NCBI GenBank assembly: GCA_003220615.1
Contig: QHTB01000128.1
Span: 11,839 to 75,838 of the forward strand
Source of the DNA: Candidatus Rokuibacteriota bacterium
Lineage (GTDB): Bacteria > Methylomirabilota > Methylomirabilia > Rokubacteriales > CSP1-6
Direction of reading: 5' to 3'
DNA length: 64,000 bases
The notes under the pieces were generated by a model that did not search any database, had not been told where the DNA came from, and worked only from the letters and a program-made list of their open reading frames with translations. Positions 1 through 64,000 of this stretch are shown in pieces. Position numbers and translations under genes: made by a program. How positions within the stretch are numbered: the stretch's first letter is position 1; every line of letters starts with the position of its first letter.

Positions 1-207
1 GTCACCTTCGAACTTCAGCGTGAGCAGCTGGGTCGATCCCTCGTGGCCGTGGATGATGCGGAGCACCGCTCGCGGATCGACCGTGACGGTTTCTGGCTTG
101 GCGCCGCCATAGAGCACGGCCGGGACGACGCCGTTGCGGCGCAGGCGCTTGGCCAGTTGCTTGCCGGTGCCCTCACGGCGCGTAATCGTCAATTCTTGCG
201 TCTGCAT
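1..207 (-). CDS. rplY: 50S ribosomal protein L25/Ctc, N-terminal 69 codons (gene runs off the window start)
   Basis: Own translation of the minus strand from ATG at 205-207: MQTQELTITRREGTGKQLAKRLRRNGVVPAVLYGGAKPETVTVDPRAVLRIIHGHEGSTQLLTLKFEGD. This is an L25/Ctc-type N-terminus, directly downstream of prs as in the conserved prs-ctc-pth arrangement. Absent from the ORF track because it is truncated. Confidence 0.8.
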   Translation of the reverse strand, partial: MQTQELTITRREGTGKQLAKRLRRNGVVPAVLYGGAKPETVTVDPRAVLRIIHGHEGSTQLLTLKFEGD

Positions 208-217
208 GTGCGCTCCT

Positions 218-1156
218 TCAGACGAACAGGGTCGAGACCGATTCCTCGTCATGAATGCGTCGGATGGCCTCACCGAGCAGCGGAGCCACCGTGAGGACCG
301 TCAGGCGGCCGGTCCGCTTGGCATCCGACACCGCGATGGAGTTCGTGACGACGACCTCTTCCAGGGGCGAGGACTTGATGCGGTCGATCGCGGGACCCGA
401 CAGCACGGCGTGGACTCCGCACGCAAGGATGCGCCGGGCCCCTTCGCGCGCGAGCGCTTCCACCGCCTGCACGAGCGTCCCGGCGGTGTCGATCATGTCG
501 TCGATGACCACGGCGTCCTGGCCGTGCACGTCGCCGATCAGGTGCATGGCGACCGCCTGGTTCGGGCCTTCGCGACGCTTGTCGATGATGGCCAGACCGG
601 CCTTGAGCCGCTTGGCGATGGCGCGGGCACGCTCTACGCCACCGGCGTCGGGCGAGACGATGACGGGATCGTGCAGATCCTTCTTGCCGAGGTAGTCGAT
701 GATCACGGGCGCCGCGAACAGATGGTCCACCGGGATGTTGAAGAAGCCCTGGATCTGTCCCGCGTGGAGGTCCAGCGCCAGCACCCGGTCCACGCCGGCC
801 GCCGTCAGCAGATCGGCGACGAGCTTGGCCGTGATCGGCACGCGCGGCTGTACCTTGCGGTCCTGGCGGGCGTAGCCGTAGTAGGGCAGCACGGCGGTGA
901 TCCGACGCGCCGACGCGCGCTTGAGCGCGTCGATCATCACCAGAAGCTCCATGAGGTTGTCGTTCACCGGGGGTGAGGTCGGCTGGACCACGAAGACGTC
1001 GGTCCCCCGGACGTTCTCGTTCACCTGCACGAAGACCTCGCCGTCGGAGAAACGGGAGATTTCGGCGTCGCTCACCGGCAGGGAAAGATATTGGGCGATC
1101 TCTTCCGCCAGTGGACGGTTCGCGTTGCCCGAGAAAAGCTTCAGGTCGTATCTCAT
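218..1156 (-). CDS. prs: Ribose-phosphate pyrophosphokinase (PRPP synthetase)
   Basis: ORF 218..1792 contains a full Prs from an internal Met ([21 protein letters not shown]..., [22 protein letters not shown]). The upstream part of the ORF runs over tRNA-Gln and ispE and is discarded. ATG at 1154-1156. Confidence 0.95.
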
Positions 1157-2172
1157 CGCCGGCCTCGCCCGATCGTGGTTGGGGCGGGAGGATTCGAACC
1201 TCCGAATACGGGATCCAAAGTCCCGCGCCTTGCCGCTTGGCCACGCCCCAGTGAGCTCATGGTACTCGTCCTCATGCGCACGGCCGGCCCGGCCAGTGTC
1301 CGGACCGCCCAGCAGCGCCACGACGCCCGCGTGAGTCGCGCGCGGATCTGGCGCGCGTGCTCGAACGAGCGCGCGACCCCGAACACGGTCGGCCCGCTCC
1401 CCGACATCGCTGCGCCCAGTGCCCCCGCGGCCAGAAGCGCCGCCTTGATCCGCTCGATCTCGGGATGGAGCGGGGCCACGGCCGCCTCGAGGCCATTGTA
1501 AAGGCTCGCCGCCACGCGAGCAGCCTGCCGTGTGCGAAGCAGCTCGGCCAGCTTTCGGGCCCGCGAGCCGTCCGTATACATCGCCGCCGTGACGCGACCA
1601 TACGCCTCGGCCGTGCTGGAGCCGAACGCCGGGTTCACCAGCACGAGCGCCAGCGCGCCGGCGACGACCGGTTCGAGCACTTCGCCACGGCCCGTCCCGA
1701 GCGCGGCACCACTGCGCAGGAAGAACGGCACGTCCATTCCGAGCGCGGTGGCCACTTCGGCGAGCCGGGCCGCCGGCCACCGGAGGCCCCACAGACGGTT
1801 GAGGCCGAGGAGCACGGCGGCGGCATCACTCGATCCACCCCCCAGACCAGCCGCCACCGGGATCCGCTTGTCGAGCGTGATGTGCACACCACGATCGATC
1901 TTCGCCGCCTCCCGCAGGGTCGTGGCGGCACGCAACGCCAGGTTCGTCGCGTCGCAGGGGACTCCGTCGGTGTTCACGGCCAGCCCGAGCCCGGGTGCCT
2001 CGTCGAGGACCAGGCGATCGGAGAGGTCGACGGCCTGCATCACGGTCGCGAGCTCGTGATAGCCGTCGGCACGCTTGCCTCGAATCTCGAGGACCAGGTT
2101 GACCTTGGCCGCGGCGCTGAGCACGAGGCGACGACTCCTCGATCCCTTCGACAAGGCAGGGAAGACTAGCAC
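1153..2172 (-). CDS. ispE: 4-diphosphocytidyl-2-C-methyl-D-erythritol kinase (IspE). The 3' end is uncertain because the frame stays open through tRNA-Gln.
   Basis: GHMP-kinase motifs ([30 protein letters not shown]) and conserved lolB-ispE-prs synteny. The first in-frame stop is at 1153-1155, after the tRNA. Confidence 0.85.
1176..1250 (-). tRNA. tRNA-Gln (anticodon UUG), CCA encoded
   Basis: Read by eye on the minus strand: TGGGGCGTGGCCAAGCGGCAAGGCGCGGGACTTTGGATCCCGTATTCGGAGGTTCGAATCCTCCCGCCCCAACCA. It has a 7-bp acceptor stem with U1-A72, anticodon stem CGGGA/TCCCG with loop CTTTGGA, and T-arm GGAGG-TTCGAAT-CCTCC. Confidence 0.9.
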
Positions 2173-2188
2173 GCAGTTTCGAAGAGCG

Positions 2189-2962
2189 TCAACGCAGGCG
2201 CTGGGTCTTTGCAGTCTCCGGCGGCGTCATGCGGAACCGGTCGTCTTCCACGCCACTGTTGACGACAGGGTCGCGGTAGTCGACGCGTCCTGCGACACGT
2301 GCTCGCGGCGCCGAGAATCGGAAGCCCTGGACGTCGCCCTGTGGCCCCCGGTCGTAGGTGACCCGGACCTCGTAGAGTCCACCGGTGATCTCGACCTGGC
2401 GCACGACACCCGTCACGAAATCCATCCAGATCCTCTGCTGGTGGACGTTGTTGACGACGACGAGCGAGGGCCCGTCGGCGTCGGCCGGCATGATCTCGGC
2501 CACGCGGACGTCGGGGAGTGGCGCCGGGCGTCCGGCCAGTACGCCGACGAGGTCGTGAGGCTCGAAGGGCAGAGACAGGAGCTTCGCCATCGTGTCGGCC
2601 GTCGCTGGGCCGACGACGGCCTCGTTGGTCGCTGCGTTGTAGACGACGAGCCCATCGTCGTGCAGGGTCGCGATCAAGAACGGCTGCCCCATCGGCGACA
2701 ACGCCTCGAGCCGCACCGAGGCGGGAGCCTTGGCGAGCACGACACTGCGCAGACGTTGACGATCGCGGCCACGGGCGACGTCGAGATCGGCGAGGGTGCG
2801 AAGGTCCGAGAACTCAGACCAGCGCCGAGCGACGAGCGTGAGCGCGCGCTGCGCGTCTTCGGCAATCGGCTGGTGAGGTGGCGCCAGCAGGCGGGCACAG
2901 CCGGGGGCGAGCGCGAGAAGGAGGGCGAGGAGGCTAGCGCGTCTGCTGCGCTTTCGAATCAC
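2189..2962 (-). CDS. Outer-membrane lipoprotein, LolB/DUF4292-like (assignment by position and architecture)
   Basis: GTG at 2960-2962 gives VIRKRSRRASLLALLLALAPGC with lipobox LAPGC. It sits between the TPR protein and ispE, as lolB-type genes do. The longer ORF 2189..3169 overlaps the upstream gene and is rejected. Confidence 0.6.
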   Translation of the reverse strand: MIRKRSRRASLLALLLALAPGCARLLAPPHQPIAEDAQRALTLVARRWSEFSDLRTLADLDVARGRDRQRLRSVVLAKAPASVRLEALSPMGQPFLIATLHDDGLVVYNAATNEAVVGPATADTMAKLLSLPFEPHDLVGVLAGRPAPLPDVRVAEIMPADADGPSLVVVNNVHQQRIWMDFVTGVVRQVEITGGLYEVRVTYDRGPQGDVQGFRFSAPRARVAGRVDYRDPVVNSGVEDDRFRMTPPETAKTQRLR

Positions 2963-5120
2963 GCTTGACCCGCTGCAGACGGTTCTTCGCCTCCTCGATC
3001 TTCTTCTTGATCCCGTCCGCACTCGGGTCGAGCTGCAGCGACTTCTCCCAGGCGACCACCGCATCTTCCTCGAGACCGTTCTTGGCGAACGCATCGCCGA
3101 GGTGGTCGTAGATGACCGGATCGGCTTCCTTGGCCTTCTCGACGGCGCGCTTGAGCTCGCGGAGTGCATCCGGATAACGCCCCTGCTGGAAATACGCCCA
3201 GCCGAGACTGTCGATGAAGTAGCCGTTCTCGGGCTCGAGCTCGAGCGCCTTGCCGATGAGCTTCACCGCCTCGTCGAGATTCTGGCCCTTCTCGGCGTAC
3301 ATGTATCCGACGAAGTTGTAGGCCTCGGCGTGCTGAGGATCGAGGACGATGACGCTGCGGAAGAGCTTGACGGCGTCGTCGAACTTCTGCTGCTTCTCGT
3401 AGACGACGCCGAGCTGGAAGATCAGATCCTTCTGCTTCTCGTCCAGGGACAGGCCTTCCTTCAGCGTCTCGACGGCGCGGTCGTACTGCTTGGCGCGGAA
3501 GTAGGCACTCCCCAGATAGAGGAAGAGCTCGGGCCGTCGCGGCTCGATGTTGACCGCCTCGCGGAGCACGGCGATGGCCTGGTCGTAGCGCTTGCCGCGG
3601 CCGTGCAGGAATCCGAGCTGGACCCGGGCGTCGACGGAGCGGGGATCGAGACGAAGGATGCGTTCGAGCTCTCCGCGGGCATCGTCGTCGCGGCCGGCGT
3701 CCATGAGCGAGGTCGCGAGGAAGTACCTCGCGCGCAGGTTCGACGGCTCCAGCACGACCGCGCGACGGAAGGAGTCGGCGGCGCGCTCCCACATCTTCTG
3801 CTCGTAGTAGACGGCGCCGAGCTTCAGCCACACCCGCGCGTCGCGCGGGGCCGCCTCGGCGAGCGTCTCGACCTCCGATTGTGCTTCGTTGAAGCGGCCG
3901 AGACGGATGAGCAGATCGGACAGGCGCTCGACGAACCCGGGATTGTCGGGATTCGCCTGCATGGCCTTGCGGTACACCTTGATGGCGTCTTCCGGCTGGT
4001 GCCGCGTCTCGTAGACGTACCCGAGGGCCGTCCAGGCGCCGTCGTGGTCGGGATCGAGCTCGACGGCCTTGGTCAGACGGGTGATGGCCTCGTCCCAGTT
4101 TTCGGTCTCGACGGCGAGGCGGCCGAGGAGGAACTGGGCCTGGGCCAGCTTCGGTTGACGTTCGGCCAGGCGGAGCAGGACGGTGCGCGCCCGTTCGTAC
4201 GACTTCTGCTCGACGTAGTAACGAGCCAGCGTCAGGTACGGCTCCTCGGCCGACGGGTTCAGCGTGATGACTCTTTCGAGCTCGGCCTCGGCCTCGCCAT
4301 ACCGCTTCTGGGCGCGCAGGAGCTCGGCCAGCGTCAGATGGGTGCCGGCGTCTTCGGGCGCGAGTTGCACGGCCTTTCGGGCAGCGGCCAGCGCGGGCTC
4401 GGTCTGATCGGTACGGGCCAACCACTGGGCCATCTCGCGCCACAGGAAGGCCGACTCGGGGTCGCGCTTGATGGCCTGCTCCATGGCCGCGATTGCCTCG
4501 CGGAAGCGGCCGTTCTGCGCCATCATCTGTGCGGCCGAATAATGATAGTAGGCGTCGCTGGTCTCCGACGGGGCGACGAAGCGCGTCCGCCGTGGCGGCT
4601 CATCACCGTTGACGGCGGCGACGGGCCCCTGCGCGGCGCAACCGGCGGCGAGCGCCGCCAGCGTGACGACGACGAGGCTTCGTCGCGCGGTGGTGAGGAG
4701 GCGACGCGCCGAATCGCGAAGCGTCTCGTCGCCGATGGCGGCGACGGCGGCGTCGATGTCGCGCTTCTCTTCCGGCGCCAGAGCGCGGCGCCGTCGCTCG
4801 GTGCTCGGCGAAACGGACGCGGCGTCCTGTGCCACCGGTGTCAGCACGAAGCGCAGGGAGGTGATCGCGGCGAATTGCGCCCGAAGTCGCGTCGTCAGGT
4901 CAGGCGCGCGCAGCGTCAGCTCGTGCAGCCAGGGTGAGTTGTCGACGGCAACCTCGAGAAGGCCGTTGGTCAGTCGCTGGGGCCGGGACCGACGGGCCCC
5001 TTCGGCGCCGACGACGGCCGGCCATGACCGTCGGATCCCCTCTTCGACGAGCCGCTCGCGTAACTCGGGAAGAGCATTGACGATCAATTCCGAGATTGCA
5101 CGCGGTGCTCGAGAGTTCAT
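2934..5120 (-). CDS. Fusion protein: DUF721/DciA-like N-terminal domain, hydrophobic lipobox-like segment, long TPR-repeat domain
   Basis: The N-terminal ~165 aa (WPAVVGAEGARRSRPQRLTNGLLEVAVDNSPWLHELTL...) look like a stand-alone DUF721 protein. They are followed by RRSLVVVTLAALAAGCAAQ and then ~530 aa of TPR repeats. It is a single uninterrupted frame of 728 codons. Confidence 0.75.
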   Translation of the reverse strand: MNSRAPRAISELIVNALPELRERLVEEGIRRSWPAVVGAEGARRSRPQRLTNGLLEVAVDNSPWLHELTLRAPDLTTRLRAQFAAITSLRFVLTPVAQDAASVSPSTERRRRALAPEEKRDIDAAVAAIGDETLRDSARRLLTTARRSLVVVTLAALAAGCAAQGPVAAVNGDEPPRRTRFVAPSETSDAYYHYSAAQMMAQNGRFREAIAAMEQAIKRDPESAFLWREMAQWLARTDQTEPALAAARKAVQLAPEDAGTHLTLAELLRAQKRYGEAEAELERVITLNPSAEEPYLTLARYYVEQKSYERARTVLLRLAERQPKLAQAQFLLGRLAVETENWDEAITRLTKAVELDPDHDGAWTALGYVYETRHQPEDAIKVYRKAMQANPDNPGFVERLSDLLIRLGRFNEAQSEVETLAEAAPRDARVWLKLGAVYYEQKMWERAADSFRRAVVLEPSNLRARYFLATSLMDAGRDDDARGELERILRLDPRSVDARVQLGFLHGRGKRYDQAIAVLREAVNIEPRRPELFLYLGSAYFRAKQYDRAVETLKEGLSLDEKQKDLIFQLGVVYEKQQKFDDAVKLFRSVIVLDPQHAEAYNFVGYMYAEKGQNLDEAVKLIGKALELEPENGYFIDSLGWAYFQQGRYPDALRELKRAVEKAKEADPVIYDHLGDAFAKNGLEEDAVVAWEKSLQLDPSADGIKKKIEEAKNRLQRVKRDSKAQQTR

Positions 5121-5204
5121 TGATGGCTATCATACCTCTGCCGCACCAGAAGTGCCGAGTATCCGAGGTTCGTCAAATTGACTCAGTTCTGACCGACCTT
5201 TATA

Positions 5205-6581
5205 GTGACCTCTCCGATGGCAAAACCCCGTCGCGGCGACGTTCTGGACCTCATCATCGACGACCTCGCGTTCGGTGGGGAGGGCGTGGGCCGCGTGCAT
5301 GGCTACGTCATGTTCGTCCGCGGCGGACTTCCCGGTGACCACCTGCGCGTGAAGGTGACCGAGACGCGCGGGCGGTACGGCCGGGGCGTGATCGAATCGG
5401 TCACGGCGCCTTCTCCGCACCGCGTACCGGCCCCCTGTCCTTACTTTGGGCGGTGTGGTGGATGCCGTCTCCAGCATCTCGATTACCCGGCCCAGCTCAT
5501 GTTCAAGGAGAAGCAGGTTCGCGATTGTCTGGAGCGGCTCGGTGCGGCCGGCGACTTTGAGCTGCGCTCGATTCTGCCCGCACCGGAGGCCTACGGCTAC
5601 CGCAACAAGATGGAGTTCACGGTGGCGGAAGCGGCGGGCGCGACCGTGATCGGCCTGCACGAGGCCGATCGCTACGACGTCGTCCTCGACACCGAACGCT
5701 GCCTGCTCCAGTCGGAGGCGATGAACACGCTGCTGGCCGAGGTCCGAGGACAGGCGCGCGATCGTGCGCTCGCCGTCTATGATCAGGATTCCGGCCAGGG
5801 CCTGTTGCGTTTCGTCACCCTGCGGGAGGGCCGACGGACGGGCGACCGAATGGTCAACATCGTCGTTGCCGCTCCCGACGTGGAGCGCCTTCAGCCCGTC
5901 GCCGAAGCCCTCGTCGCCCGAGTGCCGTCGACGGCGAGCGTGGTGCTCAACGTCAACGCGAAAAAGGCCGCCGTCGCCGTCGGGACCGAAGAACACGTCC
6001 TCGTCGGGCGCGATCACATCACCGAGCGTCTCGACGACGTGACGTTCCAGATCTCGGCCAATTCGTTCTTCCAGACCAACACGCTGCAAGCCGAGCGCCT
6101 GTTCGGGCTGGTGGAGCAGGCGTGTGAGCTGACGGGCGAGGAGACGGTCCTCGACCTCTACTCGGGTACGGGCGCGATCAGTCTGCTCTTGGCCCGGCGC
6201 TGCCGCCACGTGTACGGCATCGAGGTCGCGGCCGCGGCCGTGGACGACGCCACTCGCAACGCGCGCGCGAACGGGATCGACAACTGTACGTTTCTGGCTG
6301 GCGAGGTCCGCCACGTCCTGCCCACCTTCGTCCGCGACGGTGTCACCGCGGCGGTCGTCGTCGCCGATCCGCCGCGCGCCGGCTTTCATCCGAAGGCATT
6401 ACAGGCGTTGGTGGCGTTGGCGCCCGTGCGCATCGTGTACGTCTCGTGCAATCCGGCCACGCTCGCCCGCGACGTCGGTGATCTGTTGCGCCAGGGATAC
6501 CGGCTCGAGTGGGTGCAGCCGGTGGACATGTTCCCGCAGACGCCCCACATCGAGGCAGTCGCCCGTCTCCGACGGGCGTGA
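5205..6581 (+). CDS. rlmD: 23S rRNA (uracil-5-)-methyltransferase, RumA/RlmD family
   Basis: TRAM-like N-terminus, Fe-S cysteine cluster CPYFGRCGGCRLQH, and SAM-methyltransferase motifs (VLDLYSGTGAISL, ADPPRAG). An alternative start is at 5217. Confidence 0.85.
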   Translation: MTSPMAKPRRGDVLDLIIDDLAFGGEGVGRVHGYVMFVRGGLPGDHLRVKVTETRGRYGRGVIESVTAPSPHRVPAPCPYFGRCGGCRLQHLDYPAQLMFKEKQVRDCLERLGAAGDFELRSILPAPEAYGYRNKMEFTVAEAAGATVIGLHEADRYDVVLDTERCLLQSEAMNTLLAEVRGQARDRALAVYDQDSGQGLLRFVTLREGRRTGDRMVNIVVAAPDVERLQPVAEALVARVPSTASVVLNVNAKKAAVAVGTEEHVLVGRDHITERLDDVTFQISANSFFQTNTLQAERLFGLVEQACELTGEETVLDLYSGTGAISLLLARRCRHVYGIEVAAAAVDDATRNARANGIDNCTFLAGEVRHVLPTFVRDGVTAAVVVADPPRAGFHPKALQALVALAPVRIVYVSCNPATLARDVGDLLRQGYRLEWVQPVDMFPQTPHIEAVARLRRA

Positions 6582-7495
6582 CCACATACCTGGTCCGTCG
6601 GCTGGCCCAGTCACTGATCGTCCTGCTCGGCGTCTCGTTCGTCGTCTTCTTCATCTTGCATCTCACCGGCGATCCGGCGGCGGTGCTTCTGCCTCCGGAC
6701 GCCAGCGCAGAAGATCTCCAGCGATTCCGGCAGGCGATGGGCTTCAACGATCCGTTCTTCGTGCAGTACGGCCGCTTCCTTCGCGGCGCTCTCCAGGGCG
6801 ACTTCGGCCAGTCCATCCGTCACGGCGAGCCCGCTTTCGGTCTGGTCGTCGAGCGGATGCCGGCCACGTTCGAGCTGTCAGGGGCGGCGCTCGTGATCGC
6901 CCTCGCCCTCGCGATTCCCGCGGGGATCGTCTCGGCGGTCCGACGCAACACGACGGTGGACTACGTCTCGACGGTGGTCGCGCTCCTGGGCCAATCCCTC
7001 CCGACCTTCTGGCTCGGAATCATGTTGATCCTCGTCTTCTCGGTGCACTGGGGCTGGTTGCCATCGTCGGGCCGTGGCAGGATCGAGCACCTCATCCTGC
7101 CTGCCATCACGCTCGGCCTGTTCACGACCGCGCGCATCGCTCGGCTCACCCGGTCCGGCATGCTCGATGTCCTGAGCCAGGATTTCATCCGGACCGCTCG
7201 CGCCAAGGGCGTGGGCGATCCTCCCGTCGTGTGGAAGCACGCCCTCAAGAACGCCGCGATTCCCATCGTGACCATCGTCGGAATCGAGCTGGGCACGTTG
7301 CTGGGCGGCTCGGTCATCACGGAGACGATCTTTGCGTGGCCGGGGGTGGGACGCCTCAGCGTGCAGGCCATCTACAACCGCGACTATCCGGTCGTGCAGG
7401 CGGCGGTCTTCCTTCTGGCCTCGACGTTCGTCCTCGTCAATCTCGTCGTGGACGTCCTGTACACGTATCTCGACCCCCGCATACGGCTGCGATGA
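6578..7495 (+). CDS. ABC transporter permease, DppB/OppB type
   Basis: N-terminus VTTYLVRRLAQSLIVLLGVSFVVFFILHL... and C-terminal NLVVDVLYTYLDPRIRL are typical of peptide/nickel permeases. GTG at 6578 overlaps the rlmD stop (GTGA). Confidence 0.85.
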   Translation: MTTYLVRRLAQSLIVLLGVSFVVFFILHLTGDPAAVLLPPDASAEDLQRFRQAMGFNDPFFVQYGRFLRGALQGDFGQSIRHGEPAFGLVVERMPATFELSGAALVIALALAIPAGIVSAVRRNTTVDYVSTVVALLGQSLPTFWLGIMLILVFSVHWGWLPSSGRGRIEHLILPAITLGLFTTARIARLTRSGMLDVLSQDFIRTARAKGVGDPPVVWKHALKNAAIPIVTIVGIELGTLLGGSVITETIFAWPGVGRLSVQAIYNRDYPVVQAAVFLLASTFVLVNLVVDVLYTYLDPRIRLR

Positions 7496-7531
7496 CGCCT
7501 CGAACGCTGCATCGCTGGCCGGCCAACGGTC

Positions 7532-8455
7532 GTGCCTGAGAGCGACTCCGGCGCCGCTCGGGTCGCGTTGCCGATGGCGCACCCCGCCGCCCAGGGGCGC
7601 CGTGAGTGGCTGGCCTTCTCGCGCCGGCTCGCGCGCCGACGAACGGCACTGTTCGGCGCCGTCGTCGTCGCCGTCGTCCTCGCGGTTGCGCTCGCCGCGC
7701 CGCTGGTCTCACCCTTCGACCCTCTCGGGCAGGATCTGGAGAATCGCTTGAAGCCGCCGGGATGGCAGGACGGGGCGGGATATATTCACCCGCTCGGTAC
7801 CGATCATCTCGGCCGCGACATTCTCGCTCGCGTGATCTTCGGAGCCCGGCCAGCCCTTCTGGTCGGCGTCGCCGCGGTGCTGATCTCCGGCGTCCTCGGG
7901 ATGATCGCGGGACTCCTCTCCGGCTACTTCGGTGGCCCGGTGGACGACGTTCTGATGCGTCTGGCTGACATCCAGCTCGCTTTTCCGTTCATCCTCCTCG
8001 CCATCGCGGTGATCGGAGTGCTCGGGCCGAGCCTGGTGACGATCATTGCCGTCATCGGTGTCTCGAGCTGGGTCATCTACGCCCGCGTCGTCCGCGGCGC
8101 CGTCCTGTCGATCCGGGAACGCGAGTTCATCCAGGCCGCCCAGGCGCTTGGCGTCCGGGACTGGCGTGTTCTCGTGCGCCACATCCTCCCGAACGCGTTC
8201 ACGCCGTGGCTGGTGGTCGCCACGCTCGACATGGCCCGCGTCATCGTCATCGAGTCGGCATTGTCGTTCCTGGGACTCGGCGTCCAGCCGCCGACCCCGA
8301 CGTGGGGAGGGATGCTCGCCGACGGGCGCGTGTACCTGTCGACCGCGTGGTGGCTGGCCACCTTTCCCGGGCTCGCCATCCTGGTGGCCGTGCTCGGGAT
8401 CAATCTGTTCGGCGACGGCCTTCGAGACACGCTCGACCCACGACTGAAGATCTAG
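7532..8455 (+). CDS. ABC transporter permease, DppC/OppC type
   Basis: HPLGTDHLGRDILARVIFG and FPGLAILVAVLGINLFGDGLRDTLDPR are typical DppC/OppC segments. An alternative start is at 7574. Confidence 0.85.
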   Translation: MPESDSGAARVALPMAHPAAQGRREWLAFSRRLARRRTALFGAVVVAVVLAVALAAPLVSPFDPLGQDLENRLKPPGWQDGAGYIHPLGTDHLGRDILARVIFGARPALLVGVAAVLISGVLGMIAGLLSGYFGGPVDDVLMRLADIQLAFPFILLAIAVIGVLGPSLVTIIAVIGVSSWVIYARVVRGAVLSIREREFIQAAQALGVRDWRVLVRHILPNAFTPWLVVATLDMARVIVIESALSFLGLGVQPPTPTWGGMLADGRVYLSTAWWLATFPGLAILVAVLGINLFGDGLRDTLDPRLKI

Positions 8456-9027
8456 CCGGTCGTCCCCCGCCGTCGCGCGACGACCGCCAGCGCTGCCGCC
8501 GACGTCGTCACCCAGAGCCCTCCGGAGCCATCACCGATCACGGCGTTGAGGACGAGCGCGACACTGCCGACGACCGTCGCCGCCCACAAGAGCGCGGAGG
8601 TCATGACATCCACGAGCCGAGGCCGGCCCACCGCGCCAATACAGGCGATCAGGGCGCCGGCGGCATCGATCCCCACGTCGAGGATGCTCGGGGTTCGCGA
8701 CGGAACCAGCATCTGAAAGGCCTCGTCCACGCCCGCCCACGCCACGCTCAAGCCGAAGGCGAGCGCGACTGCAATCCTGGGCGGGCGGCGCCCGACGGCG
8801 AACGCGCGATACCAGAGGCTGCCGAGCACGGCGTATTCGGTCACGTGGGCGAGCTTTCGGACGACGGCGTGGATGGATTCGAGCAGCGGCAGGGTCGCGG
8901 TCGGCCAGATGAAGCGCAGAGCGGGAAGAACGAAGCCGCCGGTGTGCTCGGCACTGCCCGCGTCGGTGGACAGCGCCAGGATCGCGGCCATCCAGACGAT
9001 CGGAGGGACCCAGTCCGAGCGGCGCAT
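8452..9027 (-). CDS. VanZ-like family membrane protein
   Basis: Four predicted TM helices with the VanZ-type motif VRKLAHVTEYAVLGSLW and a later DEAFQ segment. The internal Met (MRRSDWVPP) was chosen because the longer ORF would abut the divergent helicase gene. Confidence 0.65.
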   Translation of the reverse strand: MRRSDWVPPIVWMAAILALSTDAGSAEHTGGFVLPALRFIWPTATLPLLESIHAVVRKLAHVTEYAVLGSLWYRAFAVGRRPPRIAVALAFGLSVAWAGVDEAFQMLVPSRTPSILDVGIDAAGALIACIGAVGRPRLVDVMTSALLWAATVVGSVALVLNAVIGDGSGGLWVTTSAAALAVVARRRGTTG

Positions 9028-9068
9028 GCTTGCAACACTATACAGGTGGCGTGGTAGAGTGGCGCCCG

Positions 9069-11432
9069 ATGCTCGGCGAGATCCTCGATGATCTCTTGAC
9101 ATCACCGTCGACCGGGCCCTGCATCACCGCACTCCGACAGCTTCCCGCGCGCCCGCCGGTCTTCGTCCCGCTCCCGACGTCGGTCGATCCTCGGCTCGCG
9201 GAGGCGCTCCGTGCCCGCGGGATCAGTCAGCTCTACTCACACCAGGCCAAGGCATGGGCCTTGATCGAGAAGGGCCAGCACGTCGTCGTCGTGACGCCGA
9301 CGGCGTCGGGAAAGACGCTCTGCTACAACCTGCCCGTGCTGCAGGCGCTGCTCGGTCAGCCCGACGCGCGCGTGCTCTATCTCTTTCCGACCAAGGCGCT
9401 CGCCCAGGATCAGCTCGCCGAGCTCGAAACGATCGCCAAGGCCCTGCCCGAGCTCCGCATGTTCACCTACGATGGGGATACGCCGCAGGACGCGCGGCGG
9501 GCCGTGCGGGCGCGCGCCAACCTGGTCCTGACCAACCCCGACATGCTGCACTCGGGGATCTTGCCGCATCACACGAAGTGGGCCGTGCTCTTCCAGAATC
9601 TCCGCTACGTCGTCATCGACGAGCTCCACGCGTATCGTGGTGTCTTCGGCAGTCACGTGGCGAACGTCATGCGTCGTCTGCGCCGTCTCTGTCGTCATTA
9701 CGGGTCGGCGCCGCAATTCATCATGGCGTCCGCCACGATTGCGAATCCTGGTGAGCTGGGCGGGCGGATCATCGGGGAGAGCGTGGAGGAGGTCGCCGAG
9801 AGCGGAGCCCCCACCGGCGACAAGCTCTTCCTCTGCTACAACCCCCCGGTCGTCAATCCCGAGCTGGGGATCCGCGCGCCGTACCTCGGCGAAGCGGCCA
9901 GGCTGGCGACACGGTTCCTGCGCGAAAAGATCCCGACGATCGTGTTCGCCCAGAGTCGGCTGTCGACCGAGGTGCTCCTGACCGCCATCAAGACCGGTGT
10001 CGCCGACAAGACCGGCGATGCCGGCATCGTCCGCGGCTACCGGGGTGGCTATCTGCCGTCGCGACGGCGCGCGGTGGAGCAAGGGCTCCGCGCCGGCGAG
10101 GTGCTGGGCGTCGTTTCCACGAACGCCCTCGAGCTCGGCGTCGATATCGGACATCTCGACGTCGCCGTGTTGGCCGGCTACCCGGGGACGATCGCCTCGC
10201 TCTGGCAGCAGAGTGGCCGAGCCGGCCGACGTTCGGGCACCTCGGCGGCCGTCTTCGTCGCGAGCAGCGCCCCCCTCGATCAGTTCATGGTCACGCATCC
10301 GGAGTACCTGTTCGGGGCCTCGCCCGAGCACGCACGCGTCAACCCCGACAACCCGTTCATCCTCGTCAACCACCTGAAGTGCGCGGCGTTCGAGCTGCCG
10401 TTCGCGCCGAGCGCCGCCGGCCAGAGCGTCGAGACGTTCGGCGAGGTCGACGTGCGCCGCGAGCTGGCCGCCCTCGAGGACGAAGGACTCCTCCACCAGG
10501 CGGGCGGGCGGTGGCACTGGGCCTCGGAAACCTATCCGGCCGACCACGTCTCGCTCCGGACGGTGACCACCGACAACTTCCTGGTGATCGACACCACCGC
10601 ACGCGACGAGAAGCAGACCAAGCGGCGCCAGATCATCGCCGAGGTTGACTGGAGCAGCGCCTTCGCCACGATCTACCCGAAGGCGATCTACCTGGTCGAG
10701 AGCGTGCCCTACGAAGTTCAGGAGCTTCACTTCCGCGAGGACGAGGAAAAGGTCGCGTACGTCAAACGGGTGTCCGTTGATTATTTCACCGACGCCATCA
10801 GTGCCAAGGGCGTCTGGATCCTGCGCCGGCTCGCCGAGCGCGAGCATTCCGCCTACGTCGCCGAACAGGGCGAGGTCCTGGTGGCGGAGAAAGTCGTCGG
10901 CTTCAAGAAGATCAAGATGGGGACGCTCGAGAACGTCGGATCGGGTGAGGTGGAGCTGCCCCAGCAGGAAATGCAGACGACGAGCGCCTGGGTGACTATT
11001 GCTCCCGACGCCCTCGCGCGCATCAGTTCCTCACGTGAGGAGCTGATCGATGGTCTTCGCGCCGTCGGATACCTCCTGCATCATCTCGCGCCCATCTTCC
11101 TGCTCTGCGACATCCGCGACCTCGGCTCCTGGCTGGGCGACACCACGCCGGCCCAGCCGGGCGCCGTGGTGACCCGCGAGTCGGCGCGCCGGCGCTTGCT
11201 CGAGGCCGAGCGCTTCAACCCGACGATCTATCTCTACGACAGCCACGCGGGTGGCATCGGTCTCGCCGAGCGGGTGTTCGATGTCCTCCCGCTGCTGTTC
11301 GAGCGCGGCCGGGACACGCTCGGGGCCTGCCCGTGCCGCTTCGGATGCCCCTCGTGCGTGGGGCCCGTGAACGAGGTGGGCCGACGAGCCAAGGCCACCG
11401 CCGCTGCCCTCCTCCGTGAGCTCACCCGCTGA
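9069..11432 (+). CDS. mrfA: DEAD/DEAH-box helicase with C-terminal DUF1998 (MZB) four-Cys domain, MrfA/YprA-like
   Basis: Walker A TPTASGKT, DEAH-type VIDELH, helicase C-domain, and C-terminal CPCRFGCPSCVGP. It is followed by a YprB-like exonuclease gene. The ORF opens at a TTG at 9030, but the ATG at 9069 is preferred. Confidence 0.75.
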   Translation: MLGEILDDLLTSPSTGPCITALRQLPARPPVFVPLPTSVDPRLAEALRARGISQLYSHQAKAWALIEKGQHVVVVTPTASGKTLCYNLPVLQALLGQPDARVLYLFPTKALAQDQLAELETIAKALPELRMFTYDGDTPQDARRAVRARANLVLTNPDMLHSGILPHHTKWAVLFQNLRYVVIDELHAYRGVFGSHVANVMRRLRRLCRHYGSAPQFIMASATIANPGELGGRIIGESVEEVAESGAPTGDKLFLCYNPPVVNPELGIRAPYLGEAARLATRFLREKIPTIVFAQSRLSTEVLLTAIKTGVADKTGDAGIVRGYRGGYLPSRRRAVEQGLRAGEVLGVVSTNALELGVDIGHLDVAVLAGYPGTIASLWQQSGRAGRRSGTSAAVFVASSAPLDQFMVTHPEYLFGASPEHARVNPDNPFILVNHLKCAAFELPFAPSAAGQSVETFGEVDVRRELAALEDEGLLHQAGGRWHWASETYPADHVSLRTVTTDNFLVIDTTARDEKQTKRRQIIAEVDWSSAFATIYPKAIYLVESVPYEVQELHFREDEEKVAYVKRVSVDYFTDAISAKGVWILRRLAEREHSAYVAEQGEVLVAEKVVGFKKIKMGTLENVGSGEVELPQQEMQTTSAWVTIAPDALARISSSREELIDGLRAVGYLLHHLAPIFLLCDIRDLGSWLGDTTPAQPGAVVTRESARRRLLEAERFNPTIYLYDSHAGGIGLAERVFDVLPLLFERGRDTLGACPCRFGCPSCVGPVNEVGRRAKATAAALLRELTR

Positions 11433-12651
11433 TCTGAACGGCCGCTCCCGCACGCTCGAAGAGCTTCGCCGGGTCATCCGGCGCATCGAGAACGTGCGGG
11501 CCACACGGCCCGTCCCCGAACCGATCGAGCGCCTCGTCGGCGGAGAAGTCGTGGACACCGGCGGCGGCCCGCTCGTCGTCGTCCGACGCGAATATCCGCT
11601 CTCACATCGCCACGGCCGGCTCGCCCTGGGTGATGCGCTCGACGTCGCGGTGCCGGCACTCGAGTTGCTCGCGCCTCTGGGAGCGCCGTCCGACCCGCGC
11701 GGGCTCCTCTTCCTCGACACCGAGACGACCGGGTTGGCAGGCGGCACCGGCACGTACGCCTTCCTGGTCGGAGCGGCCTTCCTCGAGAACGAACGATTCG
11801 TGCTCGTTCAACATTTCATGCGGGATTTCGACGAGGAATCGGCGCTGCTGGCCGCTCTCGATCCCCTGCTCGACCGGGCCAGTGGCCTCGTGACCTTCAA
11901 CGGCGGGGGCTTCGACCTGCCTCTCCTCGAGACGCGCTTCGTTCTCGCGCGTCGTCGATGGCCGGCGACGCTCGCTCACGTCGATTTGTTGAGGCCCGCA
12001 CGGCGGATGTGGTCGGCCCACTTCGATGACTGCCGGCTACCGACGCTGGAGCGAGAGGTCCTCGGTCTCGTCCGTGAGAACGATGTCCCCGGCTACCTCA
12101 TCCCTGCGCTCTACTTCGATTTCCTCCGCTATCGGCGCGCCGCGCCCCTGGCCCGGGTCTTCGAGCACAACCGGGATGACGTGCTGTCGTTGGCCACGCT
12201 GCTGGGATGGTTCGCTCGTGCCCTCACCGACGATGCCGACCTTGCCGCCGGCGAACTGGCAGGGGTCGGCCGCCTCTGGGAGCGCTGCGATCCGGGGCGG
12301 GCTGCGGTGTACTACGAGCGAGCGCTCTCGGCCGGGCTCGCTGGCGACGAGGGCCACCGGGTTCGCCTCCGGCTCGCGCGGTGGCAGAAGCGCCAGGCCC
12401 GCTGGAACGAGGCGTGCGCGCTGTGGCAGGAGGCGTCGGCGGCCCGTGTCTTCGACGTGACGCCGTGGGAGGAGCTGGCCAAATACCACGAGCATCGACG
12501 GCGCGACTTCGGCACCGCGCTGGGGATCGTCCAGGACGCCCTCGCCCTCGCCCAAGCGTCGAAGGCGCCCGTCCGCGCGCTCGACGCGCTCGTCTATCGC
12601 CTCTCCCGACTCGAGCGCCGAACCCGGCGAGCCGTTACCGCACCGGCGTAA
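11416..12651 (+). CDS. mrfB: RNase H-fold 3'-5' exonuclease with C-terminal TPR-like region, MrfB/YprB-like
   Basis: LLFLDTETTGLAGG (DEDD Exo I-like motif), GFDLPLLETRF, and a helical TPR-like tail. It overlaps the helicase stop by 17 nt. Confidence 0.7.
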   Translation: MSSPADLNGRSRTLEELRRVIRRIENVRATRPVPEPIERLVGGEVVDTGGGPLVVVRREYPLSHRHGRLALGDALDVAVPALELLAPLGAPSDPRGLLFLDTETTGLAGGTGTYAFLVGAAFLENERFVLVQHFMRDFDEESALLAALDPLLDRASGLVTFNGGGFDLPLLETRFVLARRRWPATLAHVDLLRPARRMWSAHFDDCRLPTLEREVLGLVRENDVPGYLIPALYFDFLRYRRAAPLARVFEHNRDDVLSLATLLGWFARALTDDADLAAGELAGVGRLWERCDPGRAAVYYERALSAGLAGDEGHRVRLRLARWQKRQARWNEACALWQEASAARVFDVTPWEELAKYHEHRRRDFGTALGIVQDALALAQASKAPVRALDALVYRLSRLERRTRRAVTAPA

Positions 12652-13594
12652 TCGCCGGTTTTCCCTCGAGCACCGCGACGCAGTTGCGCACGGCGAGAAT
12701 CGCCATGCCCGTCCGGGTGTCGCGGGAGGCGCTGGCGATGTGCGGCGCCAGGACGACGTTCGGTAAAGGCAGCAGGCCCGGATGGATCGTCGGCTCGTCC
12801 TCGAAGACGTCCAGACCGGCGCCGGCGATCCAGCCTTCCCGCAGGGCCCGCACCAGGGCCGCTTCGTCGACGATCGGGCCACGGGCGGCGTTGACGAGCA
12901 CGGCCGTCTTCTTCATCCGCTTCAGCGCCGCTTCGTCGATCAGGTGACGCGTTTCCACTGTCAGGTTGGTGTGGACGGTCACGAAGTCAGCATCGGCCAG
13001 CAGTCGCTCCTTCGTCACGAACGTCGCATTGAACTCGCGCTCGGCAGCGGCGTCGGCGCGCAGGGCGTCGTGATAGAGGATGCTCATGTTGAAACCACCG
13101 GCCCGTCGCGCGACGGCCCGCCCGATCCGCCCGAAGCCGATCACGCCCAGGGTCTTGCCGTGGATGTCAGCCCCCCACAGGAGATCCCACTTCCACGCCT
13201 TCCACTCGCCTGCCCGCGCGTAGCGGTCGGCCTCGACGACCCGTCGGGCGGCCGCCATGAGCAGCGCCCAGGCGAAATCAGCCGTGGTCTCCGTGAGGAC
13301 GTCGGGCGTGTTCGTCACGATCACGCCGTGTCGGGTCGCAGCCGCGACGTCGACGTTGTTGAACCCGACGGCCACGTTCGCCACGACCTTGAGGTCGGGG
13401 CAGGCGGCGAAGACTTCCTCGTCGATGGCGCTGATGATGTGGCAGACCAACGCTTCCTTGCCTTGAAGCCTCCTGATCAACTCAGCCTTCGACAGCGGGA
13501 TGTCTGTTTCGTTGTAGTCCACGGTCCATTCACGAGGAATCAGTGATCGAGCCTCCGCCGGCAAAACGTTTGAAATGAAGACGCTTTCCGCCAT
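12635..13594 (-). CDS. D-isomer-specific 2-hydroxyacid dehydrogenase (glyoxylate/hydroxypyruvate reductase-like)
   Basis: NAD-binding GVIGFGRIGRAVARR, catalytic region NAARGPIVDE and APHIASAS. Overall GhrB/GyaR-like. Confidence 0.85.
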   Translation of the reverse strand: MAESVFISNVLPAEARSLIPREWTVDYNETDIPLSKAELIRRLQGKEALVCHIISAIDEEVFAACPDLKVVANVAVGFNNVDVAAATRHGVIVTNTPDVLTETTADFAWALLMAAARRVVEADRYARAGEWKAWKWDLLWGADIHGKTLGVIGFGRIGRAVARRAGGFNMSILYHDALRADAAAEREFNATFVTKERLLADADFVTVHTNLTVETRHLIDEAALKRMKKTAVLVNAARGPIVDEAALVRALREGWIAGAGLDVFEDEPTIHPGLLPLPNVVLAPHIASASRDTRTGMAILAVRNCVAVLEGKPAITPVR

Positions 13595-13642
13595 TTCCGG
13601 CCCCCGATTTTTCTCTTGACCTGGCCCTGACGCGCGGGTATG

Positions 13643-13669
13643 TTAGCACTCGCTTTTCACGAGTGCTAA
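13643..13669. promoter_or_regulatory. CIRCE operator (HrcA binding site)
   Basis: TTAGCACTC-GCTTTTCAC-GAGTGCTAA is a perfect match to the CIRCE consensus TTAGCACTC-N9-GAGTGCTAA, about 90 nt upstream of groES. Confidence 0.9.
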
Positions 13670-13757
13670 CAGACTTCCGAGGCTAAGGATGGCGAAACGA
13701 ACTGCCGCGACCAAGCCCTCTAGACCCTCTACCACAGATAAAGGAGGCCAGCCGTTT

Positions 13758-15696
<1,939 letters not shown>

Positions 15697-15726
15697 ACCG
15701 TTGGAGTCCGCGCGATGCGCGGGCGA

Positions 15727-15767
15727 CGGCCCGGGTCGGGAAATCGACCCGGGCCGTATCATTTTCA
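15727..15767 (+). terminator. Intrinsic terminator after groEL
   Basis: A 12-bp perfect stem CGGCCCGGGTCG / CGACCCGGGCCG with loop GGAAAT, followed by TATCATTTTC. Confidence 0.7.
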
Positions 15768-15834
15768 CGGCATTGACCTTGCTGCTCTTAGCGTAGTTTG
15801 ATAGCCTAAGGCGCTTTCAGAAGGGGGTGAGCAT

Positions 15835-16176
15835 TTGCGGCCTTACGAAATTCTCGTCATCGCCGATCCTCGGCCCACCGATGAAGAAGTCGCGGCGTTG
15901 CTCACGCAGGTCGGAGAGCAGCTCAAGGGCCTCGGCGCCGACGTCACCAAAGTCGAGAACTGGGGCAAGCGCCGGCTCGCGTACGACATCCGCAAGCAGC
16001 GTGAGGGCACGTACGCGGTCCTCGAAGTGTCCGCCGAGCCGTCGATGATCAAGGAGTTCGAGCGCCAGCTTCGTCTCAACGAGAACGTGCTGCGCTTCCT
16101 CTCCACGCGGGTGCCCATCCGCAAGAAAGCTCGGCCAAGCAAACCGCAACCGGAGGTGCTCGAGGAGGTCGGTTGA
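15835..16176 (+). CDS. rpsF: 30S ribosomal protein S6
   Basis: TTG start preceded by AAGGGGGTGA. Sequence RPYEILVIADP...WGKRRLAYDI. Confidence 0.93.
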   Translation: MRPYEILVIADPRPTDEEVAALLTQVGEQLKGLGADVTKVENWGKRRLAYDIRKQREGTYAVLEVSAEPSMIKEFERQLRLNENVLRFLSTRVPIRKKARPSKPQPEVLEEVG

Positions 16177-16595
16177 TGGCGAGCCTCAACAAAGTCCTGC
16201 TGATCGGTAATCTGACCCGGCCCCCGGAGCTTCGTTACACCCCGAGCGGCACTGCCGTCGCCGACTTGCGCCTGGCCGTGAACCGCAACTACACCACCCA
16301 GGGCGGTGAGAAGCGCGAGGAAGCGACGTTTCTCACGGTCGTCGTGTGGAGCAAGCAAGCGGAATCGTGCGGCGAGTATCTCGACAAGGGCAGCCAGGTC
16401 TTCGTCGAAGGTCGTCTGCAGACGCGGGACTGGGAAGGCAAGGACGGCCAGAAGCGGACGGTGACCGAGGTCGTCGCCGAGCGTGTCCAGTTCATGAGCC
16501 GCGGCAAAGGGACGCCCGCCGCGGCCGTGTCGTCGGCGCCCGCGTTTGCCGGTGACGAGGTGCCGGCAGCGGCCGACGACGACGTTCCCTTCTAG
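16173..16595 (+). CDS. ssb: Single-stranded DNA-binding protein
   Basis: OB fold (MASLNKVLLIGNLTRPPELRYTPSGTAVADLRLAVN) and an acidic C-terminal tip DDDVPF. Confidence 0.93.
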   Translation: MMASLNKVLLIGNLTRPPELRYTPSGTAVADLRLAVNRNYTTQGGEKREEATFLTVVVWSKQAESCGEYLDKGSQVFVEGRLQTRDWEGKDGQKRTVTEVVAERVQFMSRGKGTPAAAVSSAPAFAGDEVPAAADDDVPF

Positions 16596-16616
16596 TCGTT
16601 CAAGGAGGAGTCAGCC

Positions 16617-16865
16617 ATTCCCACGCCTCAGAAGCCTGTCAAGCGCCGCCGGTTCGGCCGGCGGAAGGTCTGCAAATTCTGCGCGGACAAGGTCGATCTC
16701 GTCGATTACAAGGATGTCCGTCGGCTTCGGAACTTCGTCACCGAGCGTGGGAAGATCATTCCCCGGCGCATCTCGGGGAGCTGCGCGCGCCATCAGCGCC
16801 AGCTGACGCACGCCATCAAACGTGCGCGGACGGTGGCCTTGATCCCGTACGTGTCAACGGACTGA
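16617..16865 (+). CDS. rpsR: 30S ribosomal protein S18, apparent ATT start codon
   Basis: Own translation: (I)[81 protein letters not shown]. It is missing from the ORF track because no ATG/GTG/TTG lies in frame upstream of the conserved core. SD AAGGAGG is at 16602-16608, 8 nt before the ATT. Confidence 0.8.
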
Positions 16866-16878
16866 GACCGGAGCCTCG

Positions 16879-17322
16879 ATGAAGATCATTCTTCTGGACG
16901 ACGTCGCCAAGGTGGGCCGCCGAGGTGAGGTTCGTGACGTCTCGGACGGCTACGCTCGCAACTTCCTCATCCCGAAGAAGCTCGCCCTCTCGGCCACCGC
17001 CGGCAATCTGCAGAACCTCGAGCACATCAAGAAACAGCAGGACGCCAAAGCGGGTCGCATCAAGGGCGAGGCCGATACGTTACGGCAGCGCATCGAGGAA
17101 ACGATGTACGAGGAGAAGCGCCAGGCGTCCGAAGAGGGCAAACTCTTCGGATCGGTCACGGCGCAGGATCTCGTCGACTTCCTCGGGCGGCAGGGCGTGA
17201 AGATCGAGCGCCGTCGGGTGCAGCTCGACGAGCCGATCAAGACGCTGGGTGAGACGAGCGTTCCGATTCGCCTGCACCCGGAGGTCACCGCGCAGCTTCG
17301 CGTCAACGTCCTTCGCGAGTAG
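16879..17322 (+). CDS. rplI: 50S ribosomal protein L9
   Basis: MKIILLDDVAKVGRRGEVRDVSDGYARNFLIPKKLA..., in the classic rpsF-ssb-rpsR-rplI order. Confidence 0.93.
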   Translation: MKIILLDDVAKVGRRGEVRDVSDGYARNFLIPKKLALSATAGNLQNLEHIKKQQDAKAGRIKGEADTLRQRIEETMYEEKRQASEEGKLFGSVTAQDLVDFLGRQGVKIERRRVQLDEPIKTLGETSVPIRLHPEVTAQLRVNVLRE

Positions 17323-17340
17323 CGTCCCGCGCGCGATCCG

Positions 17341-17362
17341 CTCGTGGGCCGCGACCCACGAG
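17341..17362 (+). terminator. Hairpin after rplI (weak terminator candidate)
   Basis: CTCGTGGG-CCGCGA-CCCACGAG forms an 8-bp perfect stem. There is no clear U-tract. Confidence 0.4.
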
Positions 17363-17373
17363 GATTGCTCGTC

Positions 17374-17446
17374 TTGTCCACGCGATTTCCACTCGATGTG
17401 CACGTGATACCCACATCGTTGTCCACCGCAGACTGATTTTTTCACA
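17374..17446 (+). promoter_or_regulatory. Cluster of four DnaA-box-like 9-mers upstream of dnaB
   Basis: TTGTCCACG (17374-17382), ATACCCACA (17407-17415), TTGTCCACC (17419-17427) and TTTTTCACA (17438-17446), all in the same orientation, compared with consensus TTWTNCACA. Confidence 0.4.
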
Positions 17447-17520
17447 ATTCTGTTGACCGGCTGCCGCCGTCGCGCCGATGATGCGAACCGCATGCTTCGC
17501 ATCGGGGACACCGCGCTCGC

Positions 17521-18894
17521 ATGAGTCCGTTGGATCTCCCCGCGCGAATCCCACCGCACAACCTCGACGCGGAACGCGCCGTCCTCGGTGCCGTCCTGCT
17601 CGAGGGCCGGGAGACTCTTCCGCGTGTCATCGAGTTGCTGCGGTCCTCCGATTTCTATACCGACGCACACCGGACGATCTACGAGACGATGCAAGGACTG
17701 TTCGACCGCAGCGAGCCCGTCGATCTCATCACGTTGAGCGAGGACCTCCGCCGTGACGGCACGCTGGAATCCGTCGGCGGTCCGGGGGCGCTGGCGCTCC
17801 TCGTCGAGCACGCGTCGATCGCCGCCCATCTCTCGGCCTACGCCGGCATCGTGCGTGACATGGCCGTCCTGCGCGAGCTCATCCAGACCTCGACGCAGAT
17901 CATCGGTCAGGCCTTCGAGGCCAAGGAGGATGTGCAAACCCTCGTCGACGACGCCGAGCGGAAGATCTTCGGGCTCGCCGAGCGCCGGCTCGAAGGCAGC
18001 GCCCTGCCGGTGGGCAAGATTCTCAAGAACACGTTCGAGTACATCGAGCGGCTCTACGAGCGGAAAGAGCACGTCACCGGCGTGGCGACGGGCTTCGAGA
18101 AGCTCGATCTGGAGACGTCGGGTTTGCAGCCGGCCGACTTCGTGATCATCGCCGGTCGACCTAGCATGGGGAAGACCGCCTTCGCCTTGAACATCGCGCA
18201 GCACGTCGGCGTGGCGCTTCACGGCAAGGTGCTCGTGCTCAGTCTGGAAATGTCGGCCCCTCAGCTCGTGCAGCGCATGCTGTGTTCCGAGGCGAAAGTC
18301 GACTCGCAGGCGGTGCGGACCGGTCGTCTCAGCGCTTCCGACTGGCATCGCCTCACGGCGGCGGCGGGCCGGCTCAGTGAAGCCGCGATCTTCATCGACG
18401 ACTCTCCAGGGTTGACCGTCCTGGAGGCCCGCGCCAAGGCGCGCCGGATGAAGGCCGAGCACGGCCTCGACCTTCTCGTCATCGACTACCTGCAACTCAT
18501 GCGCGGGCGGGCGTCGATGGAGAGCCGTCAGCAGGAAATCTCCGAGATCTCCCGGTCACTCAAGGCGCTGGCCAAGGAGCTTCGTGTGCCCGTCGTCGCG
18601 CTGTCCCAGCTCTCGCGGGCCGTGGAGTCGCGGGCCACCCGCGATTTCCGGCCTCAGCTCAGCGACCTTCGCGAGTCGGGTGCGCTCGAGCAGGATGCCG
18701 ACCTGATCCTCTTTCTCTACCGGCAGTCAGCATACAAGGAGGATCTGCCGCCCGACGAGGCGAACATCACCGAGGTCATCATCGGGAAGCAGCGGAACGG
18801 ACCGGTCGGCACCATCAAGGTCGTGTTCCTGCCGCAATACGCGCGCTTCGAGAACGTGGCCGAGTTCCACCGCCAGCCCCAGCCCGCCTTCTGA
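17521..18894 (+). CDS. dnaB: Replicative DNA helicase DnaB
   Basis: IPPHNLDAERAVLGAVLL, Walker A GRPSMGKTAF, and RecA-like C-terminal domain. Confidence 0.95.
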   Translation: MSPLDLPARIPPHNLDAERAVLGAVLLEGRETLPRVIELLRSSDFYTDAHRTIYETMQGLFDRSEPVDLITLSEDLRRDGTLESVGGPGALALLVEHASIAAHLSAYAGIVRDMAVLRELIQTSTQIIGQAFEAKEDVQTLVDDAERKIFGLAERRLEGSALPVGKILKNTFEYIERLYERKEHVTGVATGFEKLDLETSGLQPADFVIIAGRPSMGKTAFALNIAQHVGVALHGKVLVLSLEMSAPQLVQRMLCSEAKVDSQAVRTGRLSASDWHRLTAAAGRLSEAAIFIDDSPGLTVLEARAKARRMKAEHGLDLLVIDYLQLMRGRASMESRQQEISEISRSLKALAKELRVPVVALSQLSRAVESRATRDFRPQLSDLRESGALEQDADLILFLYRQSAYKEDLPPDEANITEVIIGKQRNGPVGTIKVVFLPQYARFENVAEFHRQPQPAF

Positions 18895-18939
18895 TCGGGG
18901 AAGGGTCTCGCGCCCGTCGCCGATGATATTGTCTGATGT

Positions 18940-20304
18940 GTGACGAAAGTGGTCATCATCGGTGCGGGCAAGGGCGGGCGAGCCCTGCTCGAGATGTTCG
19001 TCGGCGACGCCACCGTGTCCATCCTGGGCGTGGCCGATGTCAATCCGTGGGCGCCCGGCATCGAGTTCGCCCGCCGCTTCAACATCCCGGTCACCACGGA
19101 CTTGCGAGAGTTCGTGACCGATCCGCGGACCGACCTCATCATCGACGTCACCGGCAGCCCCGAGGTGCACGAGACGATCTTGCGGTCGAAACCGCCGGGG
19201 GCCGAGGTCATGGGCGGTCTCAGCGCGCGCTTCGTGTGGGATCTGCTGGCCGAACGGAAACGCACCGAGGAGCTGGAAGACCGCTACTCGCTGGTGGTGC
19301 GCGAGCTGCAGGCCCAGGAAGGTGACTTCATCATCGGCCAGAACCCCAAGATGCGAGAGATTGCCGAGCTGGTGGCGCGGGTCGCGCCGGCGCCGACGAC
19401 CGTTTTAGTGCGCGGCGAGTCCGGAACCGGGAAGGAGTTAGTGGCTCGGGCCATCCACAAGTACTCGCCCCTTCGCGACAAGCCACTCCTGACCGTCAAT
19501 TGCACGGCGCTGACGCCCTCGCTGATGGAATCCGAATTGTTCGGCCATCGGCGAGGAGCATTCACCGGAGCCATCGCGGACAAGGTCGGCCTGTTCGAGA
19601 AGGCGGACGGCGGCACGATCTTCCTCGACGAAATCGGTGATATGCCGCTCGAGATGCAGGGCAAGCTCCTCCGCGTGCTCCAGGCCGGCGAGATCAAGCC
19701 GGTCGGCGACGTCGCGACGCGGCGTGTGCGCGTTCGCGTCATCGCCGCGACGAACCGGGATCTGGAGACCGCGATGCAACGCACGGAATTCCGAGAGGAC
19801 CTCTTCTATCGGTTCAATGCGTTCACGATCACCCTTCCTGGGCTTCGCGAACGGATGGAGGACCTGCCGGTCCTGGCCTATCACTTCCTTCGCAAAGCGG
19901 AAGCGAAGGTCAACAAGAAGGTGGAGCGGATCTCGACTGACGCCCTGGACCTCCTCAAGCGATATCCCTGGCCAGGGAACCTTCGCGAGCTCGAGAACAT
20001 CATCGAGCGAGCGGTTGTTCTCACCCGTGATCGGTCGGTCGAGCCCGAGCATCTACCCCTTCACCTGCAGGAATCCCGCGGCTTCACGGGTCCCTCCGAC
20101 GATGGCCTGCTTGCGGGGAAGGAACGGCTCGTCCGTGAATTCGAGCGTCAAGCTGTCCTGCGCTTCCTTCGGGAGAGTCGCGGCAACATTTCGGCAGCGG
20201 CCAAGAAAGCTCGAATTACGCGGCGGAACTTTCACCGGCTCCTGCTCAAGCACCGCATATCCGCTGAAGAATTTCGATCTGAGACAGTCAAGTCTCATCA
20301 GTGA
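18940..20304 (+). CDS. Sigma-54-dependent transcriptional activator (bacterial EBP) with a Rossmann-like N-terminal domain
   Basis: AAA+ core with GESGTGKE, the signature GAFTGA, a C-terminal Fis-type HTH (RGNISAAAKKARITRRNFHRLL), and N-terminal VVIIGAGKGGRALLEMF (GxGxxG). GTG start. Confidence 0.9.
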   Translation: MTKVVIIGAGKGGRALLEMFVGDATVSILGVADVNPWAPGIEFARRFNIPVTTDLREFVTDPRTDLIIDVTGSPEVHETILRSKPPGAEVMGGLSARFVWDLLAERKRTEELEDRYSLVVRELQAQEGDFIIGQNPKMREIAELVARVAPAPTTVLVRGESGTGKELVARAIHKYSPLRDKPLLTVNCTALTPSLMESELFGHRRGAFTGAIADKVGLFEKADGGTIFLDEIGDMPLEMQGKLLRVLQAGEIKPVGDVATRRVRVRVIAATNRDLETAMQRTEFREDLFYRFNAFTITLPGLRERMEDLPVLAYHFLRKAEAKVNKKVERISTDALDLLKRYPWPGNLRELENIIERAVVLTRDRSVEPEHLPLHLQESRGFTGPSDDGLLAGKERLVREFERQAVLRFLRESRGNISAAAKKARITRRNFHRLLLKHRISAEEFRSETVKSHQ

Positions 20305-20320
20305 GACTATTAGGTCTCAC
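20280..20320. promoter_or_regulatory. Candidate upstream activator sites: two tandem palindromes with 11-nt-phased GAGAC/GTCTC half-sites
   Basis: TGAGAC-AGTCAA-GTCTCA (20280-20297) and GTGAGAC-TATTAG-GTCTCAC (20301-20320). Pentamer starts at 20281, 20292, 20303 and 20314. The array overlaps the last codons and the stop of the EBP gene, 130-175 nt upstream of the -24/-12-like element. Confidence 0.5.
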
Positions 20321-20423
20321 TGACTATTTAGACCTAACCTAATGATTCTATAACACTATTTCGCCAGCTATGCACTCAGATTGCTGAGTCGTAGATGTCT
20401 CACCTTAATACTTACCTCAGTAT

Positions 20424-20436
20424 TATCAGTACTTTA
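20424..20436 (+). promoter_or_regulatory. IHF-like site
   Basis: TATCAGTACTTTA compared with WATCARNNNNTTR, in the AT-rich spacer between the palindromes and the -24/-12 element. Confidence 0.3.
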
Positions 20437-20451
20437 AGTTGCGGCATCCCC

Positions 20452-20466
20452 TGGAACGTCTCTTGA
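20452..20466 (+). promoter_or_regulatory. Sigma-54 (-24/-12) promoter candidate
   Basis: TGGAACGTCTCTTGA has GG-N10-GA spacing identical to TGGCAC-N5-TTGC. The -12 element is TTGA rather than TTGC. It lies about 40 nt upstream of the first mini-protein ATG. Confidence 0.45.
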
Positions 20467-20503
20467 ATTAGTTCCTGTCTGAGCGCCATTAGGAGGAGAC
20501 GCC

Positions 20504-20695
20504 ATGGGCGGGAATTGTAGCTGCGGTACCGAACGCTCCCACGCACGACCGACTCTGGGGTGCCTGGAATGCGGAGCGCCTTGCTGCTCGGCATGTGCCG
20601 TTCCTCTCGAATCCGTGACCTATTGCCGTAGCTGCGCAGGATCCCTGCTGGGCGCGACGAACGTGTGCGCTGCTGGAACCTTCGAGCTGCACTGA
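20504..20695 (+). CDS. Cysteine-rich mini-protein 1 (63 aa, 10 Cys), zinc-ribbon/B-box-like, uncharacterised
   Basis: MGGNCSCGTERSHARPTLGCLECGAPCCSACAVPLESVTYCRSCAGSLL... SD AGGAGG lies 7 nt upstream. Its paralogue lies immediately downstream. Confidence 0.7.
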   Translation: MGGNCSCGTERSHARPTLGCLECGAPCCSACAVPLESVTYCRSCAGSLLGATNVCAAGTFELH

Positions 20696-20703
20696 GGCCA
20701 GTC

Positions 20704-20862
20704 ATGACCAACACTTGCGAGTGCGAGACGACCCTGGAACGTGCGGCAAGTGCCGCTCCTTGCCAGGAATGCGGTACGGCGTGCTGCCGGAGCTGCGCGC
20801 TGGAAATCGAGACCGAGACCTATTGCCGCTGGTGCGCCACGTCGCTGGTCGCGGCGGCCTGA
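20704..20862 (+). CDS. Cysteine-rich mini-protein 2 (52 aa, 9 Cys), paralogue of mini-protein 1
   Basis: MTNTCECETTLERAASAAPCQECGTACCRSCALEIETETYCRWCATSLVAAA. Cys at positions 5, 7, 20, 23, 27, 28, 31, 41 and 44, exactly as in mini-protein 1. GAGG lies upstream. It starts 8 nt after the previous stop (internal Met of ORF 20665..20862). Confidence 0.65.
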   Translation: MTNTCECETTLERAASAAPCQECGTACCRSCALEIETETYCRWCATSLVAAA

Positions 20863-20877
20863 CAAGGAGCGCCTCTC

Positions 20878-21849
20878 ATGGAGAGCATGGGGAAGAAGTT
20901 TCGGCAGCTGCTGAAGGATGAGGAATACCTGTTCACCGGCGGCGTGTACTCGCCGCTGGATGCGCAGATCGCCGAGCGGGTCGGCATGAAGTCGATCTAC
21001 CTCAGCGGCTACTCGGTCGCCATGGCCAACGGGTGGCCGGACATGGGCTTCCTCACCATGACCGAGGTGACGCGCATTTCGTCGATGGTCCAGTCCGCGG
21101 TGAGCATTCCGGTCATCGCCGATGCCGATGACGGCTACGGCAATGCGCTGAGCACGATGCGCACCGTCCAGGAATTCATCAAGACGGGCGTCGCCGGGAT
21201 TCACCTCGAGGACCAGCGGTTTCCGAAGCGTTGCGGTCACATCGCGGGAAAGACGATCGTGAGTCGCGAAGAGGCGATCGGGAAATATCGGGCCGCCATC
21301 GACATGCGAAACCAGCACGACCCGAACTTCGTCGTCATCGCGCGGACGGATGCGTTCGGCGCCGTCGGCGGCAGCCTCGAGGAAGCCATCTGGCGCGGAC
21401 GTGCCTACGCCGACCTCGGTGTCGACCTCGTGTGGTCAGAATTCTCGAACGCGGGCCGCGAGCCCGCCATCGCCTTCGCCAAGGCCATGCGGCAGACCCA
21501 CCCGAATCTCCCGCTCGCCTTCAACTACTCGTCCTCGTTCCGGTGGAGCAGCGACGCGAATCCGTTCCTGTTCCGCGAGCTGGGTGATCTCGGCTACAAG
21601 TTCATCTTCATCACGCTCTACGCGGCCCACGCGGGGATGCACGCCGTGTGGAATGCCATGGAAGACCTGGTGAAGAACCAGGAGCAGGCCCAGTGGACGC
21701 TCGAGAAGCTGAAGGCCGGCCATCCGACTGAAAGCCACCACGTGATGGCTCGCGTGTCCCACTTCCAGGAACTGGAGAAGCTCTACATTCCCGGCAGCGA
21801 GGATCGGATCAAGAGCTCCCACGGGTTCGACGACCACCGAGCTCACTGA
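20878..21849 (+). CDS. Isocitrate lyase / PEP mutase superfamily enzyme (lyase-type, PrpB-sized)
   Basis: Mg-site IADADDGYGN, HLEDQ, and catalytic loop FPKRCGHIAGK (the K[KR]CGH signature). SD AAGGAG. 323 aa. Confidence 0.85.
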   Translation: MESMGKKFRQLLKDEEYLFTGGVYSPLDAQIAERVGMKSIYLSGYSVAMANGWPDMGFLTMTEVTRISSMVQSAVSIPVIADADDGYGNALSTMRTVQEFIKTGVAGIHLEDQRFPKRCGHIAGKTIVSREEAIGKYRAAIDMRNQHDPNFVVIARTDAFGAVGGSLEEAIWRGRAYADLGVDLVWSEFSNAGREPAIAFAKAMRQTHPNLPLAFNYSSSFRWSSDANPFLFRELGDLGYKFIFITLYAAHAGMHAVWNAMEDLVKNQEQAQWTLEKLKAGHPTESHHVMARVSHFQELEKLYIPGSEDRIKSSHGFDDHRAH

Positions 21850-21868
21850 CACATTCGTTGACTCAACG

Positions 21869-21912
21869 CCCCGGGGTCCGGTCTCCGCACCGGACCCCGG
21901 GGTTTCTGCTTT
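21869..21912 (+). terminator. Strong intrinsic terminator closing the mini-protein/ICL-like operon
   Basis: A 14-bp perfect stem CCCCGGGGTCCGGT / ACCGGACCCCGGGG with loop CTCCGC, followed by TTTCTGCTTTC. Confidence 0.8.
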
Positions 21913-21949
21913 CGCTGACCCCGCCGGCCTCCGCGGTATCATCGGCTTC

Positions 21950-23773
21950 GTGCGTCTGCACCGCCTGAAGCGCGTCTTCGTCGGCACACCGCTTCCCACG
22001 GCGCAGCAGCGCCACGAGCGCCTGGGCAAGGCTACCGCCCTGGCGACCTTCGCCTCCGACGCCCTGTCCTCCGTGGCCTACGCAACCGAAGAAATCCTGC
22101 TCGTTCTGGTGCTCGCGAGTGCCGTCGCGCTGAGCTATTCGTTGCCGATCGGCATTGCCATCGCGCTGCTCATCGCCATCGTCGTCAGCTCGTACCGCCA
22201 GACGATTCGCGCGTACCCGAAAGGCGGGGGCGCGTACATCGTCACCAAGGACAACCTCGGGGTCTTCCCGGGCCTGGTGGCCGCGGCCGCGCTGCTGATC
22301 GATTACGTCCTGACGGTCGCCGTGAGCGTTGCCGCCGGCGTCGCCGCCGTCACCTCGGCGCTGCCGGGCATGTTTCCCTATCGCGTCACCCTCTGTCTGC
22401 TCGCGGTCGGCGCCATCGCGACGGCGAACCTCCGGGGGATCCGTGAGTCCGGCAAGCTGTTCGCCGCACCGACGTATCTGTTCGTGGGAAGCCTCCTTGC
22501 TCTGATTGGCTACGGTGCAGTGGCCGCGATCTTCAATCTCATTCCGGAGGCTCCCTACCAGCCGCATCCGCCTGGTCTCGAAGGCATCGGAGTCTTCCTT
22601 CTTCTCCGTGCCTTCGCGTCGGGCTGCGCGGCACTGACCGGCGTGGAAGCGGTCTCGGACGGTGTGCCGGCGTTCAAGCCGCCCGAGGCGCACAACGCGC
22701 GGATCGTCCTCACCTGGCTCGGGGCCATCCTCATCACGCTCTTCCTCGGCATCACGTTCCTGGCGTACGACCTGGGCATCACGCCTCAGGCGCACGAAAC
22801 GGTGATCTCGCAGCTCGCGCGGCGACTCTTGGGGGGCGCCGGTCTCCTCTATTACGAGATCCAGGCCGTGACGATGCTCATCCTCCTGCTGGCCGCGAAC
22901 ACGTCGTTCGCCGACTTTCCTCGGCTGTCGTTCTTCCTCGCCCGGGACCGTTTCATCCCGCGCCAGTTCGGGACTCAGGGCGACCGGCTCGTGTTCTCGA
23001 ATGGCATCCTCATCCTGGGCGGACTCGCCGCGGTACTGCTGGTGATCTTCCGTGGCGACACCCACGCGCTCATCCCGCTCTATGCCGTCGGCGTGTTCAT
23101 CTCCTTCACGCTGTCGCAGGCCGCCATGGTTCGGCGCTGGTTCCGCGTGCGCGGTGATGGATGGACCTGGCGGGCCGGTCTCAACGGGTTGGGCGCATTC
23201 GTCACCGGCATCGTCATGCTGACCATCGCGGTGACGAAGTTCGTGCACGGCGCGTGGATCGTCGTGTTGCTCATTCCCACGCTGATCGCGGCCTTCATGA
23301 CGGTCCGCCGTCATTACGAAGAAGTGGCCGGTCAGCTCTCGCTGGAAGGGTTCGCGGCGCCGCCGATCACGAACTCGGTCCTCGTGCTGGTCGGTGATCT
23401 TCACCGCGGTGTCGTGAAGGCGGTCCAGTACGCGCAGTCGCTGTCACCGAGTGCCAAGGCCGTCTACGTCGAGATCGATCCCGAGCGGACGCACCGGCTG
23501 GAGGAGCGATGGGGCAAGTGGGGCATGGGCGCGCCGCTCATCGTCCTGACGTCGCCATACCGCTCGCTGCTCGGGCCGCTGCTCGAGTACATCGATCACC
23601 TGCAGGAAAAGGGTGGCGAAAACCACATCGTGACGATCGTGGTGCCGGAATTCATCCCGGCGCGCTGGTGGCAACAACTCCTCCACAACCAGACCGCGCT
23701 GTTGATCAAGGGACAGCTGCTCTTCAGGAAGAACGTCGTCGTGACCGACGTTCCCTACCACCTGAGGCACTGA
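21950..23773 (+). CDS. APC-superfamily amino-acid/polyamine permease with a ~200-aa cytoplasmic C-terminal domain
   Basis: N-terminus LGKATALATFASDALSSVAYATEEIL, 12 hydrophobic segments, and a soluble tail. GTG start. Confidence 0.8.
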   Translation: MRLHRLKRVFVGTPLPTAQQRHERLGKATALATFASDALSSVAYATEEILLVLVLASAVALSYSLPIGIAIALLIAIVVSSYRQTIRAYPKGGGAYIVTKDNLGVFPGLVAAAALLIDYVLTVAVSVAAGVAAVTSALPGMFPYRVTLCLLAVGAIATANLRGIRESGKLFAAPTYLFVGSLLALIGYGAVAAIFNLIPEAPYQPHPPGLEGIGVFLLLRAFASGCAALTGVEAVSDGVPAFKPPEAHNARIVLTWLGAILITLFLGITFLAYDLGITPQAHETVISQLARRLLGGAGLLYYEIQAVTMLILLLAANTSFADFPRLSFFLARDRFIPRQFGTQGDRLVFSNGILILGGLAAVLLVIFRGDTHALIPLYAVGVFISFTLSQAAMVRRWFRVRGDGWTWRAGLNGLGAFVTGIVMLTIAVTKFVHGAWIVVLLIPTLIAAFMTVRRHYEEVAGQLSLEGFAAPPITNSVLVLVGDLHRGVVKAVQYAQSLSPSAKAVYVEIDPERTHRLEERWGKWGMGAPLIVLTSPYRSLLGPLLEYIDHLQEKGGENHIVTIVVPEFIPARWWQQLLHNQTALLIKGQLLFRKNVVVTDVPYHLRH

Positions 23774-23876
23774 CGCCCAACGGCTGCCGTCGGCGTGCGT
23801 TCCTGCGCTCGGCGACTCGACCGACGGCTGGGGCTCAGAGCGACTTTGATACACTTGAACTCCGCGTGATGATTCG

Positions 23877-24797
23877 ATGAACGTCGTTCTCACCCCCGAC
23901 GGGCCTCTCGACGCCGCTGCCACGCTCTCCCGCTATCGGATCTGGGGCGAGGATCCCGTGAACCGTCTGGGCGACGGCGTGTTCCGCCGGGTCGTGCGTC
24001 GGGGGAACCAGCTCGTGCCGTACGAGGTGCGCTGGCAAGGGTCCGTCGACGATCCGAAACTGCTCCTGCGCATCGTCGGCCGGCGGGCCGCCGGCGTGAC
24101 CGACGCCGTGCTGAGCGAAGTGCGTCAGCTGTTCGGCCTCGATTTCGATCTTCCCGGCTTCTACCGGCTGGCCAAGGCCGATCGCGCGCTGGCCGGCCTC
24201 ATCGAGCCGCTCTACGGCTTGCGACCCACCCTGGCGCCCACTGCCATCGAGATGCTGGTCGGCTCCATCACCGCCCAGCAGCTGAATCTCGCGTTCGCCT
24301 TCACGCTGCGGGCGCGCCTGGTCAAGCGCTACGGCGAGTGTGTCCGAGTCGGTGGCGACGACGTGTACGCGTTCCCCGCGCCGGCCGTGCTCGCGCGGGT
24401 TCGCGTGGCGTCACTCCGGACCATGCAGTTCTCGACCGCCAAGGCCGTCGCCATTCGCGGTGTCGCCCGCGCCATGCTCGACGGAGGCATCGATCACGCA
24501 GCGCTCGTCACGGCCGACAACGCCGAGATCATCGCGCGGCTCACCGCGCTGCGCGGGATTGGACGATGGACGGCCGACTGGTACATGGCGCGATGCCTCG
24601 GGCGCGGCGACGTCTGCCCGGCGGGTGACCTGGCCGTGCGGAAGGCGTTCCATCATTACTATGGTCGCGGCCGGACGTTCAAAGAGGAGGCGATCCGCCG
24701 GCGGGCGGCTGCCTGGGGTCCCTATCAGACGCTGGCTGTGCACTACCTGCTGGCCGGCATGCGTCTCAGCAAGCCGACGGTCGGCGGCGGAACTTGA
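23877..24797 (+). CDS. alkA: DNA-3-methyladenine glycosylase II (AlkA-like, HhH-GPD)
   Basis: GSITAQQLNLAFA, the HhH motif LTALRGIGRWTADWYM, and the catalytic Asp region PAGDLAVRKAF. Confidence 0.8.
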   Translation: MNVVLTPDGPLDAAATLSRYRIWGEDPVNRLGDGVFRRVVRRGNQLVPYEVRWQGSVDDPKLLLRIVGRRAAGVTDAVLSEVRQLFGLDFDLPGFYRLAKADRALAGLIEPLYGLRPTLAPTAIEMLVGSITAQQLNLAFAFTLRARLVKRYGECVRVGGDDVYAFPAPAVLARVRVASLRTMQFSTAKAVAIRGVARAMLDGGIDHAALVTADNAEIIARLTALRGIGRWTADWYMARCLGRGDVCPAGDLAVRKAFHHYYGRGRTFKEEAIRRRAAAWGPYQTLAVHYLLAGMRLSKPTVGGGT

Positions 24798-25120
24798 ACC
24801 GGAAGCTGCTGTTACCCCTCCTGGGTCAGCCCGACCCGAACACACCGAAGGACGTTCATCTCGTTGGCCGGTATGCCGTCGGCATCACGTGGGGCGACGA
24901 ACACGGCAGCATCTATCCTTTCGAGCGTCTCCGGCGTGACTGCCCGTGCGGTGCGTGCGCGTCGCTCGACACGTTGACGCAGACGATGGCCTGGCCCACC
25001 GACATCAAGCGGATTCCCGAGGGCCTCCGCGTCACGTGGGCCGATGGTCACACGAGCCTGTATCCCTATCCGGATCTTCGCGCGCTCTGCCGATGCGCGG
25101 GGTGTACGGGCGGGCACTGA
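24794..25120 (+). CDS. DUF971-family protein
   Basis: Two DUF971-like half repeats (ITWGDEHGSIYPFERLRRDCPCGAC and VTWADGHTSLYPYPDLRALCRCAGC). The start codon is uncertain. Confidence 0.7.
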   Translation: MNRKLLLPLLGQPDPNTPKDVHLVGRYAVGITWGDEHGSIYPFERLRRDCPCGACASLDTLTQTMAWPTDIKRIPEGLRVTWADGHTSLYPYPDLRALCRCAGCTGGH

Positions 25121-26532
25121 TGGACGACGCGCGCCGACGCCGGGTGCTCTTCGGAATCATGCTCTCGATCTTCCTGGGCGCCATGGAATCGACGGTGGTC
25201 GCCACCGCGATGCCGAAAGTCGTGGGCAGCCTGGGCGGGCTCTCGATCTACTCGTGGGTGTTCTCCGGATTCCTGCTCACGTCCACGGTGACGATGCCGC
25301 TGTGGGGCCGGCTGTCGGATCTCTACGGCCGCCGGCCGATGTATCTCGGGGGCCTCACCATCTTCCTGGTCGGCTCGGCGCTCTCGGGCGCAGCGCAGAA
25401 CATGACCGAGCTGATCGCGTTCCGGATGCTGCAGGGCCTCGGCGCCGGATCACTGATCACGATCGGCATGACGATCATCGGCGAGCTATTCGGCCTCGAG
25501 CGGCGCGCGAAGATGCAGGGCTACTTCTCAGGCGTCTGGGGGCTCGCGTCCTTGATCGGGCCGCTCCTGGGCGGTGTGCTCGCCGACCACGTGTCGTGGC
25601 GCTGGGTGTTCTACATCAACGTCCCCTTCGGGCTGATCGGGATGGCACTCATCGCCACCGGACTGGCCGGCGAGGCGCGCCCGTCGCAGCGTCCGGTCAT
25701 CGACTATTCGGGCGTTGCGCTCTTCGCCGCCGGCGTGTCGGCGCTCCTCCTCGGTGTCGTGGCCGCAGGGCAGACCGGGACGTGGCAGCACTTCGATGTC
25801 GTCGCGCCCCTGGTCGTCGCTGCCCTGGCCCTCGCGGGCTTCATTGTCGTCGAACGGAGGGCCGTGGATCCAATCGTGCCGCTCCGACTGTTCAGCAACC
25901 GCATCGTGGTCGCCGCCGTCGTCACCGGGTTCCTGGCCGGCGTGGCGATGTTCGGTGCGATCTCGTTCGTCCCGCTCTTCATGCAAGCCGTGGTGGGTAG
26001 CTCGGCGACCCAGGCCGGCTTCGTGCTCACGCCCTTCGTGCTCGGGTGGGTGGTGTGCTCGATCATCGGCGCGCGTCTGGTCTTTCGCGTCGGCTATCGG
26101 GGCCTGGTCCTGGCCGGGATGGCGTGCCTCACGCTGGCGTTTCTCCTCTTCACTCGGTGGAGCGCGACCCTCACCTCGGGTGAGGCGATGCGCGACGTCC
26201 TCGTGGCCGGCGTCGGAATGGGCCTGAACATGGTGCCGATGCTCATCGCCGTGCAGAGCGCGGTGGACCGCAAGGATCTCGGCATCGCGACGTCGATGAC
26301 GCAATTCTTCCGGGCCGTTGGTGGCGCGATCGGTGTGTCCGTGATGGGGACGGTGATGTCGTGGCGACTGGGCGCCGGCCTCGGGATGGCTGGCGCGCTC
26401 CACGGCGTGTTCGTGATGGGCCTCATCGTGTGCGTGGCCGCGGTCGCCTCGGCCTTCCTGGTGCCCGCCGGCCGTGCGCGTGAGCTCGCCCGTGCCGACA
26501 TGCGGGGTGAACCGACCCGGGCCGGAGGATAG
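25120..26532 (+). CDS. MFS transporter, DHA2 (EmrB/QacA-like, 14-TMS) type
   Basis: MDDARRRRVLFGIMLSIFLGAMESTVVATAMP..., GRLSDLYGRRPMY. The ATG overlaps the DUF971 stop (ATGA). Confidence 0.85.
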   Translation: MDDARRRRVLFGIMLSIFLGAMESTVVATAMPKVVGSLGGLSIYSWVFSGFLLTSTVTMPLWGRLSDLYGRRPMYLGGLTIFLVGSALSGAAQNMTELIAFRMLQGLGAGSLITIGMTIIGELFGLERRAKMQGYFSGVWGLASLIGPLLGGVLADHVSWRWVFYINVPFGLIGMALIATGLAGEARPSQRPVIDYSGVALFAAGVSALLLGVVAAGQTGTWQHFDVVAPLVVAALALAGFIVVERRAVDPIVPLRLFSNRIVVAAVVTGFLAGVAMFGAISFVPLFMQAVVGSSATQAGFVLTPFVLGWVVCSIIGARLVFRVGYRGLVLAGMACLTLAFLLFTRWSATLTSGEAMRDVLVAGVGMGLNMVPMLIAVQSAVDRKDLGIATSMTQFFRAVGGAIGVSVMGTVMSWRLGAGLGMAGALHGVFVMGLIVCVAAVASAFLVPAGRARELARADMRGEPTRAGG

Positions 26533-27038
26533 TGATGGCCGACATCCCGCTGCTCGAACGCCTGGCCCAGCTACCGGCCCTTCCCGCCACGGCGGCCGTT
26601 GCGCTGCTCGAACGCCTGGCCCAGCCTCACACGGATCCCGTCATCGGCGCCTTCTTCGGCGTGGACGACGATGGCGATGCCGTCGTCAACGCGCTCGTGC
26701 CGACGGTGCTCCAGCAGTTCCAGACGAAGGGCGATCTGACCTGCTATGGGGCGCTGCTCGAAGGGCTGACCGGGATCTGGAATGCGGCCGTGCGTGCCGC
26801 GGTGGTGGCGCGTCTTCGGGCCGCTGGTCTGCCGCCGGACGATCTCCTTCTGAAGCTGCAGGTGCTGTCGCCGACGCTCGGTTTCGCGCAAGAGCAGGGC
26901 GATTGGGCGCGCCAGTGGCTGGGCGATCCGCACGCACAAGACACGTTGCTGGTCCAGCAGTGCGTCGTCCGTTTGCTGTTCGCTCTGCGGGGCCTCGCCG
27001 AGGCGCGCGCCGACGAGCTCACCCGACACGCGGGGTAG
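26532..27038 (+). CDS. Hypothetical helical protein, start overlapping the MFS stop codon
   Basis: The GTG/ATG at 26532/26535 overlaps the MFS stop. I recognise no family. It contains an internal exact 24-nt duplication. Confidence 0.5.
   Translation: MMADIPLLERLAQLPALPATAAVALLERLAQPHTDPVIGAFFGVDDDGDAVVNALVPTVLQQFQTKGDLTCYGALLEGLTGIWNAAVRAAVVARLRAAGLPPDDLLLKLQVLSPTLGFAQEQGDWARQWLGDPHAQDTLLVQQCVVRLLFALRGLAEARADELTRHAG
26548..26625 (+). repeat. Exact 24-nt direct repeat (two copies, 54 nt apart) inside the hypothetical gene
   Basis: CGCTGCTCGAACGCCTGGCCCAGC occurs at 26548-26571 and 26602-26625, encoding LLERLAQ twice, in frame. Confidence 0.85.
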
Positions 27039-27203
27039 CGCGCCGAAGGGCGGCGGAACCGGACCCGAGGCCGAGATGCACATCCACGGGCGAAACGCGG
27101 ACAAGGAGCGACTGCATGGCCTGATGCTGACGTCGCCGATGAAGGTCGACAGGTGTTCGCTGACGGCATTCTCCGCCTGGGAGCAGCTCAGAGGAGGTCG
27201 ATC

Positions 27204-27602
27204 ATGACGACGGATGGAACGCTCGCGAAGTACCGCGACATCTTCGAGAAGAAAGCCTTTGCCCACGTCGCCACCGTCGGCGCCGGGGGAGCCCCGCAGA
27301 TCACGCCGGTGTGGGTGGACTTCGACGGGAAGTACATCCGGTTCAACACAGCGCGAGGACGAGTGAAGGACAAGAATCTCCAGCGCCATCCGCACGTGGC
27401 GCTGGCGGCGCAAGATCCGGACAACCCGTACCGGTACGTCCAGGTGCGTGGCCGGGCCGAGCTAACGGAGCAGGGCGCCGAGGCGCACATCGACGCGCTG
27501 GCCAAGAAGTACATCGGCCAGGATCGTTACCCGTGGCGGCGCCCGGGCGAGGTTCGCGTCACGGTCAAGGTACTGCCCGAGCACGTACAAGGAATGGGGT
27601 AG
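27204..27602 (+). CDS. Pyridoxamine 5'-phosphate oxidase-like (split-barrel flavin/F420-binding) family protein
   Basis: FAHVATVGAGGAPQITPVWVDFDGKYIRFNTARGRVKDKNLQRHPHVALA is typical of the PPOX-class family. Internal Met of ORF 27153..27602. Confidence 0.75.
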   Translation: MTTDGTLAKYRDIFEKKAFAHVATVGAGGAPQITPVWVDFDGKYIRFNTARGRVKDKNLQRHPHVALAAQDPDNPYRYVQVRGRAELTEQGAEAHIDALAKKYIGQDRYPWRRPGEVRVTVKVLPEHVQGMG

Positions 27603-29519
27603 GTGCTGATCCAGGCCGAGGGCATCACGAAAGGCTTTGGTGGCCAGGACCTCTTCCAGGATCTCTCCTGGCAGATCACCGGGGGCCAGCGCGTCGGGCT
27701 CGTCGGTCCGAACGGTGCCGGCAAGACCACGCTGTGTCGCATCCTCGCCGGACTCGAGGAGCCAGACGCCGGGCGAGTGAGTCAGTCCCGCGGCGCGACG
27801 GTGGGCTACTTGCCGCAAGACGTCGCGGGCGCCGCCGCGACGTCAGTGCTCGGTGAAGCGCTGAGCGGCTTCGACGAGGTCTGGCGACTCGAGCGCGAGA
27901 TGGAGGAGGTGGCCGCCGCCCTGGCGGCGGCGCCGACCGAGCGACTGACCGAGCAGTACGGCGAGCTCCAGCATCGCTTCGAAGCCCTCGGCGGGTACCG
28001 GCTCGAAACGGAGGCTCGCGCGATCCTCAGTGGTCTCGGCTTCGCGGCGGCCGACCTGGCCCGCCCGCTCGCCGAGCTCTCGGGTGGTTGGCGGATGCGC
28101 GCTGCCCTCGCGCGCCTGCTCCTGTTGAGGCCCTCGCTCCTGCTCCTCGACGAGCCGACGAACCATCTGGATCTCGAGTCGCTGGCCTGGCTGGAGTCGT
28201 TCCTCGCCTCGTACGAGGGCAGCGTGGTGGTCGTGTCTCACGATCGCTACTTCCTGAACCGGATGGTCTCGTCGATCGCCGACCTCGGGCCGGGCGGCAT
28301 TACGCTGTATCCGGGTGACTACGACGATTACCTGGTCGAGCGCGAGGCGCGGCGCGAGCTCCTGGCCGCGCAGGCGCGCAATCAGGCGAAGCGCGTTGCC
28401 GAGATCGAGCGCTTCATCGAGCGCTTCCGGTATCAGGCCACCAAGGCTCGCCAGGTCCAGAGCCGCATCAAAATGCTGGAGCGGATCGACCGCGTCGAAG
28501 TGGAGGCGGAGTCGCGTCGGATCCACTTCTCGTTTCCGGAGCCGCCGCGGACGGGCCGCCGGGTGGCGTCGCTGCACGGCATCCACAAGGCGTACGGCGA
28601 CCTCGTGGTCTACGCTGGCGTCGATCTCGACATCGAGCGGGGCGAAAGGATTGCGCTCGTCGGGGTCAATGGGGCCGGCAAATCGACGATGCTGCGTATC
28701 CTCGCCGGCGTCCTGCCGTTCGACCGCGGCGAGCGGACGCTCGGCGCTCACGTGGTCGCGCACTACTATGCTCAGCACCAGCTCGACACCCTCGATCCCT
28801 CGCGCAGCGTGCTGGAGGAGCTGGAGGTGGTGGCACCCGACGCCGCCCGCACGCGGCTACGCACGATCCTCGGATCGTTCCTGTTCTCGGGCGACACCGT
28901 CGACAAGAAGATCGCGGTGCTCTCCGGTGGGGAGAAGGCGCGGCTGGCCCTGGCCAAGATGCTGACGCGGCCGGCCGCGCTGCTGTGTCTCGACGAGCCC
29001 ACGAACCACCTCGACCTGGTTTCCCGCGAGGTTCTCGAGGCCGCGCTCGCCGGGTTTCCGGGGACCATCGTGTTCATCTCTCACGACCGGTACTTCATCA
29101 ACCGCATCGCCACGAGCGTCGTCGAGGTCGCCGAGGGCCGGTTGGTCACCTATCTCGGTGACTATGACGACTACCTCGCGGCCAAGGCGAGGGTGACCGA
29201 CGCGTCAGCCGCCGGCGATCCGGCCACTTCACGCACACCGACGGCGGACCGGATGCCAAACGCTCGCTCGCGCCCGAAGCCGGGCGTGAGTCGCGAAGTG
29301 CGTGAGCTCCGGCGCCGCCTCGACGAGGTCGAGCGCGAGATCCATGTGCTGGAAGAGCGGCTGACTGGCCTCGGCCGAGCGCTGGGAGATCCGGCGCTGT
29401 ACACCGACGGCGAGCGGGCCCGCGCTGTCGCGCGCGAGCGCAAAGAGGCCGAAGAGCAGGTCACCTGGCTCATGCGGGAGTGGGAGGCGCTCTCCACTGA
29501 GATCGCGACTCATGAATGA
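27603..29519 (+). CDS. ABC-F family ATPase (Uup/YheS-like, two NBDs plus a C-terminal coiled coil)
   Basis: Two Walker A motifs (GPNGAGKTT, GVNGAGKST), two LSGG signatures, no TM segments, and a coiled-coil tail. Confidence 0.9.
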   Translation: MLIQAEGITKGFGGQDLFQDLSWQITGGQRVGLVGPNGAGKTTLCRILAGLEEPDAGRVSQSRGATVGYLPQDVAGAAATSVLGEALSGFDEVWRLEREMEEVAAALAAAPTERLTEQYGELQHRFEALGGYRLETEARAILSGLGFAAADLARPLAELSGGWRMRAALARLLLLRPSLLLLDEPTNHLDLESLAWLESFLASYEGSVVVVSHDRYFLNRMVSSIADLGPGGITLYPGDYDDYLVEREARRELLAAQARNQAKRVAEIERFIERFRYQATKARQVQSRIKMLERIDRVEVEAESRRIHFSFPEPPRTGRRVASLHGIHKAYGDLVVYAGVDLDIERGERIALVGVNGAGKSTMLRILAGVLPFDRGERTLGAHVVAHYYAQHQLDTLDPSRSVLEELEVVAPDAARTRLRTILGSFLFSGDTVDKKIAVLSGGEKARLALAKMLTRPAALLCLDEPTNHLDLVSREVLEAALAGFPGTIVFISHDRYFINRIATSVVEVAEGRLVTYLGDYDDYLAAKARVTDASAAGDPATSRTPTADRMPNARSRPKPGVSREVRELRRRLDEVEREIHVLEERLTGLGRALGDPALYTDGERARAVARERKEAEEQVTWLMREWEALSTEIATHE

Positions 29520-29833
29520 GGTTTCGTGTGAATGAGTTTTACGCGCCCGTCGATCCTGGTGTGCTGCGTCGTGAGCGGGCGCGCGCCCGGGAGCTTCGCG
29601 AGAGTGGCTGGTGGAAGCGGAAGCTGTCGACGGGCATCTGCTACTACTGCCGACGGCGAGTCGGTACGCGCGCCCTCACCATGGATCACATCGTTCCGCT
29701 CGGGCGCGGCGGTCGTAGCGTGCGCGGCAACGTGGTTCCCGCCTGCAAGGACTGCAACAACCGCAAGCAATCGTCGTTGCCAGTCGAGTGGCAGGATTAT
29801 CTGACCTCGCTCGGCAGCGTCTCCGAGGAGTGA
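29516..29833 (+). CDS. Small HNH endonuclease
   Basis: CYYCRRRV...MDHIVPLGRGGRSVRGNVVPACKDCNNRK (HNH motif with Cys pairs). The ATG overlaps the ABC-F stop (ATGA). Confidence 0.8.
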   Translation: MRFRVNEFYAPVDPGVLRRERARARELRESGWWKRKLSTGICYYCRRRVGTRALTMDHIVPLGRGGRSVRGNVVPACKDCNNRKQSSLPVEWQDYLTSLGSVSEE

Positions 29834-29938
29834 CACCGAGCCGTATCGAACGTTGGACGTTGACGCTCCTTCGTCGTCCGCGTTGAATGGCCACGCTCGC
29901 GAGCGCGTGCCCCATTCACCTACACACGGAGGAGTCGC

Positions 29939-30256
29939 ATGATTCACCGAGCCGTTGTCCTCGCCGCTCTGACTGTTGTGCCGTTCGTTCCCGTGGCCGG
30001 CGCCGAGACCGAGCGGGCCCCGTCCGGCCGCCATCAGGAGAAGGCCGCGGTCACCGATCATCCCGCGATCAACATCAACACCGCCGACGTGAAGTCGTTG
30101 ATGACGCTCGACGGCGTGGGGCGCAAGGTCGCCGAAAAAATCGTCGAGTACCGGGAAGCGCACGGTCCGTTCAAGAAGCCTGACGACGTCCGCAAGGTGG
30201 ACGGCATCGGCGGCGGACTGTGGGAACGCAATCGGGAACGGATCGTCGTGAAGTAA
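29939..30256 (+). CDS. comEA: ComEA-like helix-hairpin-helix DNA-binding protein with signal peptide
   Basis: Signal-like N-terminus, then ININTADVKSLMTLDGVGRKVAEKIVEYREAHGPFKKPDDVRKVDGIG. Confidence 0.8.
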   Translation: MIHRAVVLAALTVVPFVPVAGAETERAPSGRHQEKAAVTDHPAININTADVKSLMTLDGVGRKVAEKIVEYREAHGPFKKPDDVRKVDGIGGGLWERNRERIVVK

Positions 30257-30309
30257 AGCGCACGGACTTTTGCTTGGGCGACCGCGCAGGCTGCGGTAGG
30301 ATGTGGGCA

Positions 30310-30646
30310 AATCGGTCGGAGCGTCAACAGCGTTCCAGCAGCGTCCCCGCCGACAATTCCGCCGGCGGTTGAGCGTGACCGAGCCTGGGGCCGGGAGTCG
30401 GCATCCGGTTCGAGGGAGTGGGACTGGGCCCGCGTGGCGCCCTTGCCGAGATAGGAGGTGATCCAGCCGATGTGTAACCCTACGGTGATCTGTGAGGTGG
30501 AGGCCTCCTAGGCAACGACCACGCTAGCTCTGGGTGGCGAGCCTGGGAGAACCAGGCACCACCGGCCCCGACGACCCCGCCTCACCAGCGGGGCGACGCG
30601 TAGCACTGAAAAGAGCGTCGCAGCCCTCGTCGGGGCTTCTTTTTTT
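30310..30646 (+). ncRNA. Candidate structured non-coding RNA of unknown class (5' end is a guess)
   Basis: No credible ORF. Several strong local hairpins, e.g. GGTGG..CCTGG-GAGAA-CCAGG..CCACC at 30533-30563 and the GGAGGCCTCC palindrome at 30499-30508. A weak promoter-like TTGGGC-N17-TAGGAT at 30274-30302 and a terminator at 30622-30646. There is no + strand gene downstream. Confidence 0.4.
30622..30646 (+). terminator. Intrinsic terminator (+ strand)
   Basis: AGCCC-TCGTCG-GGGCT followed by TCTTTTTTT. Confidence 0.6.
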
Positions 30647-30661
30647 CAATGACGGCGAAGT

Positions 30662-30701
30662 GGCGATAACAGAACGGCCCGCCGGGAGCTCCGGCGGGCC
30701 G
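30662..30701 (-). terminator. Terminator hairpin downstream of cold-shock gene 1
   Basis: An 11-bp perfect stem CGGCCCGCCGG / CCGGCGGGCCG (30675-30701), followed on the minus strand by TTCTGTTAT. Confidence 0.45.
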
Positions 30702-30736
30702 GCGAAGTGGTCCGCGATGGATGGAAGCTGCGGACG

Positions 30737-30937
30737 TTAGACCTTTCGGACGTTGGACGCCTGCAGCCCCTTGGGCCCCTTGGTGACCTCGAATTCCACC
30801 TTGTCGCCCTCGCTCAGGCTCTTGAAGCCCTGGGCCTGAATTGCGCTGTAGTGAACGAACACGTCCTCGCCGCCCTCGACCTGGATAAAGCCGTATCCCT
30901 TCGCGTCGTTAAACCACTTCACCGTGCCTTGTGCCAT
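30737..30937 (-). CDS. Cold-shock protein (CspA family), copy 1
   Basis: [34 protein letters not shown]... with RNP1 (KGYGFI) and RNP2 (VFVHY). Confidence 0.95.
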
Positions 30938-31028
30938 ACTCCCTTTCCCTCTTTGGACGGAGCGGGCCTGATCGCTCCGGTAATCCCGGCCCCCATGGCC
31001 GGTGGCGTCCCGATCACGTTCCGGGACA

Positions 31029-31066
31029 ACAAAAAAGCGCCGCAGGACCCTCGGTCCTCGCGACGC
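31029..31066 (-). terminator. Terminator-like hairpin plus U-tract inside the leader of cold-shock gene 1
   Basis: Minus strand GCGTCGCGAGGACC-GAG-GGTCCTGCGGCGC (13 bp with one bulge) followed by TTTTTTGTTGT. It lies ~65-100 nt downstream of the predicted TSS and ~100 nt upstream of the ATG. Confidence 0.5.
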
Positions 31067-31138
31067 TGGTTCCTCAGACCCGAGCGACTCCGACTGCTAA
31101 AAGCATCCCGATCAGATGCACCATCTGGAACGCAGAAG

Positions 31139-31168
31139 ACTTTACAATGGTCAAAAAAACACTGTCAA
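31139..31168 (-). promoter_or_regulatory. Sigma-70-type promoter candidate for cold-shock gene 1
   Basis: Minus strand TTGACA (31168-31163), N18, TAAAGT (31144-31139). This implies a leader of about 190 nt. Confidence 0.55.
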
Positions 31169-31204
31169 GCTCGTTTGCGCTCGGTGGGGCTGGCGGTGGA
31201 CCGA

Positions 31205-31232
31205 GCCCGGGCCCCGTGTTGGGGGCCCGGGC
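31205..31232 (-). terminator. GC-rich hairpin downstream of cold-shock gene 2
   Basis: GCCCGGGCCCC / GGGGCCCGGGC forms an 11-bp stem 25 nt after the stop. No U-tract. Confidence 0.4.
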
Positions 31233-31256
31233 GGAACTCTTCGGGGGGCGGAACCC

Positions 31257-31457
31257 TCAGACTTTTCTGACGTTAGCGGCCTGGAGACCCTTGGGGCCGC
31301 GCGTGACGTCGAACTCGACGCTGTCGCCCTCGGCCAGGGTTTTGAAGCCCTGGGCCTGGATCGCAGTGTAGTGAACGAACACGTCCTCGCCGCCGTCCTG
31401 CGTGATGAAACCGTACCCCTTGGCCTCGTTGAACCACTTCACTCGTCCGTTTGCCAT
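31257..31457 (-). CDS. Cold-shock protein (CspA family), copy 2
   Basis: [34 protein letters not shown]... A close paralogue of copy 1. Confidence 0.95.
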
Positions 31458-31541
31458 GCTTCCGTACCTCGTACCTTTCTTCGGGGCCGCGCCCCTTGAT
31501 GCACCCCGCCTCTATGCGGGGGCGCCTTCCGCGGCGGAAGG

Positions 31542-31579
31542 CAAACAAAAACGCCGCGCGGACTGGATCTCGCGCGGCG
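31542..31579 (-). terminator. Terminator-like hairpin plus U-tract inside the leader of cold-shock gene 2 (or terminator of the upstream gene)
   Basis: Minus strand CGCCGCGCG-AGATCCAGTC-CGCGCGGCG (9 bp perfect) followed by TTTTTGTTTG. It ends ~95 nt upstream of the ATG. Confidence 0.5.
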
Positions 31580-31634
31580 TGTCTTTCGGTCTTTCCGGCT
31601 TCACCGACATCCGTCTGAACCAGAACCGAGAAAA

Positions 31635-31664
31635 AGACTACACGAGCCGCGCAAGCGGCGTCAA
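31635..31664 (-). promoter_or_regulatory. Sigma-70-type promoter candidate for cold-shock gene 2
   Basis: Minus strand TTGACG (31664-31659), N18, TAGTCT (31640-31635). The -35 overlaps the stop codon of the upstream gene. Confidence 0.35.
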
Positions 31665-32692
31665 TCGCCTTCTACCCTTCGGGTAACAGGCTGGGACCCG
31701 TTTCGCGTCCCGAGCCAGCCAGGGATGGCCATGGAGAATCGCCCAGCAGTACCTCCCGCGACGACCACGTGAACCTCGTCGGCCGACGGGAACTTGGGCA
31801 CCAGCGTGTCGGCATGCGGCGGTGTCCGCCCGAATCTCAAGTTCGTACCCTCGCCGTGGCCATCGTCGGGAACGAGCTCGGCATAGGGCCGGCGGATGGT
31901 GTCGTGAAGATGGCGCTGCAGATCGCTTCGCGACCAGCCGTCGTCGGCGAAGGTGCGCGCATGCTCGGGACCCACCACGAGCATGGTGTGTGAGTAGAGC
32001 GGAAAGTGCTTGCTGTTCCAGAGGCCGGCCATGGACCACCCGAGCGACCCGGCGAGCTCACGCGCCGTCCTGCTCGAATGATCGGAGATGCCGTGAGGCG
32101 CCTCACCGGCGAAGAGCGTGACGGCGCTGGCGTCGGCAGAGAGACCTCGCCCGACGTGATAGGGCGGCCAGGGACTTGCCTCCTCGTGCTCCGCGATGCA
32201 ATACGTGTAGCGTCCGGGATGACCGAACGTCGACATCGATGTCTCCCCGGGGCGCGCTCCGCCGATGTTGATCATGAGCAGTCGTAGCGCGCGACCGATC
32301 GTGGCGTTGGCGCGATATCCGGGCCCGAACACGCCGAAGCCGCTGTTGAGGCCGATGCGCGTACGCACCGGGCCGTTCACGACAATGAGCGGCGTCGAGA
32401 AGTGCGTCGACGTCGCCACGCCGTGGAGGTTGAACGCCGGTTCGCACGCGCACTCGGCGACGGCGAGCACGACCGGCAAGTACTCCGGGCGGCAACCGGC
32501 CATGACCGCGTTGATCGCGACCTTCTCCACGGTGACGCGCCCGTAATTGGGCGGCAGCTCGCCGATGAGCACTTCGGGAGCTCGGCGCGTGGCCTGGAGC
32601 ATGCGCTCGACGCGTGCTCGGGTGGGTGGGACGACGGGGAGTCCGTCGGTGACACCGCGCTCGAAGAACAGCTCGAACTCGTCGGTCGTCAT
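31661..32692 (-). CDS. Conserved-looking hypothetical protein (family not recognised)
   Basis: A 343-aa non-repetitive globular-looking sequence from an internal Met (MTTDEFELFFERGVTDGLPVVPPT...) with normal codon bias. No motif I can name. Confidence 0.55.
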   Translation of the reverse strand: MTTDEFELFFERGVTDGLPVVPPTRARVERMLQATRRAPEVLIGELPPNYGRVTVEKVAINAVMAGCRPEYLPVVLAVAECACEPAFNLHGVATSTHFSTPLIVVNGPVRTRIGLNSGFGVFGPGYRANATIGRALRLLMINIGGARPGETSMSTFGHPGRYTYCIAEHEEASPWPPYHVGRGLSADASAVTLFAGEAPHGISDHSSRTARELAGSLGWSMAGLWNSKHFPLYSHTMLVVGPEHARTFADDGWSRSDLQRHLHDTIRRPYAELVPDDGHGEGTNLRFGRTPPHADTLVPKFPSADEVHVVVAGGTAGRFSMAIPGWLGTRNGSQPVTRRVEGD

Positions 32693-33081
32693 GACGGAGG
32701 CGCCGATGCTATACCTTGGCGCAGTTCGGCGCCAACCGCTCACGCGAAGGAAATCGTCCGAATACCGTGAGTCTGGACACCTGACACTGACGGTCTGCCG
32801 ATCTCCGCGAAAGGTTGTCGTTTGCCGGGCCGGTGACGGTCACTGTCACTGGACGGTGTCAGCATGAGCGCAGTCCGGGGCAAGTATTACTCCCCGGGGA
32901 GGACCTCCGAGAGACCCCAACCAGCTTTGTCGTGGAGTCTCAATCAGATCGCCGGGGATTTGGGCATCACCGAACTCCCTGAAAAAGTTTTCCTTTTCTT
33001 AGGATTTTCCATGAGCGATGGTTAGAGACAGGGATCATGGCTGTCTAAACCAGCGTCAAACCAGGGGTTTTCCTTTAAATG

Positions 33082-33097
33082 TGGCACAGACTGTGCT
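33082..33097 (+). promoter_or_regulatory. Near-consensus sigma-54 (-24/-12) promoter upstream of mreB
   Basis: TGGCAC-AGACT-GTGCT compared with TGGCAC-N5-TTGCW, with exact GG-N10-GC spacing. It lies ~70 nt upstream of the mreB ATG. Confidence 0.5.
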
Positions 33098-33139
33098 AGT
33101 CTACGAACGCTCCCGTCGTGGGAGCTTTGACAAGCGTGA

Positions 33140-34195
<1,056 letters not shown>

Positions 34196-34220
34196 ACCGC
34201 CGGGTTCGGAGGTCAGAGGC

Positions 34221-35057
34221 GTGAGGATTCGCCGGCTGGTACTCCTCGTATCGATACTCGTACTCTGCCTGGTGCTCCTCACCCTCCAGACGCGCGGGCG
34301 GGCGTCCGGCGCCGCCGACCTCGTGGCCAGGATCACCACGCCGGTCCAGAAGACGCTGTCGGCGATCCATCGCGGAGCCTTCGGTCTGTGGTCCACCTAC
34401 CTCGATTGGAAGAATGTGCGGGCGGAGAATCGACGCCTGCGCGACGAGAACCAGCGCCTTCGCGTGGACGCGCTGGCCGTGTCGGAGACCGCCGAGGAGA
34501 ATCAGCGCCTGCGGCGAATGCTCGAGCTGAAGGCGCGCTTGCCCTTGAACACGCTGACCGGCGAGATCATCGCCCGCGAGTGGGGCGGATGGGTTCGCTC
34601 GCTCACGGTGAACCGCGGGCGGGCCGACGACGTCAAACGGTTGACCGCCGTCATCTCGCCCGATGGTCTCGTCGGACGGGTCGTCGACGTGCGTCCCGGC
34701 GCGGCCGTCGTGCAGGTGCTCACGGACCCGACGTCCACGGTCGGGGCGCATGCCGTGCGGACGCGCACGCCGGGTGTCGTGGAAGGCGAGCCGCGCGGCA
34801 CGATTCGCTTCAAGTACATGGCCAGGGATGGCAGCGCACTCCAGCCTGGTGATCTCGTGGTCACGTCCGGTCTGGGCGGCCTCTTCCCGCGCGGCATTCC
34901 CGTCGGGCGCGTGCGCGCGATCGACGATCGCGGCTCCGCGCTCTTCTCGTTCGCCACGCTGGAGCCCGCCGTGAATTTCGCGAAGATCGACGAGGTGCTC
35001 CTCGTGACCGGGGACCGCATGGAAGACGTGACCGCGTACTTCCAGACCGGCGGGTGA
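34221..35057 (+). CDS. mreC: Rod-shape-determining protein MreC
   Basis: N-terminal TM, a coiled coil (ENRRLRDENQRLR), then beta-rich domains (VTSGLGGLFPRGIPVGRV). GTG start. Confidence 0.9.
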   Translation: MRIRRLVLLVSILVLCLVLLTLQTRGRASGAADLVARITTPVQKTLSAIHRGAFGLWSTYLDWKNVRAENRRLRDENQRLRVDALAVSETAEENQRLRRMLELKARLPLNTLTGEIIAREWGGWVRSLTVNRGRADDVKRLTAVISPDGLVGRVVDVRPGAAVVQVLTDPTSTVGAHAVRTRTPGVVEGEPRGTIRFKYMARDGSALQPGDLVVTSGLGGLFPRGIPVGRVRAIDDRGSALFSFATLEPAVNFAKIDEVLLVTGDRMEDVTAYFQTGG

Positions 35058-35060
35058 GTC

Positions 35061-35549
35061 GTGCGTAGTGTGCTCGCGCTCACGATCTTCGGTGGTGGCG
35101 TCGCCCACGCCACGCTGGCGCCCGCGCTGCGCATCGGCGACGTGGCGCCCGACATCCCGCTCATCGTGGTCATCCTGCTCGCACTTCGCCGCGGCCCGGA
35201 GTTCGGCGCGATCGCGGGGTTCGCGGCCGGCCTGCTCCAGGACGTCGCCGGTGGCGGGCTCGTCGGCGCTCAGGCGCTCACGAAGGCGGTGCTCGGTTTC
35301 ACGCTGGGCGTCATCGGCGGGCGGCTCCGCGTCACGCAGCCGCTCGTGCAGGTGACGGGGCTCGTCGTGCTCAGCATCGTCGAGGGCATCCTCCGCTTCG
35401 CCATCCTCAAGATCTTTCACTTCCCGGCGCCGTTCGGTGAGTTGATGGCGTACGTGGTACTGCCGCAGGCGCTGTACAACGGCTTCCTCGGGGCCGCCCT
35501 CGTCCTGGCCCTTGCCTGGGCGGATGCCCAGCGGCATCCAGCGGCGTGA
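35061..35549 (+). CDS. mreD: Rod-shape-determining protein MreD
   Basis: A small polytopic membrane protein immediately after mreC. Confidence 0.8.
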   Translation: MRSVLALTIFGGGVAHATLAPALRIGDVAPDIPLIVVILLALRRGPEFGAIAGFAAGLLQDVAGGGLVGAQALTKAVLGFTLGVIGGRLRVTQPLVQVTGLVVLSIVEGILRFAILKIFHFPAPFGELMAYVVLPQALYNGFLGAALVLALAWADAQRHPAA

Positions 35550-37348
35550 GCTACCGCGCGCCGCTCGCTGAGCGTCGTGATCGGGGCAAGGCCCGGATCA
35601 TGGCGATCGCCGTCGCCGTCATGGGCGCCTTCCTCGTCATCGTCGGCCAGCTCTGGTATCTGCAGGTGCTCGAGGGCGGTCACTTCCTCGACGCCTCCGA
35701 CAAGAACCGGATCCGGATCCGCCCGGTGGCGGCGCCGCGCGGCATCCTCTTCGACAAGAACGGCGTCCCACTCGTCGACAATCGGCCGGCCTTCACCCTC
35801 TCGCTCATCCCACGCGAGCTCCCGCGCGAGGACCAGAACCGGGACGCCGTCCTCGGCCGCGTGGCGTCGCTGCTCCAGATCCCCTATCAGGAGCTCGCCG
35901 AGTCGGTCACCCGCGTGCCGTCCGACTCGTTCCTCCCGGTGCGCGTGCGACGCGGGTTGACGCTCGAAGACATGGCGAAGATCGAGGAGTGGAAGCTCGA
36001 GCTTCCCGGCGTGATCGTCGAGGTCGAGCCGCAGCGGACCTATCCCAATAGTCGATTCGCCGCTCACCTGCTGGGCTACGTTCGCGAGGCCAGCGACGAG
36101 CAGCTCAAGGGCGGCCGCTACCGCCGCGGCGACATGGTCGGACAGAGTGGGCTCGAGCGACTGCTGGACGAGTTCCTGCGGGGTCGTGACGGTGGCGAGC
36201 GGATCGAGGTCGATGCACTCGGCCGGCCCGTGCGCGTGGTGCAGCACACCGATCCGCATCCCGGCTCGCAGGTCATCACCACCATCGACCGGCGCGTCCA
36301 GGAAGCCGCCGAACAGGCGATGGAGGGCAAGGCCGGCGCCATCGTAGTCATGGATCCCCGCAGCGGGGACATCCGTGCGCTCGTGTCGACGCCGGCGTTC
36401 GAGATCGATCGCTTCACGGCGACGATCGATCGGGCGGCGTGGCTCCGCGTGGTCCAGGACCCCGACCATCCGTTGCTGAACCGCGCGATTCAGAGCCAGT
36501 ACGCCCCGGGCTCCATCTTCAAGATCGTCGTGACCGCGGCCGGCCTGCAGGAAGCCACGATCGCCCCGATGGACCGCGTGTACTGCAACGGCGAGTTCCA
36601 TCTGGGCGCGTGGACGTTCAAGGACTGGAAGGAAGGCGGACACGGCAGCGTCGATCTCCAGAAGGCGCTCGCCCAGTCCTGCAACATCTTCTACTACCAG
36701 GCCGGGCTCAAGATCGGCGGCGCGGCGATCACGAAGTACGCGCGTGCCTTCGGCTTCGGAACCGCGACGGGCGTGGAGCTCGGGGGCGAGAAGCTCGGCT
36801 TGATCCCGCAGCCCAAGGGGCGCCGCAAGTCCTGGCAGGGCGGTGACATCGTCAACATGTCGATCGGCCAGGGCCAGGTCCTGGTGACGCCGCTGCAGGT
36901 GGCCCGCTTCATGGCCGCGGTCGCCAACGGCGGCGTGCTCTGGAAGCCGCGTCTCGTCGAGCGCATCGAGCGTCCGGATCGAGGCGTGCTCTACAGCGAT
37001 CCGGGCCAGGTGGCCGGCCACGTGGAGCTCTCGCCCGCGGTCTGGGCGTTCCTGCGCCAGGCGCTGTGGGCGGTGGTGAACGACGGCACCGGCATCGCCG
37101 CGAAGATCCCGGGCATCGACATCGCCGGCAAGACGGGGACCGCGCAGATGATCGCGCACTCCAAGGCCGAGAAGGGCCAGGACCACGCCTGGTTCGCGGC
37201 CTTCGCGCCCGTGCGTGACCCCGAGGTCGTCGTCGTCGTCCTCGTCGAGCGCGGCGGTAAGGGCGGCCAGGTCGCGGCGCCCATCGCACGACGGATCCTC
37301 AACGCGATCTTCTTCGAGAAGGTGGCGGTGGCGGAGATTCGCGGGTGA
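35546..37348 (+). CDS. mrdA: Penicillin-binding protein 2 (elongasome transpeptidase)
   Basis: PBP dimerisation domain plus a transpeptidase domain with SIFK (SxxK), SCN (SxN) and KTGTA (KTG) motifs. Confidence 0.93.
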   Translation: MSYRAPLAERRDRGKARIMAIAVAVMGAFLVIVGQLWYLQVLEGGHFLDASDKNRIRIRPVAAPRGILFDKNGVPLVDNRPAFTLSLIPRELPREDQNRDAVLGRVASLLQIPYQELAESVTRVPSDSFLPVRVRRGLTLEDMAKIEEWKLELPGVIVEVEPQRTYPNSRFAAHLLGYVREASDEQLKGGRYRRGDMVGQSGLERLLDEFLRGRDGGERIEVDALGRPVRVVQHTDPHPGSQVITTIDRRVQEAAEQAMEGKAGAIVVMDPRSGDIRALVSTPAFEIDRFTATIDRAAWLRVVQDPDHPLLNRAIQSQYAPGSIFKIVVTAAGLQEATIAPMDRVYCNGEFHLGAWTFKDWKEGGHGSVDLQKALAQSCNIFYYQAGLKIGGAAITKYARAFGFGTATGVELGGEKLGLIPQPKGRRKSWQGGDIVNMSIGQGQVLVTPLQVARFMAAVANGGVLWKPRLVERIERPDRGVLYSDPGQVAGHVELSPAVWAFLRQALWAVVNDGTGIAAKIPGIDIAGKTGTAQMIAHSKAEKGQDHAWFAAFAPVRDPEVVVVVLVERGGKGGQVAAPIARRILNAIFFEKVAVAEIRG

Positions 37349-37352
37349 GCCG

Positions 37353-38444
37353 ATGATCGGCATCGACCGGCGGCTCCTCCAGAACGTCGACTGGCCGCTG
37401 CTGGGTGGAACGTGTGGCCTCGTCGTGCTCAGCGCGATCACGCTCTCCACCCTGCACGTCGGCCGCGCCGGCGGCACCGTGGTGCTCCGACAGCTCGGAT
37501 GGTTCGGGGTGGGTCTGATCGCGATGGTGATCGTCGCCAGCATCGACTACAGGAAGCTCGTCCGCATCGCCCCCGGCATGTATGTGCTCGGTCTGGCCGG
37601 CCTCGTGGGCGTCTTCGCCCTCGGGCGGTCGGTGTCGGGTGCGCGGCGGTGGATCGTGCTCGGCCCGCTCAGCGTCCAGCCGGCCGAGCTCTTCAAGCTC
37701 GCCTTCTTGCTCACGGTCGTGTGGCTGCTGGTGTCCCGCTGGGCTCAGCCCATCACGCCCGGTGTACTCGCGCTTCTCGCTCCTGTCGCGGCCGTGCCGT
37801 TCGTGCTGATCGTCAAGCAGCCCGACCTGGGCACGGCGCTGTTGCTCATGCCTCTCCTGCTGGTCCTCCTGGTGGGCGCGGGAGTTCGCGTTCGCCTGCT
37901 CGCCGGACTCGGCCTCGCCGGTCTGGCGGCGGCGCCGATCGCCTGGTTCGCCCTCAAGGAGTACCAGCGGGAACGCATCATGGTGTTCCTGGATCCGTTC
38001 CGCGACCCGCTCGGGAGCGCGTACAACGTGATCCAGGCCAAGATCGCCATCGGATCGGGACAGCTCCTCGGGAAGGGCGTCGCCGGAGCGACGCAGAGCC
38101 GCTTGGCCTTCCTCCCGGAGCGTCATACGGATTTCATCTTCGCCGTATTCGCCGAGATGTGGGGGTTCGTCGGGTGTCTCGTGCTGCTCGCCTGCTATGT
38201 CCTGCTCCTCCTGCGGGGGTTCGACATCGCGGCCACGGCGCGAGAACCGGTTGGACGTCTGGTCGCGCTCGGCGCGACGTCCCTCGTCGCCGCCCAGGTC
38301 CTCATCAACGTGGGGATGGTCGTCGGGCTGCTACCCGTCGTGGGGATTCCGCTGCCGCTCATGAGTTACGGCGGCTCGTCGATGCTGGTCTCCATGATGG
38401 CCCTCGGGCTTCTCCTCTCCGTGCGGATGCGGCAGTTCCAATGA
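37353..38444 (+). CDS. rodA: SEDS-family peptidoglycan polymerase RodA
   Basis: Internal ATG of ORF 37215..38444 (MIGIDRRLLQNVDWPLLGG...), with the FtsW/RodA/SpoVE motifs PERHTDFIFA and PLPLMSYGGSS. Confidence 0.93.
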   Translation: MIGIDRRLLQNVDWPLLGGTCGLVVLSAITLSTLHVGRAGGTVVLRQLGWFGVGLIAMVIVASIDYRKLVRIAPGMYVLGLAGLVGVFALGRSVSGARRWIVLGPLSVQPAELFKLAFLLTVVWLLVSRWAQPITPGVLALLAPVAAVPFVLIVKQPDLGTALLLMPLLLVLLVGAGVRVRLLAGLGLAGLAAAPIAWFALKEYQRERIMVFLDPFRDPLGSAYNVIQAKIAIGSGQLLGKGVAGATQSRLAFLPERHTDFIFAVFAEMWGFVGCLVLLACYVLLLLRGFDIAATAREPVGRLVALGATSLVAAQVLINVGMVVGLLPVVGIPLPLMSYGGSSMLVSMMALGLLLSVRMRQFQ

Positions 38445-38498
38445 GGCCACCGGACGCCGACGTGAGATCGCGACCGGTCCGGCCAGAGAGGTGCTGCC

Positions 38499-40043
38499 GT
38501 GGGCAAGCGTATCGTCGTCAACGCGGACGTCCTGGAAACGCGCGTGGCGGTCCAGGAGGGCCATCTCCTCACCGAGCTCTATCTCGAGCGGCATGGTCGC
38601 CGCTCCGTCGTCGGGAGCATCTATAAAGGTGTCGTGACGAACGTCCTGCCTGGCATGCAGGCGGCGTTCGTCGACATCGGCCTCCACAAGGACGCCTTTC
38701 TCTACGCCGGGGACTACACCGCCAACATCGGCGACGCCGGTGAGGAGATCGCGGCCGTCGAGGACGCTATCGACGGCGATCACCCGGATGGCGTGGACGC
38801 CGACGACGAGGCTGACGAAGCCCCTCGACGTGAGCCGCGACAGCCGATCGAAGACGTGCTCCGCAAGGGCCAGGAGATCCTCGTCCAGGTGGCCAAGGAG
38901 CCGCTCGGGACCAAGGGCGCGCGGATCACCTCGTTCATCTCGCTGCCCGGCCGGTATCTCGTGTACATGCCGCAGGCCCACCACATCGGCGTCTCGCGCC
39001 GGATCCACGACGAGGTCGAGCGTGACCGCCTGCGCGCTGCCGTGCGGGCGCTCAATCCGCCGCCTGGCGGCTTCATCGTGCGTACCAACGGCGAAGGCCG
39101 CGGCGAGACGGAGTTCGGCGCCGACGTCGAGTTCCTGAGCCGGTTGTGGGCACAGGTGCGCAACCGCTACGAGAGCGTCAAGGGGCCTGCCGTCCTGCAC
39201 GAAGAAGGTGATCTCACGTTCCGCGTCGTGCGCGATCTCCTCTCGCCGGAGGTGGACGAGTTCCTCGTCGACAGCCGGGAGGTGTACGACAAGTGCCTCG
39301 GCTACGTGGAGGCGCTGGTGCCGGCGATGGCCGAGCGCGTGAAGTTCTACGAGGGCACGACGCCGATCTTCGAGTCGTTCGGCATCGAGAAGGACATCGA
39401 GAAGGCATTGCGTCGGCGCGTGTGGCTGAAGTCCGGCGGCTACATCGTGATCGACCACACCGAGGCGCTCGTCTCCATCGACGTCAACACCGGCAAATAC
39501 GTGGGCAAGCGGGATTTCGAGCAGACCGTCCTGAAGATCAACCTCGAGGCGGTCGGCGAGGTCGTGCGCCAGATCCGGCTCCGCGATCTGGGCGGCATCA
39601 TCATCATCGACTTCATCGACATGGAGGTGGCCGAGCACCGCGAGCAGGTGTACCGGCAGCTCAAGAAGGCGCTGGTCGAGGACAAGGCTCGGACCAACGT
39701 GCTCGAGATCTCCGAGCTGGGCCTCGTCGAGATGACGCGCAAGCGCGTGCGCCAGGACCTACGCTCGCTGCTGACCGTTCGCTGCCCGACGTGCGCGGGG
39801 AGTGGCGTGACGAAGTCCGAGGTGACCGTGGCCGGCGAGATCTTTCGCGCCATTCGGGTCCAGCGCACGGAGGCGGAAGGGCGCGAGATCGTCCTTCGCG
39901 CACACCCCGACGTGGTCGGCTACCTGGAGGGCGATGCTCGCGACGCCCTGACCAGGCTCGCGGCGACTCTCGACATCAAGATCACGGTGAACGCGACCGG
40001 CCCTCAATCGCCGCGCGAGGAGTATCAGCTCCAGGTCCGCTGA
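38499..40043 (+). CDS. rng: Ribonuclease G/E family (Rng/CafA-like)
   Basis: S1 domain (GSIYKGVVTNVLPGMQAAFVDIG), catalytic region GGIIIIDFIDM, and its position after mreBCD-mrdA-rodA. Confidence 0.9.
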   Translation: MGKRIVVNADVLETRVAVQEGHLLTELYLERHGRRSVVGSIYKGVVTNVLPGMQAAFVDIGLHKDAFLYAGDYTANIGDAGEEIAAVEDAIDGDHPDGVDADDEADEAPRREPRQPIEDVLRKGQEILVQVAKEPLGTKGARITSFISLPGRYLVYMPQAHHIGVSRRIHDEVERDRLRAAVRALNPPPGGFIVRTNGEGRGETEFGADVEFLSRLWAQVRNRYESVKGPAVLHEEGDLTFRVVRDLLSPEVDEFLVDSREVYDKCLGYVEALVPAMAERVKFYEGTTPIFESFGIEKDIEKALRRRVWLKSGGYIVIDHTEALVSIDVNTGKYVGKRDFEQTVLKINLEAVGEVVRQIRLRDLGGIIIIDFIDMEVAEHREQVYRQLKKALVEDKARTNVLEISELGLVEMTRKRVRQDLRSLLTVRCPTCAGSGVTKSEVTVAGEIFRAIRVQRTEAEGREIVLRAHPDVVGYLEGDARDALTRLAATLDIKITVNATGPQSPREEYQLQVR

Positions 40044-40208
40044 GCACGCCCGCGCGAGCCCAACCGCAGAACCGGTCACGCCGAGACGCCGGGTGGCCAC
40101 GCTCCGCTTCGACCACGAGCCCGGATCGATCAGTGCGTTTCGACCTTCCGCCGTTGCGCCCGGCTTCGTACAGGTGCCCTCGGCGGGCCGGAAGTCGGGC
40201 GGTGGGGC

Positions 40209-40595
40209 GTGGTAGCATCCGGGCCGGTCATGGCACGCCCATCGGCCTCGCGAGTCTCGACGGGTAAAGTGCTGCGCGAGCTGCGTGTCGCCTCACGCCG
40301 CGGCGATCGGGCCGCGCTCACCGTCGCCCTCGACCTGATGCGGACGCTGGCGCTGTCGCCACGCTACTGGGAGCGCTACCTGACGCTGCTCCGCAATCCG
40401 CTGGCGCGTCTGGTCGACCTGCTCGTCATCAAGCAGGGGGACCGCATCGCCCACCAAAAAGGCTGGAAGCTCTCACGCCAGGCGCCGCGCAAGCCCCCGC
40501 CCAAAGCCAAGAAAGATAGCAAGGATAAGAAGGCCCCGCGCCGCCGCGCCACGGTGCCGAGCTCGGAGCAACAACCCACGCTCTTCGATCTCTGA
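40209..40595 (+). CDS. Small basic hypothetical protein with a C-terminal QPTLFDL tail
   Basis: A helical N-terminal part, a Lys/Pro-rich basic linker, and an extreme C-terminus EQQPTLFDL. An alternative start is at 40230. Confidence 0.5.
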   Translation: MVASGPVMARPSASRVSTGKVLRELRVASRRGDRAALTVALDLMRTLALSPRYWERYLTLLRNPLARLVDLLVIKQGDRIAHQKGWKLSRQAPRKPPPKAKKDSKDKKAPRRRATVPSSEQQPTLFDL

Positions 40596-40658
40596 GCCTG
40601 CCGCGATCGTTTGACAGGCAGCCCGGACGGACGCAGAATACCCCCTGAGGGTACCAGG

Positions 40659-40940
40659 ATGCTCGACGACGCCACCAAAGCGAAGACGCTGGGCCGATTG
40701 CGCCGCATCGAGGGCCAGGTGCAGGGGCTGCAACGCATGATCGGTAACGACGCCTACTGCGTGGACATCCTCCTCCAGATCTCCGCGGTGCAGGGCGCGC
40801 TCGATCAGGTCCAGAAGCTGTTGCTCGCCCGCCATGTCGAATCGTGCGTGGCCGACGCCTTCCGCGCCGGAGGGCGGAGCGAGCGCCAGCGCAAGATCGA
40901 CGAGCTGCTCGAGGTGTTCACGCGCTTCGGAGCCAAGTGA
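40659..40940 (+). CDS. csoR: CsoR/RcnR-family metal-sensing repressor
   Basis: [36 protein letters not shown]...HVESC (C-H-C ligand pattern). Internal Met of ORF 40611..40940. Confidence 0.88.
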
Positions 40941-43177
40941 TGTCGCCTCAGGCCGAACGTTTGACCCTGCCCGTGCGCGGCATGCACTGCGCGGCCTGTG
41001 TCGGCAAGGTGGAGCGCGCGCTGACCTCCGTGCCCGGCGTCGACGAGGCCACCGTGAACCTGGCCACCGAGAAGGCGACGGTGACCTTCGATTCCACGCG
41101 GACCGACGTCACCAGGCTGCAAGACGCCGTCGCGCGGGCCGGCTACGAGCTCGTGGAGCCCCGCGAGGCGGCCGGCCAGACGCCCGACCGTGAACAGTCC
41201 GCCCGCGAGGAAACGCAACGGCGGGCGCGCTCGAAGTTCGTCGTGGGCGCGATCCTGTCGGTGCCCATCGTCATCGGCAGTATGGTGGAGGTTTTTCCCT
41301 GGGCGCCGGCCTGGCTGCACAATCCCTGGCTCCTCTGGGCGTTGGCCACCCCGGTCCAGTTCTGGGTGGGCTTCGAGTTCCACGCCGGGTTCCTTCGCGA
41401 TCTCCGCCACCGGACCGCCAGCATGTCGACGCTCGTCTCCATCGGCACGAACGCCGCGTACTTCTTCAGCCTGGCCGTGACGCTGTGGCCGCACGTGTTC
41501 ATGCCAGCCGGCGGGATGACCTACTACGAGACGGGCGCCGTCGTCATCACGCTCGTCGTGCTCGGCCGCTGGCTGGAGGCACGGGCTCGCGGTCGGACGT
41601 CGGAGGCGATCCGCCGGCTCGTCCGCCTGGCTCCGCGCACGGCGCGCATCGTCCGCGAGGGCCGCGAGCTCGACGTGCCGACGACCGAGGTCGGGGTGGG
41701 CGATCTCGTCCGCATCAGGCCCGGCGAGCGCATTCCGGTCGACGGCGTCGTCCTCGAAGGAGCGTCGACGATCGACGAGTCGATGCTCACGGGTGAAAGC
41801 CTGCCGGTCGAGAAGACCGCCGAGTCCCGGGTCGTCGCCGGTTCGGTGAATCAGACCGGCGCCCTGCTCTTCCGCGCCACCCACGTGGGCAGCGAGACGA
41901 CGCTGGCGCGCATCGTGCGACTCGTCGAAGACGCGCAGGCCTCGCGTGCCCCCATTCAGCGGCTGGCCGACCGGGTCGCCGCGGTCTTCGTGCCGATCGT
42001 GCTCGTCATCGCTGGTGCGACGTGTCTCGCCTGGCTCGCATTCGGGCCGGAGCCGCGACTGCCGATGGCGCTGACGACGGCGGTGGCGGTGCTCGTCATC
42101 GCCTGCCCGTGCGCGATGGGCCTGGCCACGCCGACCGCCATCATGGTCGGGACCGGTAAGGGAGCGGAGCACGGGGTTCTCATCAAGAGCGCCACCGCGC
42201 TCGAGGTGCTCCATCGCGTGGACACGATCGTCTTCGACAAGACGGGCACGCTCACCGTCGGCCGGCCCGAGGTGACGGATATCGTGACCGTCCCGGGCGT
42301 CGGTGAAGACGACGCGCTGGCGGTGGCCGCCGGGGCCGAGCAGGCCTCGGAGCATCCGCTCGGCGAGGCGATCGTTCGCCTCGCCAAGGAGCGTGGACTC
42401 GCGCTGCCACCCGTGGGCGAGTTCACCGCGGTGCCCGGTCAGGGCATCGACACCATGGCGCCGGACGGGCGGATCCTTCTCGGTAACGAGACGATGATGA
42501 ACGAGCGCGGGATCGACGTGAGCCTGCTGGCCGATCGCGCCATCGCGCTGCAAGCCCAGGGCAAGACGGTGGTCTTTCTCGCGTTCGCCGGCCGGTTGCT
42601 CGCCCTCATCGCCGTGGCCGACGTGCTCAAGCCGGACGCCGCCGCCACCATCCGCCGACTGCGCGAGATGGGCCTCGCCGTCGCCATGCTCAGCGGCGAC
42701 AACCGCCGCACCGCGGAGGCCATCGCGCGAGAGGCCGGCATCGAGCGCGTGCTGGCCGAGGTGCTGCCCGCGGACAAAGCCGGTGAGATCAAGCGGCTGC
42801 AGGAGGGAGGTCATCGCGTCGCGATGGTCGGCGACGGTATCAACGACGCCCCGGCACTCACCCAGGCCGACGTCGGGATCGTGATGGGCTCGGGCACCGA
42901 CGTCGCGATCGAAGCCGCCGACGTCACGCTGATGCGCAGCGACGTCGCGGGCGTGGTGGTCGCCCTCGAGCTTTCGCGGCGAACGATCCAGATCGTCAAG
43001 CAGAACCTGGGCTGGGCGTTCGGCTACAACATCCTGCTCATTCCGGTCGCCGCCGGTGTGCTCTATCCGCTTGCCGGCGTGCTGCTGTCCCCGATCCTGG
43101 CCGGTGCGGCGATGGCGTTCTCGTCCGTGTCGGTCGTCACCAACAGTCTGCGTTTGAAGCGCTGGCGGCCGGCATGA
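40940..43177 (+). CDS. copA: Copper-translocating P1B-type ATPase
   Basis: HMA domain [12 protein letters not shown], the CPC motif ([12 protein letters not shown]), DKTGTLT, and GDGINDAP. The ATG overlaps the csoR stop (ATGA). Confidence 0.95.
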
Positions 43178-43217
43178 CCAGACGATGGCGCCCAGCGTCC
43201 CTGAAGGAGGGACCACG

Positions 43218-43394
43218 ATGGCGGTTGATCCCGTCTGCAAGATGACCGTCGAGCCCGCCAAGGCGGCGGCGCAATCGAGCTACAAGGGTCAGGCCTATTA
43301 CTTCTGCGCGGTGGGCTGCAAGCAGAAGTTCGACCGCGAGCCCGAGAAGTATCTCGCGGGCGGCAAGAGCGACATGGCGGGCAGCGCGAGGTAA
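43218..43394 (+). CDS. YHS/TRASH-domain metal-binding protein
   Basis: VDPVCKMTVEPAKAAAQSSYKGQAYYFCAVGCKQKFDREPEKY. Confidence 0.8.
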   Translation: MAVDPVCKMTVEPAKAAAQSSYKGQAYYFCAVGCKQKFDREPEKYLAGGKSDMAGSAR

Positions 43395-43397
43395 CTG

Positions 43398-44279
43398 GTG
43401 ATCCAGCCGGCCGTGCTCCGCGGTCGCGCCAGCTACGAGCGCACCATGGAGGGCTGGACCGACGACGCCGACGGTGACGCGCTCGCCCACACGGTGCGTC
43501 TCACCGACGCCGACCGTCAGATCGAATTGCGGGCGGTGACGACGACGTCACCAACCTACGAGATCCGCCATGCCTCCTGCCGAGTCCTGGGTGGTGACGT
43601 GGCATCGGTCGGCGCTGGAATCGCCTCACTGTGCGGGGCTCGAATGATCGCGGGCTTCACGCGTCGTGTGGCCGAGGCGGTCGGCAATGGCGCAGGCGCC
43701 GCCTTCGTCGTCGATGCGGCGATCGAGGTTGCTCGCCTGGCGCGCCAGGTGGCCAAGCTCCCGCGCGATCAGGCGGAGCGGGCGGCCAGTGGCGACGCGC
43801 TCGACTGTTGGGAGCTCGACACCACGGGGTGGATCGACCTGCCGGACTCGTGCTTCACTTACAGCGCGGCCGGGCGCTCGCTCTTCGGCACACGGCCGAT
43901 CGCGACGCCGATGCAGCCCGACCTCTACAGCCCACGCCGGGGCCAGCAACGTGTCTTCGTCAGGCGGAAGGTGGCGCGGCTCACGAGCCTCGACGGCCGC
44001 CTGGTGCTCTTCCACTCGATGCACGACAACGTCCACGGCTTCGAGATCACCTACGAGCTCGACGCGGCCACCGGACGCGTGCTCCGCGCCGAGCACGTCA
44101 CGCCGAAGCTCCCGTACATGGGGATCTGCTCCGAGCCGCAGCGCCGGATCAATACGCTCGTCGGTGAGATCGCCGATGACGGGTTGCGCAAGCGCCTCGG
44201 GCCCCTCATCGGCGGCGCTTCCGGCTGCGCGCAGCTCTACGATCTCACCGCGGATGTCCTGAAGCTACTCGCCCCCTAA
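43398..44279 (+). CDS. DUF2889-like protein
   Basis: The C-terminal half (HDNVHGFEITYELDAATGRVLRAEHVTPKLPYMGICSEP...GASGCAQLYDL) fits my memory of the DUF2889 pattern. The N-terminal half looks like a diverged repeat. Confidence 0.55.
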   Translation: MIQPAVLRGRASYERTMEGWTDDADGDALAHTVRLTDADRQIELRAVTTTSPTYEIRHASCRVLGGDVASVGAGIASLCGARMIAGFTRRVAEAVGNGAGAAFVVDAAIEVARLARQVAKLPRDQAERAASGDALDCWELDTTGWIDLPDSCFTYSAAGRSLFGTRPIATPMQPDLYSPRRGQQRVFVRRKVARLTSLDGRLVLFHSMHDNVHGFEITYELDAATGRVLRAEHVTPKLPYMGICSEPQRRINTLVGEIADDGLRKRLGPLIGGASGCAQLYDLTADVLKLLAP

Positions 44280-45182
44280 CGTCGCGGTGAGGTGCGTGTC
44301 GAGATAGAGGTCGTCGGTGAAGTCCGAGAGCCCGACGCTCGAGGGCGTGCGCCCCGCGAAGGCGGCGCGTGGCGCCAGCCCGACCAGTTCGCCCCGCCGG
44401 ATCGCAACGCCACGACGCTGGGCTTCGCGCTCGACGGCATCGAAGGCGACCGGGATCGACGTCACGCGATAGTCGAGGAGGTTCATCGAGACCTGGACGA
44501 CGCCGCGGCTCGTGAGTGGCATGCCCAGCGCTTGAACGGCAGGCAAGCCACCGGTCGCCTCGCGGATCGTTCGGGCGATGGCGCCGGCCACCTCGAGCTT
44601 CGTCGACTCGAGCCAGACGTTGTACGCGACGAGGACGTTACGCGCGCCCACGAGGATGGCGCCTCGACGGGGGTCGAACCGCGGCGGTCCGGCGTCGGGC
44701 TCACCGTCGGGCGTCGCCAGACGCGCGGCCAGCGCTTCGTAGCCGCCGCGGCGGGCGTCGGGAAGGCGGCGGTGGTGATCACGCAGTGCCGCGAAGCCGT
44801 AGAAATAGACGGGAAGCTCGTGCCGCTCGGCGAGTGCCCGGCCCACGTCGTGGGCGAGGGCCACCACGTGATCCATCGTGAGGCCGCTGATCGGGACGAA
44901 GGGCAGCACGTCGAGGGCGCCGATCCGTGGATGACTGCCGTGATGGTTGCGAAGGTCCACGATGGCCAACGCGTTGTCGGCCAGCGCTTGTGCGGCCGTG
45001 TGCACGACGTCTGGCCCGCCGAGAAACGAGAAGACCGACCGATGGTGATCGGGATCGAGATGGACGTTCGCGAGACGGGCCCCGGCCTGGCGGATGGACA
45101 TCGCGAGCCGCTGCACGACGGTGGCGTCGCGCCCCTCACTCACGTTGGGAACGCACTCGACCACGACGGGGGTGCGATCCAC
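44265..45182 (-). CDS. Glutamate formimidoyltransferase (FtcD N-terminal type)
   Basis: VECVPNVSEGRD...HHRSVFSF...HPRIGALDVLPFVP. Confidence 0.85.
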   Translation of the reverse strand: MDRTPVVVECVPNVSEGRDATVVQRLAMSIRQAGARLANVHLDPDHHRSVFSFLGGPDVVHTAAQALADNALAIVDLRNHHGSHPRIGALDVLPFVPISGLTMDHVVALAHDVGRALAERHELPVYFYGFAALRDHHRRLPDARRGGYEALAARLATPDGEPDAGPPRFDPRRGAILVGARNVLVAYNVWLESTKLEVAGAIARTIREATGGLPAVQALGMPLTSRGVVQVSMNLLDYRVTSIPVAFDAVEREAQRRGVAIRRGELVGLAPRAAFAGRTPSSVGLSDFTDDLYLDTHLTATLGGE

Positions 45183-45205
45183 GGCGGTATACTACCCGGC
45201 GCCTT

Positions 45206-46225
45206 ATGAGTTGCCTACCTGTCGGCAAGCTACGTGCTTCGTTTCTCCAGGGACTCTTCGATCGTCATCCCGTGAAGGACGAGCGCGTGCTGATGGGCCC
45301 GCGCGTGGGCGAGGACGCCGCCGTCATCGACCTCGGTGAGCGCTGCCTCGTCGCGACCTCTGATCCGATCACGTTCGCCAGCGATGACGCCGCCTGGTAC
45401 GCGCTGCAGGTGAACGCCAACGACATCGCCGTGCGCGGGGCGCGCCCGCGCTGGTTCCTGGCCACGCTCTTGCTGCCCGAAGGCGCCACCACCGAGGTGT
45501 CGGTCACGACGATGTTCGAGCAGCTCACCGAGGCCTGCGAGGCGCTCGGCGTCGCGCTGGTCGGTGGTCACACCGAGGTCACCCATGGCCTCGATCGCCC
45601 GATCGTGGCCGGCACCATGCTGGGCGAGGTCGAGAAAGAGCGACTGGTGACGACGGGTGGTGCGCAGGTCGGCGATGCGATCGTCATGACCAAGGGCATT
45701 CCGCTCGAAGGTGCCGCGATCATCGCGCGTGAGCGCGAGGCGATGCTGCTCGAGCGCGGCGTCCGCCCGGCCGTCATTCGCAAGGCCAGGCATTTCCTCC
45801 GCACGCCCGGCATCAGCGTGGTGCCGGAGGCTGAGATCGCCTGTGAGCTGGCCCGCGTGCACGCCATGCACGACCCGACCGAGGGCGGGCTGGCGACGGC
45901 GCTCTGGGAGCTGGCGGACGCCGCCGGTGTCGGGCTCCGCATCGACGCCGATCGCATCGTGAAACTGCCCGAAGGCGTCGAGCTGTGCCGGGTGTTCGGG
46001 CTCGACCCGCTCGGTACGCTGGCCTCGGGCTGCCTCGTGATGACGCTGGCGCCCGCGGACGCGGGCATCGTCATCCACGCGCTGGCCCGCGAATCGATCG
46101 ATTGTCACTACATCGGGCAGGTGGTCCCCCGGGCCAAGGGCGTTATGCTTATCGACGGGAACGCCGAGCGGCCCCTGCCGGTCTTCTCTCAGGACGAGAT
46201 CACGCGACTCTTCGCGGGAGGTTGA
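45206..46225 (+). CDS. AIR-synthase-related (PurM/HypE/ThiL-fold) protein
   Basis: GEDAAVIDL..., DPITF..., VNANDIAVRGARPRWF, GGHTEV. Internal ATG of ORF 44927..46225. Confidence 0.75.
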   Translation: MSCLPVGKLRASFLQGLFDRHPVKDERVLMGPRVGEDAAVIDLGERCLVATSDPITFASDDAAWYALQVNANDIAVRGARPRWFLATLLLPEGATTEVSVTTMFEQLTEACEALGVALVGGHTEVTHGLDRPIVAGTMLGEVEKERLVTTGGAQVGDAIVMTKGIPLEGAAIIAREREAMLLERGVRPAVIRKARHFLRTPGISVVPEAEIACELARVHAMHDPTEGGLATALWELADAAGVGLRIDADRIVKLPEGVELCRVFGLDPLGTLASGCLVMTLAPADAGIVIHALARESIDCHYIGQVVPRAKGVMLIDGNAERPLPVFSQDEITRLFAGG

Positions 46226-46227
46226 GC

Positions 46228-47826
46228 GTGCCCCAGATCGGTTACTCGCGGCGTCCGGTTGCGCTCGGACGCGGCGGCCTCGTCGCCGCCGCCCATCCGC
46301 TCGCCACCCTGACGGGCGTGGACGTGCTGAGATCGGGCGGGACCGTGGTCGATGCCGCCGTTGCCGTCAACGCCGTGCTCGCCGTCACGCAGCCGAACAG
46401 CTGCGGCGTGGGCGGCGACCTCTTCTGCCTCTACTACGACGCAGCCACGCGGCGCGTGCATTTCCTGAACGGCGCCGGGCGGTCGGGCTCACGGGCCGGC
46501 CTGGACGAGCTGAAGCGCCGAGGGCTCGCGACGCTTCCGACGCTCGGACCAGCGACGGTCAGCGTGCCCGGCTGCACGCGCGCGTGGGCGATGCTGCTCG
46601 AGCGCTTCGGGACGCGGTCGCTCTGGGAGCTGCTGCGGCCGGCGACCCACTACGCAGAGCACGGCTTCCCGATGACCTCGATGGTGAGTCAGGCCATCGC
46701 GGAGCTGGCGCCGGCGAATCCCGATCCGGAGTGGCACCGCATCTTCAAACCGAACGGACGCGTGCCCGAGATCGGCGAGGTGTTCTGTCAGCCGGATCTC
46801 GCCCGCTCGTTGCGCGACCTCGCCGCTGACGGCGCCGACCTCTTCTATACCGGTCGCGTCGGCGAGGCGATCGCCGCCCGAATGGAGGCCGAGGGGTTCT
46901 TGACGCCCCAGGATCTCGCGGCCCACACCGGTGAATGGGGCGAGCCGATCACCACGACGTATCGCGGCAACACCATCTATCAGACGCCGCCGCCGACGCA
47001 GGGCCTGGCCGCGCTGCTCACCTTCAATCTACTCGAGGGGTTTCCCCCGGCGCACCACGCGCTGCACTCGGTGGAGCACCTGCACCTGCTCATTGAGATG
47101 GTGAAGCTCGCCTATGCCGATCGCGACCGGTGGATCGGAGATCCGGCCCACGCCCGCGTTCCTGTCTCGTCCTTGCTCGACAAGGAGTACGCGGCGACAC
47201 GGCGCAAGGACTTCGACCCCAAGAAGGCGGGCACGTACCGCGCCGGCAAACCCGACGGCGACACCACGGGATTCGTCGTGGCCGACGGTCGCGGCAACAT
47301 GATCGCGGTCATCCAGAGCCTCTTCAACGCCTTCGGCTCCGGAGTGGTGCCGCCCGGCACGGGCGTCGTGCTGCAGAACCGCGGCCGCCATTTCACGGTG
47401 GAACCCGGACATCCGAGCGTCTTCGCCGCACGCAAGCGCCCGTTCCACACCCTGATCGCGTCGATCGTGACGCGGGACGAGCAACCGATCGTCGGCTTCT
47501 CGTCGATGGGTGGCAACGGCCAGGCGATGTTCCACGCCCAGGTCCTCACCAACCTGCTGGACTACGGCCTCGACATGCAGGAGGCTATCGAGCGCCCGCG
47601 CTTCCTGATCGGCGCGTTCCTGCCCGGGGAGGCGGCGGACACGATTCACATGGAGCGTCGGGTCGGCCCGCGCGCGCTCAGCGGCCTGGCGAAGAAAGGT
47701 CACAGCGTGAAAGCGGCGCCGGATTTGTTCTACAAGGCCGGGCACGCCCAGGGCATCGTCCTGCGTGACGGCACCCTCATGGGCGGCGCCGATCCGCGCG
47801 GCGACGGCATCGCGTTCGGATTCTGA
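46228..47826 (+). CDS. ggt: Gamma-glutamyltransferase
   Basis: GGTVVDAAVAVNAVLAVTQPNSCGVGGD, a catalytic Thr region PDGDTTGFVVAD, and SMGGNGQ. GTG start inside ORF 45985..47826. Confidence 0.88.
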   Translation: MPQIGYSRRPVALGRGGLVAAAHPLATLTGVDVLRSGGTVVDAAVAVNAVLAVTQPNSCGVGGDLFCLYYDAATRRVHFLNGAGRSGSRAGLDELKRRGLATLPTLGPATVSVPGCTRAWAMLLERFGTRSLWELLRPATHYAEHGFPMTSMVSQAIAELAPANPDPEWHRIFKPNGRVPEIGEVFCQPDLARSLRDLAADGADLFYTGRVGEAIAARMEAEGFLTPQDLAAHTGEWGEPITTTYRGNTIYQTPPPTQGLAALLTFNLLEGFPPAHHALHSVEHLHLLIEMVKLAYADRDRWIGDPAHARVPVSSLLDKEYAATRRKDFDPKKAGTYRAGKPDGDTTGFVVADGRGNMIAVIQSLFNAFGSGVVPPGTGVVLQNRGRHFTVEPGHPSVFAARKRPFHTLIASIVTRDEQPIVGFSSMGGNGQAMFHAQVLTNLLDYGLDMQEAIERPRFLIGAFLPGEAADTIHMERRVGPRALSGLAKKGHSVKAAPDLFYKAGHAQGIVLRDGTLMGGADPRGDGIAFGF

Positions 47827-48320
47827 TGCGCGGCCTGGCGCTCACGGTGCTGCTCGGGGTCCTCGTCGTCGGTGCCGGCGCCGTCGGCGCCGCCGACTGG
47901 GGCGGTGTCATCCCCGGCGAGAGCACCAAGGAGACCGTTCGGGCCCGCCATGGCGATCCCACCCGTGCCACGACGCAGAAGGTCGACCGGTTCGACTCCG
48001 CGCAGTGGGTGTACGAGGGCGACCAGGCGCCGACCGGGATGTTCCGGATGACGGTCGATTTCGGACTCGCCGGGCCAGCGGGCTTTCGCGCCGACGTCGT
48101 GCGATCGTTCAAGCTTGAGCCGCACCCCGGCATCTTCACCCGACCGGCGATCGTCGATGGCTGGGGTCGCCCCTCCGGCGCCGCGCCGGCGGGCCAGCCG
48201 CCGGCGTTCTTCTACGAGTCCGGGCTGCTCGTCTATTTCGACAAGGACGGCTGGGAAGTGCAGGCGATGGTGTTCACGCTGCCCCAGACCAACGGAGGCC
48301 AAGCCGCTCCGCAGCGCTGA
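47826..48320 (+). CDS. Secreted hypothetical protein
   Basis: Signal peptide MRGLALTVLLGVLVVGAGAVGAA. The ATG overlaps the ggt stop (TGATG). No family recognised. Confidence 0.55.
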   Translation: MRGLALTVLLGVLVVGAGAVGAADWGGVIPGESTKETVRARHGDPTRATTQKVDRFDSAQWVYEGDQAPTGMFRMTVDFGLAGPAGFRADVVRSFKLEPHPGIFTRPAIVDGWGRPSGAAPAGQPPAFFYESGLLVYFDKDGWEVQAMVFTLPQTNGGQAAPQR

Positions 48321-49588
48321 CGAGGCCACGCTTCGGGATGGCGATCCAGTCCGGCCGGTTGTTGGCTTCGTACACGATCTCGTACGCGGCCTTCTCGATC
48401 TCGAACACCGCCAGCGCGCGACGGAACGCCGTCTCGTTCGTCGGCGTGAACCGAGCGCCGATCGTCACCGCACGGTAGCCGCTGAGAAATGCGTCCACCG
48501 CGTCGCGTTGCCACCGGTCGAGCCATGCCTCGCCGCCAGCGGGTTGAGCGCTGGCGGCCGCGTACGCGAGCGAGCGGACGATTCCCGCGACATCGCGCAG
48601 CGGGGTGTGCTTGCGCCGCCGCTCGGCGAGTGGACGGAGCGGCTCGCCCTCGAAGTCGATGATCATCCAATCGCCGTCGGCGCGGCGGAGCGTCTGACCG
48701 AAGTGCAGGTCGCCGTGGTGACGGGTCTTCTGCACACCGCGGAGCCCGGCGAGCGCCTCGATGAGATCCGGCACGCGCAGTCCGCCTCGCGAATCGCCGA
48801 GGGCGGTGTGCGCACGCTCGACCTGATCGCGGACCGCCGCATCCCATGCCCTGAGGTCGGCGTCGGTGATGGGCTCCGGCGCGAAGTCCGGGTGATCCGC
48901 CCCTCCGGCGAGCGCCTGGTGGAGACGGCCCGTCACCTCACCGAGACGTCCGATCGCGTCGAGCGCCGCTCGTCCCGCGCGCAGCTCGTCGAGCAGCCAT
49001 TCCCAGCCGTCGCGCGCACCCGGGACGAGCTCCTGCACGACGGCGAGGGTGGCGGTGCTGCCGTCGCGACGCCGGTACTCGAGCTGACCGAAGAGGCGGG
49101 GAGCATGGGCGAAGCGCGCGTGCTCGGTGAGGAACCGCGTCATCTCGGCCTCGGGATTGATACCATCGGCGAGCCGCCGGAACGTCTTCATGATCGCGAC
49201 GTCGCCGAAGACGACCGAGGTGTTGCTTTGCTCCCCGCCGATGCGGCGGGCGGCGAGCCCCGGCGCGAGTGATGCCGGGAAGGCGGCCGTGCGTACTCCC
49301 TCGAGGGCGCCCGACTCCCCGTCGACGCGCTGGCCGTCGCCGATGACGTTGAGCAGGGCACGGCAGAACAGCGGATCGTCGAAGCCGTCGGTGATCTCGA
49401 CGGCCGCCGCCCGCGCCCCACGGCCGAGCGCCACGACGTAGCGATCGACGGCGCCGCCGCCGAGACCCACGCCCGCGATGGCGATGGCCGCCGACGCCAG
49501 GGGCAGCACGTCCATGATCGTGACGCTCTCGATCCGTCGCGTCTTCGTGGCGAACCAACGCTGGTGGCCGAGCCACTCGGCGAGACGT

Positions 49589-49614
<26 letters not shown>
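48274..49614 (-). CDS. mak: Maltokinase (Mak/Pep2)
   Basis: N-cap [21 protein letters not shown] and a kinase core [26 protein letters not shown]. It lies downstream of treS. Internal ATG of ORF 48274..49749. Confidence 0.85.
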
Positions 49615-51277
<1,663 letters not shown>

Positions 51278-51333
51278 AGCTTACATCGTCGGTCACCTTG
51301 CCGGTGGCGTGGGAGCAGCCTACGCTGCACGCG

Positions 51334-51938
51334 ATGACGAGTCACGAAGGCTCTCGAACCACGACCGTCGTCCTGGCCGTCCTCGCCTGGCTGGTTGCGG
51401 CGACGGCTCTCGGCGCGACGGGCGTCCTTCGAGCTCTCAGGCCGCCGGCGCCCCAGGTCGTGCTGTTGGGGCTCACCGTCCTGGCCGTCGTCCTCGGCCT
51501 CGCCAGGCCCACCCTGCGCACCTGGCTGATGACCGTCGATGAACGGCTGCTCGTCGGCTTCCACCTCACGCGCTTCGTCGGCGTGTACTTCCTGGTCCTC
51601 TATGGCCGCGGAGAGCTGCCGTTCGATTTTGCGGTTCCCGGAGGCTGGGGAGACATTGCGGTGGCGACGCTGGCGCTGGGGCTCATCGTGGGGTGGCGAG
51701 CCACCAGGGTTTCGGCGGATGGTGGGCCTACTCGATCTGGAACGTCCTCGGGCTCATCGACATCGCCTTCGTCGTGGCGACCGCAGCGCGGCTCGCCCTC
51801 ACGGCGCCGGACTCGATGCAGGCACTCCTCCGTCTGCCCTTGAACCTCTTGCTGACGTGGCTCGTGCCGATCGTCATCGCGAGTCACGTCCTCCTCGGAA
51901 TTCGTTTCGCTCGGCGTCGGCCTGCCGGCCGACGTTGA
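51334..51938 (+). pseudogene. Polytopic membrane-protein gene split by a frameshift near 51695-51715
   Basis: ORF 51298..51843 is hydrophobic up to ...ALGLIVGW, then turns into low-complexity S/R/P. The hydrophobic sequence resumes in another frame (ORF 51693..51938: GFGGWWAYSIWNVLGLIDIAFVVATAARL...). Confidence 0.4.
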
Positions 51939-51980
51939 GACGGCGTCGCGCGCCGGCCAGACGTGTGAGGCGAGCGCGCG

Positions 51981-53924
51981 TCAGCGGTGGAGCGAGAAGA
52001 TCGCGGCCGGCTCGCGCTGGGGATCGAGGGTGACGCGGCCGCCACGGCCTCGCCAGAGCTGCCAGGCGTCGGTCAGACGCTCGTGCACGCGATAGGCCTG
52101 GTCAGCGCCGATCCCGAGCTCACCGAGAGGCAACTCCACCAACGCCGAGTGGGTCGCGAACGGATCGAGGTTCACGGCGACGAAGACCACGTCGCTCTTG
52201 TCGGGCGTCATCTTCCCGTAGAAGAGGATGTTCGGATCGTCGGACGGGTAGAAGCGGAGGTTCGAATAACGCTGCAGGGCCGGGTGCTCTCGCCGGAGGC
52301 GATTCATCGTCGCCACGAGGTCGTTGATGTTCCCGGGGGCGTTCCAGTCGCGGACCTTGAGCTCGTACTTCTCGGAATTCAGGTACTCCTCGGAGCCCTC
52401 GGCGTAGGGCACGTTCTCGCAGAGCTCGTAGCCGGAATACATCCCGTACACCGACGAGAGCGTCGCCGCCATCACGAGCCGCATGCGGAATGCGGGACGA
52501 CCGCCTTTGACCAGCGTCTCGTGCAGGATATCCGGCGTGTTCGGCCACAGGTTGCCGCGGAAGTAGTCGCTCACCGGCGGCGAGGTGATCTCCTTGAAGT
52601 ACTCGATCAGCTCCTGCTTGTGATTCCGCCACGTGAAGTACGTGTACGACTGCGTGAAGCCGACCTTGGCGAGCACCTTCATCATCTTCGGCCGCGTGAA
52701 CGCCTCGGCCAGGAAAATGACTTCGGGATGCTCGTCCTTCACCGCCCGGATGAGCCATTCCCAGAACCGGACCGGTTTGGTATGGGGGTTGTCCACGCGG
52801 AACGTCGTCACGCCGCGGCCGATCCAGAAATCGACGATGCGCTTCATCTCGTCCCAGAGCGGCCGTGGGTCCTCGACGTAAAAGTTCACCGGGTAGACGT
52901 CCTGATACTTCTTCGGCGGGTTCTCGGCGTACTTGATGGTGCCGTCCGGCCGCTTGAAGAACCACTCGGGATGCTCCCGGACGTAGGGATGGTCCGGCGA
53001 GCACTGGATGGCGAAGTCCAGCGCGACCTCGAGGCGAAGCTGGCGCGCCCGCGCGACGAATCGATCGAAGTCGGCCAGCGTTCCCAGCTCGGGATTCACC
53101 GCCGTGTGGCCGCCGTCCGCGCCACCGATGGCCCACACGCTGCCGGGATCACCGGGCTGCGCCGTCAGCGTGTTGTTGCGGCCCTTGCGGTGGGTCAGGC
53201 CGACCGGGTGGATCGGAGGCAGGTACACGACGTCGAAGCCGAGCGAGGCCGCCCGCTCGAGCATCGCCTCGGCATCCTTGAACGTGGCGTGGCGGCCGGG
53301 GACGCCGGAGCGCGGGAAGAGCTCGTACCAGGCCGCGTAGCGCGCCCGTTCCGGGTCGGCGACGACGTCGAACTCGCGCTCGGCCGACGTCGCATCGCTG
53401 CGATCGAGATGGCGACGCATCAGCGCGCCGAGCCGTTCCTCACGGGCCGTGGCGACGGCGTCGGCCGGGCGATCACCACGGGCGAGACGACCGGCGTACT
53501 CGCGCAGCGCTGACGCGTCGGAGCCGCTCGCACGGTCGGCGGCAGCCCGGACGAGGGCGGCGCCTTCGAGCAGCTCGCTCGCGACGTCCTGGCCCGCGTC
53601 CACGCGCTTGGCGAGGTCGACGAGCCACGAGCGGAACGGATCGGCCATCGCCTCGATCGTGAACTGCCAGCGGTCGACGGCGTCGAGCGTGAACCGGCCC
53701 CGCCAGCGATCGTTGTCGACGAAGCTCATCGGCGCTTCGCGCCAGGCCGCCTCCCTCGCCCGCCGGTACTTCAGGACGGCGACGATGACGTCATGGCCTT
53801 CCTTGAAGATGTCGGCCTCCACCTCGACGACATCGCCAACCTCACGCTTGACGGCGTAGCGGCCGCCGTCGACGGTGGGAGCCACGTTCTCGATGATGAC
53901 GGTGCGCCGGAGGTCGCTCCCCAC
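51981..53924 (-). CDS. glgE: Alpha-1,4-glucan:maltose-1-phosphate maltosyltransferase
   Basis: N-terminal IIENVAPTVDGGRYAVKREVGDVVEVEADIFKEGHD plus a GH13 catalytic core (GVTTFRVDNPHTKP). Confidence 0.92.
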   Translation of the reverse strand: MGSDLRRTVIIENVAPTVDGGRYAVKREVGDVVEVEADIFKEGHDVIVAVLKYRRAREAAWREAPMSFVDNDRWRGRFTLDAVDRWQFTIEAMADPFRSWLVDLAKRVDAGQDVASELLEGAALVRAAADRASGSDASALREYAGRLARGDRPADAVATAREERLGALMRRHLDRSDATSAEREFDVVADPERARYAAWYELFPRSGVPGRHATFKDAEAMLERAASLGFDVVYLPPIHPVGLTHRKGRNNTLTAQPGDPGSVWAIGGADGGHTAVNPELGTLADFDRFVARARQLRLEVALDFAIQCSPDHPYVREHPEWFFKRPDGTIKYAENPPKKYQDVYPVNFYVEDPRPLWDEMKRIVDFWIGRGVTTFRVDNPHTKPVRFWEWLIRAVKDEHPEVIFLAEAFTRPKMMKVLAKVGFTQSYTYFTWRNHKQELIEYFKEITSPPVSDYFRGNLWPNTPDILHETLVKGGRPAFRMRLVMAATLSSVYGMYSGYELCENVPYAEGSEEYLNSEKYELKVRDWNAPGNINDLVATMNRLRREHPALQRYSNLRFYPSDDPNILFYGKMTPDKSDVVFVAVNLDPFATHSALVELPLGELGIGADQAYRVHERLTDAWQLWRGRGGRVTLDPQREPAAIFSLHR

Positions 53925-53962
53925 TCAGGGCTCCCGAGTCATGTCAGCCGCGACCGTTGCCG

Positions 53963-55228
53963 CTACCATCGCTCGACGAGATAACGCTTCTGTCGCTCGA
54001 ACGCCGCGCCCACGGCCTCGAGCGCGGCGTCGGTGGCGGCGGCATCGGCCCGGCGCGTTGTGGCCACGAAGGCGGCGGTGCGCCCCAGGTAGAGCGGAAC
54101 CAGGGAACGCAACAGGTGATCGCGGTGAACGACGCTGTAGTGATGGCCCAGCGCGAAATCGTACACAGCGCGCGCCCACAGCTCGTCGGGAAATCTGAAG
54201 CGGCCGGCGTCACCCACGTCGAGGCTCAGGATGTCGCCGAGGGTCTCGGGCGCCAGGATGTGCTCCCAGATCCCCGCCAGATCGCGCACGCCGAGACGGA
54301 AGGCGCCGACCAGACGCTCGACGTCGATCTCGAGCGTCTCCGTTTCGAGCGCCGTCCCAATGCCGATGGCCGGGACGGGTTCGCTGCCCTGAACCTGTCG
54401 CCACAGGTCGGCGTGGCGTTCCATCAGCGCGAAGACGCCCCCGAGCGTCTGCGCCACCATGGTGGGCAGATCTGTCGTGCGCGTCCGCGATTCCACGCGC
54501 CGAGGCCCCAGCCACGCCTCCCACACGGCGAATCCGTCGGCGATGGCGGTCCCGATGATCCACAGGTCCGCGAGGTCGCGGCCGGCCCACCGCCAGCCCG
54601 GGTGAAGGAGGAGATGCTCCACCAGCCGCCCCGACATGGCGAGGGCGCCGGCGAGGGGCTGTCGCAGCCGACGGCCGTAGAGGGCGCGGACGAGCGGCGC
54701 GAGGAGGAGATTGGTGATGGTGCCGTCGTACCGGTGCCGCGCGTAGGCGGGCAGCACCAGGTCGGCGTTGTCCTCCCACACGGGACGGGCCAGACGGTCG
54801 AGCCAGTCCTCCGTCACCGAGGTCACGTCGGCCTCGAGCAGGACGATCGCGCGCGCGCCGAGGCGTCGCGTCGTTTGAAGCGCGAGCTGCAGCGCGAGGC
54901 CTCGCCCGGGCACGCCGTGGAACGGCACGGCGGTGAGCTCGTGGAGCGGCGACTCGTGACGGCCGAGCGTGACGGGCAGGCCGAGTGCGACGAGGCGCTC
55001 GGTCGTGCCGTCCGAGGACCCGGAGTCGGCGTTCACGATCGCCAGCGGAACGTCGGGAAACGCCCGACTCAATCCGCGATAGCCCGTCTGGGCGATGCCG
55101 GGCACCGTCGCCGCGTTGTTGTACGTGAGGAGGGCGAGAACGATCGGGCGCGACCCGAGTCTCTGGACGTCGTCGTCCACCGTCGCGACGCTTCCCGCCG
55201 GATCTGTGTCGACGGCCACGTCAGTCAT
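53963..55228 (-). CDS. GT-A fold glycosyltransferase with a helical C-terminal domain (GpgS/MGS/glucosylglycerate-synthase-like)
   Basis: LALLTYNNAATV..., NADSGSSDGT, LLEADV, then a ~200-aa helical domain. The family call is from general resemblance only. Confidence 0.55.
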   Translation of the reverse strand: MTDVAVDTDPAGSVATVDDDVQRLGSRPIVLALLTYNNAATVPGIAQTGYRGLSRAFPDVPLAIVNADSGSSDGTTERLVALGLPVTLGRHESPLHELTAVPFHGVPGRGLALQLALQTTRRLGARAIVLLEADVTSVTEDWLDRLARPVWEDNADLVLPAYARHRYDGTITNLLLAPLVRALYGRRLRQPLAGALAMSGRLVEHLLLHPGWRWAGRDLADLWIIGTAIADGFAVWEAWLGPRRVESRTRTTDLPTMVAQTLGGVFALMERHADLWRQVQGSEPVPAIGIGTALETETLEIDVERLVGAFRLGVRDLAGIWEHILAPETLGDILSLDVGDAGRFRFPDELWARAVYDFALGHHYSVVHRDHLLRSLVPLYLGRTAAFVATTRRADAAATDAALEAVGAAFERQKRYLVERW

Positions 55229-55265
55229 GGTACCCGGGCGCGCCAGGCCGGCCCGAACGGTGGAT

Positions 55266-56456
55266 TCATCCCGTCAGGTGGGCGAGGAGCGCGAGCGACT
55301 CCATGAGGTGGCGGGTGACGAGGAACGCCCGGCGCACGTGCTCGCGGCCGGCGGCGCCCATCCGCGCGATGAGCTCGGGGTTGTTGAGCAGGTGACGGGT
55401 GCGGAAGGCCGCCCCTTCGACCGAGTGGACGACGTAGCCGGTCACGTCGTTGATCACCTGCTGGCTGAGGCCGCCGCCGACGCCGGCGATGACGGGCTTC
55501 CCCTTCCACATCGCCTCGGCCGCGGTGAGCTGGAAGCCGACCCGCACCGACTTCTGCAGCACGATCGTGGCCGCGCGCTGGAGCGCGTTGATCTGCAGGT
55601 GGGCCTCCGGCGGCAGCTCGAGCACGACGATGTCCGGATCGTGATGCGCGGCCTGGCGCAGGTCGGCCAGGACCTCGAGGCTCTCGCGATCGTCACCGGC
55701 GGTGCCAGCCAGGACGAGACGGACGTCGTAATGCTTCTTGACGAGCCGGTACGCGTTCACGACGCCGACGGGATCCTGAGCCCGGCTGAAGGCGCCGACC
55801 TGGAGCAGCAGGGCCTTGTCCTGGGCCACGCGCAGCGCGCCGAGGATGGTCGTGACCTCGCGCGGCCCGATCTCCCGGTTCTTCTCCGAGAGCGGATCGA
55901 TGGCCGGATTGATCACGTACTGCGGGACGCTCAGCCGGCGGCCGAACTCGGGCAACGAGAAGACCGCGGCGTCGTACTGGTTGATGATCTGACGGAAGGA
56001 GGACCACACGCGACGTTGCGCGTGCGACGCGTCGAAGTGGCAGCGCCAGACCCAGCGCCCCTCGCCGCGATGCCCGACCAGCGGCGCGGGCTGCACGTCG
56101 TGGACGACGACCAGGTCGGCGTCGAGGCGCAGCTTCTTGGCGTTGATCCGATTCATCTCGACGTAGTGGGCCAGGGCCTCGTCGGCCAGCACCCGCTCGG
56201 CGCCTTCCAGCGCCGCCCGCAAGGCGGACGCGGTGGTGTAGAACGTGGCGTCGCCGCCCGTGATCTCCCAGCGCGTGTCGAGACCGAGGTCCTGGAACAG
56301 CGGCACCGACGTGCTCAGCATCTCGGCGGGGCCTTCGCCGAAGCGGCCGCCGGACAGGTGCAAGATCCGCCGGTCGCGCACACGGTCGCTCAGGCGCTGG
56401 ATGATGTCCACGACCCCGGGCGGCGCCACGTGACGGTAGTCGTCCAGCCGCATCAT
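55266..56456 (-). CDS. GT4 glycosyltransferase, TreT-like (trehalose glycosyltransferring synthase family)
   Basis: DLVVVHDVQPAPL, WRCHFDAS, and a GT-B C-terminal EAMWKGKPVIAGVGGGL. The MM start at 56456 overlaps the upstream stop (ATGA). Confidence 0.7.
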   Translation of the reverse strand: MMRLDDYRHVAPPGVVDIIQRLSDRVRDRRILHLSGGRFGEGPAEMLSTSVPLFQDLGLDTRWEITGGDATFYTTASALRAALEGAERVLADEALAHYVEMNRINAKKLRLDADLVVVHDVQPAPLVGHRGEGRWVWRCHFDASHAQRRVWSSFRQIINQYDAAVFSLPEFGRRLSVPQYVINPAIDPLSEKNREIGPREVTTILGALRVAQDKALLLQVGAFSRAQDPVGVVNAYRLVKKHYDVRLVLAGTAGDDRESLEVLADLRQAAHHDPDIVVLELPPEAHLQINALQRAATIVLQKSVRVGFQLTAAEAMWKGKPVIAGVGGGLSQQVINDVTGYVVHSVEGAAFRTRHLLNNPELIARMGAAGREHVRRAFLVTRHLMESLALLAHLTG

Positions 56457-57118
56457 GCGGCGTGCGTCTCCAGGGCCTGGTCCACCAGCCCGAGGACGCG
56501 AGCGCGGACGCGCTCGAGGCTCGTCATGAACGTGTCGATGCGCTCGATGCGTTGGGCCAGAGCGTCGAGGCCCAGCGACATGCGCATCCACTCGGCGAAA
56601 TCGCCGGACGGTCGGCCGAGCCTCGCGCGAGCCTCCACCATGTGGAAGTAGATCGCGCTGGCGTCGACGCCGGCCAGGCCGTCGCGAAACTCGGCCAGCG
56701 TGTTGGCGCGGGGCCCCAGCTCGACGGTGACGATGTGTGACTGCTGGAAGTGGAACGCGCCGCTCGGCTCGGCTCGCGGCACGGCGGTCAAGCCGCGCAG
56801 GTGGTCACTGACGATGGTCACCAGCTCCTCGCGGAGGCTTTCGAGATCGCGGAACGCGAACGGATCGACGACGGCGAGCCGCTCGGCGAGCGCCTGATCA
56901 CGCACCTCCACCGCCGCCCACCGGGCGAAGTCGTTGCCGTACGCCGTGGTCATCGGGCGGTGCCGCAGGAAGTACCCGTGCGTGTGATAGAAGATCGAGC
57001 CGGCCGGGACGTCCTCCAAGCGGTCCATCAGCTCGCGCTCGTCGAGCGCGTGCCGGTCGAGAGCCTGGCGGAGCTCGACGCAGCCGATGAACACGAACGG
57101 ATTGGTGGCGATGGCCAT
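56453..57118 (-). CDS. Uncharacterised protein start-stop-overlapped (ATGA) between treY and the treT-like gene (possibly DUF5752-type, from memory)
   Basis: 221 aa, non-repetitive, with ATGA overlaps at both ends. I cannot verify the family. Confidence 0.5.
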   Translation of the reverse strand: MAIATNPFVFIGCVELRQALDRHALDERELMDRLEDVPAGSIFYHTHGYFLRHRPMTTAYGNDFARWAAVEVRDQALAERLAVVDPFAFRDLESLREELVTIVSDHLRGLTAVPRAEPSGAFHFQQSHIVTVELGPRANTLAEFRDGLAGVDASAIYFHMVEARARLGRPSGDFAEWMRMSLGLDALAQRIERIDTFMTSLERVRARVLGLVDQALETHAA

Positions 57119-59961
57119 CAGGCCGCCCGGGTCAGCAGCGCCACGGGAAAGTCCGCCAGCGCATCCGCCACCGAGAGAATGCCGTCGTTCACGCTCACCG
57201 TCGCACCGGTGAACACGTTGGTGAACCGGCCGTCGAGGCCAGCGCCGGTGGCCACCCGCGTGTCTTCCCAGTACGACCGGCCGAACAGCGGGGTCTCCAC
57301 ACCGCGACGAGCGAGGAGCCGCGGCACGACGACGATGGCTGCGTCAGCGGGTACCACCCGCGCGAACGCGCACACGTGGTCGTCGAGGCCCCCGGAGACC
57401 TCGAGCGGCACGTAGTCGCCGCGCTGGAAGAGTGCCTGGTGGCTCCGTCGTGTGGCGAGCGCTTCCTGGATCACGTAGAGCTTGACGCGACCGTCCTCCC
57501 ACGACTTCACGAGATCACGGGCCAGTCCGGCTCGTTCGAGCCGGCTCTGCGTCGCGAGGCCGTCGAGCAGCCGCTCGCGCAGCGCCCAGTCCACGGGGCG
57601 GCGGTTGTCGGGATCGACCAGGCTCAGGTCCCACAGCTCGCTGCCCTGATAGAAATCGGGAACACCGGGCGCGGTGACCTTGACGAGGGTCTGAGCCAGC
57701 GAGTTGAGCGCACCGAACCAGGCCACACGGGCCGCGAAGGCCGTCAGGTCCCGCAGGAACTCGCGGGAGCGCCGAGGCTCCAGGATCGCCTCGACGAAGG
57801 CCGCGATCGCTTCGTCGTACTTCGGATTCGGGTTGATCCAGCTCGTGTGGACCTTCGCCTCGTGCATCGCCTTGAGCGCGTACTCGCGCAACCGCTCGGT
57901 TGAGATCGGCCAGGCCCCGACGAGCGTCTGGTAGAGCAGGGACTCCTCGTTCGGGTCGGGCGCGGGCGTGCCGTCGACGACGATCCGGTGCCGGCGATTC
58001 AGGCGCTGCCAGCGGCCGACGCGCCGACGCCACTCCTGCGGGATCTCGCTCAGCACGTTGATGCGGGCGCGGACGTCCTCGCTGCGCTTGGTGTCGTGGG
58101 TCGAGGTGGCGGTGAGGCTGTCCGGGCACGTCTTCTGGCGGGCCACCATGGCGGCGTGGAACTCGGTGAGTGGAGTGCCGAAGCGGCCCGGATCGCCACC
58201 GACGTCGTTGAGGGAAATCAGCCGGTGATACCGGTAGAGCGCGGTGTCCTCGTAGCCCTTGGCCGTGACCTGTCCCGTGGTTTGCTGGAACCGCATCACC
58301 CAGTCGAGGCGCTCGCGCCGGTGCTCGACGTCGGCCCACGGCGGGAAGCGCAGCATCAGGATGTCCTGGATCCAGTCGAAGACCGAGACATCGGTGGCCG
58401 CGGTGCGGCGCCTGGCCAGGGCGACCGCGCGCGTGATGTACTCCTGATCACGCTCGGTCGGGCCGACGGGGCCGTCGCTCGAGCCGAGCGGCAGTCCCTC
58501 GCGTACGGGAGCATCGCCCACGTACGTGCGGTAGACGGAGAACGCGGCGATGATCTCGCGCACGGCCCGGGTGAGGCTGCCCAGCGTGAAGTCGCGCGTC
58601 GACCGATGCCGCTCGGAGATGATGTTCAGCCGGTGGGCGAGCATCGCGATCTCGGACGCCATCACGGTTTCCATGATGAGGCGCTTGGACTCGTCCACGA
58701 TCTCGGAGAACGTGGCCGTCTCGTGGGTGAGCCGACGGTAGAGCTGGTCCAGGGCTCGGGCCTGCGTGCGGTCGACGAAGATACCGTTGATCAGATTCAG
58801 CGTCTCGTAGCCGGTCGTGCCCGCGACGGCCCACGCCGCGGGCCATCGTTCGTTCGGGGCCAGGATCTTCTCGGCCACCACGTACACGGGCCCGGTCAGC
58901 TCTTGAAGGCGCCGGAAGTACTCCGCGGGCGCATAGAGGCCGTCGGGATGGTCGATGCGCAACCCGGTGACGACGCCCTCGCGGAGCAGCCGGGCCACCA
59001 GCGCGTGGGTCTCGGCGAACACGTCGGCGCGCTCCATGCGGATGGCGGCGAGCTGGTCCACGTCGAAGAATCGCCGATAGTTGATCTCCTCGCTCGAGAC
59101 GCGCCAGAACGCGACGCGATACGCCTGGTCGGCCAGCAGCGTGTCGAGCAGGTCGAAGCTGCGCGGATCGCCAGGCGTGCCGTTGATGAGCCGGACGTTC
59201 TCCTCGACGAACCCGCGCACCGGCGCCGAGCGCTCGAGCAACGCGGCCAGCCGTCGGCGGCCAAGATCGCGGTGCCGGCGCCGAGTTGCCAGCGCCTCGG
59301 GGTCGTTCTCGGGCCGGATCGGCAGCGTGACGAGCCACGTGGTCACCGCCTTCAGCTCGACCAGCGTGGGATCGTCGGGGCCGAGCACGGCCTGGAGCGC
59401 CTCGATGCGGTGGCTCAGGATGCGGCCGTACGCCGAGGGCGACACCGGCAGCAGGGTCTCGTGATAGCGGATCACGAAGGCGCCGTCGAGCTGCTCCAGC
59501 CGGAGCTCGCCACGCTCCAGGACCGCGCCGTAATGATCGGCGAGGATCGGTAACAGGACTTTGCCGGCGAGCTCCCGCTTCACGGGTGTCCAGTCGATGT
59601 CGAAGTGGGGCGCGTGCTCGGCGCTCTGACCGAACTCCAGCACGTCGAGCCACCACTCGTTGCGATGACCGGCGATGCCCATGTGGTTGGGGACGATGTC
59701 GATCAGCAGCTCGAGGCCGTGGCGAGCCAGCGCGTCGGCGAACCGCGCAAAGCCAGGCTCGCCCCCCAGCGACTCACGAAACCTGGAGTGATCCGCCACA
59801 TCGTAGCCGTGTGTGGAGTCGGGAGCGCTCGTCTCGAACACGGGCGAGGCGTAGCAATGACTGATGCCGAGCGCGGCCAGATAGGGCGCCAGCCGGGCGG
59901 CGTCGTCGAAGCTCAGGGTCGGGCCGAGCTGCAGGCGGTACGTCGCCAGGGGCGGCGTCAT
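57118..59961 (-). CDS. treY: Malto-oligosyltrehalose synthase
   Basis: MTPPLATYRLQLGPTLSFDDAARLAPYLAALGISHCYASPVFE..., IDIVPNHMG, GLRIDHPDGL. Internal ATG of ORF 57118..60789. The 276-codon R/P/G-rich extension is rejected. Confidence 0.9.
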   Translation of the reverse strand: MTPPLATYRLQLGPTLSFDDAARLAPYLAALGISHCYASPVFETSAPDSTHGYDVADHSRFRESLGGEPGFARFADALARHGLELLIDIVPNHMGIAGHRNEWWLDVLEFGQSAEHAPHFDIDWTPVKRELAGKVLLPILADHYGAVLERGELRLEQLDGAFVIRYHETLLPVSPSAYGRILSHRIEALQAVLGPDDPTLVELKAVTTWLVTLPIRPENDPEALATRRRHRDLGRRRLAALLERSAPVRGFVEENVRLINGTPGDPRSFDLLDTLLADQAYRVAFWRVSSEEINYRRFFDVDQLAAIRMERADVFAETHALVARLLREGVVTGLRIDHPDGLYAPAEYFRRLQELTGPVYVVAEKILAPNERWPAAWAVAGTTGYETLNLINGIFVDRTQARALDQLYRRLTHETATFSEIVDESKRLIMETVMASEIAMLAHRLNIISERHRSTRDFTLGSLTRAVREIIAAFSVYRTYVGDAPVREGLPLGSSDGPVGPTERDQEYITRAVALARRRTAATDVSVFDWIQDILMLRFPPWADVEHRRERLDWVMRFQQTTGQVTAKGYEDTALYRYHRLISLNDVGGDPGRFGTPLTEFHAAMVARQKTCPDSLTATSTHDTKRSEDVRARINVLSEIPQEWRRRVGRWQRLNRRHRIVVDGTPAPDPNEESLLYQTLVGAWPISTERLREYALKAMHEAKVHTSWINPNPKYDEAIAAFVEAILEPRRSREFLRDLTAFAARVAWFGALNSLAQTLVKVTAPGVPDFYQGSELWDLSLVDPDNRRPVDWALRERLLDGLATQSRLERAGLARDLVKSWEDGRVKLYVIQEALATRRSHQALFQRGDYVPLEVSGGLDDHVCAFARVVPADAAIVVVPRLLARRGVETPLFGRSYWEDTRVATGAGLDGRFTNVFTGATVSVNDGILSVADALADFPVALLTRAA

Positions 59962-62354
59962 GCGCGCGCCTTGTCCGCCAGCTCGAACCCGAGCGTCTCG
60001 GCCAGCGGGCGCAGGATCGGGCGCGCGTGCGGCCGCTCGCGCCACAGCTCGAAGAACTCGTTCTGCGTCCGCCAGAGCCCGAAGCGAACGCCCAGCCGCT
60101 GGAGCCCGGTGATCAGCGCGATGGTCGCGGCCACGCGCTCGGCGGTGGGCGCTGCGCTCAGATTCTGCAGCGCCCGCGCCGTCGCGCCGCGCATGGCGAA
60201 GCGCCCCGGGGTCAGGTCGAGCGTGATACCGAGCATCTGGGCCTCGTCGGCCAGCTCGAAGGCGCGCTCGGGGATGCCGCCGAGCTCGAGCGTCCGCTGG
60301 AGGTCGCCGATGATCGCCTTCTCGATCACGTGCTTGGCCGTCAGGCGAAAGACCTCGGGGATCGGCGCCTCCGCCTGACGCAGATAGCGCATCAGCTTGC
60401 GACTCTCTTCCCAGATACGGAGGTACGTCTCCTCGTGCCTGTCCTGCATGGCCTGGATGACCTGGCCCAGCACGCGGCGGCGCTGCTCGATGAAGAGGTG
60501 GGGCAACCCGTAGATCTCGCGCGCGAAGTACTCGTCGAGGCCGCGCACCATGTCGGCCATGCTGTGCTGGGCGTAGCGACGGAGGAGGTCGGCGCGCATG
60601 CTGTCGTAGGCAGCCTGGTCGTCCCACGCGCGGATGCCGCAGGAGAAGTCGTGACCGCCGAAGTGGACGACCGCGTACATCGCCTCGCGGGTGTCGCCCG
60701 TCATCTCCGAGGTCGTCCGCACGTGGCCGATCCGCATGGCGGTGCCGTAGTAGGCCTCGCGCGTCTCCTCGACCCGGTCGATCCGCCACGCGTAGACGCG
60801 TCCCTCGTCGGGCTGCTCGGCGAGCAGCCCGGTGATGGCGTTGTGGGCGATCACGCGACGCCAGTCCACCACGGCCGGCTGGATGAGTCGCCGGTAGACC
60901 TCACCGCCGTCGCCGTAGTCTCGGACGTTGCTCGGCGCGGCCTCCAGGCGGCGGACGAACTCCGGCTCGATCACGCCGCCGCCGAGATCGCGCAGGTACT
61001 GGATGGCCATCGCGGCGTACTTGAGGATCTGCACGGGCTCGAGCCCGGACAGCTCGTCGAAGAACCAGCCGCACGAGGTGTACATGAGCATGCGGTTGCG
61101 CTGCATCTCGAGCAGCCGCCGCACCTCCACGTGCGCGGCGTCGTCGAGCGCCGCGCGCTGATGACGCCCCAGCCAGGCGTGCAGCCGCTGGGGCGTCCGA
61201 TCGAGCACGACGTCGACGTAGCTGTCGCGGGCCTCCCACGGATCCTTCAGCCACGCCGAGGCGCGGGCCTCGTAGAAGAGATCGATCTGGTCGCGGAGCC
61301 AATCGAGCGACTCGCGCAGCGGCGCCCGCCAGCGCTGCTGCCAGTCGCCGCGCACACGGCAGCCACAGTCCCGGCGCCAGCGCTCGACACCATGGGCGCA
61401 GCTCCACGACGTGGCCTGGCGGATCTGGGCCTCGAACCGCGGTGGGTGGGCGGCGAGGAAGGCGCCGTAGTTCGTGAGCGTCGCAAACTTTTCGGCCTCG
61501 ACCTGCTGGACGGCGGCGGCCAGCGCCATGTCCCCGAAGCGCTTGTGATGACCGTAGGACTCGCCGTCGGTCGCGCAGTGAACGAGCTGGGCCCAGTCAC
61601 GCGAGGCCGAGAAGCCGCTGCGCAACCGGTCGACGAGGCCCTCGCCGCGCTCGAGGGCGTTCTCGAACGCGATCGCGCGCGAGATCGGACCATCGTAGAA
61701 GAAGAGCGTGAGGCTCAGATCCCGCGGGCCGCACCAGAGGTACGGACGACTCGGATCGACGCGGTCGTGGACCTCTTCCCACCCGTCACCGCCGATGCGC
61801 CGGATGCGCCAGGCCTGGTGGGGGGCCAGGATCGTGAACTTCACGCCGGCCTCGGCCAACACCTCCAGCGACTCGTCGTCGGCGGCGGTCTCGGGCAACC
61901 ACATGCCCTCCGGCTCGCGGCCAAACCGATGACGGAAGTCGGCGAGGCCCCACCGCGTCTGCGTGACTTTGTCGCGGCGGGTGGCGAGCGGCAGGATCAT
62001 GTGGTTGTAGATCTGTGCGATCGCGTTGCCGTGGCCGTTGCGCCCCTGGGCCGAGAGGCGATCGGCGTCGAGCACCCGCGCGTACACGTCGGGGGCGTGG
62101 CGCTCGAGCCACGTCATCAGCGTCGGCCCGACGTTGAAGGAGATCTTCTCGAAGTTGTTGACGATGTCCAGGATCCGATTGGCGCTGTCGACGCGGCGGG
62201 CCGCGGTGTTGGGCGCGTAGCATTCCGCCGTCACCCGCTCGTTCCAGTCGTGATACGGCGCGGCGGAGTCCTGGACCTCGACCGCTTCCAGCCATGGGTT
62301 CTCGCGGGGCGGCTGGTAGAAGTGCCCGTGGATCGCAACGGCACGATCGGCCAT
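59958..62354 (-). CDS. GH57-family glycoside hydrolase with a DUF3536-type C-terminal region
   Basis: VAIHGHFYQPPRENPW..., WLPETA, and a long helical C-terminal extension. Internal ATG of ORF 59958..62591, with ATGA overlaps at both ends. Confidence 0.8.
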   Translation of the reverse strand: MADRAVAIHGHFYQPPRENPWLEAVEVQDSAAPYHDWNERVTAECYAPNTAARRVDSANRILDIVNNFEKISFNVGPTLMTWLERHAPDVYARVLDADRLSAQGRNGHGNAIAQIYNHMILPLATRRDKVTQTRWGLADFRHRFGREPEGMWLPETAADDESLEVLAEAGVKFTILAPHQAWRIRRIGGDGWEEVHDRVDPSRPYLWCGPRDLSLTLFFYDGPISRAIAFENALERGEGLVDRLRSGFSASRDWAQLVHCATDGESYGHHKRFGDMALAAAVQQVEAEKFATLTNYGAFLAAHPPRFEAQIRQATSWSCAHGVERWRRDCGCRVRGDWQQRWRAPLRESLDWLRDQIDLFYEARASAWLKDPWEARDSYVDVVLDRTPQRLHAWLGRHQRAALDDAAHVEVRRLLEMQRNRMLMYTSCGWFFDELSGLEPVQILKYAAMAIQYLRDLGGGVIEPEFVRRLEAAPSNVRDYGDGGEVYRRLIQPAVVDWRRVIAHNAITGLLAEQPDEGRVYAWRIDRVEETREAYYGTAMRIGHVRTTSEMTGDTREAMYAVVHFGGHDFSCGIRAWDDQAAYDSMRADLLRRYAQHSMADMVRGLDEYFAREIYGLPHLFIEQRRRVLGQVIQAMQDRHEETYLRIWEESRKLMRYLRQAEAPIPEVFRLTAKHVIEKAIIGDLQRTLELGGIPERAFELADEAQMLGITLDLTPGRFAMRGATARALQNLSAAPTAERVAATIALITGLQRLGVRFGLWRTQNEFFELWRERPHARPILRPLAETLGFELADKARA

Positions 62355-63595
62355 CAGGGCTCGTCGAGGCCGAGGAGGAACTCGCGCCGACCGCCGCGTG
62401 GCATCACGACGATGCCCGACCCGTCCACGTGCCAGCGCCGCCGGTCGGTGTCGGGATCGAGGCCGATCTCGCTGCCTGCGGGCACGATGTTGAAGCGATC
62501 GACCACGGCACGCCTGATGTGGGCGCCCTTGCCGACCGTGGTGTGGTCCATGATGATCGAGTCCTCGATCACGGCGCCCTCGTTCACCCACACGCTCCGC
62601 CCGAGGATCGAGTTGCGGATCGTGGCCCGCTTCACCAGCGAGCCCTCGGCGATGTGGGCGTTGTCGACGTCGGAGCCGAGGAAGCGGGCGGGCGGGCCGG
62701 GATAGGTGCCGGTGCGGATGGGCCAGTCGTGATTGTCGAGGTCGAGACGCGGCGACTCACCGAGCAGATCCATGTGCGCCTGCCAGTACGTCTCGATCGT
62801 CCCCACGTCGCGCCAGTAGCCGGGCTCCTCGTACGGCTTCACGCCCGGCACGTCGTTGGTCTGGAAGTCGTAGCCGAAGACCCGGTCTTCGAGCACGAGC
62901 TCGGGAATGATCGAGCGCCCGAAGTCGTGATCGGTCGACCGTCGCGCGTCGTCCACCAGCGCCTCGACCAGCGCCTGGCGGCTGAAGAGATAGTTGCCCA
63001 TGGACACGAGCGCACGATCAGCGTTGTCGGGCAAGGGCTTGGGGCGCTCCGGCTTTTCCTGGAACTCGACCACACGGCCCGTGCGATCGACGCCGAGCAC
63101 ACCGAACTGGGACGCCTCGGTGAGCGGCACCGGCCGCGCGGCCACCGTCACGTCGGCGCCCGACTCGCGGTGGAAGATCAGCATCTGCGCGATGTCCATC
63201 CGGTAGATGTGGTCGGCCCCGAAAATCGCGATCACGTCGGGATTGAAGTCGTCGATCAAGTTCAGGTTCTGGAGCACGGCGTCGGCGGTGCCGCGGTACC
63301 ACCCGCCGCCCGTTCGCATCTGGGGTGGCACGACGGTGACGAAGTAGTCGCCGACGATGCCGGTGGTGCGCCAGGCCAGGCGCACGTGCTCGATGAGCGA
63401 CTGCGACTTGTATTGCACCAGGACGTAGAGCGACAGCAGATCCGAGTTGACGAAGTTGGACAGGACGAAGTCGATGATCCGGTAGCGGCCCCCGAACGGC
63501 ACGGCGGGCTTCGACCGGTCGCGCGTGAGCGGATGCAACCGCTCGCCACGCCCGCCGGCCATGATCATCGCGAGGACGCGAGGCCGCCGGGGCAT
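62354..63595 (-). CDS. glgC: Glucose-1-phosphate adenylyltransferase
   Basis: LAMIMAGGRGERLHPLTRDRSKPAVPFGGRYRIIDFVLSN..., WYRGTADAV, and a left-handed beta-helix C-terminus. Confidence 0.95.
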   Translation of the reverse strand: MPRRPRVLAMIMAGGRGERLHPLTRDRSKPAVPFGGRYRIIDFVLSNFVNSDLLSLYVLVQYKSQSLIEHVRLAWRTTGIVGDYFVTVVPPQMRTGGGWYRGTADAVLQNLNLIDDFNPDVIAIFGADHIYRMDIAQMLIFHRESGADVTVAARPVPLTEASQFGVLGVDRTGRVVEFQEKPERPKPLPDNADRALVSMGNYLFSRQALVEALVDDARRSTDHDFGRSIIPELVLEDRVFGYDFQTNDVPGVKPYEEPGYWRDVGTIETYWQAHMDLLGESPRLDLDNHDWPIRTGTYPGPPARFLGSDVDNAHIAEGSLVKRATIRNSILGRSVWVNEGAVIEDSIIMDHTTVGKGAHIRRAVVDRFNIVPAGSEIGLDPDTDRRRWHVDGSGIVVMPRGGRREFLLGLDEP

Positions 63596-63602
63596 GTCTC
63601 GT

Positions 63603-64000
63603 TTACCGATCGGCGGGTGGCCTGGCCCAGGCGGGATCGAGGTCAGGGAAGCAGAAGTCCTCGCGTTCGAGGCGACGGAGCGTCTCGGCGGCTTCCACCG
63701 AGAGCGGCGCGCCGTTGATGAGCGTGCGCGCGATCTCGGCCAGGCGCTTGAACTCGGCGTAGTGCTCGGCCACCCGTCGCTCGGCGTAGTCGCGAGCCGC
63801 CCAGGTCGTGATCAAGAACTGCCAGTCGGACGCCTCCAGCAGCAGGAGCTCGCGCGTGGCCTGGCTGATGACGCGCCGGACCTCCGGCTTGACCTGATCG
63901 ACGTGCTGGAGGAGGTCGATCCACTCCGCCTCGGCGCTGTACACGCGGTCCCACGTCCACTCGGTGTCCGGGTTGAGCCACACGCGATGATCGCCGCCTT
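63603..64000 (-). CDS. GH57-type 1,4-alpha-glucan branching enzyme, C-terminal part (gene continues past the window end)
   Basis: ...HRVWLNPDTEWTWDRVY...LLLEASDWQFLITTWAARDYAERRVAEHYAEF resembles the C-terminal helical (DUF1957-type) domain of GH57 branching enzymes. The frame stays open to position 64000. Confidence 0.7.
   Translation of the reverse strand, partial: GGDHRVWLNPDTEWTWDRVYSAEAEWIDLLQHVDQVKPEVRRVISQATRELLLLEASDWQFLITTWAARDYAERRVAEHYAEFKRLAEIARTLINGAPLSVEAAETLRRLEREDFCFPDLDPAWARPPADR

What the first reader, a model, noticed from the sequence alone, without database searches (positions are those of the whole stretch)
30257..30650. Orphan, structured, terminator-capped ~340-nt noncoding region between comEA and the csp genes
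Seen in sequence: about 390 nt contain no credible ORF. The only ORF-track entry reads straight through a terminator. The region ends in a canonical + strand terminator (5-bp stem AGCCC/GGGCT plus TCTTTTTTT), although no + strand gene follows, since the next genes are on the minus strand. Several strong hairpins are present:
- the nested GGTGG/CCTGG...CCAGG/CCACC helix at 30533-30563
- CCCCGC-N7-GCGGGG
- CCGCCG-N10-CGGCGG
I could not match the region to tmRNA, RNase P, SRP RNA, 6S RNA or any riboswitch I know. Inference: it is an independently transcribed structured RNA of unknown class.
Basis: partly seen in the sequence, partly recalled or inferred. Interest (0 to 1): 0.6.

Follow-up and report, generated by a model that had tools for sequence, protein, structure and literature searches.

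The report
Ribosome-docking small RNA with mini-ORF
The "orphan non-coding region" is a real, conserved, stand-alone gene for a folded RNA of about 335 bases. Its core is a 13-codon reading frame behind a 17-base perfect match to the ribosome's mRNA-docking tail, a kind of RNA already seen in other bacteria but with no known function.

Summary
Window 30309-30646 (+) is a single-copy RNA gene with its own conserved sigma-70-type promoter and intrinsic terminator. It is present in 39 of 41 relatives. Its core motif occurs in 170 of 251 genomes of the phylum (Methylomirabilota; the window is a Rokubacteriales MAG).

RNase P, tmRNA, 6S and SRP RNAs lie elsewhere in the genome.

The RNA is not simply "non-coding of unknown class". 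Its most conserved part has four elements:
- a 17-nt perfect complement of the genome's own 16S rRNA 3' end;
- a 13-codon mini-ORF (MCNPTVICEVEAS) whose start, frame and stop are kept in 114 of 114 distinct relatives, while the peptide varies;
- a second SD-like site;
- an internal anti-SD copy that masks the first SD.

This core is shared with the actinobacterial sRNA Ms_IGR-5 (RF02471; best genome-wide hit, but below threshold). Its design matches the published rreB/rreR "extended-SD small mRNAs". Here it carries an extra ~125-nt 5' domain (P1-P3).

The function is unknown. The likeliest mechanism is 30S docking that opens a masked mini-ORF.

The scan has found this kind before on other genomes.

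The parts
30274..30302 (+). Sigma-70-type promoter: -35 TTGGGC (30274-30279), 17-nt spacer, -10 TAGGAT (30297-30302), with a T-rich stretch upstream
   Evidence: TAGGAT/TACGAT/TAGCAT is kept at the same place in nearly all Rokubacteriales relatives. A strict TTGnnn-N16-19-TAnnnT pattern is matched in 30 of 52 upstream regions; most others have TAGACA or CTGGAC as -35. The generic promoter scan did not call it. The transcription start is inferred at about 30308-30311.
30309..30646 (+). Whole predicted RNA, about 335 nt
   Evidence: Conserved single-copy block in 39/41 relatives at 71-87% nucleotide identity. G-U pairs in conserved helices become A-C on the other strand, which fixes the + strand.
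30312..30433 (+). 5' domain. P1 (TCGGTC 30312-30317 with GACCGA 30377-30382) encloses hairpins P1a (30318-30336) and P1b (30347-30368). P2 hairpin (30383-30416) has the conserved loop AGUCGGCR. P3 hairpin is at 30418-30433.
   Evidence: Compensatory changes in P1 (GC/AU 34/13; CG/UA 24/23) and P2 (CG/UA/GC 21/10/10; GU/CG 25/17). Model R2 finds this domain once in the own genome (105.6 bits). Elsewhere it is found only directly upstream of the mini-ORF module in long forms of other phyla.
30432..30447 (+). P4, 5' strand (GCGTGG..CCCTTGCC) of the helix that closes the mini-ORF module
   Evidence: It pairs with 30511-30524. Clade-specific complementary sequences are CCUUGCC/GGCAGGG, GGGUGCGC/GCGCACCC, CCGGGCC/GGCCCGG and GGUGCGUGCGC/GCGCGCACC. 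Shuffle z-scores are weak in this GC-rich RNA.
30453..30469 (+). SD1: AGGAGGTGATCCAGCCG, a 17-nt perfect complement of the genome's own 16S rRNA 3' end
   Evidence: The own 16S 3' end reads ...CGGCTGGATCACCTCCTTTCT (G000:C97, locus L163). The GGAGGTGRTCC block is invariant in relatives.
30470..30511 (+). Mini-ORF ATG..TAG, 13 codons, MCNPTVICEVEAS
   Evidence: In 114/114 distinct cores there is an in-frame start 1-7 nt after the SD block and a stop exactly 6 codons after TGT; the +1 frame has a start in only 13/114. Indels are multiples of 3, and a 1-nt deletion is compensated by an ATG-to-GTG start shift.
30494..30500 (+). SD2: GAGGTGG inside the invariant TGTGAGGTGG, a second 16S-tail-complementary site 8 nt before the stop codon
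   Evidence: TGTGAGGTGG is invariant, wobble positions included, in all 39 BLAST-found relatives. It is upper case in the Ms_IGR-5 consensus. Duplex with the 16S tail is -11.1 kcal/mol.
30504..30509 (+). Internal anti-SD copy CCTCCT, overlapping the last two sense codons and the first base of TAG; it pairs with SD1
   Evidence: All 7 pairs AGGAGGU/RCCUCCU can form in 46-47 of 47 sequences. The pairing appears in the minimum-energy fold of 13 of 16 representative modules. Changes are on one side only, so covariation is uninformative.
30511..30524 (+). P4, 3' strand (GGCAACGACCACGC)
   Evidence: See P4 5' strand.
30533..30563 (+). P5 hairpin GGTGG-CGA-GCCTGG-GAGAA-CCAGGC-A-CCACC
   Evidence: GGUGG/CCACC forms in 47/47, with GGUAG/CUACC in L119. 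The inner helix shows GUUUGG/CCAGAC in L102.
30566..30635 (+). P6 terminator domain: long stem CCCCGACGA/TCGTCGGGG enclosing P6a (30575-30593, conserved loop CUCACCA) and P6b (30593-30621)
   Evidence: 5 of 9 P6 pairs, 2 of 5 P6a pairs and 6 of 7 P6b pairs have changes on both sides.
30636..30646 (+). U-tract CTTCTTTTTTT of the intrinsic terminator
   Evidence: A T-rich tail follows the stem in all relatives.

Best explanation
This is an independently transcribed gene for a structured RNA of about 335 nt. It is a long-form relative of the actinobacterial sRNA Ms_IGR-5, built on the same plan as the rreB/rreR 'extended Shine-Dalgarno small mRNAs'.

Anatomy (shown by comparison):
- a conserved promoter;
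- a 5' domain of about 125 nt (P1 three-way junction, P2, P3);
- a module closed by helix P4 that holds a 17-nt perfect complement of the 16S rRNA 3' end (SD1), a 13-codon mini-ORF starting immediately after it, a second SD-like site (SD2) 8 nt before the stop, and a copy of the anti-SD (CCUCCU) over the stop codon;
- hairpin P5;
- a branched terminator domain, P6.

How it most likely works (inferred):
1. In the free RNA, SD1 is masked by the internal anti-SD.
2. A 30S subunit, whose tail pairs far more strongly with SD1, invades and opens the module. The released anti-SD copy then re-pairs with SD2.
3. The mini-ORF is translated weakly. Translation, not the peptide, is the selected event.
4. 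Ribosome docking and translation set the RNA's fold and lifetime, as was shown experimentally for rreB.

The cellular output is unknown.
For: Gene status:
- One copy per genome, found in 39/41 relatives.
- The core pattern occurs in 170/251 genomes of the phylum, with 0 hits for the reversed control.
- The -10 element is conserved and the terminator covaries.

Structure:
- On alignment A2, 96.7% of cells are paired against 33-56% when partners are slid.
- 16 pairs have double changes against 2-6 in slid controls, and 0/500 shuffles reach the observed values.
- P1 and P2 covary.

SD1 is a 17-nt perfect complement of the own 16S 3' end.

ORF selection:
- 114/114 in-frame start and fixed stop, against 13/114 in the +1 frame.
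- Indels are multiples of 3, and an ATG-to-GTG shift compensates a 1-nt deletion.
- The N-terminal residues vary freely.
- UGU GAG GUG is invariant at wobble positions in the BLAST-found relatives.
- One lineage has GGU in place of UGU. The constraint is therefore on the RNA and on the act of translation, not on the peptide.

Masking and switch:
- SD1/anti-SD pairs can form in 46-47/47 sequences and appear in 13/16 minimum-energy folds.
- Opening the module costs about 14 kcal/mol (-40.2 to -25.8).
- Pairing to the free 16S tail yields -27.2 kcal/mol.
- In the opened fold, SD2 pairs with the anti-SD copy.

Kinship:
- RF02471's best hit in the whole genome is this locus.
- The core and the ORF geometry are identical in Mycobacterium, Streptomyces, Pseudonocardia and others.

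Experimental precedents:
- rreB binds 30S, is weakly translated, and is stabilised when its start codon is removed (PMC5711450).
- Ms_IGR-5 is transcribed in Streptomyces and carries ribosome footprints in mycobacteria (PMC8079986, PMC8780764, PMC4974804).
Against:
- SD1, SD2 and the anti-SD copy are nearly invariant, so their pairings cannot be proven by covariation.
- RNAalifold proposes a competing long-range pairing, CGGUG with CACCG.
- The single-sequence fold is not better than shuffles.
- The Rfam score is half the gathering score. Reciprocal model R1 scores actinobacterial loci at only 18-41 bits, about what the shared 21-nt motif alone would give, and those loci were selected by that motif.
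- rreB overexpression gave no growth phenotype (PMC5711450), so a simple ribosome-sequestering role is unlikely.
- The role of the 5' domain is unexplained.
Confidence: 0.6

Rival explanations
1. It is an ordinary small-protein gene. The 13-residue peptide (MCNPTVICEVEAS) is the functional product, and the rest is a structured 5' and 3' UTR.
For: The reading frame, start and stop are maintained in 114/114 relatives. The C-terminal C-E-V-(V/A)-x-(S/R) is widely kept. The rre authors treat RreB and RreR as small proteins conserved within clades (PMC5711450).
Against: Residues 2-7 change freely between close relatives. The conserved C-terminal codons are invariant at synonymous sites too: TGT never TGC, GAG never GAA, GTG never GTN in the BLAST-found relatives, despite high GC. 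One lineage replaces Cys by Gly yet keeps GUGAGGUG. Synthetic RreB and RreR were unstructured, and overproduction had no phenotype (PMC5711450). About 290 of 335 nt lie outside the ORF, yet they are conserved and covary.
Confidence: 0.15
2. It is a purely non-coding structured RNA of a new class. The SD-like sequence and the mini-ORF are by-products of structural constraints.
For: There is extensive covarying structure and no Rfam family at gathering score. The nucleotide-level invariance of the core exceeds what a peptide needs.
Against: The start codon is always in frame (114/114 against 13/114 in the +1 frame). Indels are multiples of 3. A start-codon shift compensates a 1-nt deletion. The stop is always 6 codons after UGU across six or more phyla. 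SD1 is a 17-nt perfect match to the 16S tail. Ms_IGR-5 shows ribosome footprints (PMC4974804).
Confidence: 0.1
3. It is a cis element of a neighbouring gene: a 3' UTR of comEA, a leader or attenuator, or an antisense or UTR element of the csp genes.
For: In family f1 the order HNH - comEA - RNA - csp (convergent) is conserved. The mini-ORF plus terminator recalls a leader-peptide attenuator.
Against: No co-directional gene follows the terminator. In family f4 comEA is absent and csp is not adjacent, and in other phyla none of these neighbours is present, yet the RNA persists. A conserved promoter lies between comEA and the RNA. The csp gene has its own terminator before the region.
Confidence: 0.04
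4. It is a relic or mimic of the 16S rRNA 3' end read on the minus strand (an rRNA fragment or pseudogene).
For: Window 30449-30485 is about 84% identical to the reverse complement of 16S helix 45 plus tail. A BLAST search against plasmids returns only rRNA gene ends.
Against: The similarity beyond the 17-nt block is not conserved in other families. The promoter, the terminator and the G-U pairs all fix the + strand. No other rRNA-like sequence flanks it. The genome's true 16S end is on another contig.
Confidence: 0.02

Closest known systems
Ms_IGR-5 (Rfam RF02471), actinobacterial sRNA first reported in Mycobacterium smegmatis
   Same: The core GGAGGUGRUCC - hairpin holding the start codon - UGUGAGGUGG is shared. 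The mini-ORF geometry is the same: start 1-7 nt after the SD block, and stop 3 codons after GUG. A CACC-rich segment precedes a terminator hairpin in both, and about 200 nt run from the SD to the terminator. RF02471's best hit in this genome is this locus.
   Different: The score is 22.5 bits against a gathering score of 45. The phylum differs (Methylomirabilota). There is an extra ~125-nt 5' domain (P1-P3) followed by closing helix P4 upstream of the SD. There is an internal CCUCCU anti-SD copy over the stop codon, which actinobacterial copies lack. The SD complement is extended to 17 nt.
rreB / rreR 'ribosome-regulated expression' small mRNAs of Alphaproteobacteria (Hahn et al., RNA Biol 2017, PMC5711450)
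   Same: It is a stand-alone small transcript with a 16-17-nt perfect complement of the 16S 3' end directly in front of a 14-18-codon sORF. The SD is partly buried in a hairpin. For rreB, 30S binding, weak translation and start-codon-dependent decay were shown. The function is unknown.
   Different: No sequence homology was demonstrated. Rfam CC2171 (RF01867) scores 14.6 bits at another place. An Azospirillum plasmid locus with the extended SD has a long ORF and no SD2 motif. rreB is 165 nt and has no 5' domain. The relation is therefore one of design, not shown descent.
Dual-function sRNAs (SgrS/SgrT, RNAIII/delta-haemolysin, SR1/SR1P)
   Same: It is a structured small RNA that also carries a short translated ORF.
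   Different: In those RNAs the peptide is conserved and functional, and the RNA has defined antisense seed regions. Here the peptide drifts and no target seed is known.
CreT-type mini-ORF RNA toxins (PMC8501985, PMC10097628)
   Same: It is a small RNA whose activity resides in a strong SD plus a mini-ORF that engages the translation apparatus rather than in a protein product.
   Different: CreT is guarded by a CRISPR-derived antitoxin and uses rare codons or initiation factors as its target. This RNA is a single-copy, vertically conserved gene. It is not next to the CRISPR-derived guard RNA that accompanies creT, and it has no rare-codon run.
tmRNA
   Same: It is a structured RNA with an internal short ORF that acts on the ribosome.
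   Different: tmRNA has a tRNA-like domain, has no SD or start codon, and is encoded elsewhere in this genome (179 bits at C131).

Membership tests
Ms_IGR-5 (RF02471) | Covariance-model score at or above the Rfam gathering score (45 bits) | tested here: not met
   22.5 bits, E = 0.005 on 651 nt. E = 0.011 as the best hit in the whole 5.86-Mb genome.
Ms_IGR-5 (RF02471) | Conserved core AGGAGGUGRUCC ... UGUGAGGUGG with an embedded mini-ORF | tested here: met
   The motif and ORF geometry are identical in this RNA and in Mycobacterium, Streptomyces, Kitasatospora, Pseudonocardia, Brachybacterium and Microlunatus loci.
Ms_IGR-5 (RF02471) | sRNA of about 180 nt that begins about 12 nt upstream of the SD | tested here: not met
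   Here about 140 nt of conserved, covarying structure precede the SD. Model R2 of this domain finds nothing in actinobacterial loci.
Ms_IGR-5 (RF02471) | Detected as a discrete transcript | not testable with these tools
Only the promoter and terminator are predicted.
rre small mRNAs (rreB/rreR) | [quoted passage not shown] | tested here: met
   AGGAGGTGATCCAGCCG (30453-30469) against the own 16S end ...CGGCTGGATCACCTCCTTTCT.
rre small mRNAs (rreB/rreR) | A short sORF (14-18 codons in the described cases) starting at the end of the complementarity region | tested here: met
   ATG at 30470 directly follows the 17-mer. The ORF has 13 codons, and its frame is conserved in 114/114 relatives.
rre small mRNAs (rreB/rreR) | Strong 30S binding, weak translation, start-codon-dependent turnover | not testable with these tools
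   Only energetics were computed: -27.2 kcal/mol with the free 16S tail, against about 14 kcal/mol to open the module.
rre small mRNAs (rreB/rreR) | Sequence or structure homology to described members (Rfam CC2171, RF01867) | tested here: not met
   RF01867 scores 14.6 bits, E = 1, at 30600-30701, not over the SD or ORF. The Azospirillum p4 extended-SD locus lacks SD2 and the short ORF.
Housekeeping RNAs (RNase P, tmRNA, 6S, SRP) | Match to the family covariance model | tested here: not met
   There is no hit in the window region. All four are found elsewhere in the genome at 308, 179, 79 and 72 bits.
Riboswitch or leader-peptide attenuator | A co-directional regulated gene downstream of the terminator | tested here: not met
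   The next genes (csp, 30737-30937 and 31257-31457) are on the opposite strand. Neighbours differ between families and phyla.

The most novel reading that the evidence does not exclude
The RNA is a ribosome-directed regulator, analogous to what 6S RNA is for RNA polymerase. Its masked 17-nt SD reads out the availability or integrity of free 16S 3' tails (mature, idle 30S subunits). The lineage-specific 5' domain (P1-P3) is a ligand- or protein-binding sensor that gates helix P4 and so controls access to the docking site. Docking and a single round of mini-ORF translation then flip the SD1/SD2/anti-SD switch. This exposes or destroys a signal in the 3' domain (the UCACC loop and CCACC segment).
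Probability: 0.12. Interest if true: 0.85.

Novelty: new variant of a known kind. Interest (0 to 1): 0.5.

Why it matters
RNAs that grip the whole free tail of 16S rRNA and carry a tiny, drifting reading frame now appear in Actinomycetota (Ms_IGR-5) and Alphaproteobacteria (rre). They also appear here in Methylomirabilota, and in MAGs labelled Binatia, Thermodesulfobacteriota, Nitrospiria and Terriglobia. No function is known for any of them.

The Rokubacteriales long form adds two features that make the question more testable:
- an explicit SD / anti-SD / second-SD switch;
- a separate conserved 5' domain that occurs only together with the mini-ORF module.

If ribosome docking, rather than the peptide, is the selected activity, this would be a widespread class of RNA that senses or tunes the translation apparatus.

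Tried and rejected
- **Known RNA families.** Rfam at gathering score gave nothing. Relaxed thresholds gave only Ms_IGR-5 (sub-threshold) and chance terminator-like hits to CyaR, SgrS and CC2171.
- **Divergent RNase P, tmRNA, 6S or SRP.** Rejected, because all four are elsewhere in the genome.
- **Single-sequence thermodynamics.** Not significant on either strand.
- **Shuffle z-scores for helix P4.** Weak (mean -0.75) in this GC-rich RNA. P4 rests on clade-specific complementary sequences instead.
- **Pairwise covariation scan of the whole MAFFT alignment.** Dominated by clade structure and misalignment, so not used.
- **RNAalifold's long-range CGGUG/CACCG pairing.** It competes with P5, and invariance prevents a decision.
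- **Neighbour analysis by naive ORF calling.** Noisy at high GC. tblastn synteny was used instead. Mycobacterial copies lie between a pabC-like gene and an Rv0813c-like gene (gene names assigned from my own reading of the translated ORFs, not from a database search), which is unrelated to the context here.
- **Reciprocal model R1 on actinobacterial loci.** It scored 18-41 bits, not independent of the motif used to find them.
- **Link to alphaproteobacterial rre by sequence.** BLAST of the core against plasmids returns only 16S gene ends. The Azospirillum lipoferum p4 extended-SD locus has a long ORF and no SD2.
- **Even sampling of phyla.** The exact core occurred in 2/41 genomes of the phylum of the Binatia genome. 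In Actinomycetota only the query genome among 61 gave a true match; the relaxed pattern gives chance hits. The RNA is therefore patchy and not universal.
- **Peptide and motif strings in the literature.** Nothing found.
Full report
**What is in the window**

Between comEA (29939-30256, +) and two convergent cspA-type genes (30737-30937 and 31257-31457, -) lies about 480 nt without a conventional ORF. A + strand terminator-like hairpin with a T-run ends at 30646. The csp gene has its own minus-strand terminator at 30701-30675, so the region is not its 3' UTR.

Folding this one sequence is not better than folding shuffles (z = -0.96 for the + strand, -0.78 for the - strand). The case therefore has to be made by comparison.

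**Conservation**

BLAST of 30257-30650 against 41 related genomes gives one hit per genome in 39 of them. The hits span five families of the order, at 71-87% nucleotide identity over about 350 nt. The own genome has a single copy.

The record titles identify the clade of the window as Candidatus Rokubacteria / Methylomirabilota.

In the phylum, 170 of 251 genomes have the exact core: f1 134/158, f4 18/21, f8 13/15. The reversed-pattern control gave none. Families that lack the exact pattern can still have a diverged short form (L164, L165).

**It is a transcription unit on the + strand (predicted)**

Upstream of the conserved block sits TTGGGC-N17-TAGGAT (30274-30302). The -10 hexamer (TAGGAT, TACGAT or TAGCAT) and a T- or A-rich upstream stretch are kept at the same place in the relatives.

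Conserved helices contain many G-U pairs, for example 40/49, 38/49 and 40/49 in P2 and 27/47 in the SD helix. These would be A-C mismatches on the other strand.

**Structure**

RNAalifold on 49 sequences predicts 68 pairs, 37 of them with compensatory changes in at least one sequence.

For the 3' two-thirds (alignment A2, 44 hand-placed pairs), one search gives:

| Measure | This structure | Partners slid by 1-3 columns |
|---|---|---|
| Cells paired | 96.7% | 33-56% |
| Pairs with changes on both sides | 16 | 2-6 |

None of 500 shuffles reaches any observed measure.

The helices, in window coordinates:
- P1: 30312-30317 with 30377-30382, enclosing P1a (30318-30336) and P1b (30347-30368).
- P2: 30383-30416, with the conserved loop AGUCGGCR.
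- P3: 30418-30433.
- P4: 30432-30447 with 30511-30524.
- P5: 30533-30563.
- P6: 30566-30574 with 30627-30635, enclosing P6a (30575-30593, loop CUCACCA) and P6b (30593-30621).

P4 is not well aligned by MAFFT, and its shuffle z-scores are weak. It is nevertheless formed by different complementary sequences in different clades: CCUUGCC/GGCAGGG, GGGUGCGC/GCGCACCC, CCGGGCC/GGCCCGG and GGUGCGUGCGC/GCGCGCACC.

**The core is a ribosome-binding site plus a mini-ORF**

- 30453-30469 (AGGAGGTGATCCAGCCG) is a perfect 17-nt complement of the genome's own 16S rRNA 3' end (...CGGCTGGATCACCTCCTTTCT, on contig C97).
- ATG follows immediately and opens a 13-codon frame, MCNPTVICEVEAS, ending at TAG 30509-30511.
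- Among 114 distinct cores from Rokubacteria, other Methylomirabilota, Actinomycetota and MAGs labelled Binatia, Thermodesulfobacteriota, Desulfuromonadales, Nitrospiria and Terriglobia, all 114 share the same geometry. They have an in-frame ATG, GTG or TTG 1-7 nt after the SD block, no stop before TGT GAG GTG, and a stop exactly three codons later.
- In the +1 frame only 13 of 114 have a start.
- Length variants differ by 3 or 6 nt. Where one base is lost (CCG ATG TGT to CC GTG TGT), the start shifts so that the frame is kept.

The peptide itself drifts: MCNPTVI-, MSTTPVI-, MIASWT-, MINHRT- and others.

The conserved codons UGU GAG GUG do not vary at wobble positions in the 39 relatives found by BLAST. 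That set carries no motif bias. One family has GGU for UGU while keeping GUGAGGUG.

What is selected is therefore the RNA sequence and the fact of being translated, not a particular peptide.

**A built-in SD / anti-SD switch**

GAGGUGG inside the invariant UGUGAGGUGG is a second 16S-tail-complementary site (SD2). It lies 8 nt before the stop.

The last codons plus the first base of the stop read RCCUCCU, a copy of the anti-SD. All seven pairs between AGGAGGU and RCCUCCU can form in 46-47 of 47 sequences. This helix appears in the minimum-energy fold of 13 of 16 representative modules.

Energies:

| State or duplex | Energy (kcal/mol) |
|---|---|
| Closed module | -40.2 |
| Module with the 17-mer held single-stranded | -25.8 |
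| 17-mer with the free 16S tail | -27.2 |
| 17-mer with the tail plus the 3' strand of helix 45 (assumes helix 45 is unfolded) | -40.1 |
| SD1 with the internal anti-SD copy | -16.3 |

In the opened module the anti-SD copy pairs with SD2 instead of SD1. A 30S subunit can thus open the module thermodynamically.

These pairings involve invariant bases and cannot be confirmed by covariation. RNAalifold also offers a competing CGGUG/CACCG pairing.

**What it is related to**

*Ms_IGR-5.* With relaxed thresholds the only meaningful Rfam match is Ms_IGR-5 (RF02471), end to end over 30444-30645. It scores 22.5 bits against a gathering score of 45. Searched against the entire genome, this locus is that model's best hit (E = 0.011).

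Actinobacterial loci share the 21-nt core, the ORF geometry and a CACC-rich segment before the terminator. They lack the 5' domain, P4 and the CCUCCU copy.

Model R1, built from the long form, scores long forms labelled Binatia, Thermodesulfobacteriota, Desulfuromonadales and 'delta proteobacterium' at 63-138 bits. Actinobacterial loci score only 18-41 bits. That is roughly the motif's own contribution, and those loci had been selected by the motif, so it is not independent evidence.

Model R2 of the 5' domain finds one site in the own genome (105.6 bits). In other phyla it hits significantly (27-71 bits, E 0.004 or lower) only directly upstream of the mini-ORF module, and it finds no significant match in actinobacterial, Nitrospiria or Terriglobia loci or in the short forms. 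The 5' domain is therefore an integral accretion of the long form, not a free-standing aptamer.

Ms_IGR-5 is a transcribed sRNA in Streptomyces (PMC8079986, PMC8780764). It carries ribosome footprints in M. abscessus and M. smegmatis (PMC4974804).

*rre small mRNAs.* A lead from earlier notes of this scan pointed to Hahn et al. (RNA Biol 2017, PMC5711450), which I read. rreB of Bradyrhizobium is a 165-nt stand-alone mRNA with a 17-nt complement of the 16S tail before a 14-codon sORF. It co-sediments with 30S subunits, is weakly translated, and is stabilised when its start codon is replaced by a stop codon. Overexpression had no growth effect, and the function is unknown. The design is the same as here.

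I could not show sequence homology. Rfam CC2171 scores 14.6 bits at a different place. The extended-SD locus on Azospirillum lipoferum plasmid p4 has a long ORF and no SD2.

**Context**

In Rokubacteriales a small HNH-type ORF (29516-29833) lies upstream on the same strand, followed by comEA in family f1. A csp gene converges downstream in f1 and f5. None of these neighbours occurs in other phyla. In mycobacteria the RNA sits between pabC-like and Rv0813c-like genes (I named these two genes from my own reading of the translated ORFs, without a database search). The RNA is thus an independent gene with local synteny only.

Sampling phyla evenly shows that the exact core is patchy:
- 2/41 genomes in the phylum of the Binatia genome;
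- in Actinomycetota, only the query genome among 61 gave a true match.

**Verdict**

The region is independent and structured. It is not non-coding in the strict sense, and it is not of an unknown class.

It is best filed as a long-form variant of the Ms_IGR-5 / rre kind of ribosome-docking mini-mRNA. It fails Rfam membership of RF02471 by score and by architecture.

The mechanism proposed is an inference from structure, energetics and the rreB experiments:
1. A masked super-SD is opened by the 30S tail.
2. The mini-ORF is translated as an event rather than for its product.
3. An SD2/anti-SD re-pairing follows.

The cellular role is unknown.

Other windows of this scan have yielded the same kind of element. 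My reading was reached independently before those look-ups, except for the rre literature lead.

Noticed in passing
window 30737-30937 and 31257-31457 (-), with 31139-31168: Two tandem cspA-family cold-shock genes lie on the minus strand. Each follows a long untranslated gap. A near-consensus promoter-like site (TTGACA-18-TAAAGT) sits at 31168-31139, in the gap between the two csp genes, about 200 nt upstream of the nearer one (30737-30937). The arrangement looks like the long structured 5' UTRs typical of csp mRNAs.
   Followed up: no
window 29516-29833 (+): A 105-residue ORF with Cys and His motifs of HNH type sits upstream of the RNA on the same strand in most Rokubacteriales. It lies directly upstream in family f4, and with comEA inserted between in family f1.
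   Followed up: partly
G195:C9:872364-875000 (relative): One related genome carries two copies of the core in inverted orientation, about 2.5 kb apart. Every other genome has one copy.
   Followed up: no
L164 (G048:C186:10089-10279) and L165 (G093:C1:2132182-2132388): Two other families of the same class have a short form without the 5' domain. It starts ACAC(C/A)AGAAAGGAGG as in Actinobacteria and has GTG directly after GGAGGTGATCCA as in rreB. G048 reads GGTGAGGTG, so the 'conserved' Cys codon is Gly there.
   Followed up: partly
L036 (G028:C401), between the stop-codon hairpin and P5: One relative has an insertion of about 75 nt in the linker between P4 and P5. It split the BLAST hit into two pieces.
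   Followed up: no
L114 (CAXMSM010000048.1, MAG labelled Gammaproteobacteria): This contig carries a core and flanks of mycobacterial type. It is probably a misbinned actinobacterial contig.
   Followed up: no
window 30449-30485: Beyond the 17-mer, the start-codon hairpin of family f1 resembles the reverse complement of 16S helix 45 (CCCTACGG shared), about 84% over 37 nt. The resemblance is not kept in family f4, so it may be coincidence or lineage-specific.
   Followed up: partly
window 1179-1250 (-) and G000:C132:1380-1760 (outside the window): A tRNA gene lies in the window. The genome's RNase P RNA lies on the same contig, upstream of the window.
   Followed up: no

What the first reader, a model, noticed from the sequence alone, without database searches (positions are those of the whole stretch)
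30453..30511. 17-nt perfect complement of the 16S rRNA 3' terminus fused to the AUG of a 13-codon mini-ORF
Seen in sequence: AGGAGGTGATCCAGCCG (30453-30469) is immediately followed by ATG TGT AAC CCT ACG GTG ATC TGT GAG GTG GAG GCC TCC TAG (MCNPTVICEVEAS). Established knowledge: the 17-mer equals the core of the universal 16S reverse primer AAGGAGGTGATCCAGCCGCA. That is the reverse complement of the conserved 16S 3' end ...CGGCTGGATCACCTCCT... The next conserved 16S block, CCTACGGT, also appears (30479-30486) at nearly the right spacing. However, the helix-45 pairing partner is not preserved, so this is not a functional rRNA piece. A 17-nt identity by chance in 64 kb is negligible. Three inferences are possible.
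- On the + strand it is an extreme Shine-Dalgarno sequence that would clamp the anti-SD tail, acting as a ribosome trap, an SD sponge or an autoregulatory leader.
- On the minus strand it is a mimic of the 16S 3' end.
- It is a short relic of an rrn operon end.
Basis: partly seen in the sequence, partly recalled or inferred. Interest (0 to 1): 0.6.

Follow-up and report, generated by a model that had tools for sequence, protein, structure and literature searches.

The report
Ribosome-docking small RNA with mini-gene
The 17-base "anti-16S" stretch is the oversized ribosome-binding site of a conserved, single-copy, roughly 340-base RNA gene carrying a 13-codon reading frame; it is built like the little-known rreB small mRNAs and is distantly related to the actinobacterial sRNA Ms_IGR-5, and what it does for the cell is unknown.

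Summary
AGGAGGTGATCCAGCCG (30453-30469) is the exact complement of this genome's own 16S 3' end. It is the longest such match in the genome outside the 16S gene. ATG follows at 30470 and TAG at 30509-30511.

It is not an rrn relic and not a minus-strand mimic. It lies inside a + strand RNA gene of about 340 nt, with a conserved -10 at 30297-30302 and a terminator near 30622-30646. The gene is single-copy and present in 39 of 41 relatives. A model of it matched 107 of 151 genomes sampled from the phylum and 18 of 31 sampled Binatia.

All 169 homologues examined keep the mini-ORF. Each has a start codon 1-7 nt after ..TCC, 12-15 codons, and a stop (TAG, TAA or TGA) exactly 18 nt after an almost invariant UGUGAGGUGG.

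Rfam gives only sub-threshold, full-length hits to Ms_IGR-5. Actinobacterial Ms_IGR-5 loci share the extended SD, the frame and a 3' helix.

The closest functional precedent is rreB/rreR of alpha-proteobacteria (Hahn et al. 2017): a 17-nt SD, a 14-18 codon sORF, tight 30S binding and weak translation. No sequence homology to rreB was detectable.

Function is unknown and no expression data could be obtained. This scan reached the same reading on other genomes (e1-2855079, e1-3361073).

The parts
30274..30302 (+). Promoter-like element: TTGGGC (-35-like, 30274-30279), a 17-nt spacer, then TAGGAT (-10-like, 30297-30302). The inferred transcription start is near 30309.
   Evidence: Read from the sequence. 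TAGGAT/TACGAT is nearly invariant in 56 homologues (T15, A16, A19 of alignment A1). The simple promoter scan did not call it, because the -35 matches only 4 of 6. The start site is inferred, not measured.
30309..30646 (+). The whole stand-alone RNA, about 340 nt. It is the 'long form' of the family.
   Evidence: The intergenic region is 72-87% identical over 30264-30646 in 39 of 41 relatives. RNAalifold on 56 sequences gives 69 pairs, 37 of them with compensatory changes. There is one match per genome with covariance model R1.
30309..30443 (+). 5' structured domain of about 135 nt. The long form has it; mycobacterial Ms_IGR-5 loci have no room for one.
   Evidence: Helices with strong covariation, for example P1 at columns 50-55/123-128 (GC<->AU in 15 sequences, CG<->UA in 25). 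It is conserved in Binatia, Thermodesulfobacteriota and Methylomirabilales homologues. In mycobacterial loci the upstream gene ends about 60 nt before the SD.
30449..30452 (+). Predicted single-stranded 'seed' (AGAU) immediately 5' of the SD.
   Evidence: Unpaired probability is 1.0 in the partition function of the full RNA. In relatives the sequence is GAAA/AGAAA, fully complementary to the 16S terminal UUUCU. It is analogous to the 5-nt single-stranded seed proposed for rreB (PMC5711450).
30453..30469 (+). Extended Shine-Dalgarno: 17 nt perfectly complementary to the genome's own 16S 3' end (CGGCUGGAUCACCUCCU).
   Evidence: Predicted duplex energy is -27.2 kcal/mol with the single-stranded 16S tail, against about -12 to -14 for a canonical SD. 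The part conserved across the family is (G)AAAGGAGGUG(A/G)UCCAG.
30470..30511 (+). 13-codon sORF, MCNPTVICEVEAS plus TAG.
   Evidence: The start codon (ATG/GTG/TTG), the reading frame (indels only in multiples of 3) and a stop (TAG/TAA/TGA) exactly 18 nt after TGT are kept in 149 of 149 distinct homologues. The same holds in 20 of 20 homologues found by the covariance model without the sequence pattern.
30491..30509 (+). 3' strand of the 'SD lock': UGUGAGGUGG (almost invariant and SD-like, ending 8 nt before the stop) plus GCCUCCU (an anti-SD mimic). It pairs with the extended SD.
   Evidence: RNAalifold helix at columns 232-246/289-302, with only one-sided changes (U-G/U-A, A-U/G-U). The local hairpin energy is -28.7 kcal/mol. 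UGUGAGGUGG is invariant in 39 BLAST-found relatives and deviates in only 2 of 20 model-found ones.
30533..30563 (+). Middle hairpin: GGUGG (30533-30537) pairs with CCACC (30559-30563), enclosing GCCUGG...CCAGGC.
   Evidence: columns 347-351/377-381 and 357-361/370-374. There is one compensatory change (L122: GGUAG/CUACC).
30564..30646 (+). 3' domain and intrinsic terminator. A long helix (GGCCCCGACGA with UCGUCGGGGCU) encloses two hairpins, the first with an invariant UCACC loop (30582-30586). A U-tract follows.
   Evidence: The terminator scan finds a stem at 30622-30637 followed by TCTTTTTTTC. The helix at columns 382-395/479-490 has many compensatory changes.

Best explanation
The 17-mer is the ribosome-binding site of a stand-alone, + strand, roughly 340-nt structured RNA that carries a conserved 13-codon reading frame. 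In kind it is a small mRNA with an extended Shine-Dalgarno, like rreB/rreR of alpha-proteobacteria. By descent it is a long-form, distant relative of the actinobacterial sRNA Ms_IGR-5.

Proposed mechanism (inferred):
1. In the free RNA the SD is locked in a hairpin. The 3' strand of the lock lies inside the sORF (UGUGAGGUGG...CCUCCU) and imitates the 16S tail.
2. A few unpaired bases 5' of the SD (AGAU here, GAAA in relatives) let the 3' end of 16S rRNA nucleate pairing and strand-invade. This gives a duplex of 17-21 bp, about twice as stable as a normal SD helix, which docks the RNA on the 30S subunit.
3. Because this duplex runs right up to the start codon, it must partly melt before the AUG can reach the P site. 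Initiation should therefore be slow, and the RNA mostly 30S-bound.
4. When the sORF is translated, the ribosome unzips the lock.
5. The invariant GAGGUGG, 8 nt before the stop codon, could re-pair with the anti-SD as the ribosome terminates.

What selection preserves is the act of ribosome loading, transit and release on this RNA (start, frame and stop are kept) together with RNA-level sequence, rather than a particular peptide. The cellular output is unknown: it could be a ribosome-linked regulatory RNA, translation-coupled turnover, or a 13-residue peptide.
For: **Shown here**
- The 17-mer is an exact complement of the genome's own 16S tail and the unique longest such site in the genome.
- The whole intergenic region is conserved in 39 of 41 relatives.
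- The RNA is structured: 37 of 69 predicted pairs show compensatory changes.
- A + strand terminator is present and the -10 is conserved.
- The gene is single-copy. The covariance model R1 matched 107 of 151 genomes sampled from the phylum (84 of 93 in the same family) and 18 of 31 sampled Binatia.
- The sORF's start, frame and stop are kept in 149 of 149 and 20 of 20 homologues, with all three stop codons used.
- Variability shows no third-codon-position excess. The conserved half is therefore constrained as RNA.
- The SD-lock helix is predicted in the consensus fold. Its energy (-28.7 kcal/mol) is about equal to that of the SD:16S-tail duplex (-27.2), and 4 nt 5' of the SD are unpaired.
- The A/G variant in GGUG(A/G)UCC faces a U both in 16S and in the internal strand. 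The 16S tails are identical in six genomes.
- Rfam Ms_IGR-5 aligns full length to this RNA and to homologues from other phyla at 22.5-39.7 bits, E down to 1.5e-5. Actinobacterial loci share the SD, the frame (..TCEVAAR stop) and the sORF-to-3' helix with compensatory changes.

**From the literature**
- rreB has a 17-nt perfect SD and a 14-codon sORF. It co-sediments with 30S and is weakly translated because of the extended SD. Its stability depends on the start codon (PMC5711450).
- Ms_IGR-5 homologues are expressed in Streptomyces (PMC8079986, PMC8780764) and carry ribosome footprints in M. abscessus and M. smegmatis (PMC4974804).
- rreB-type and alpha-proteobacterial 25-codon sORFs found in metagenomes show the same lock, for example UCACCUC or UGGAUCCUCGCCUCU inside the sORF pairing with the SD.
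Against: - There are no expression or ribosome data for this organism.
- The SD-lock helix shows only one-sided changes and no double compensatory change. It is compatible with pairing but not proven by covariation.
- The window's RNA scores only 22.5 bits against Ms_IGR-5, where the Rfam cut-off is 45.
- The covariance model R1 gives no significant match to rreB or rreR loci (12 bits, E 0.53). The link to rreB is therefore by architecture, not by demonstrable homology.
- Part of the homologue set was collected with a pattern that fixed TGTGAGGTGG, which inflates the apparent invariance of that motif. The BLAST-found and model-found sets confirm it independently.
- Five of the 17 paired 16S bases (CGGCU) belong to helix 45 and may not be accessible in a mature 30S subunit. 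Beyond ..CCAG the complementarity is not conserved in the family.
Confidence: 0.7

Rival explanations
1. It is simply a very small protein-coding gene. The 13-residue peptide (M-C-x-P-T-V-I-C-E-V-V-A-S) is the functional product, the long SD only drives its expression, and the flanking RNA is an untranslated region.
For: Start, frame and stop are conserved in all homologues, and C-E-V plus three residues plus stop is kept across phyla. Hahn et al. also regard RreB and RreR as conserved small proteins (PMC5711450).
Against: The N-terminal half varies in length and sequence. The conserved half shows no synonymous third-position variation, and it coincides with the strand that pairs with the SD. 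About 300 nt of flanking RNA are conserved with covarying helices, far more than a UTR needs. For rreB the extended SD lowers translation rather than raising it (PMC5711450). No recurrent partner genes lie nearby.
Confidence: 0.15
2. It is a bulk ribosome or anti-SD sponge: an abundant RNA that titrates 30S subunits, or shields the 16S 3' tail, to damp translation under stress (hibernation-like).
For: The predicted duplex with the 16S tail is about twice as stable as a canonical SD. rreB is found mainly on 30S subunits (PMC5711450). Neighbours in this lineage are translation- or cold-related: an ABC-F ATPase, two csp genes, and a DEAD-box helicase in relatives.
Against: A single-copy gene would have to be expressed at ribosome-like levels. 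rreB overexpression had no growth effect, and rreB is far less abundant than ribosomes (PMC5711450). A sponge would not need a conserved start, frame and stop.
Confidence: 0.08
3. It is a cis-acting leader-peptide attenuator controlling a downstream gene through the terminator at 30622-30646.
For: The layout looks like an attenuator: a short ORF, alternative GGUGG/CCACC pairings and an intrinsic terminator.
Against: The next genes downstream are on the opposite strand (csp at 30737-30937). In relatives the downstream gene is mostly convergent, and it differs between lineages.
Confidence: 0.03
4. It is a degraded remnant of an rrn operon end, or a minus-strand RNA that mimics the 16S 3' end.
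For: There is 17-nt identity to the 16S terminus on the minus strand, plus a nearby CCCTACGG block.
Against: Identity stops after 17 nt. The second block is not conserved. No SSU rRNA model matches here. The element is conserved with its flanks in more than 150 genomes of several phyla. All the conserved signals (-10, sORF start and stop, terminator) are on the + strand. The csp terminator on the minus strand ends at 30675, upstream of the element in the minus-strand direction of transcription.
Confidence: 0.02

Closest known systems
rreB / rreR small mRNAs of alpha-proteobacteria (Hahn et al., RNA Biol 2017, PMC5711450)
   Same: Both have a region of at least 16-17 nt perfectly complementary to the 16S 3' end that abuts or overlaps the start codon. 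Both carry a conserved sORF of 13-18 codons. Both are stand-alone small transcripts with their own promoter and terminator. In both, the SD is mostly buried in a hairpin with a few 5' bases free. The Binatia members of the present family have exactly the rreB layout, GAAAGGAGGUGAUCCA-GUG. In rreB-type loci recovered here, identified by the adjacent tRNA-Gly, the SD is locked by UCACCUC inside the sORF.
   Different: No detectable sequence homology beyond the SD: R1 scores 12 bits, E 0.53 on rreB-type loci. The peptides are different (VSYTKRCHLAGIAR against MCxPTVICEVVAS). The RNA here is about twice as long (about 340 nt against 165 nt), with an extra 5' domain. The SD-to-start spacing is 3-4 nt longer in this window. 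The family occurs in different phyla. 30S binding and weak translation are shown only for rreB.
Rfam RF02471, Ms_IGR-5 (actinobacterial sRNA, function unknown)
   Same: The only Rfam family that hits, and it aligns full length (model positions 1-184) to 30444-30645 +. Actinobacterial loci share AAGGAGGUG(A/G)UCC, a 12-13 codon sORF in the same frame ending TGT GAG GTG xxx xxx xxx stop, a helix between the sORF GGUGG and a downstream CACC segment, and the ...CGGCCCCGA terminator stem. Homologues from other phyla score 33-40 bits.
   Different: The score is below the curated cut-off (22.5 against 45 bits). The organism is a Rokubacterium, not an actinobacterium. The long form adds a 5' domain of about 135 nt and a CCUCCU anti-SD mimic that the actinobacterial form lacks. 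In the three papers I found that mention Ms_IGR-5, its sORF and extended SD are not described.
Dual-function sRNAs and leader-peptide RNAs (for example SgrS/SgrT; rnTrpL/peTrpL, PMC6614838)
   Same: A short ORF embedded in a structured, terminator-ended small RNA, where ribosome passage can remodel the RNA.
   Different: No downstream regulated gene, no known base-pairing target, and an SD far longer than in those RNAs.

Membership tests
rre-type small mRNA with extended SD (rreB/rreR) | At least 16 nt of perfect complementarity to the organism's own 16S 3' end at the ribosome-binding site | tested here: met
   17 nt exact against the genome's own 16S gene. It is the unique longest such site in the genome.
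rre-type small mRNA with extended SD (rreB/rreR) | A conserved sORF (14-18 codons in the described cases) that starts at the end of the complementarity region | tested here: met
   ATG lies directly after the 17-mer. In relatives a GTG overlaps the last complementary base. The sORF is 12-15 codons and is conserved in 169 of 169 homologues.
rre-type small mRNA with extended SD (rreB/rreR) | A stand-alone small transcript with its own promoter and terminator | tested here: inconclusive
   A conserved -10-like TAGGAT and an intrinsic terminator are present, and the flanking genes are convergent or unrelated.
rre-type small mRNA with extended SD (rreB/rreR) | SD largely sequestered in a conserved hairpin, with a short single-stranded 5' seed | tested here: met
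   Consensus helix at columns 232-246/289-302. Bases 30449-30452 are unpaired with probability 1.0. This rests on structure prediction only.
rre-type small mRNA with extended SD (rreB/rreR) | Strong 30S binding, weak translation, start-codon-dependent stability | not testable with these tools
   These are experimental properties, shown for rreB only (PMC5711450).
rre-type small mRNA with extended SD (rreB/rreR) | Sequence homology to rreB or rreR | tested here: not met
   R1 on rreB-type, rreR-type and alpha-proteobacterial 25-codon loci gives a best score of 12-13 bits, E 0.3-0.5. The peptides are unrelated.
Rfam RF02471 Ms_IGR-5 | Score at or above the curated gathering threshold (45 bits) | tested here: not met
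   22.5 bits, E 0.005 in the 651-nt search and 0.011 genome-wide.
Rfam RF02471 Ms_IGR-5 | Shared architecture with bona fide members (SD, sORF frame, long-range helix, terminator) | tested here: met
   with full-length model alignment. Homologues from intermediate phyla score 33-40 bits.
16S rRNA fragment / rrn relic | Similarity to 16S or rrn flanks extending well beyond the 17-mer | tested here: not met
   After the 17-mer, 16S reads CAGGTTCCCCTACGGCTA while the window reads ATGTGTAACCCTACGGTGA. There is no SSU match at this site.
tmRNA | tRNA-like domain and tag reading frame recognised by ARAGORN or Rfam | tested here: not met
   ARAGORN finds nothing in 29000-32000. Rfam gives no tmRNA hit.

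The most novel reading that the evidence does not exclude
rreB/rreR, actinobacterial Ms_IGR-5 and this long-form RNA of Rokubacteria and Binatia are all versions of one ancient and widespread class of ribosome-docking RNAs. In this class a self-locked, 16S-tail-complementary SD and a tiny ORF, which carries its own anti-SD mimic and a GAGGU(G/C) motif 8 nt before the stop, form a translation-operated switch. The switch would report on, or act on, the free 30S pool or the 16S 3' end. The extra 5' domain of the long form would be a sensor that gates it.
Probability: 0.15. Interest if true: 0.8.

Novelty: new variant of a known kind. Interest (0 to 1): 0.5.

Why it matters
SD helices this long are thought to impede the step from initiation to elongation. 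Yet this arrangement is kept, single-copy, in most Rokubacteriales and many Binatia, and in shorter form in many Actinomycetota. A similar layout occurs in alpha-proteobacteria.

The analysis ties three things together through a shared architecture: an uncharacterised Rfam sRNA (Ms_IGR-5), the experimentally studied rreB, and a new long form of about 340 nt. The shared parts are an extended SD, an sORF carrying an internal anti-SD mimic, and a fixed SD-like motif before the stop codon.

This gives a concrete, testable model for a class of RNAs that sit on 30S subunits. It also points to culturable hosts where the function could be worked out: M. smegmatis and Streptomyces for Ms_IGR-5, and Bradyrhizobium for rreB.

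Tried and rejected
- **Rfam.** At gathering thresholds nothing matches this site. At E up to 10 only Ms_IGR-5 plus noise appears.
- **tmRNA or tRNA.** None found.
- **Plasmid search.** A search with the window's element found nothing. A search with the 16S-tail complement recovered two alpha-proteobacterial extended-SD loci. They have longer ORFs and no similarity beyond the SD.
- **Conserved neighbours across phyla.** None found, so guilt by association gives no function.
- **Hairpin enclosing the start codon.** The hairpin seen in actinobacteria ((U)CC..GG(A) around the start codon) is not conserved in the long form. I read this.
- **Pseudoknot.** A possible pseudoknot between the invariant UCACC loop (30582-30586) and GGUGA of the SD or the sORF has no covariation support. 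Only CACC/GGUG is invariant. I left it out of the model.
- **Covariation with 16S.** The A/G variation in GGUG(A/G)UCC might have tracked a change in 16S. It does not: the 16S tails are identical in six genomes.
- **Second rre-like gene.** A 15-nt complement of the 16S tail on contig C21 is inside a coding region, not an rre-like gene.
- **Phylum-level sampling around the Binatia and Thermodesulfobacteriota genomes.** This gave only 1 of 40 extra hits, so outside Binatia the RNA is sporadic in that phylum.
- **Model R1 structure.** R1 was built on a truncated region, and its automatic consensus structure is poor (23 pairs). I used it only as a homology detector, not as structural evidence.
Full report
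**Observation.** AGGAGGTGATCCAGCCG lies at 30453-30469, ATG at 30470, and a 13-codon frame (MCNPTVICEVEAS) ends with TAG at 30509-30511.

The genome's own 16S gene, on contig C97, ends ...CCTGCGGCTGGATCACCTCCTTTCT. The 17-mer is therefore a perfect complement of this organism's own 16S tail. I scanned both strands of the 5.86-Mb assembly against the 24-nt complement of that tail. Only the 16S gene itself matches for longer. This site is next at 17 nt, and the following match is a 15-mer inside a coding region.

The second '16S block' (CCTACGGT) is present, but it is not conserved in relatives beyond (A)CGGTGA.

**What surrounds it.** The element sits in a 480-nt gap between two convergent genes. 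Upstream is a ComEA-like helix-hairpin-helix gene (29939-30256, +; Pfam HHH_3). Downstream is a cold-shock gene (30737-30937, -; Pfam CSD).

A + strand intrinsic terminator lies at 30622-30646. The csp gene has its own minus-strand terminator at 30701-30675.

The whole stretch 30264-30646 is 72-87% identical in 39 of 41 related genomes. That is far more conserved than an ordinary spacer. A -10-like TAGGAT (30297-30302) is nearly invariant, and TTGGGC lies 17 nt upstream of it. Together these imply a + strand RNA of about 340 nt starting near 30309. The start site is inferred.

RNAalifold on 56 homologues predicts 69 base pairs, 37 of them with compensatory changes, so this is a structured RNA gene. 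Earlier notes in this scan call the organism a Rokubacterium. The record titles of near-identical loci agree with that (Candidatus Rokuibacteriota / Methylomirabilota).

**Distribution.** A covariance model of the SD-sORF-middle region (R1) finds exactly one copy per positive genome.
- It matched 107 of 151 genomes sampled from the phylum: 84 of 93 in the same family, 10 of 11 and 11 of 12 in two other families.
- It matched none of 18 in one family of 2.5-3-Mb genomes that are about 99% complete.
- It matched 18 of 31 sampled Binatia.
- It matched only 1 of 40 other genomes sampled from that larger phylum.

Most are Actinomycetota: Mycobacterium, Streptomyces, Kitasatospora, Pseudonocardia, Brachybacterium and others. 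The rest include Rokubacteria, Binatia, Thermodesulfobacteriota, Nitrospiria, Terriglobia and 'delta-proteobacterial' MAGs.

**The mini-ORF is real in the evolutionary sense.** All 149 distinct homologues have an in-frame ATG, GTG or TTG 1-7 nt after ..TCC. All have 12-15 codons. All have a stop codon exactly 18 nt after TGT, that is C-E-V-x-x-x-stop. TAG, TAA and TGA all occur, and length differences come only in multiples of three.

The scan pattern fixed TGTGAGGTGG, so I also examined 20 homologues found only by the covariance model. All 20 have the same ORF, and only two deviate in the decamer (TGTAAGGTGG and CGTGAGGTGG).

Variability shows no excess at third codon positions, and the N-terminal half varies freely. 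So start, frame and stop are selected, but the conserved half is conserved as RNA.

**Relation to known RNAs.** Rfam's only match is Ms_IGR-5 (RF02471). It aligns full length at 30444-30645 + but below threshold (22.5 bits against 45). Homologues from other non-actinobacterial phyla score 33-40 bits.

Actinobacterial loci show the same AAGGAGGUG(A/G)UCC and a TTG/ATG/GTG sORF in the same frame (for example MIDLWTCEVAAR). They also have a helix between the sORF's GGUGG plus four bases and a downstream ...CACC segment. That helix changes compensatorily: GGUGGCUGC/GCAGUCACC in Mycobacterium, GGUGGCUCG/CGAGCUGCC in Brachybacterium, and GGUGGUCGCG/CGCGACCACC in Myceligenerans. I conclude the window's RNA is a distant long-form relative of Ms_IGR-5 with an extra 5' domain of about 135 nt. 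In mycobacteria the upstream gene ends about 60 nt before the SD.

The literature reports Ms_IGR-5 as expressed in Streptomyces (PMC8079986, PMC8780764). It also reports ribosome footprints on it in M. abscessus and M. smegmatis (PMC4974804). None of these papers gives it a function.

**The closest functional precedent is rreB** (PMC5711450). It is a 165-nt small mRNA of Bradyrhizobiaceae with a 17-nt region perfectly complementary to the 16S 3' end that includes the first base of a GTG start. It encodes a 14-residue sORF and co-sediments with 30S subunits. It is translated weakly because of the extended SD, and it is stabilised when the start codon is removed. rreR, with 18 codons, is the counterpart in Rhodobacterales. 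The authors reported such genes only in alpha-proteobacteria, and their function is unknown.

Several Binatia members of the present family have exactly the rreB layout, GAAAGGAGGUGAUCCA-GUG.

A metagenome scan with that 19-mer recovered several groups of sORFs:
- rreB-type sORFs (VSYTKRCHLAGIAR, next to tRNA-Gly as the paper describes);
- rreR-type 18-codon sORFs;
- a 20-25-codon alpha-proteobacterial type (VSHCLSPRSPASVSWILASxEVRxA);
- members of the present family.

In the rreB type, the 25-codon type and this window, the SD is predicted to pair with an anti-SD mimic inside the sORF: UCACCUC, UGGAUCCUCGCCUCU and GCCUCCU respectively. Many of them place GAGGU(G/C) so that the peptide ends E-V-x-x-x-stop.

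The covariance model nevertheless finds no significant similarity to rreB or rreR loci. The relation to rre genes is therefore one of architecture, possibly very distant homology, and not demonstrable membership.

**Mechanism (inferred).**
- *The lock.* The consensus fold pairs AGGAGGU.(A/G).CCA.C with G.UGG.U.(A/G)CCUCCU. Only one-sided changes are seen, so covariation neither proves nor contradicts this helix.
- *A balanced competition.* The local lock is worth -28.7 kcal/mol. The duplex with the single-stranded 16S tail is worth -27.2, or -40.1 if the 3' strand of helix 45 were also available. A canonical SD is worth about -12 to -14.
- *A seed for invasion.* Four bases 5' of the SD (30449-30452) are unpaired. 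In relatives this flank (GAAA) extends complementarity to the very 3' end of 16S.
- *Mimicry of the tail.* The 16S tails of six genomes carrying A-type or G-type SDs are identical. The frequent G in GGUGGUCC is therefore a G.U wobble, and the internal lock strand also carries a U at that position.
- *Predicted behaviour.* By analogy with rreB, the 16S tail invades from the seed and docks the RNA on 30S. The part of the duplex next to the start codon must melt before initiation. Translation of the sORF then unzips the lock. The invariant GAGGUGG 8 nt before the stop could re-engage the anti-SD at termination.

The last two steps are hypotheses. The physiological output is unknown.

**Rejected readings.**
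- *Relic of an rrn operon.* Similarity ends after 17 nt, and the element is conserved within a structured RNA across phyla.
- *Minus-strand mimic.* All conserved signals are on the + strand.
- *Leader or attenuator.* The downstream genes are convergent and differ between lineages.
- *Bulk ribosome sponge.* This is unlikely given the rreB overexpression data.
- *Functional peptide.* A purely peptide-based function is possible but fits the RNA-level conservation poorly.

**Standing.** This is a new variant of a known kind. The principle (an extended-SD small mRNA) and a related family (Ms_IGR-5) are published. I did not find the following described in the papers I could search: the long form in Rokubacteria and Binatia, the cross-phylum conservation of the sORF, and the shared lock architecture.

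Other agents of this scan reached the Ms_IGR-5 reading independently on other genomes (e1-2855079, e1-3361073). The link to rreB is added here.

Noticed in passing
window 27603-29519 (+): An ABC-F type ATPase (two ABC_tran domains, ABC_tran_Xtn and ABC_tran_CTD; Uup/EttA-like, a ribosome-associated family) lies two genes upstream of the RNA. A homologous ABC-F gene neighbours the RNA in about 10 loci, including the Terriglobia locus L091, where it is divergent. DEAD-box helicase and csp genes are the usual downstream neighbours in Rokubacteria.
   Followed up: partly
window 30737-30937 and 31257-31457 (-): Two tandem cold-shock-domain genes sit directly downstream, convergent with the RNA gene. 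A good sigma-70-like promoter (TTGACA, 18 nt, TAAAGT) lies at 31168-31139.
   Followed up: no
L192, L203, L245 and about 40 other metagenome loci (L189-L308): This is a large family of 20-25-codon sORFs behind GAAAGGAGGTGATCCA-GTG, of the form VSHCLSPRSPASVSWILASxEVRxA. The 'WILAS' codons (UGG AUC CUC GCC UCU) are a near copy of the 16S tail UGGAUCACCUCCU and fold back on the SD. They are probably the unnamed alpha-proteobacterial rre genes mentioned by Hahn et al.
   Followed up: partly
L195, L264, L213, L307 (metagenome loci): These are intermediate forms between the actinobacterial and long-form sORFs (..TASEVAAS..WTGEVIVT..SGEVAEA). They have AGT or GGT in place of TGT, and weak but full-length R1 matches of 21-30 bits.
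   Followed up: partly
L140, L142, L159 (genome contigs): RNA sequences identical in type to the Rokubacteria family (MCNPTVICEVVAS-type sORF) occur on short contigs of MAGs labelled Gemmatimonadales, Binatia and Candidatus Acidoferrum. These are probably mis-binned Rokubacteria contigs.
   Followed up: no
L037, L119, L188: Some homologues carry an insertion, about 90 nt in L037, in the middle domain between the sORF stop and the GGGUGG hairpin. That region therefore tolerates large expansions.
   Followed up: no
G000 contig C21, minus strand 23663-23677: AAGGAGGTGATCCAG, 15 nt complementary to the 16S tail, lies inside the 3' end of a coding region (..HKEVIQWFAECTSEF..). It may serve as a very strong internal SD for the next gene. 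It is not an rre-like sORF.
   Followed up: partly
phylum sample, family f7 (G042-G047 and others): One family of small genomes (2.5-3.0 Mb, about 99% complete) in the same class shows no match to the RNA model in 18 of 18 genomes, while sister families have it in about 90%.
   Followed up: no
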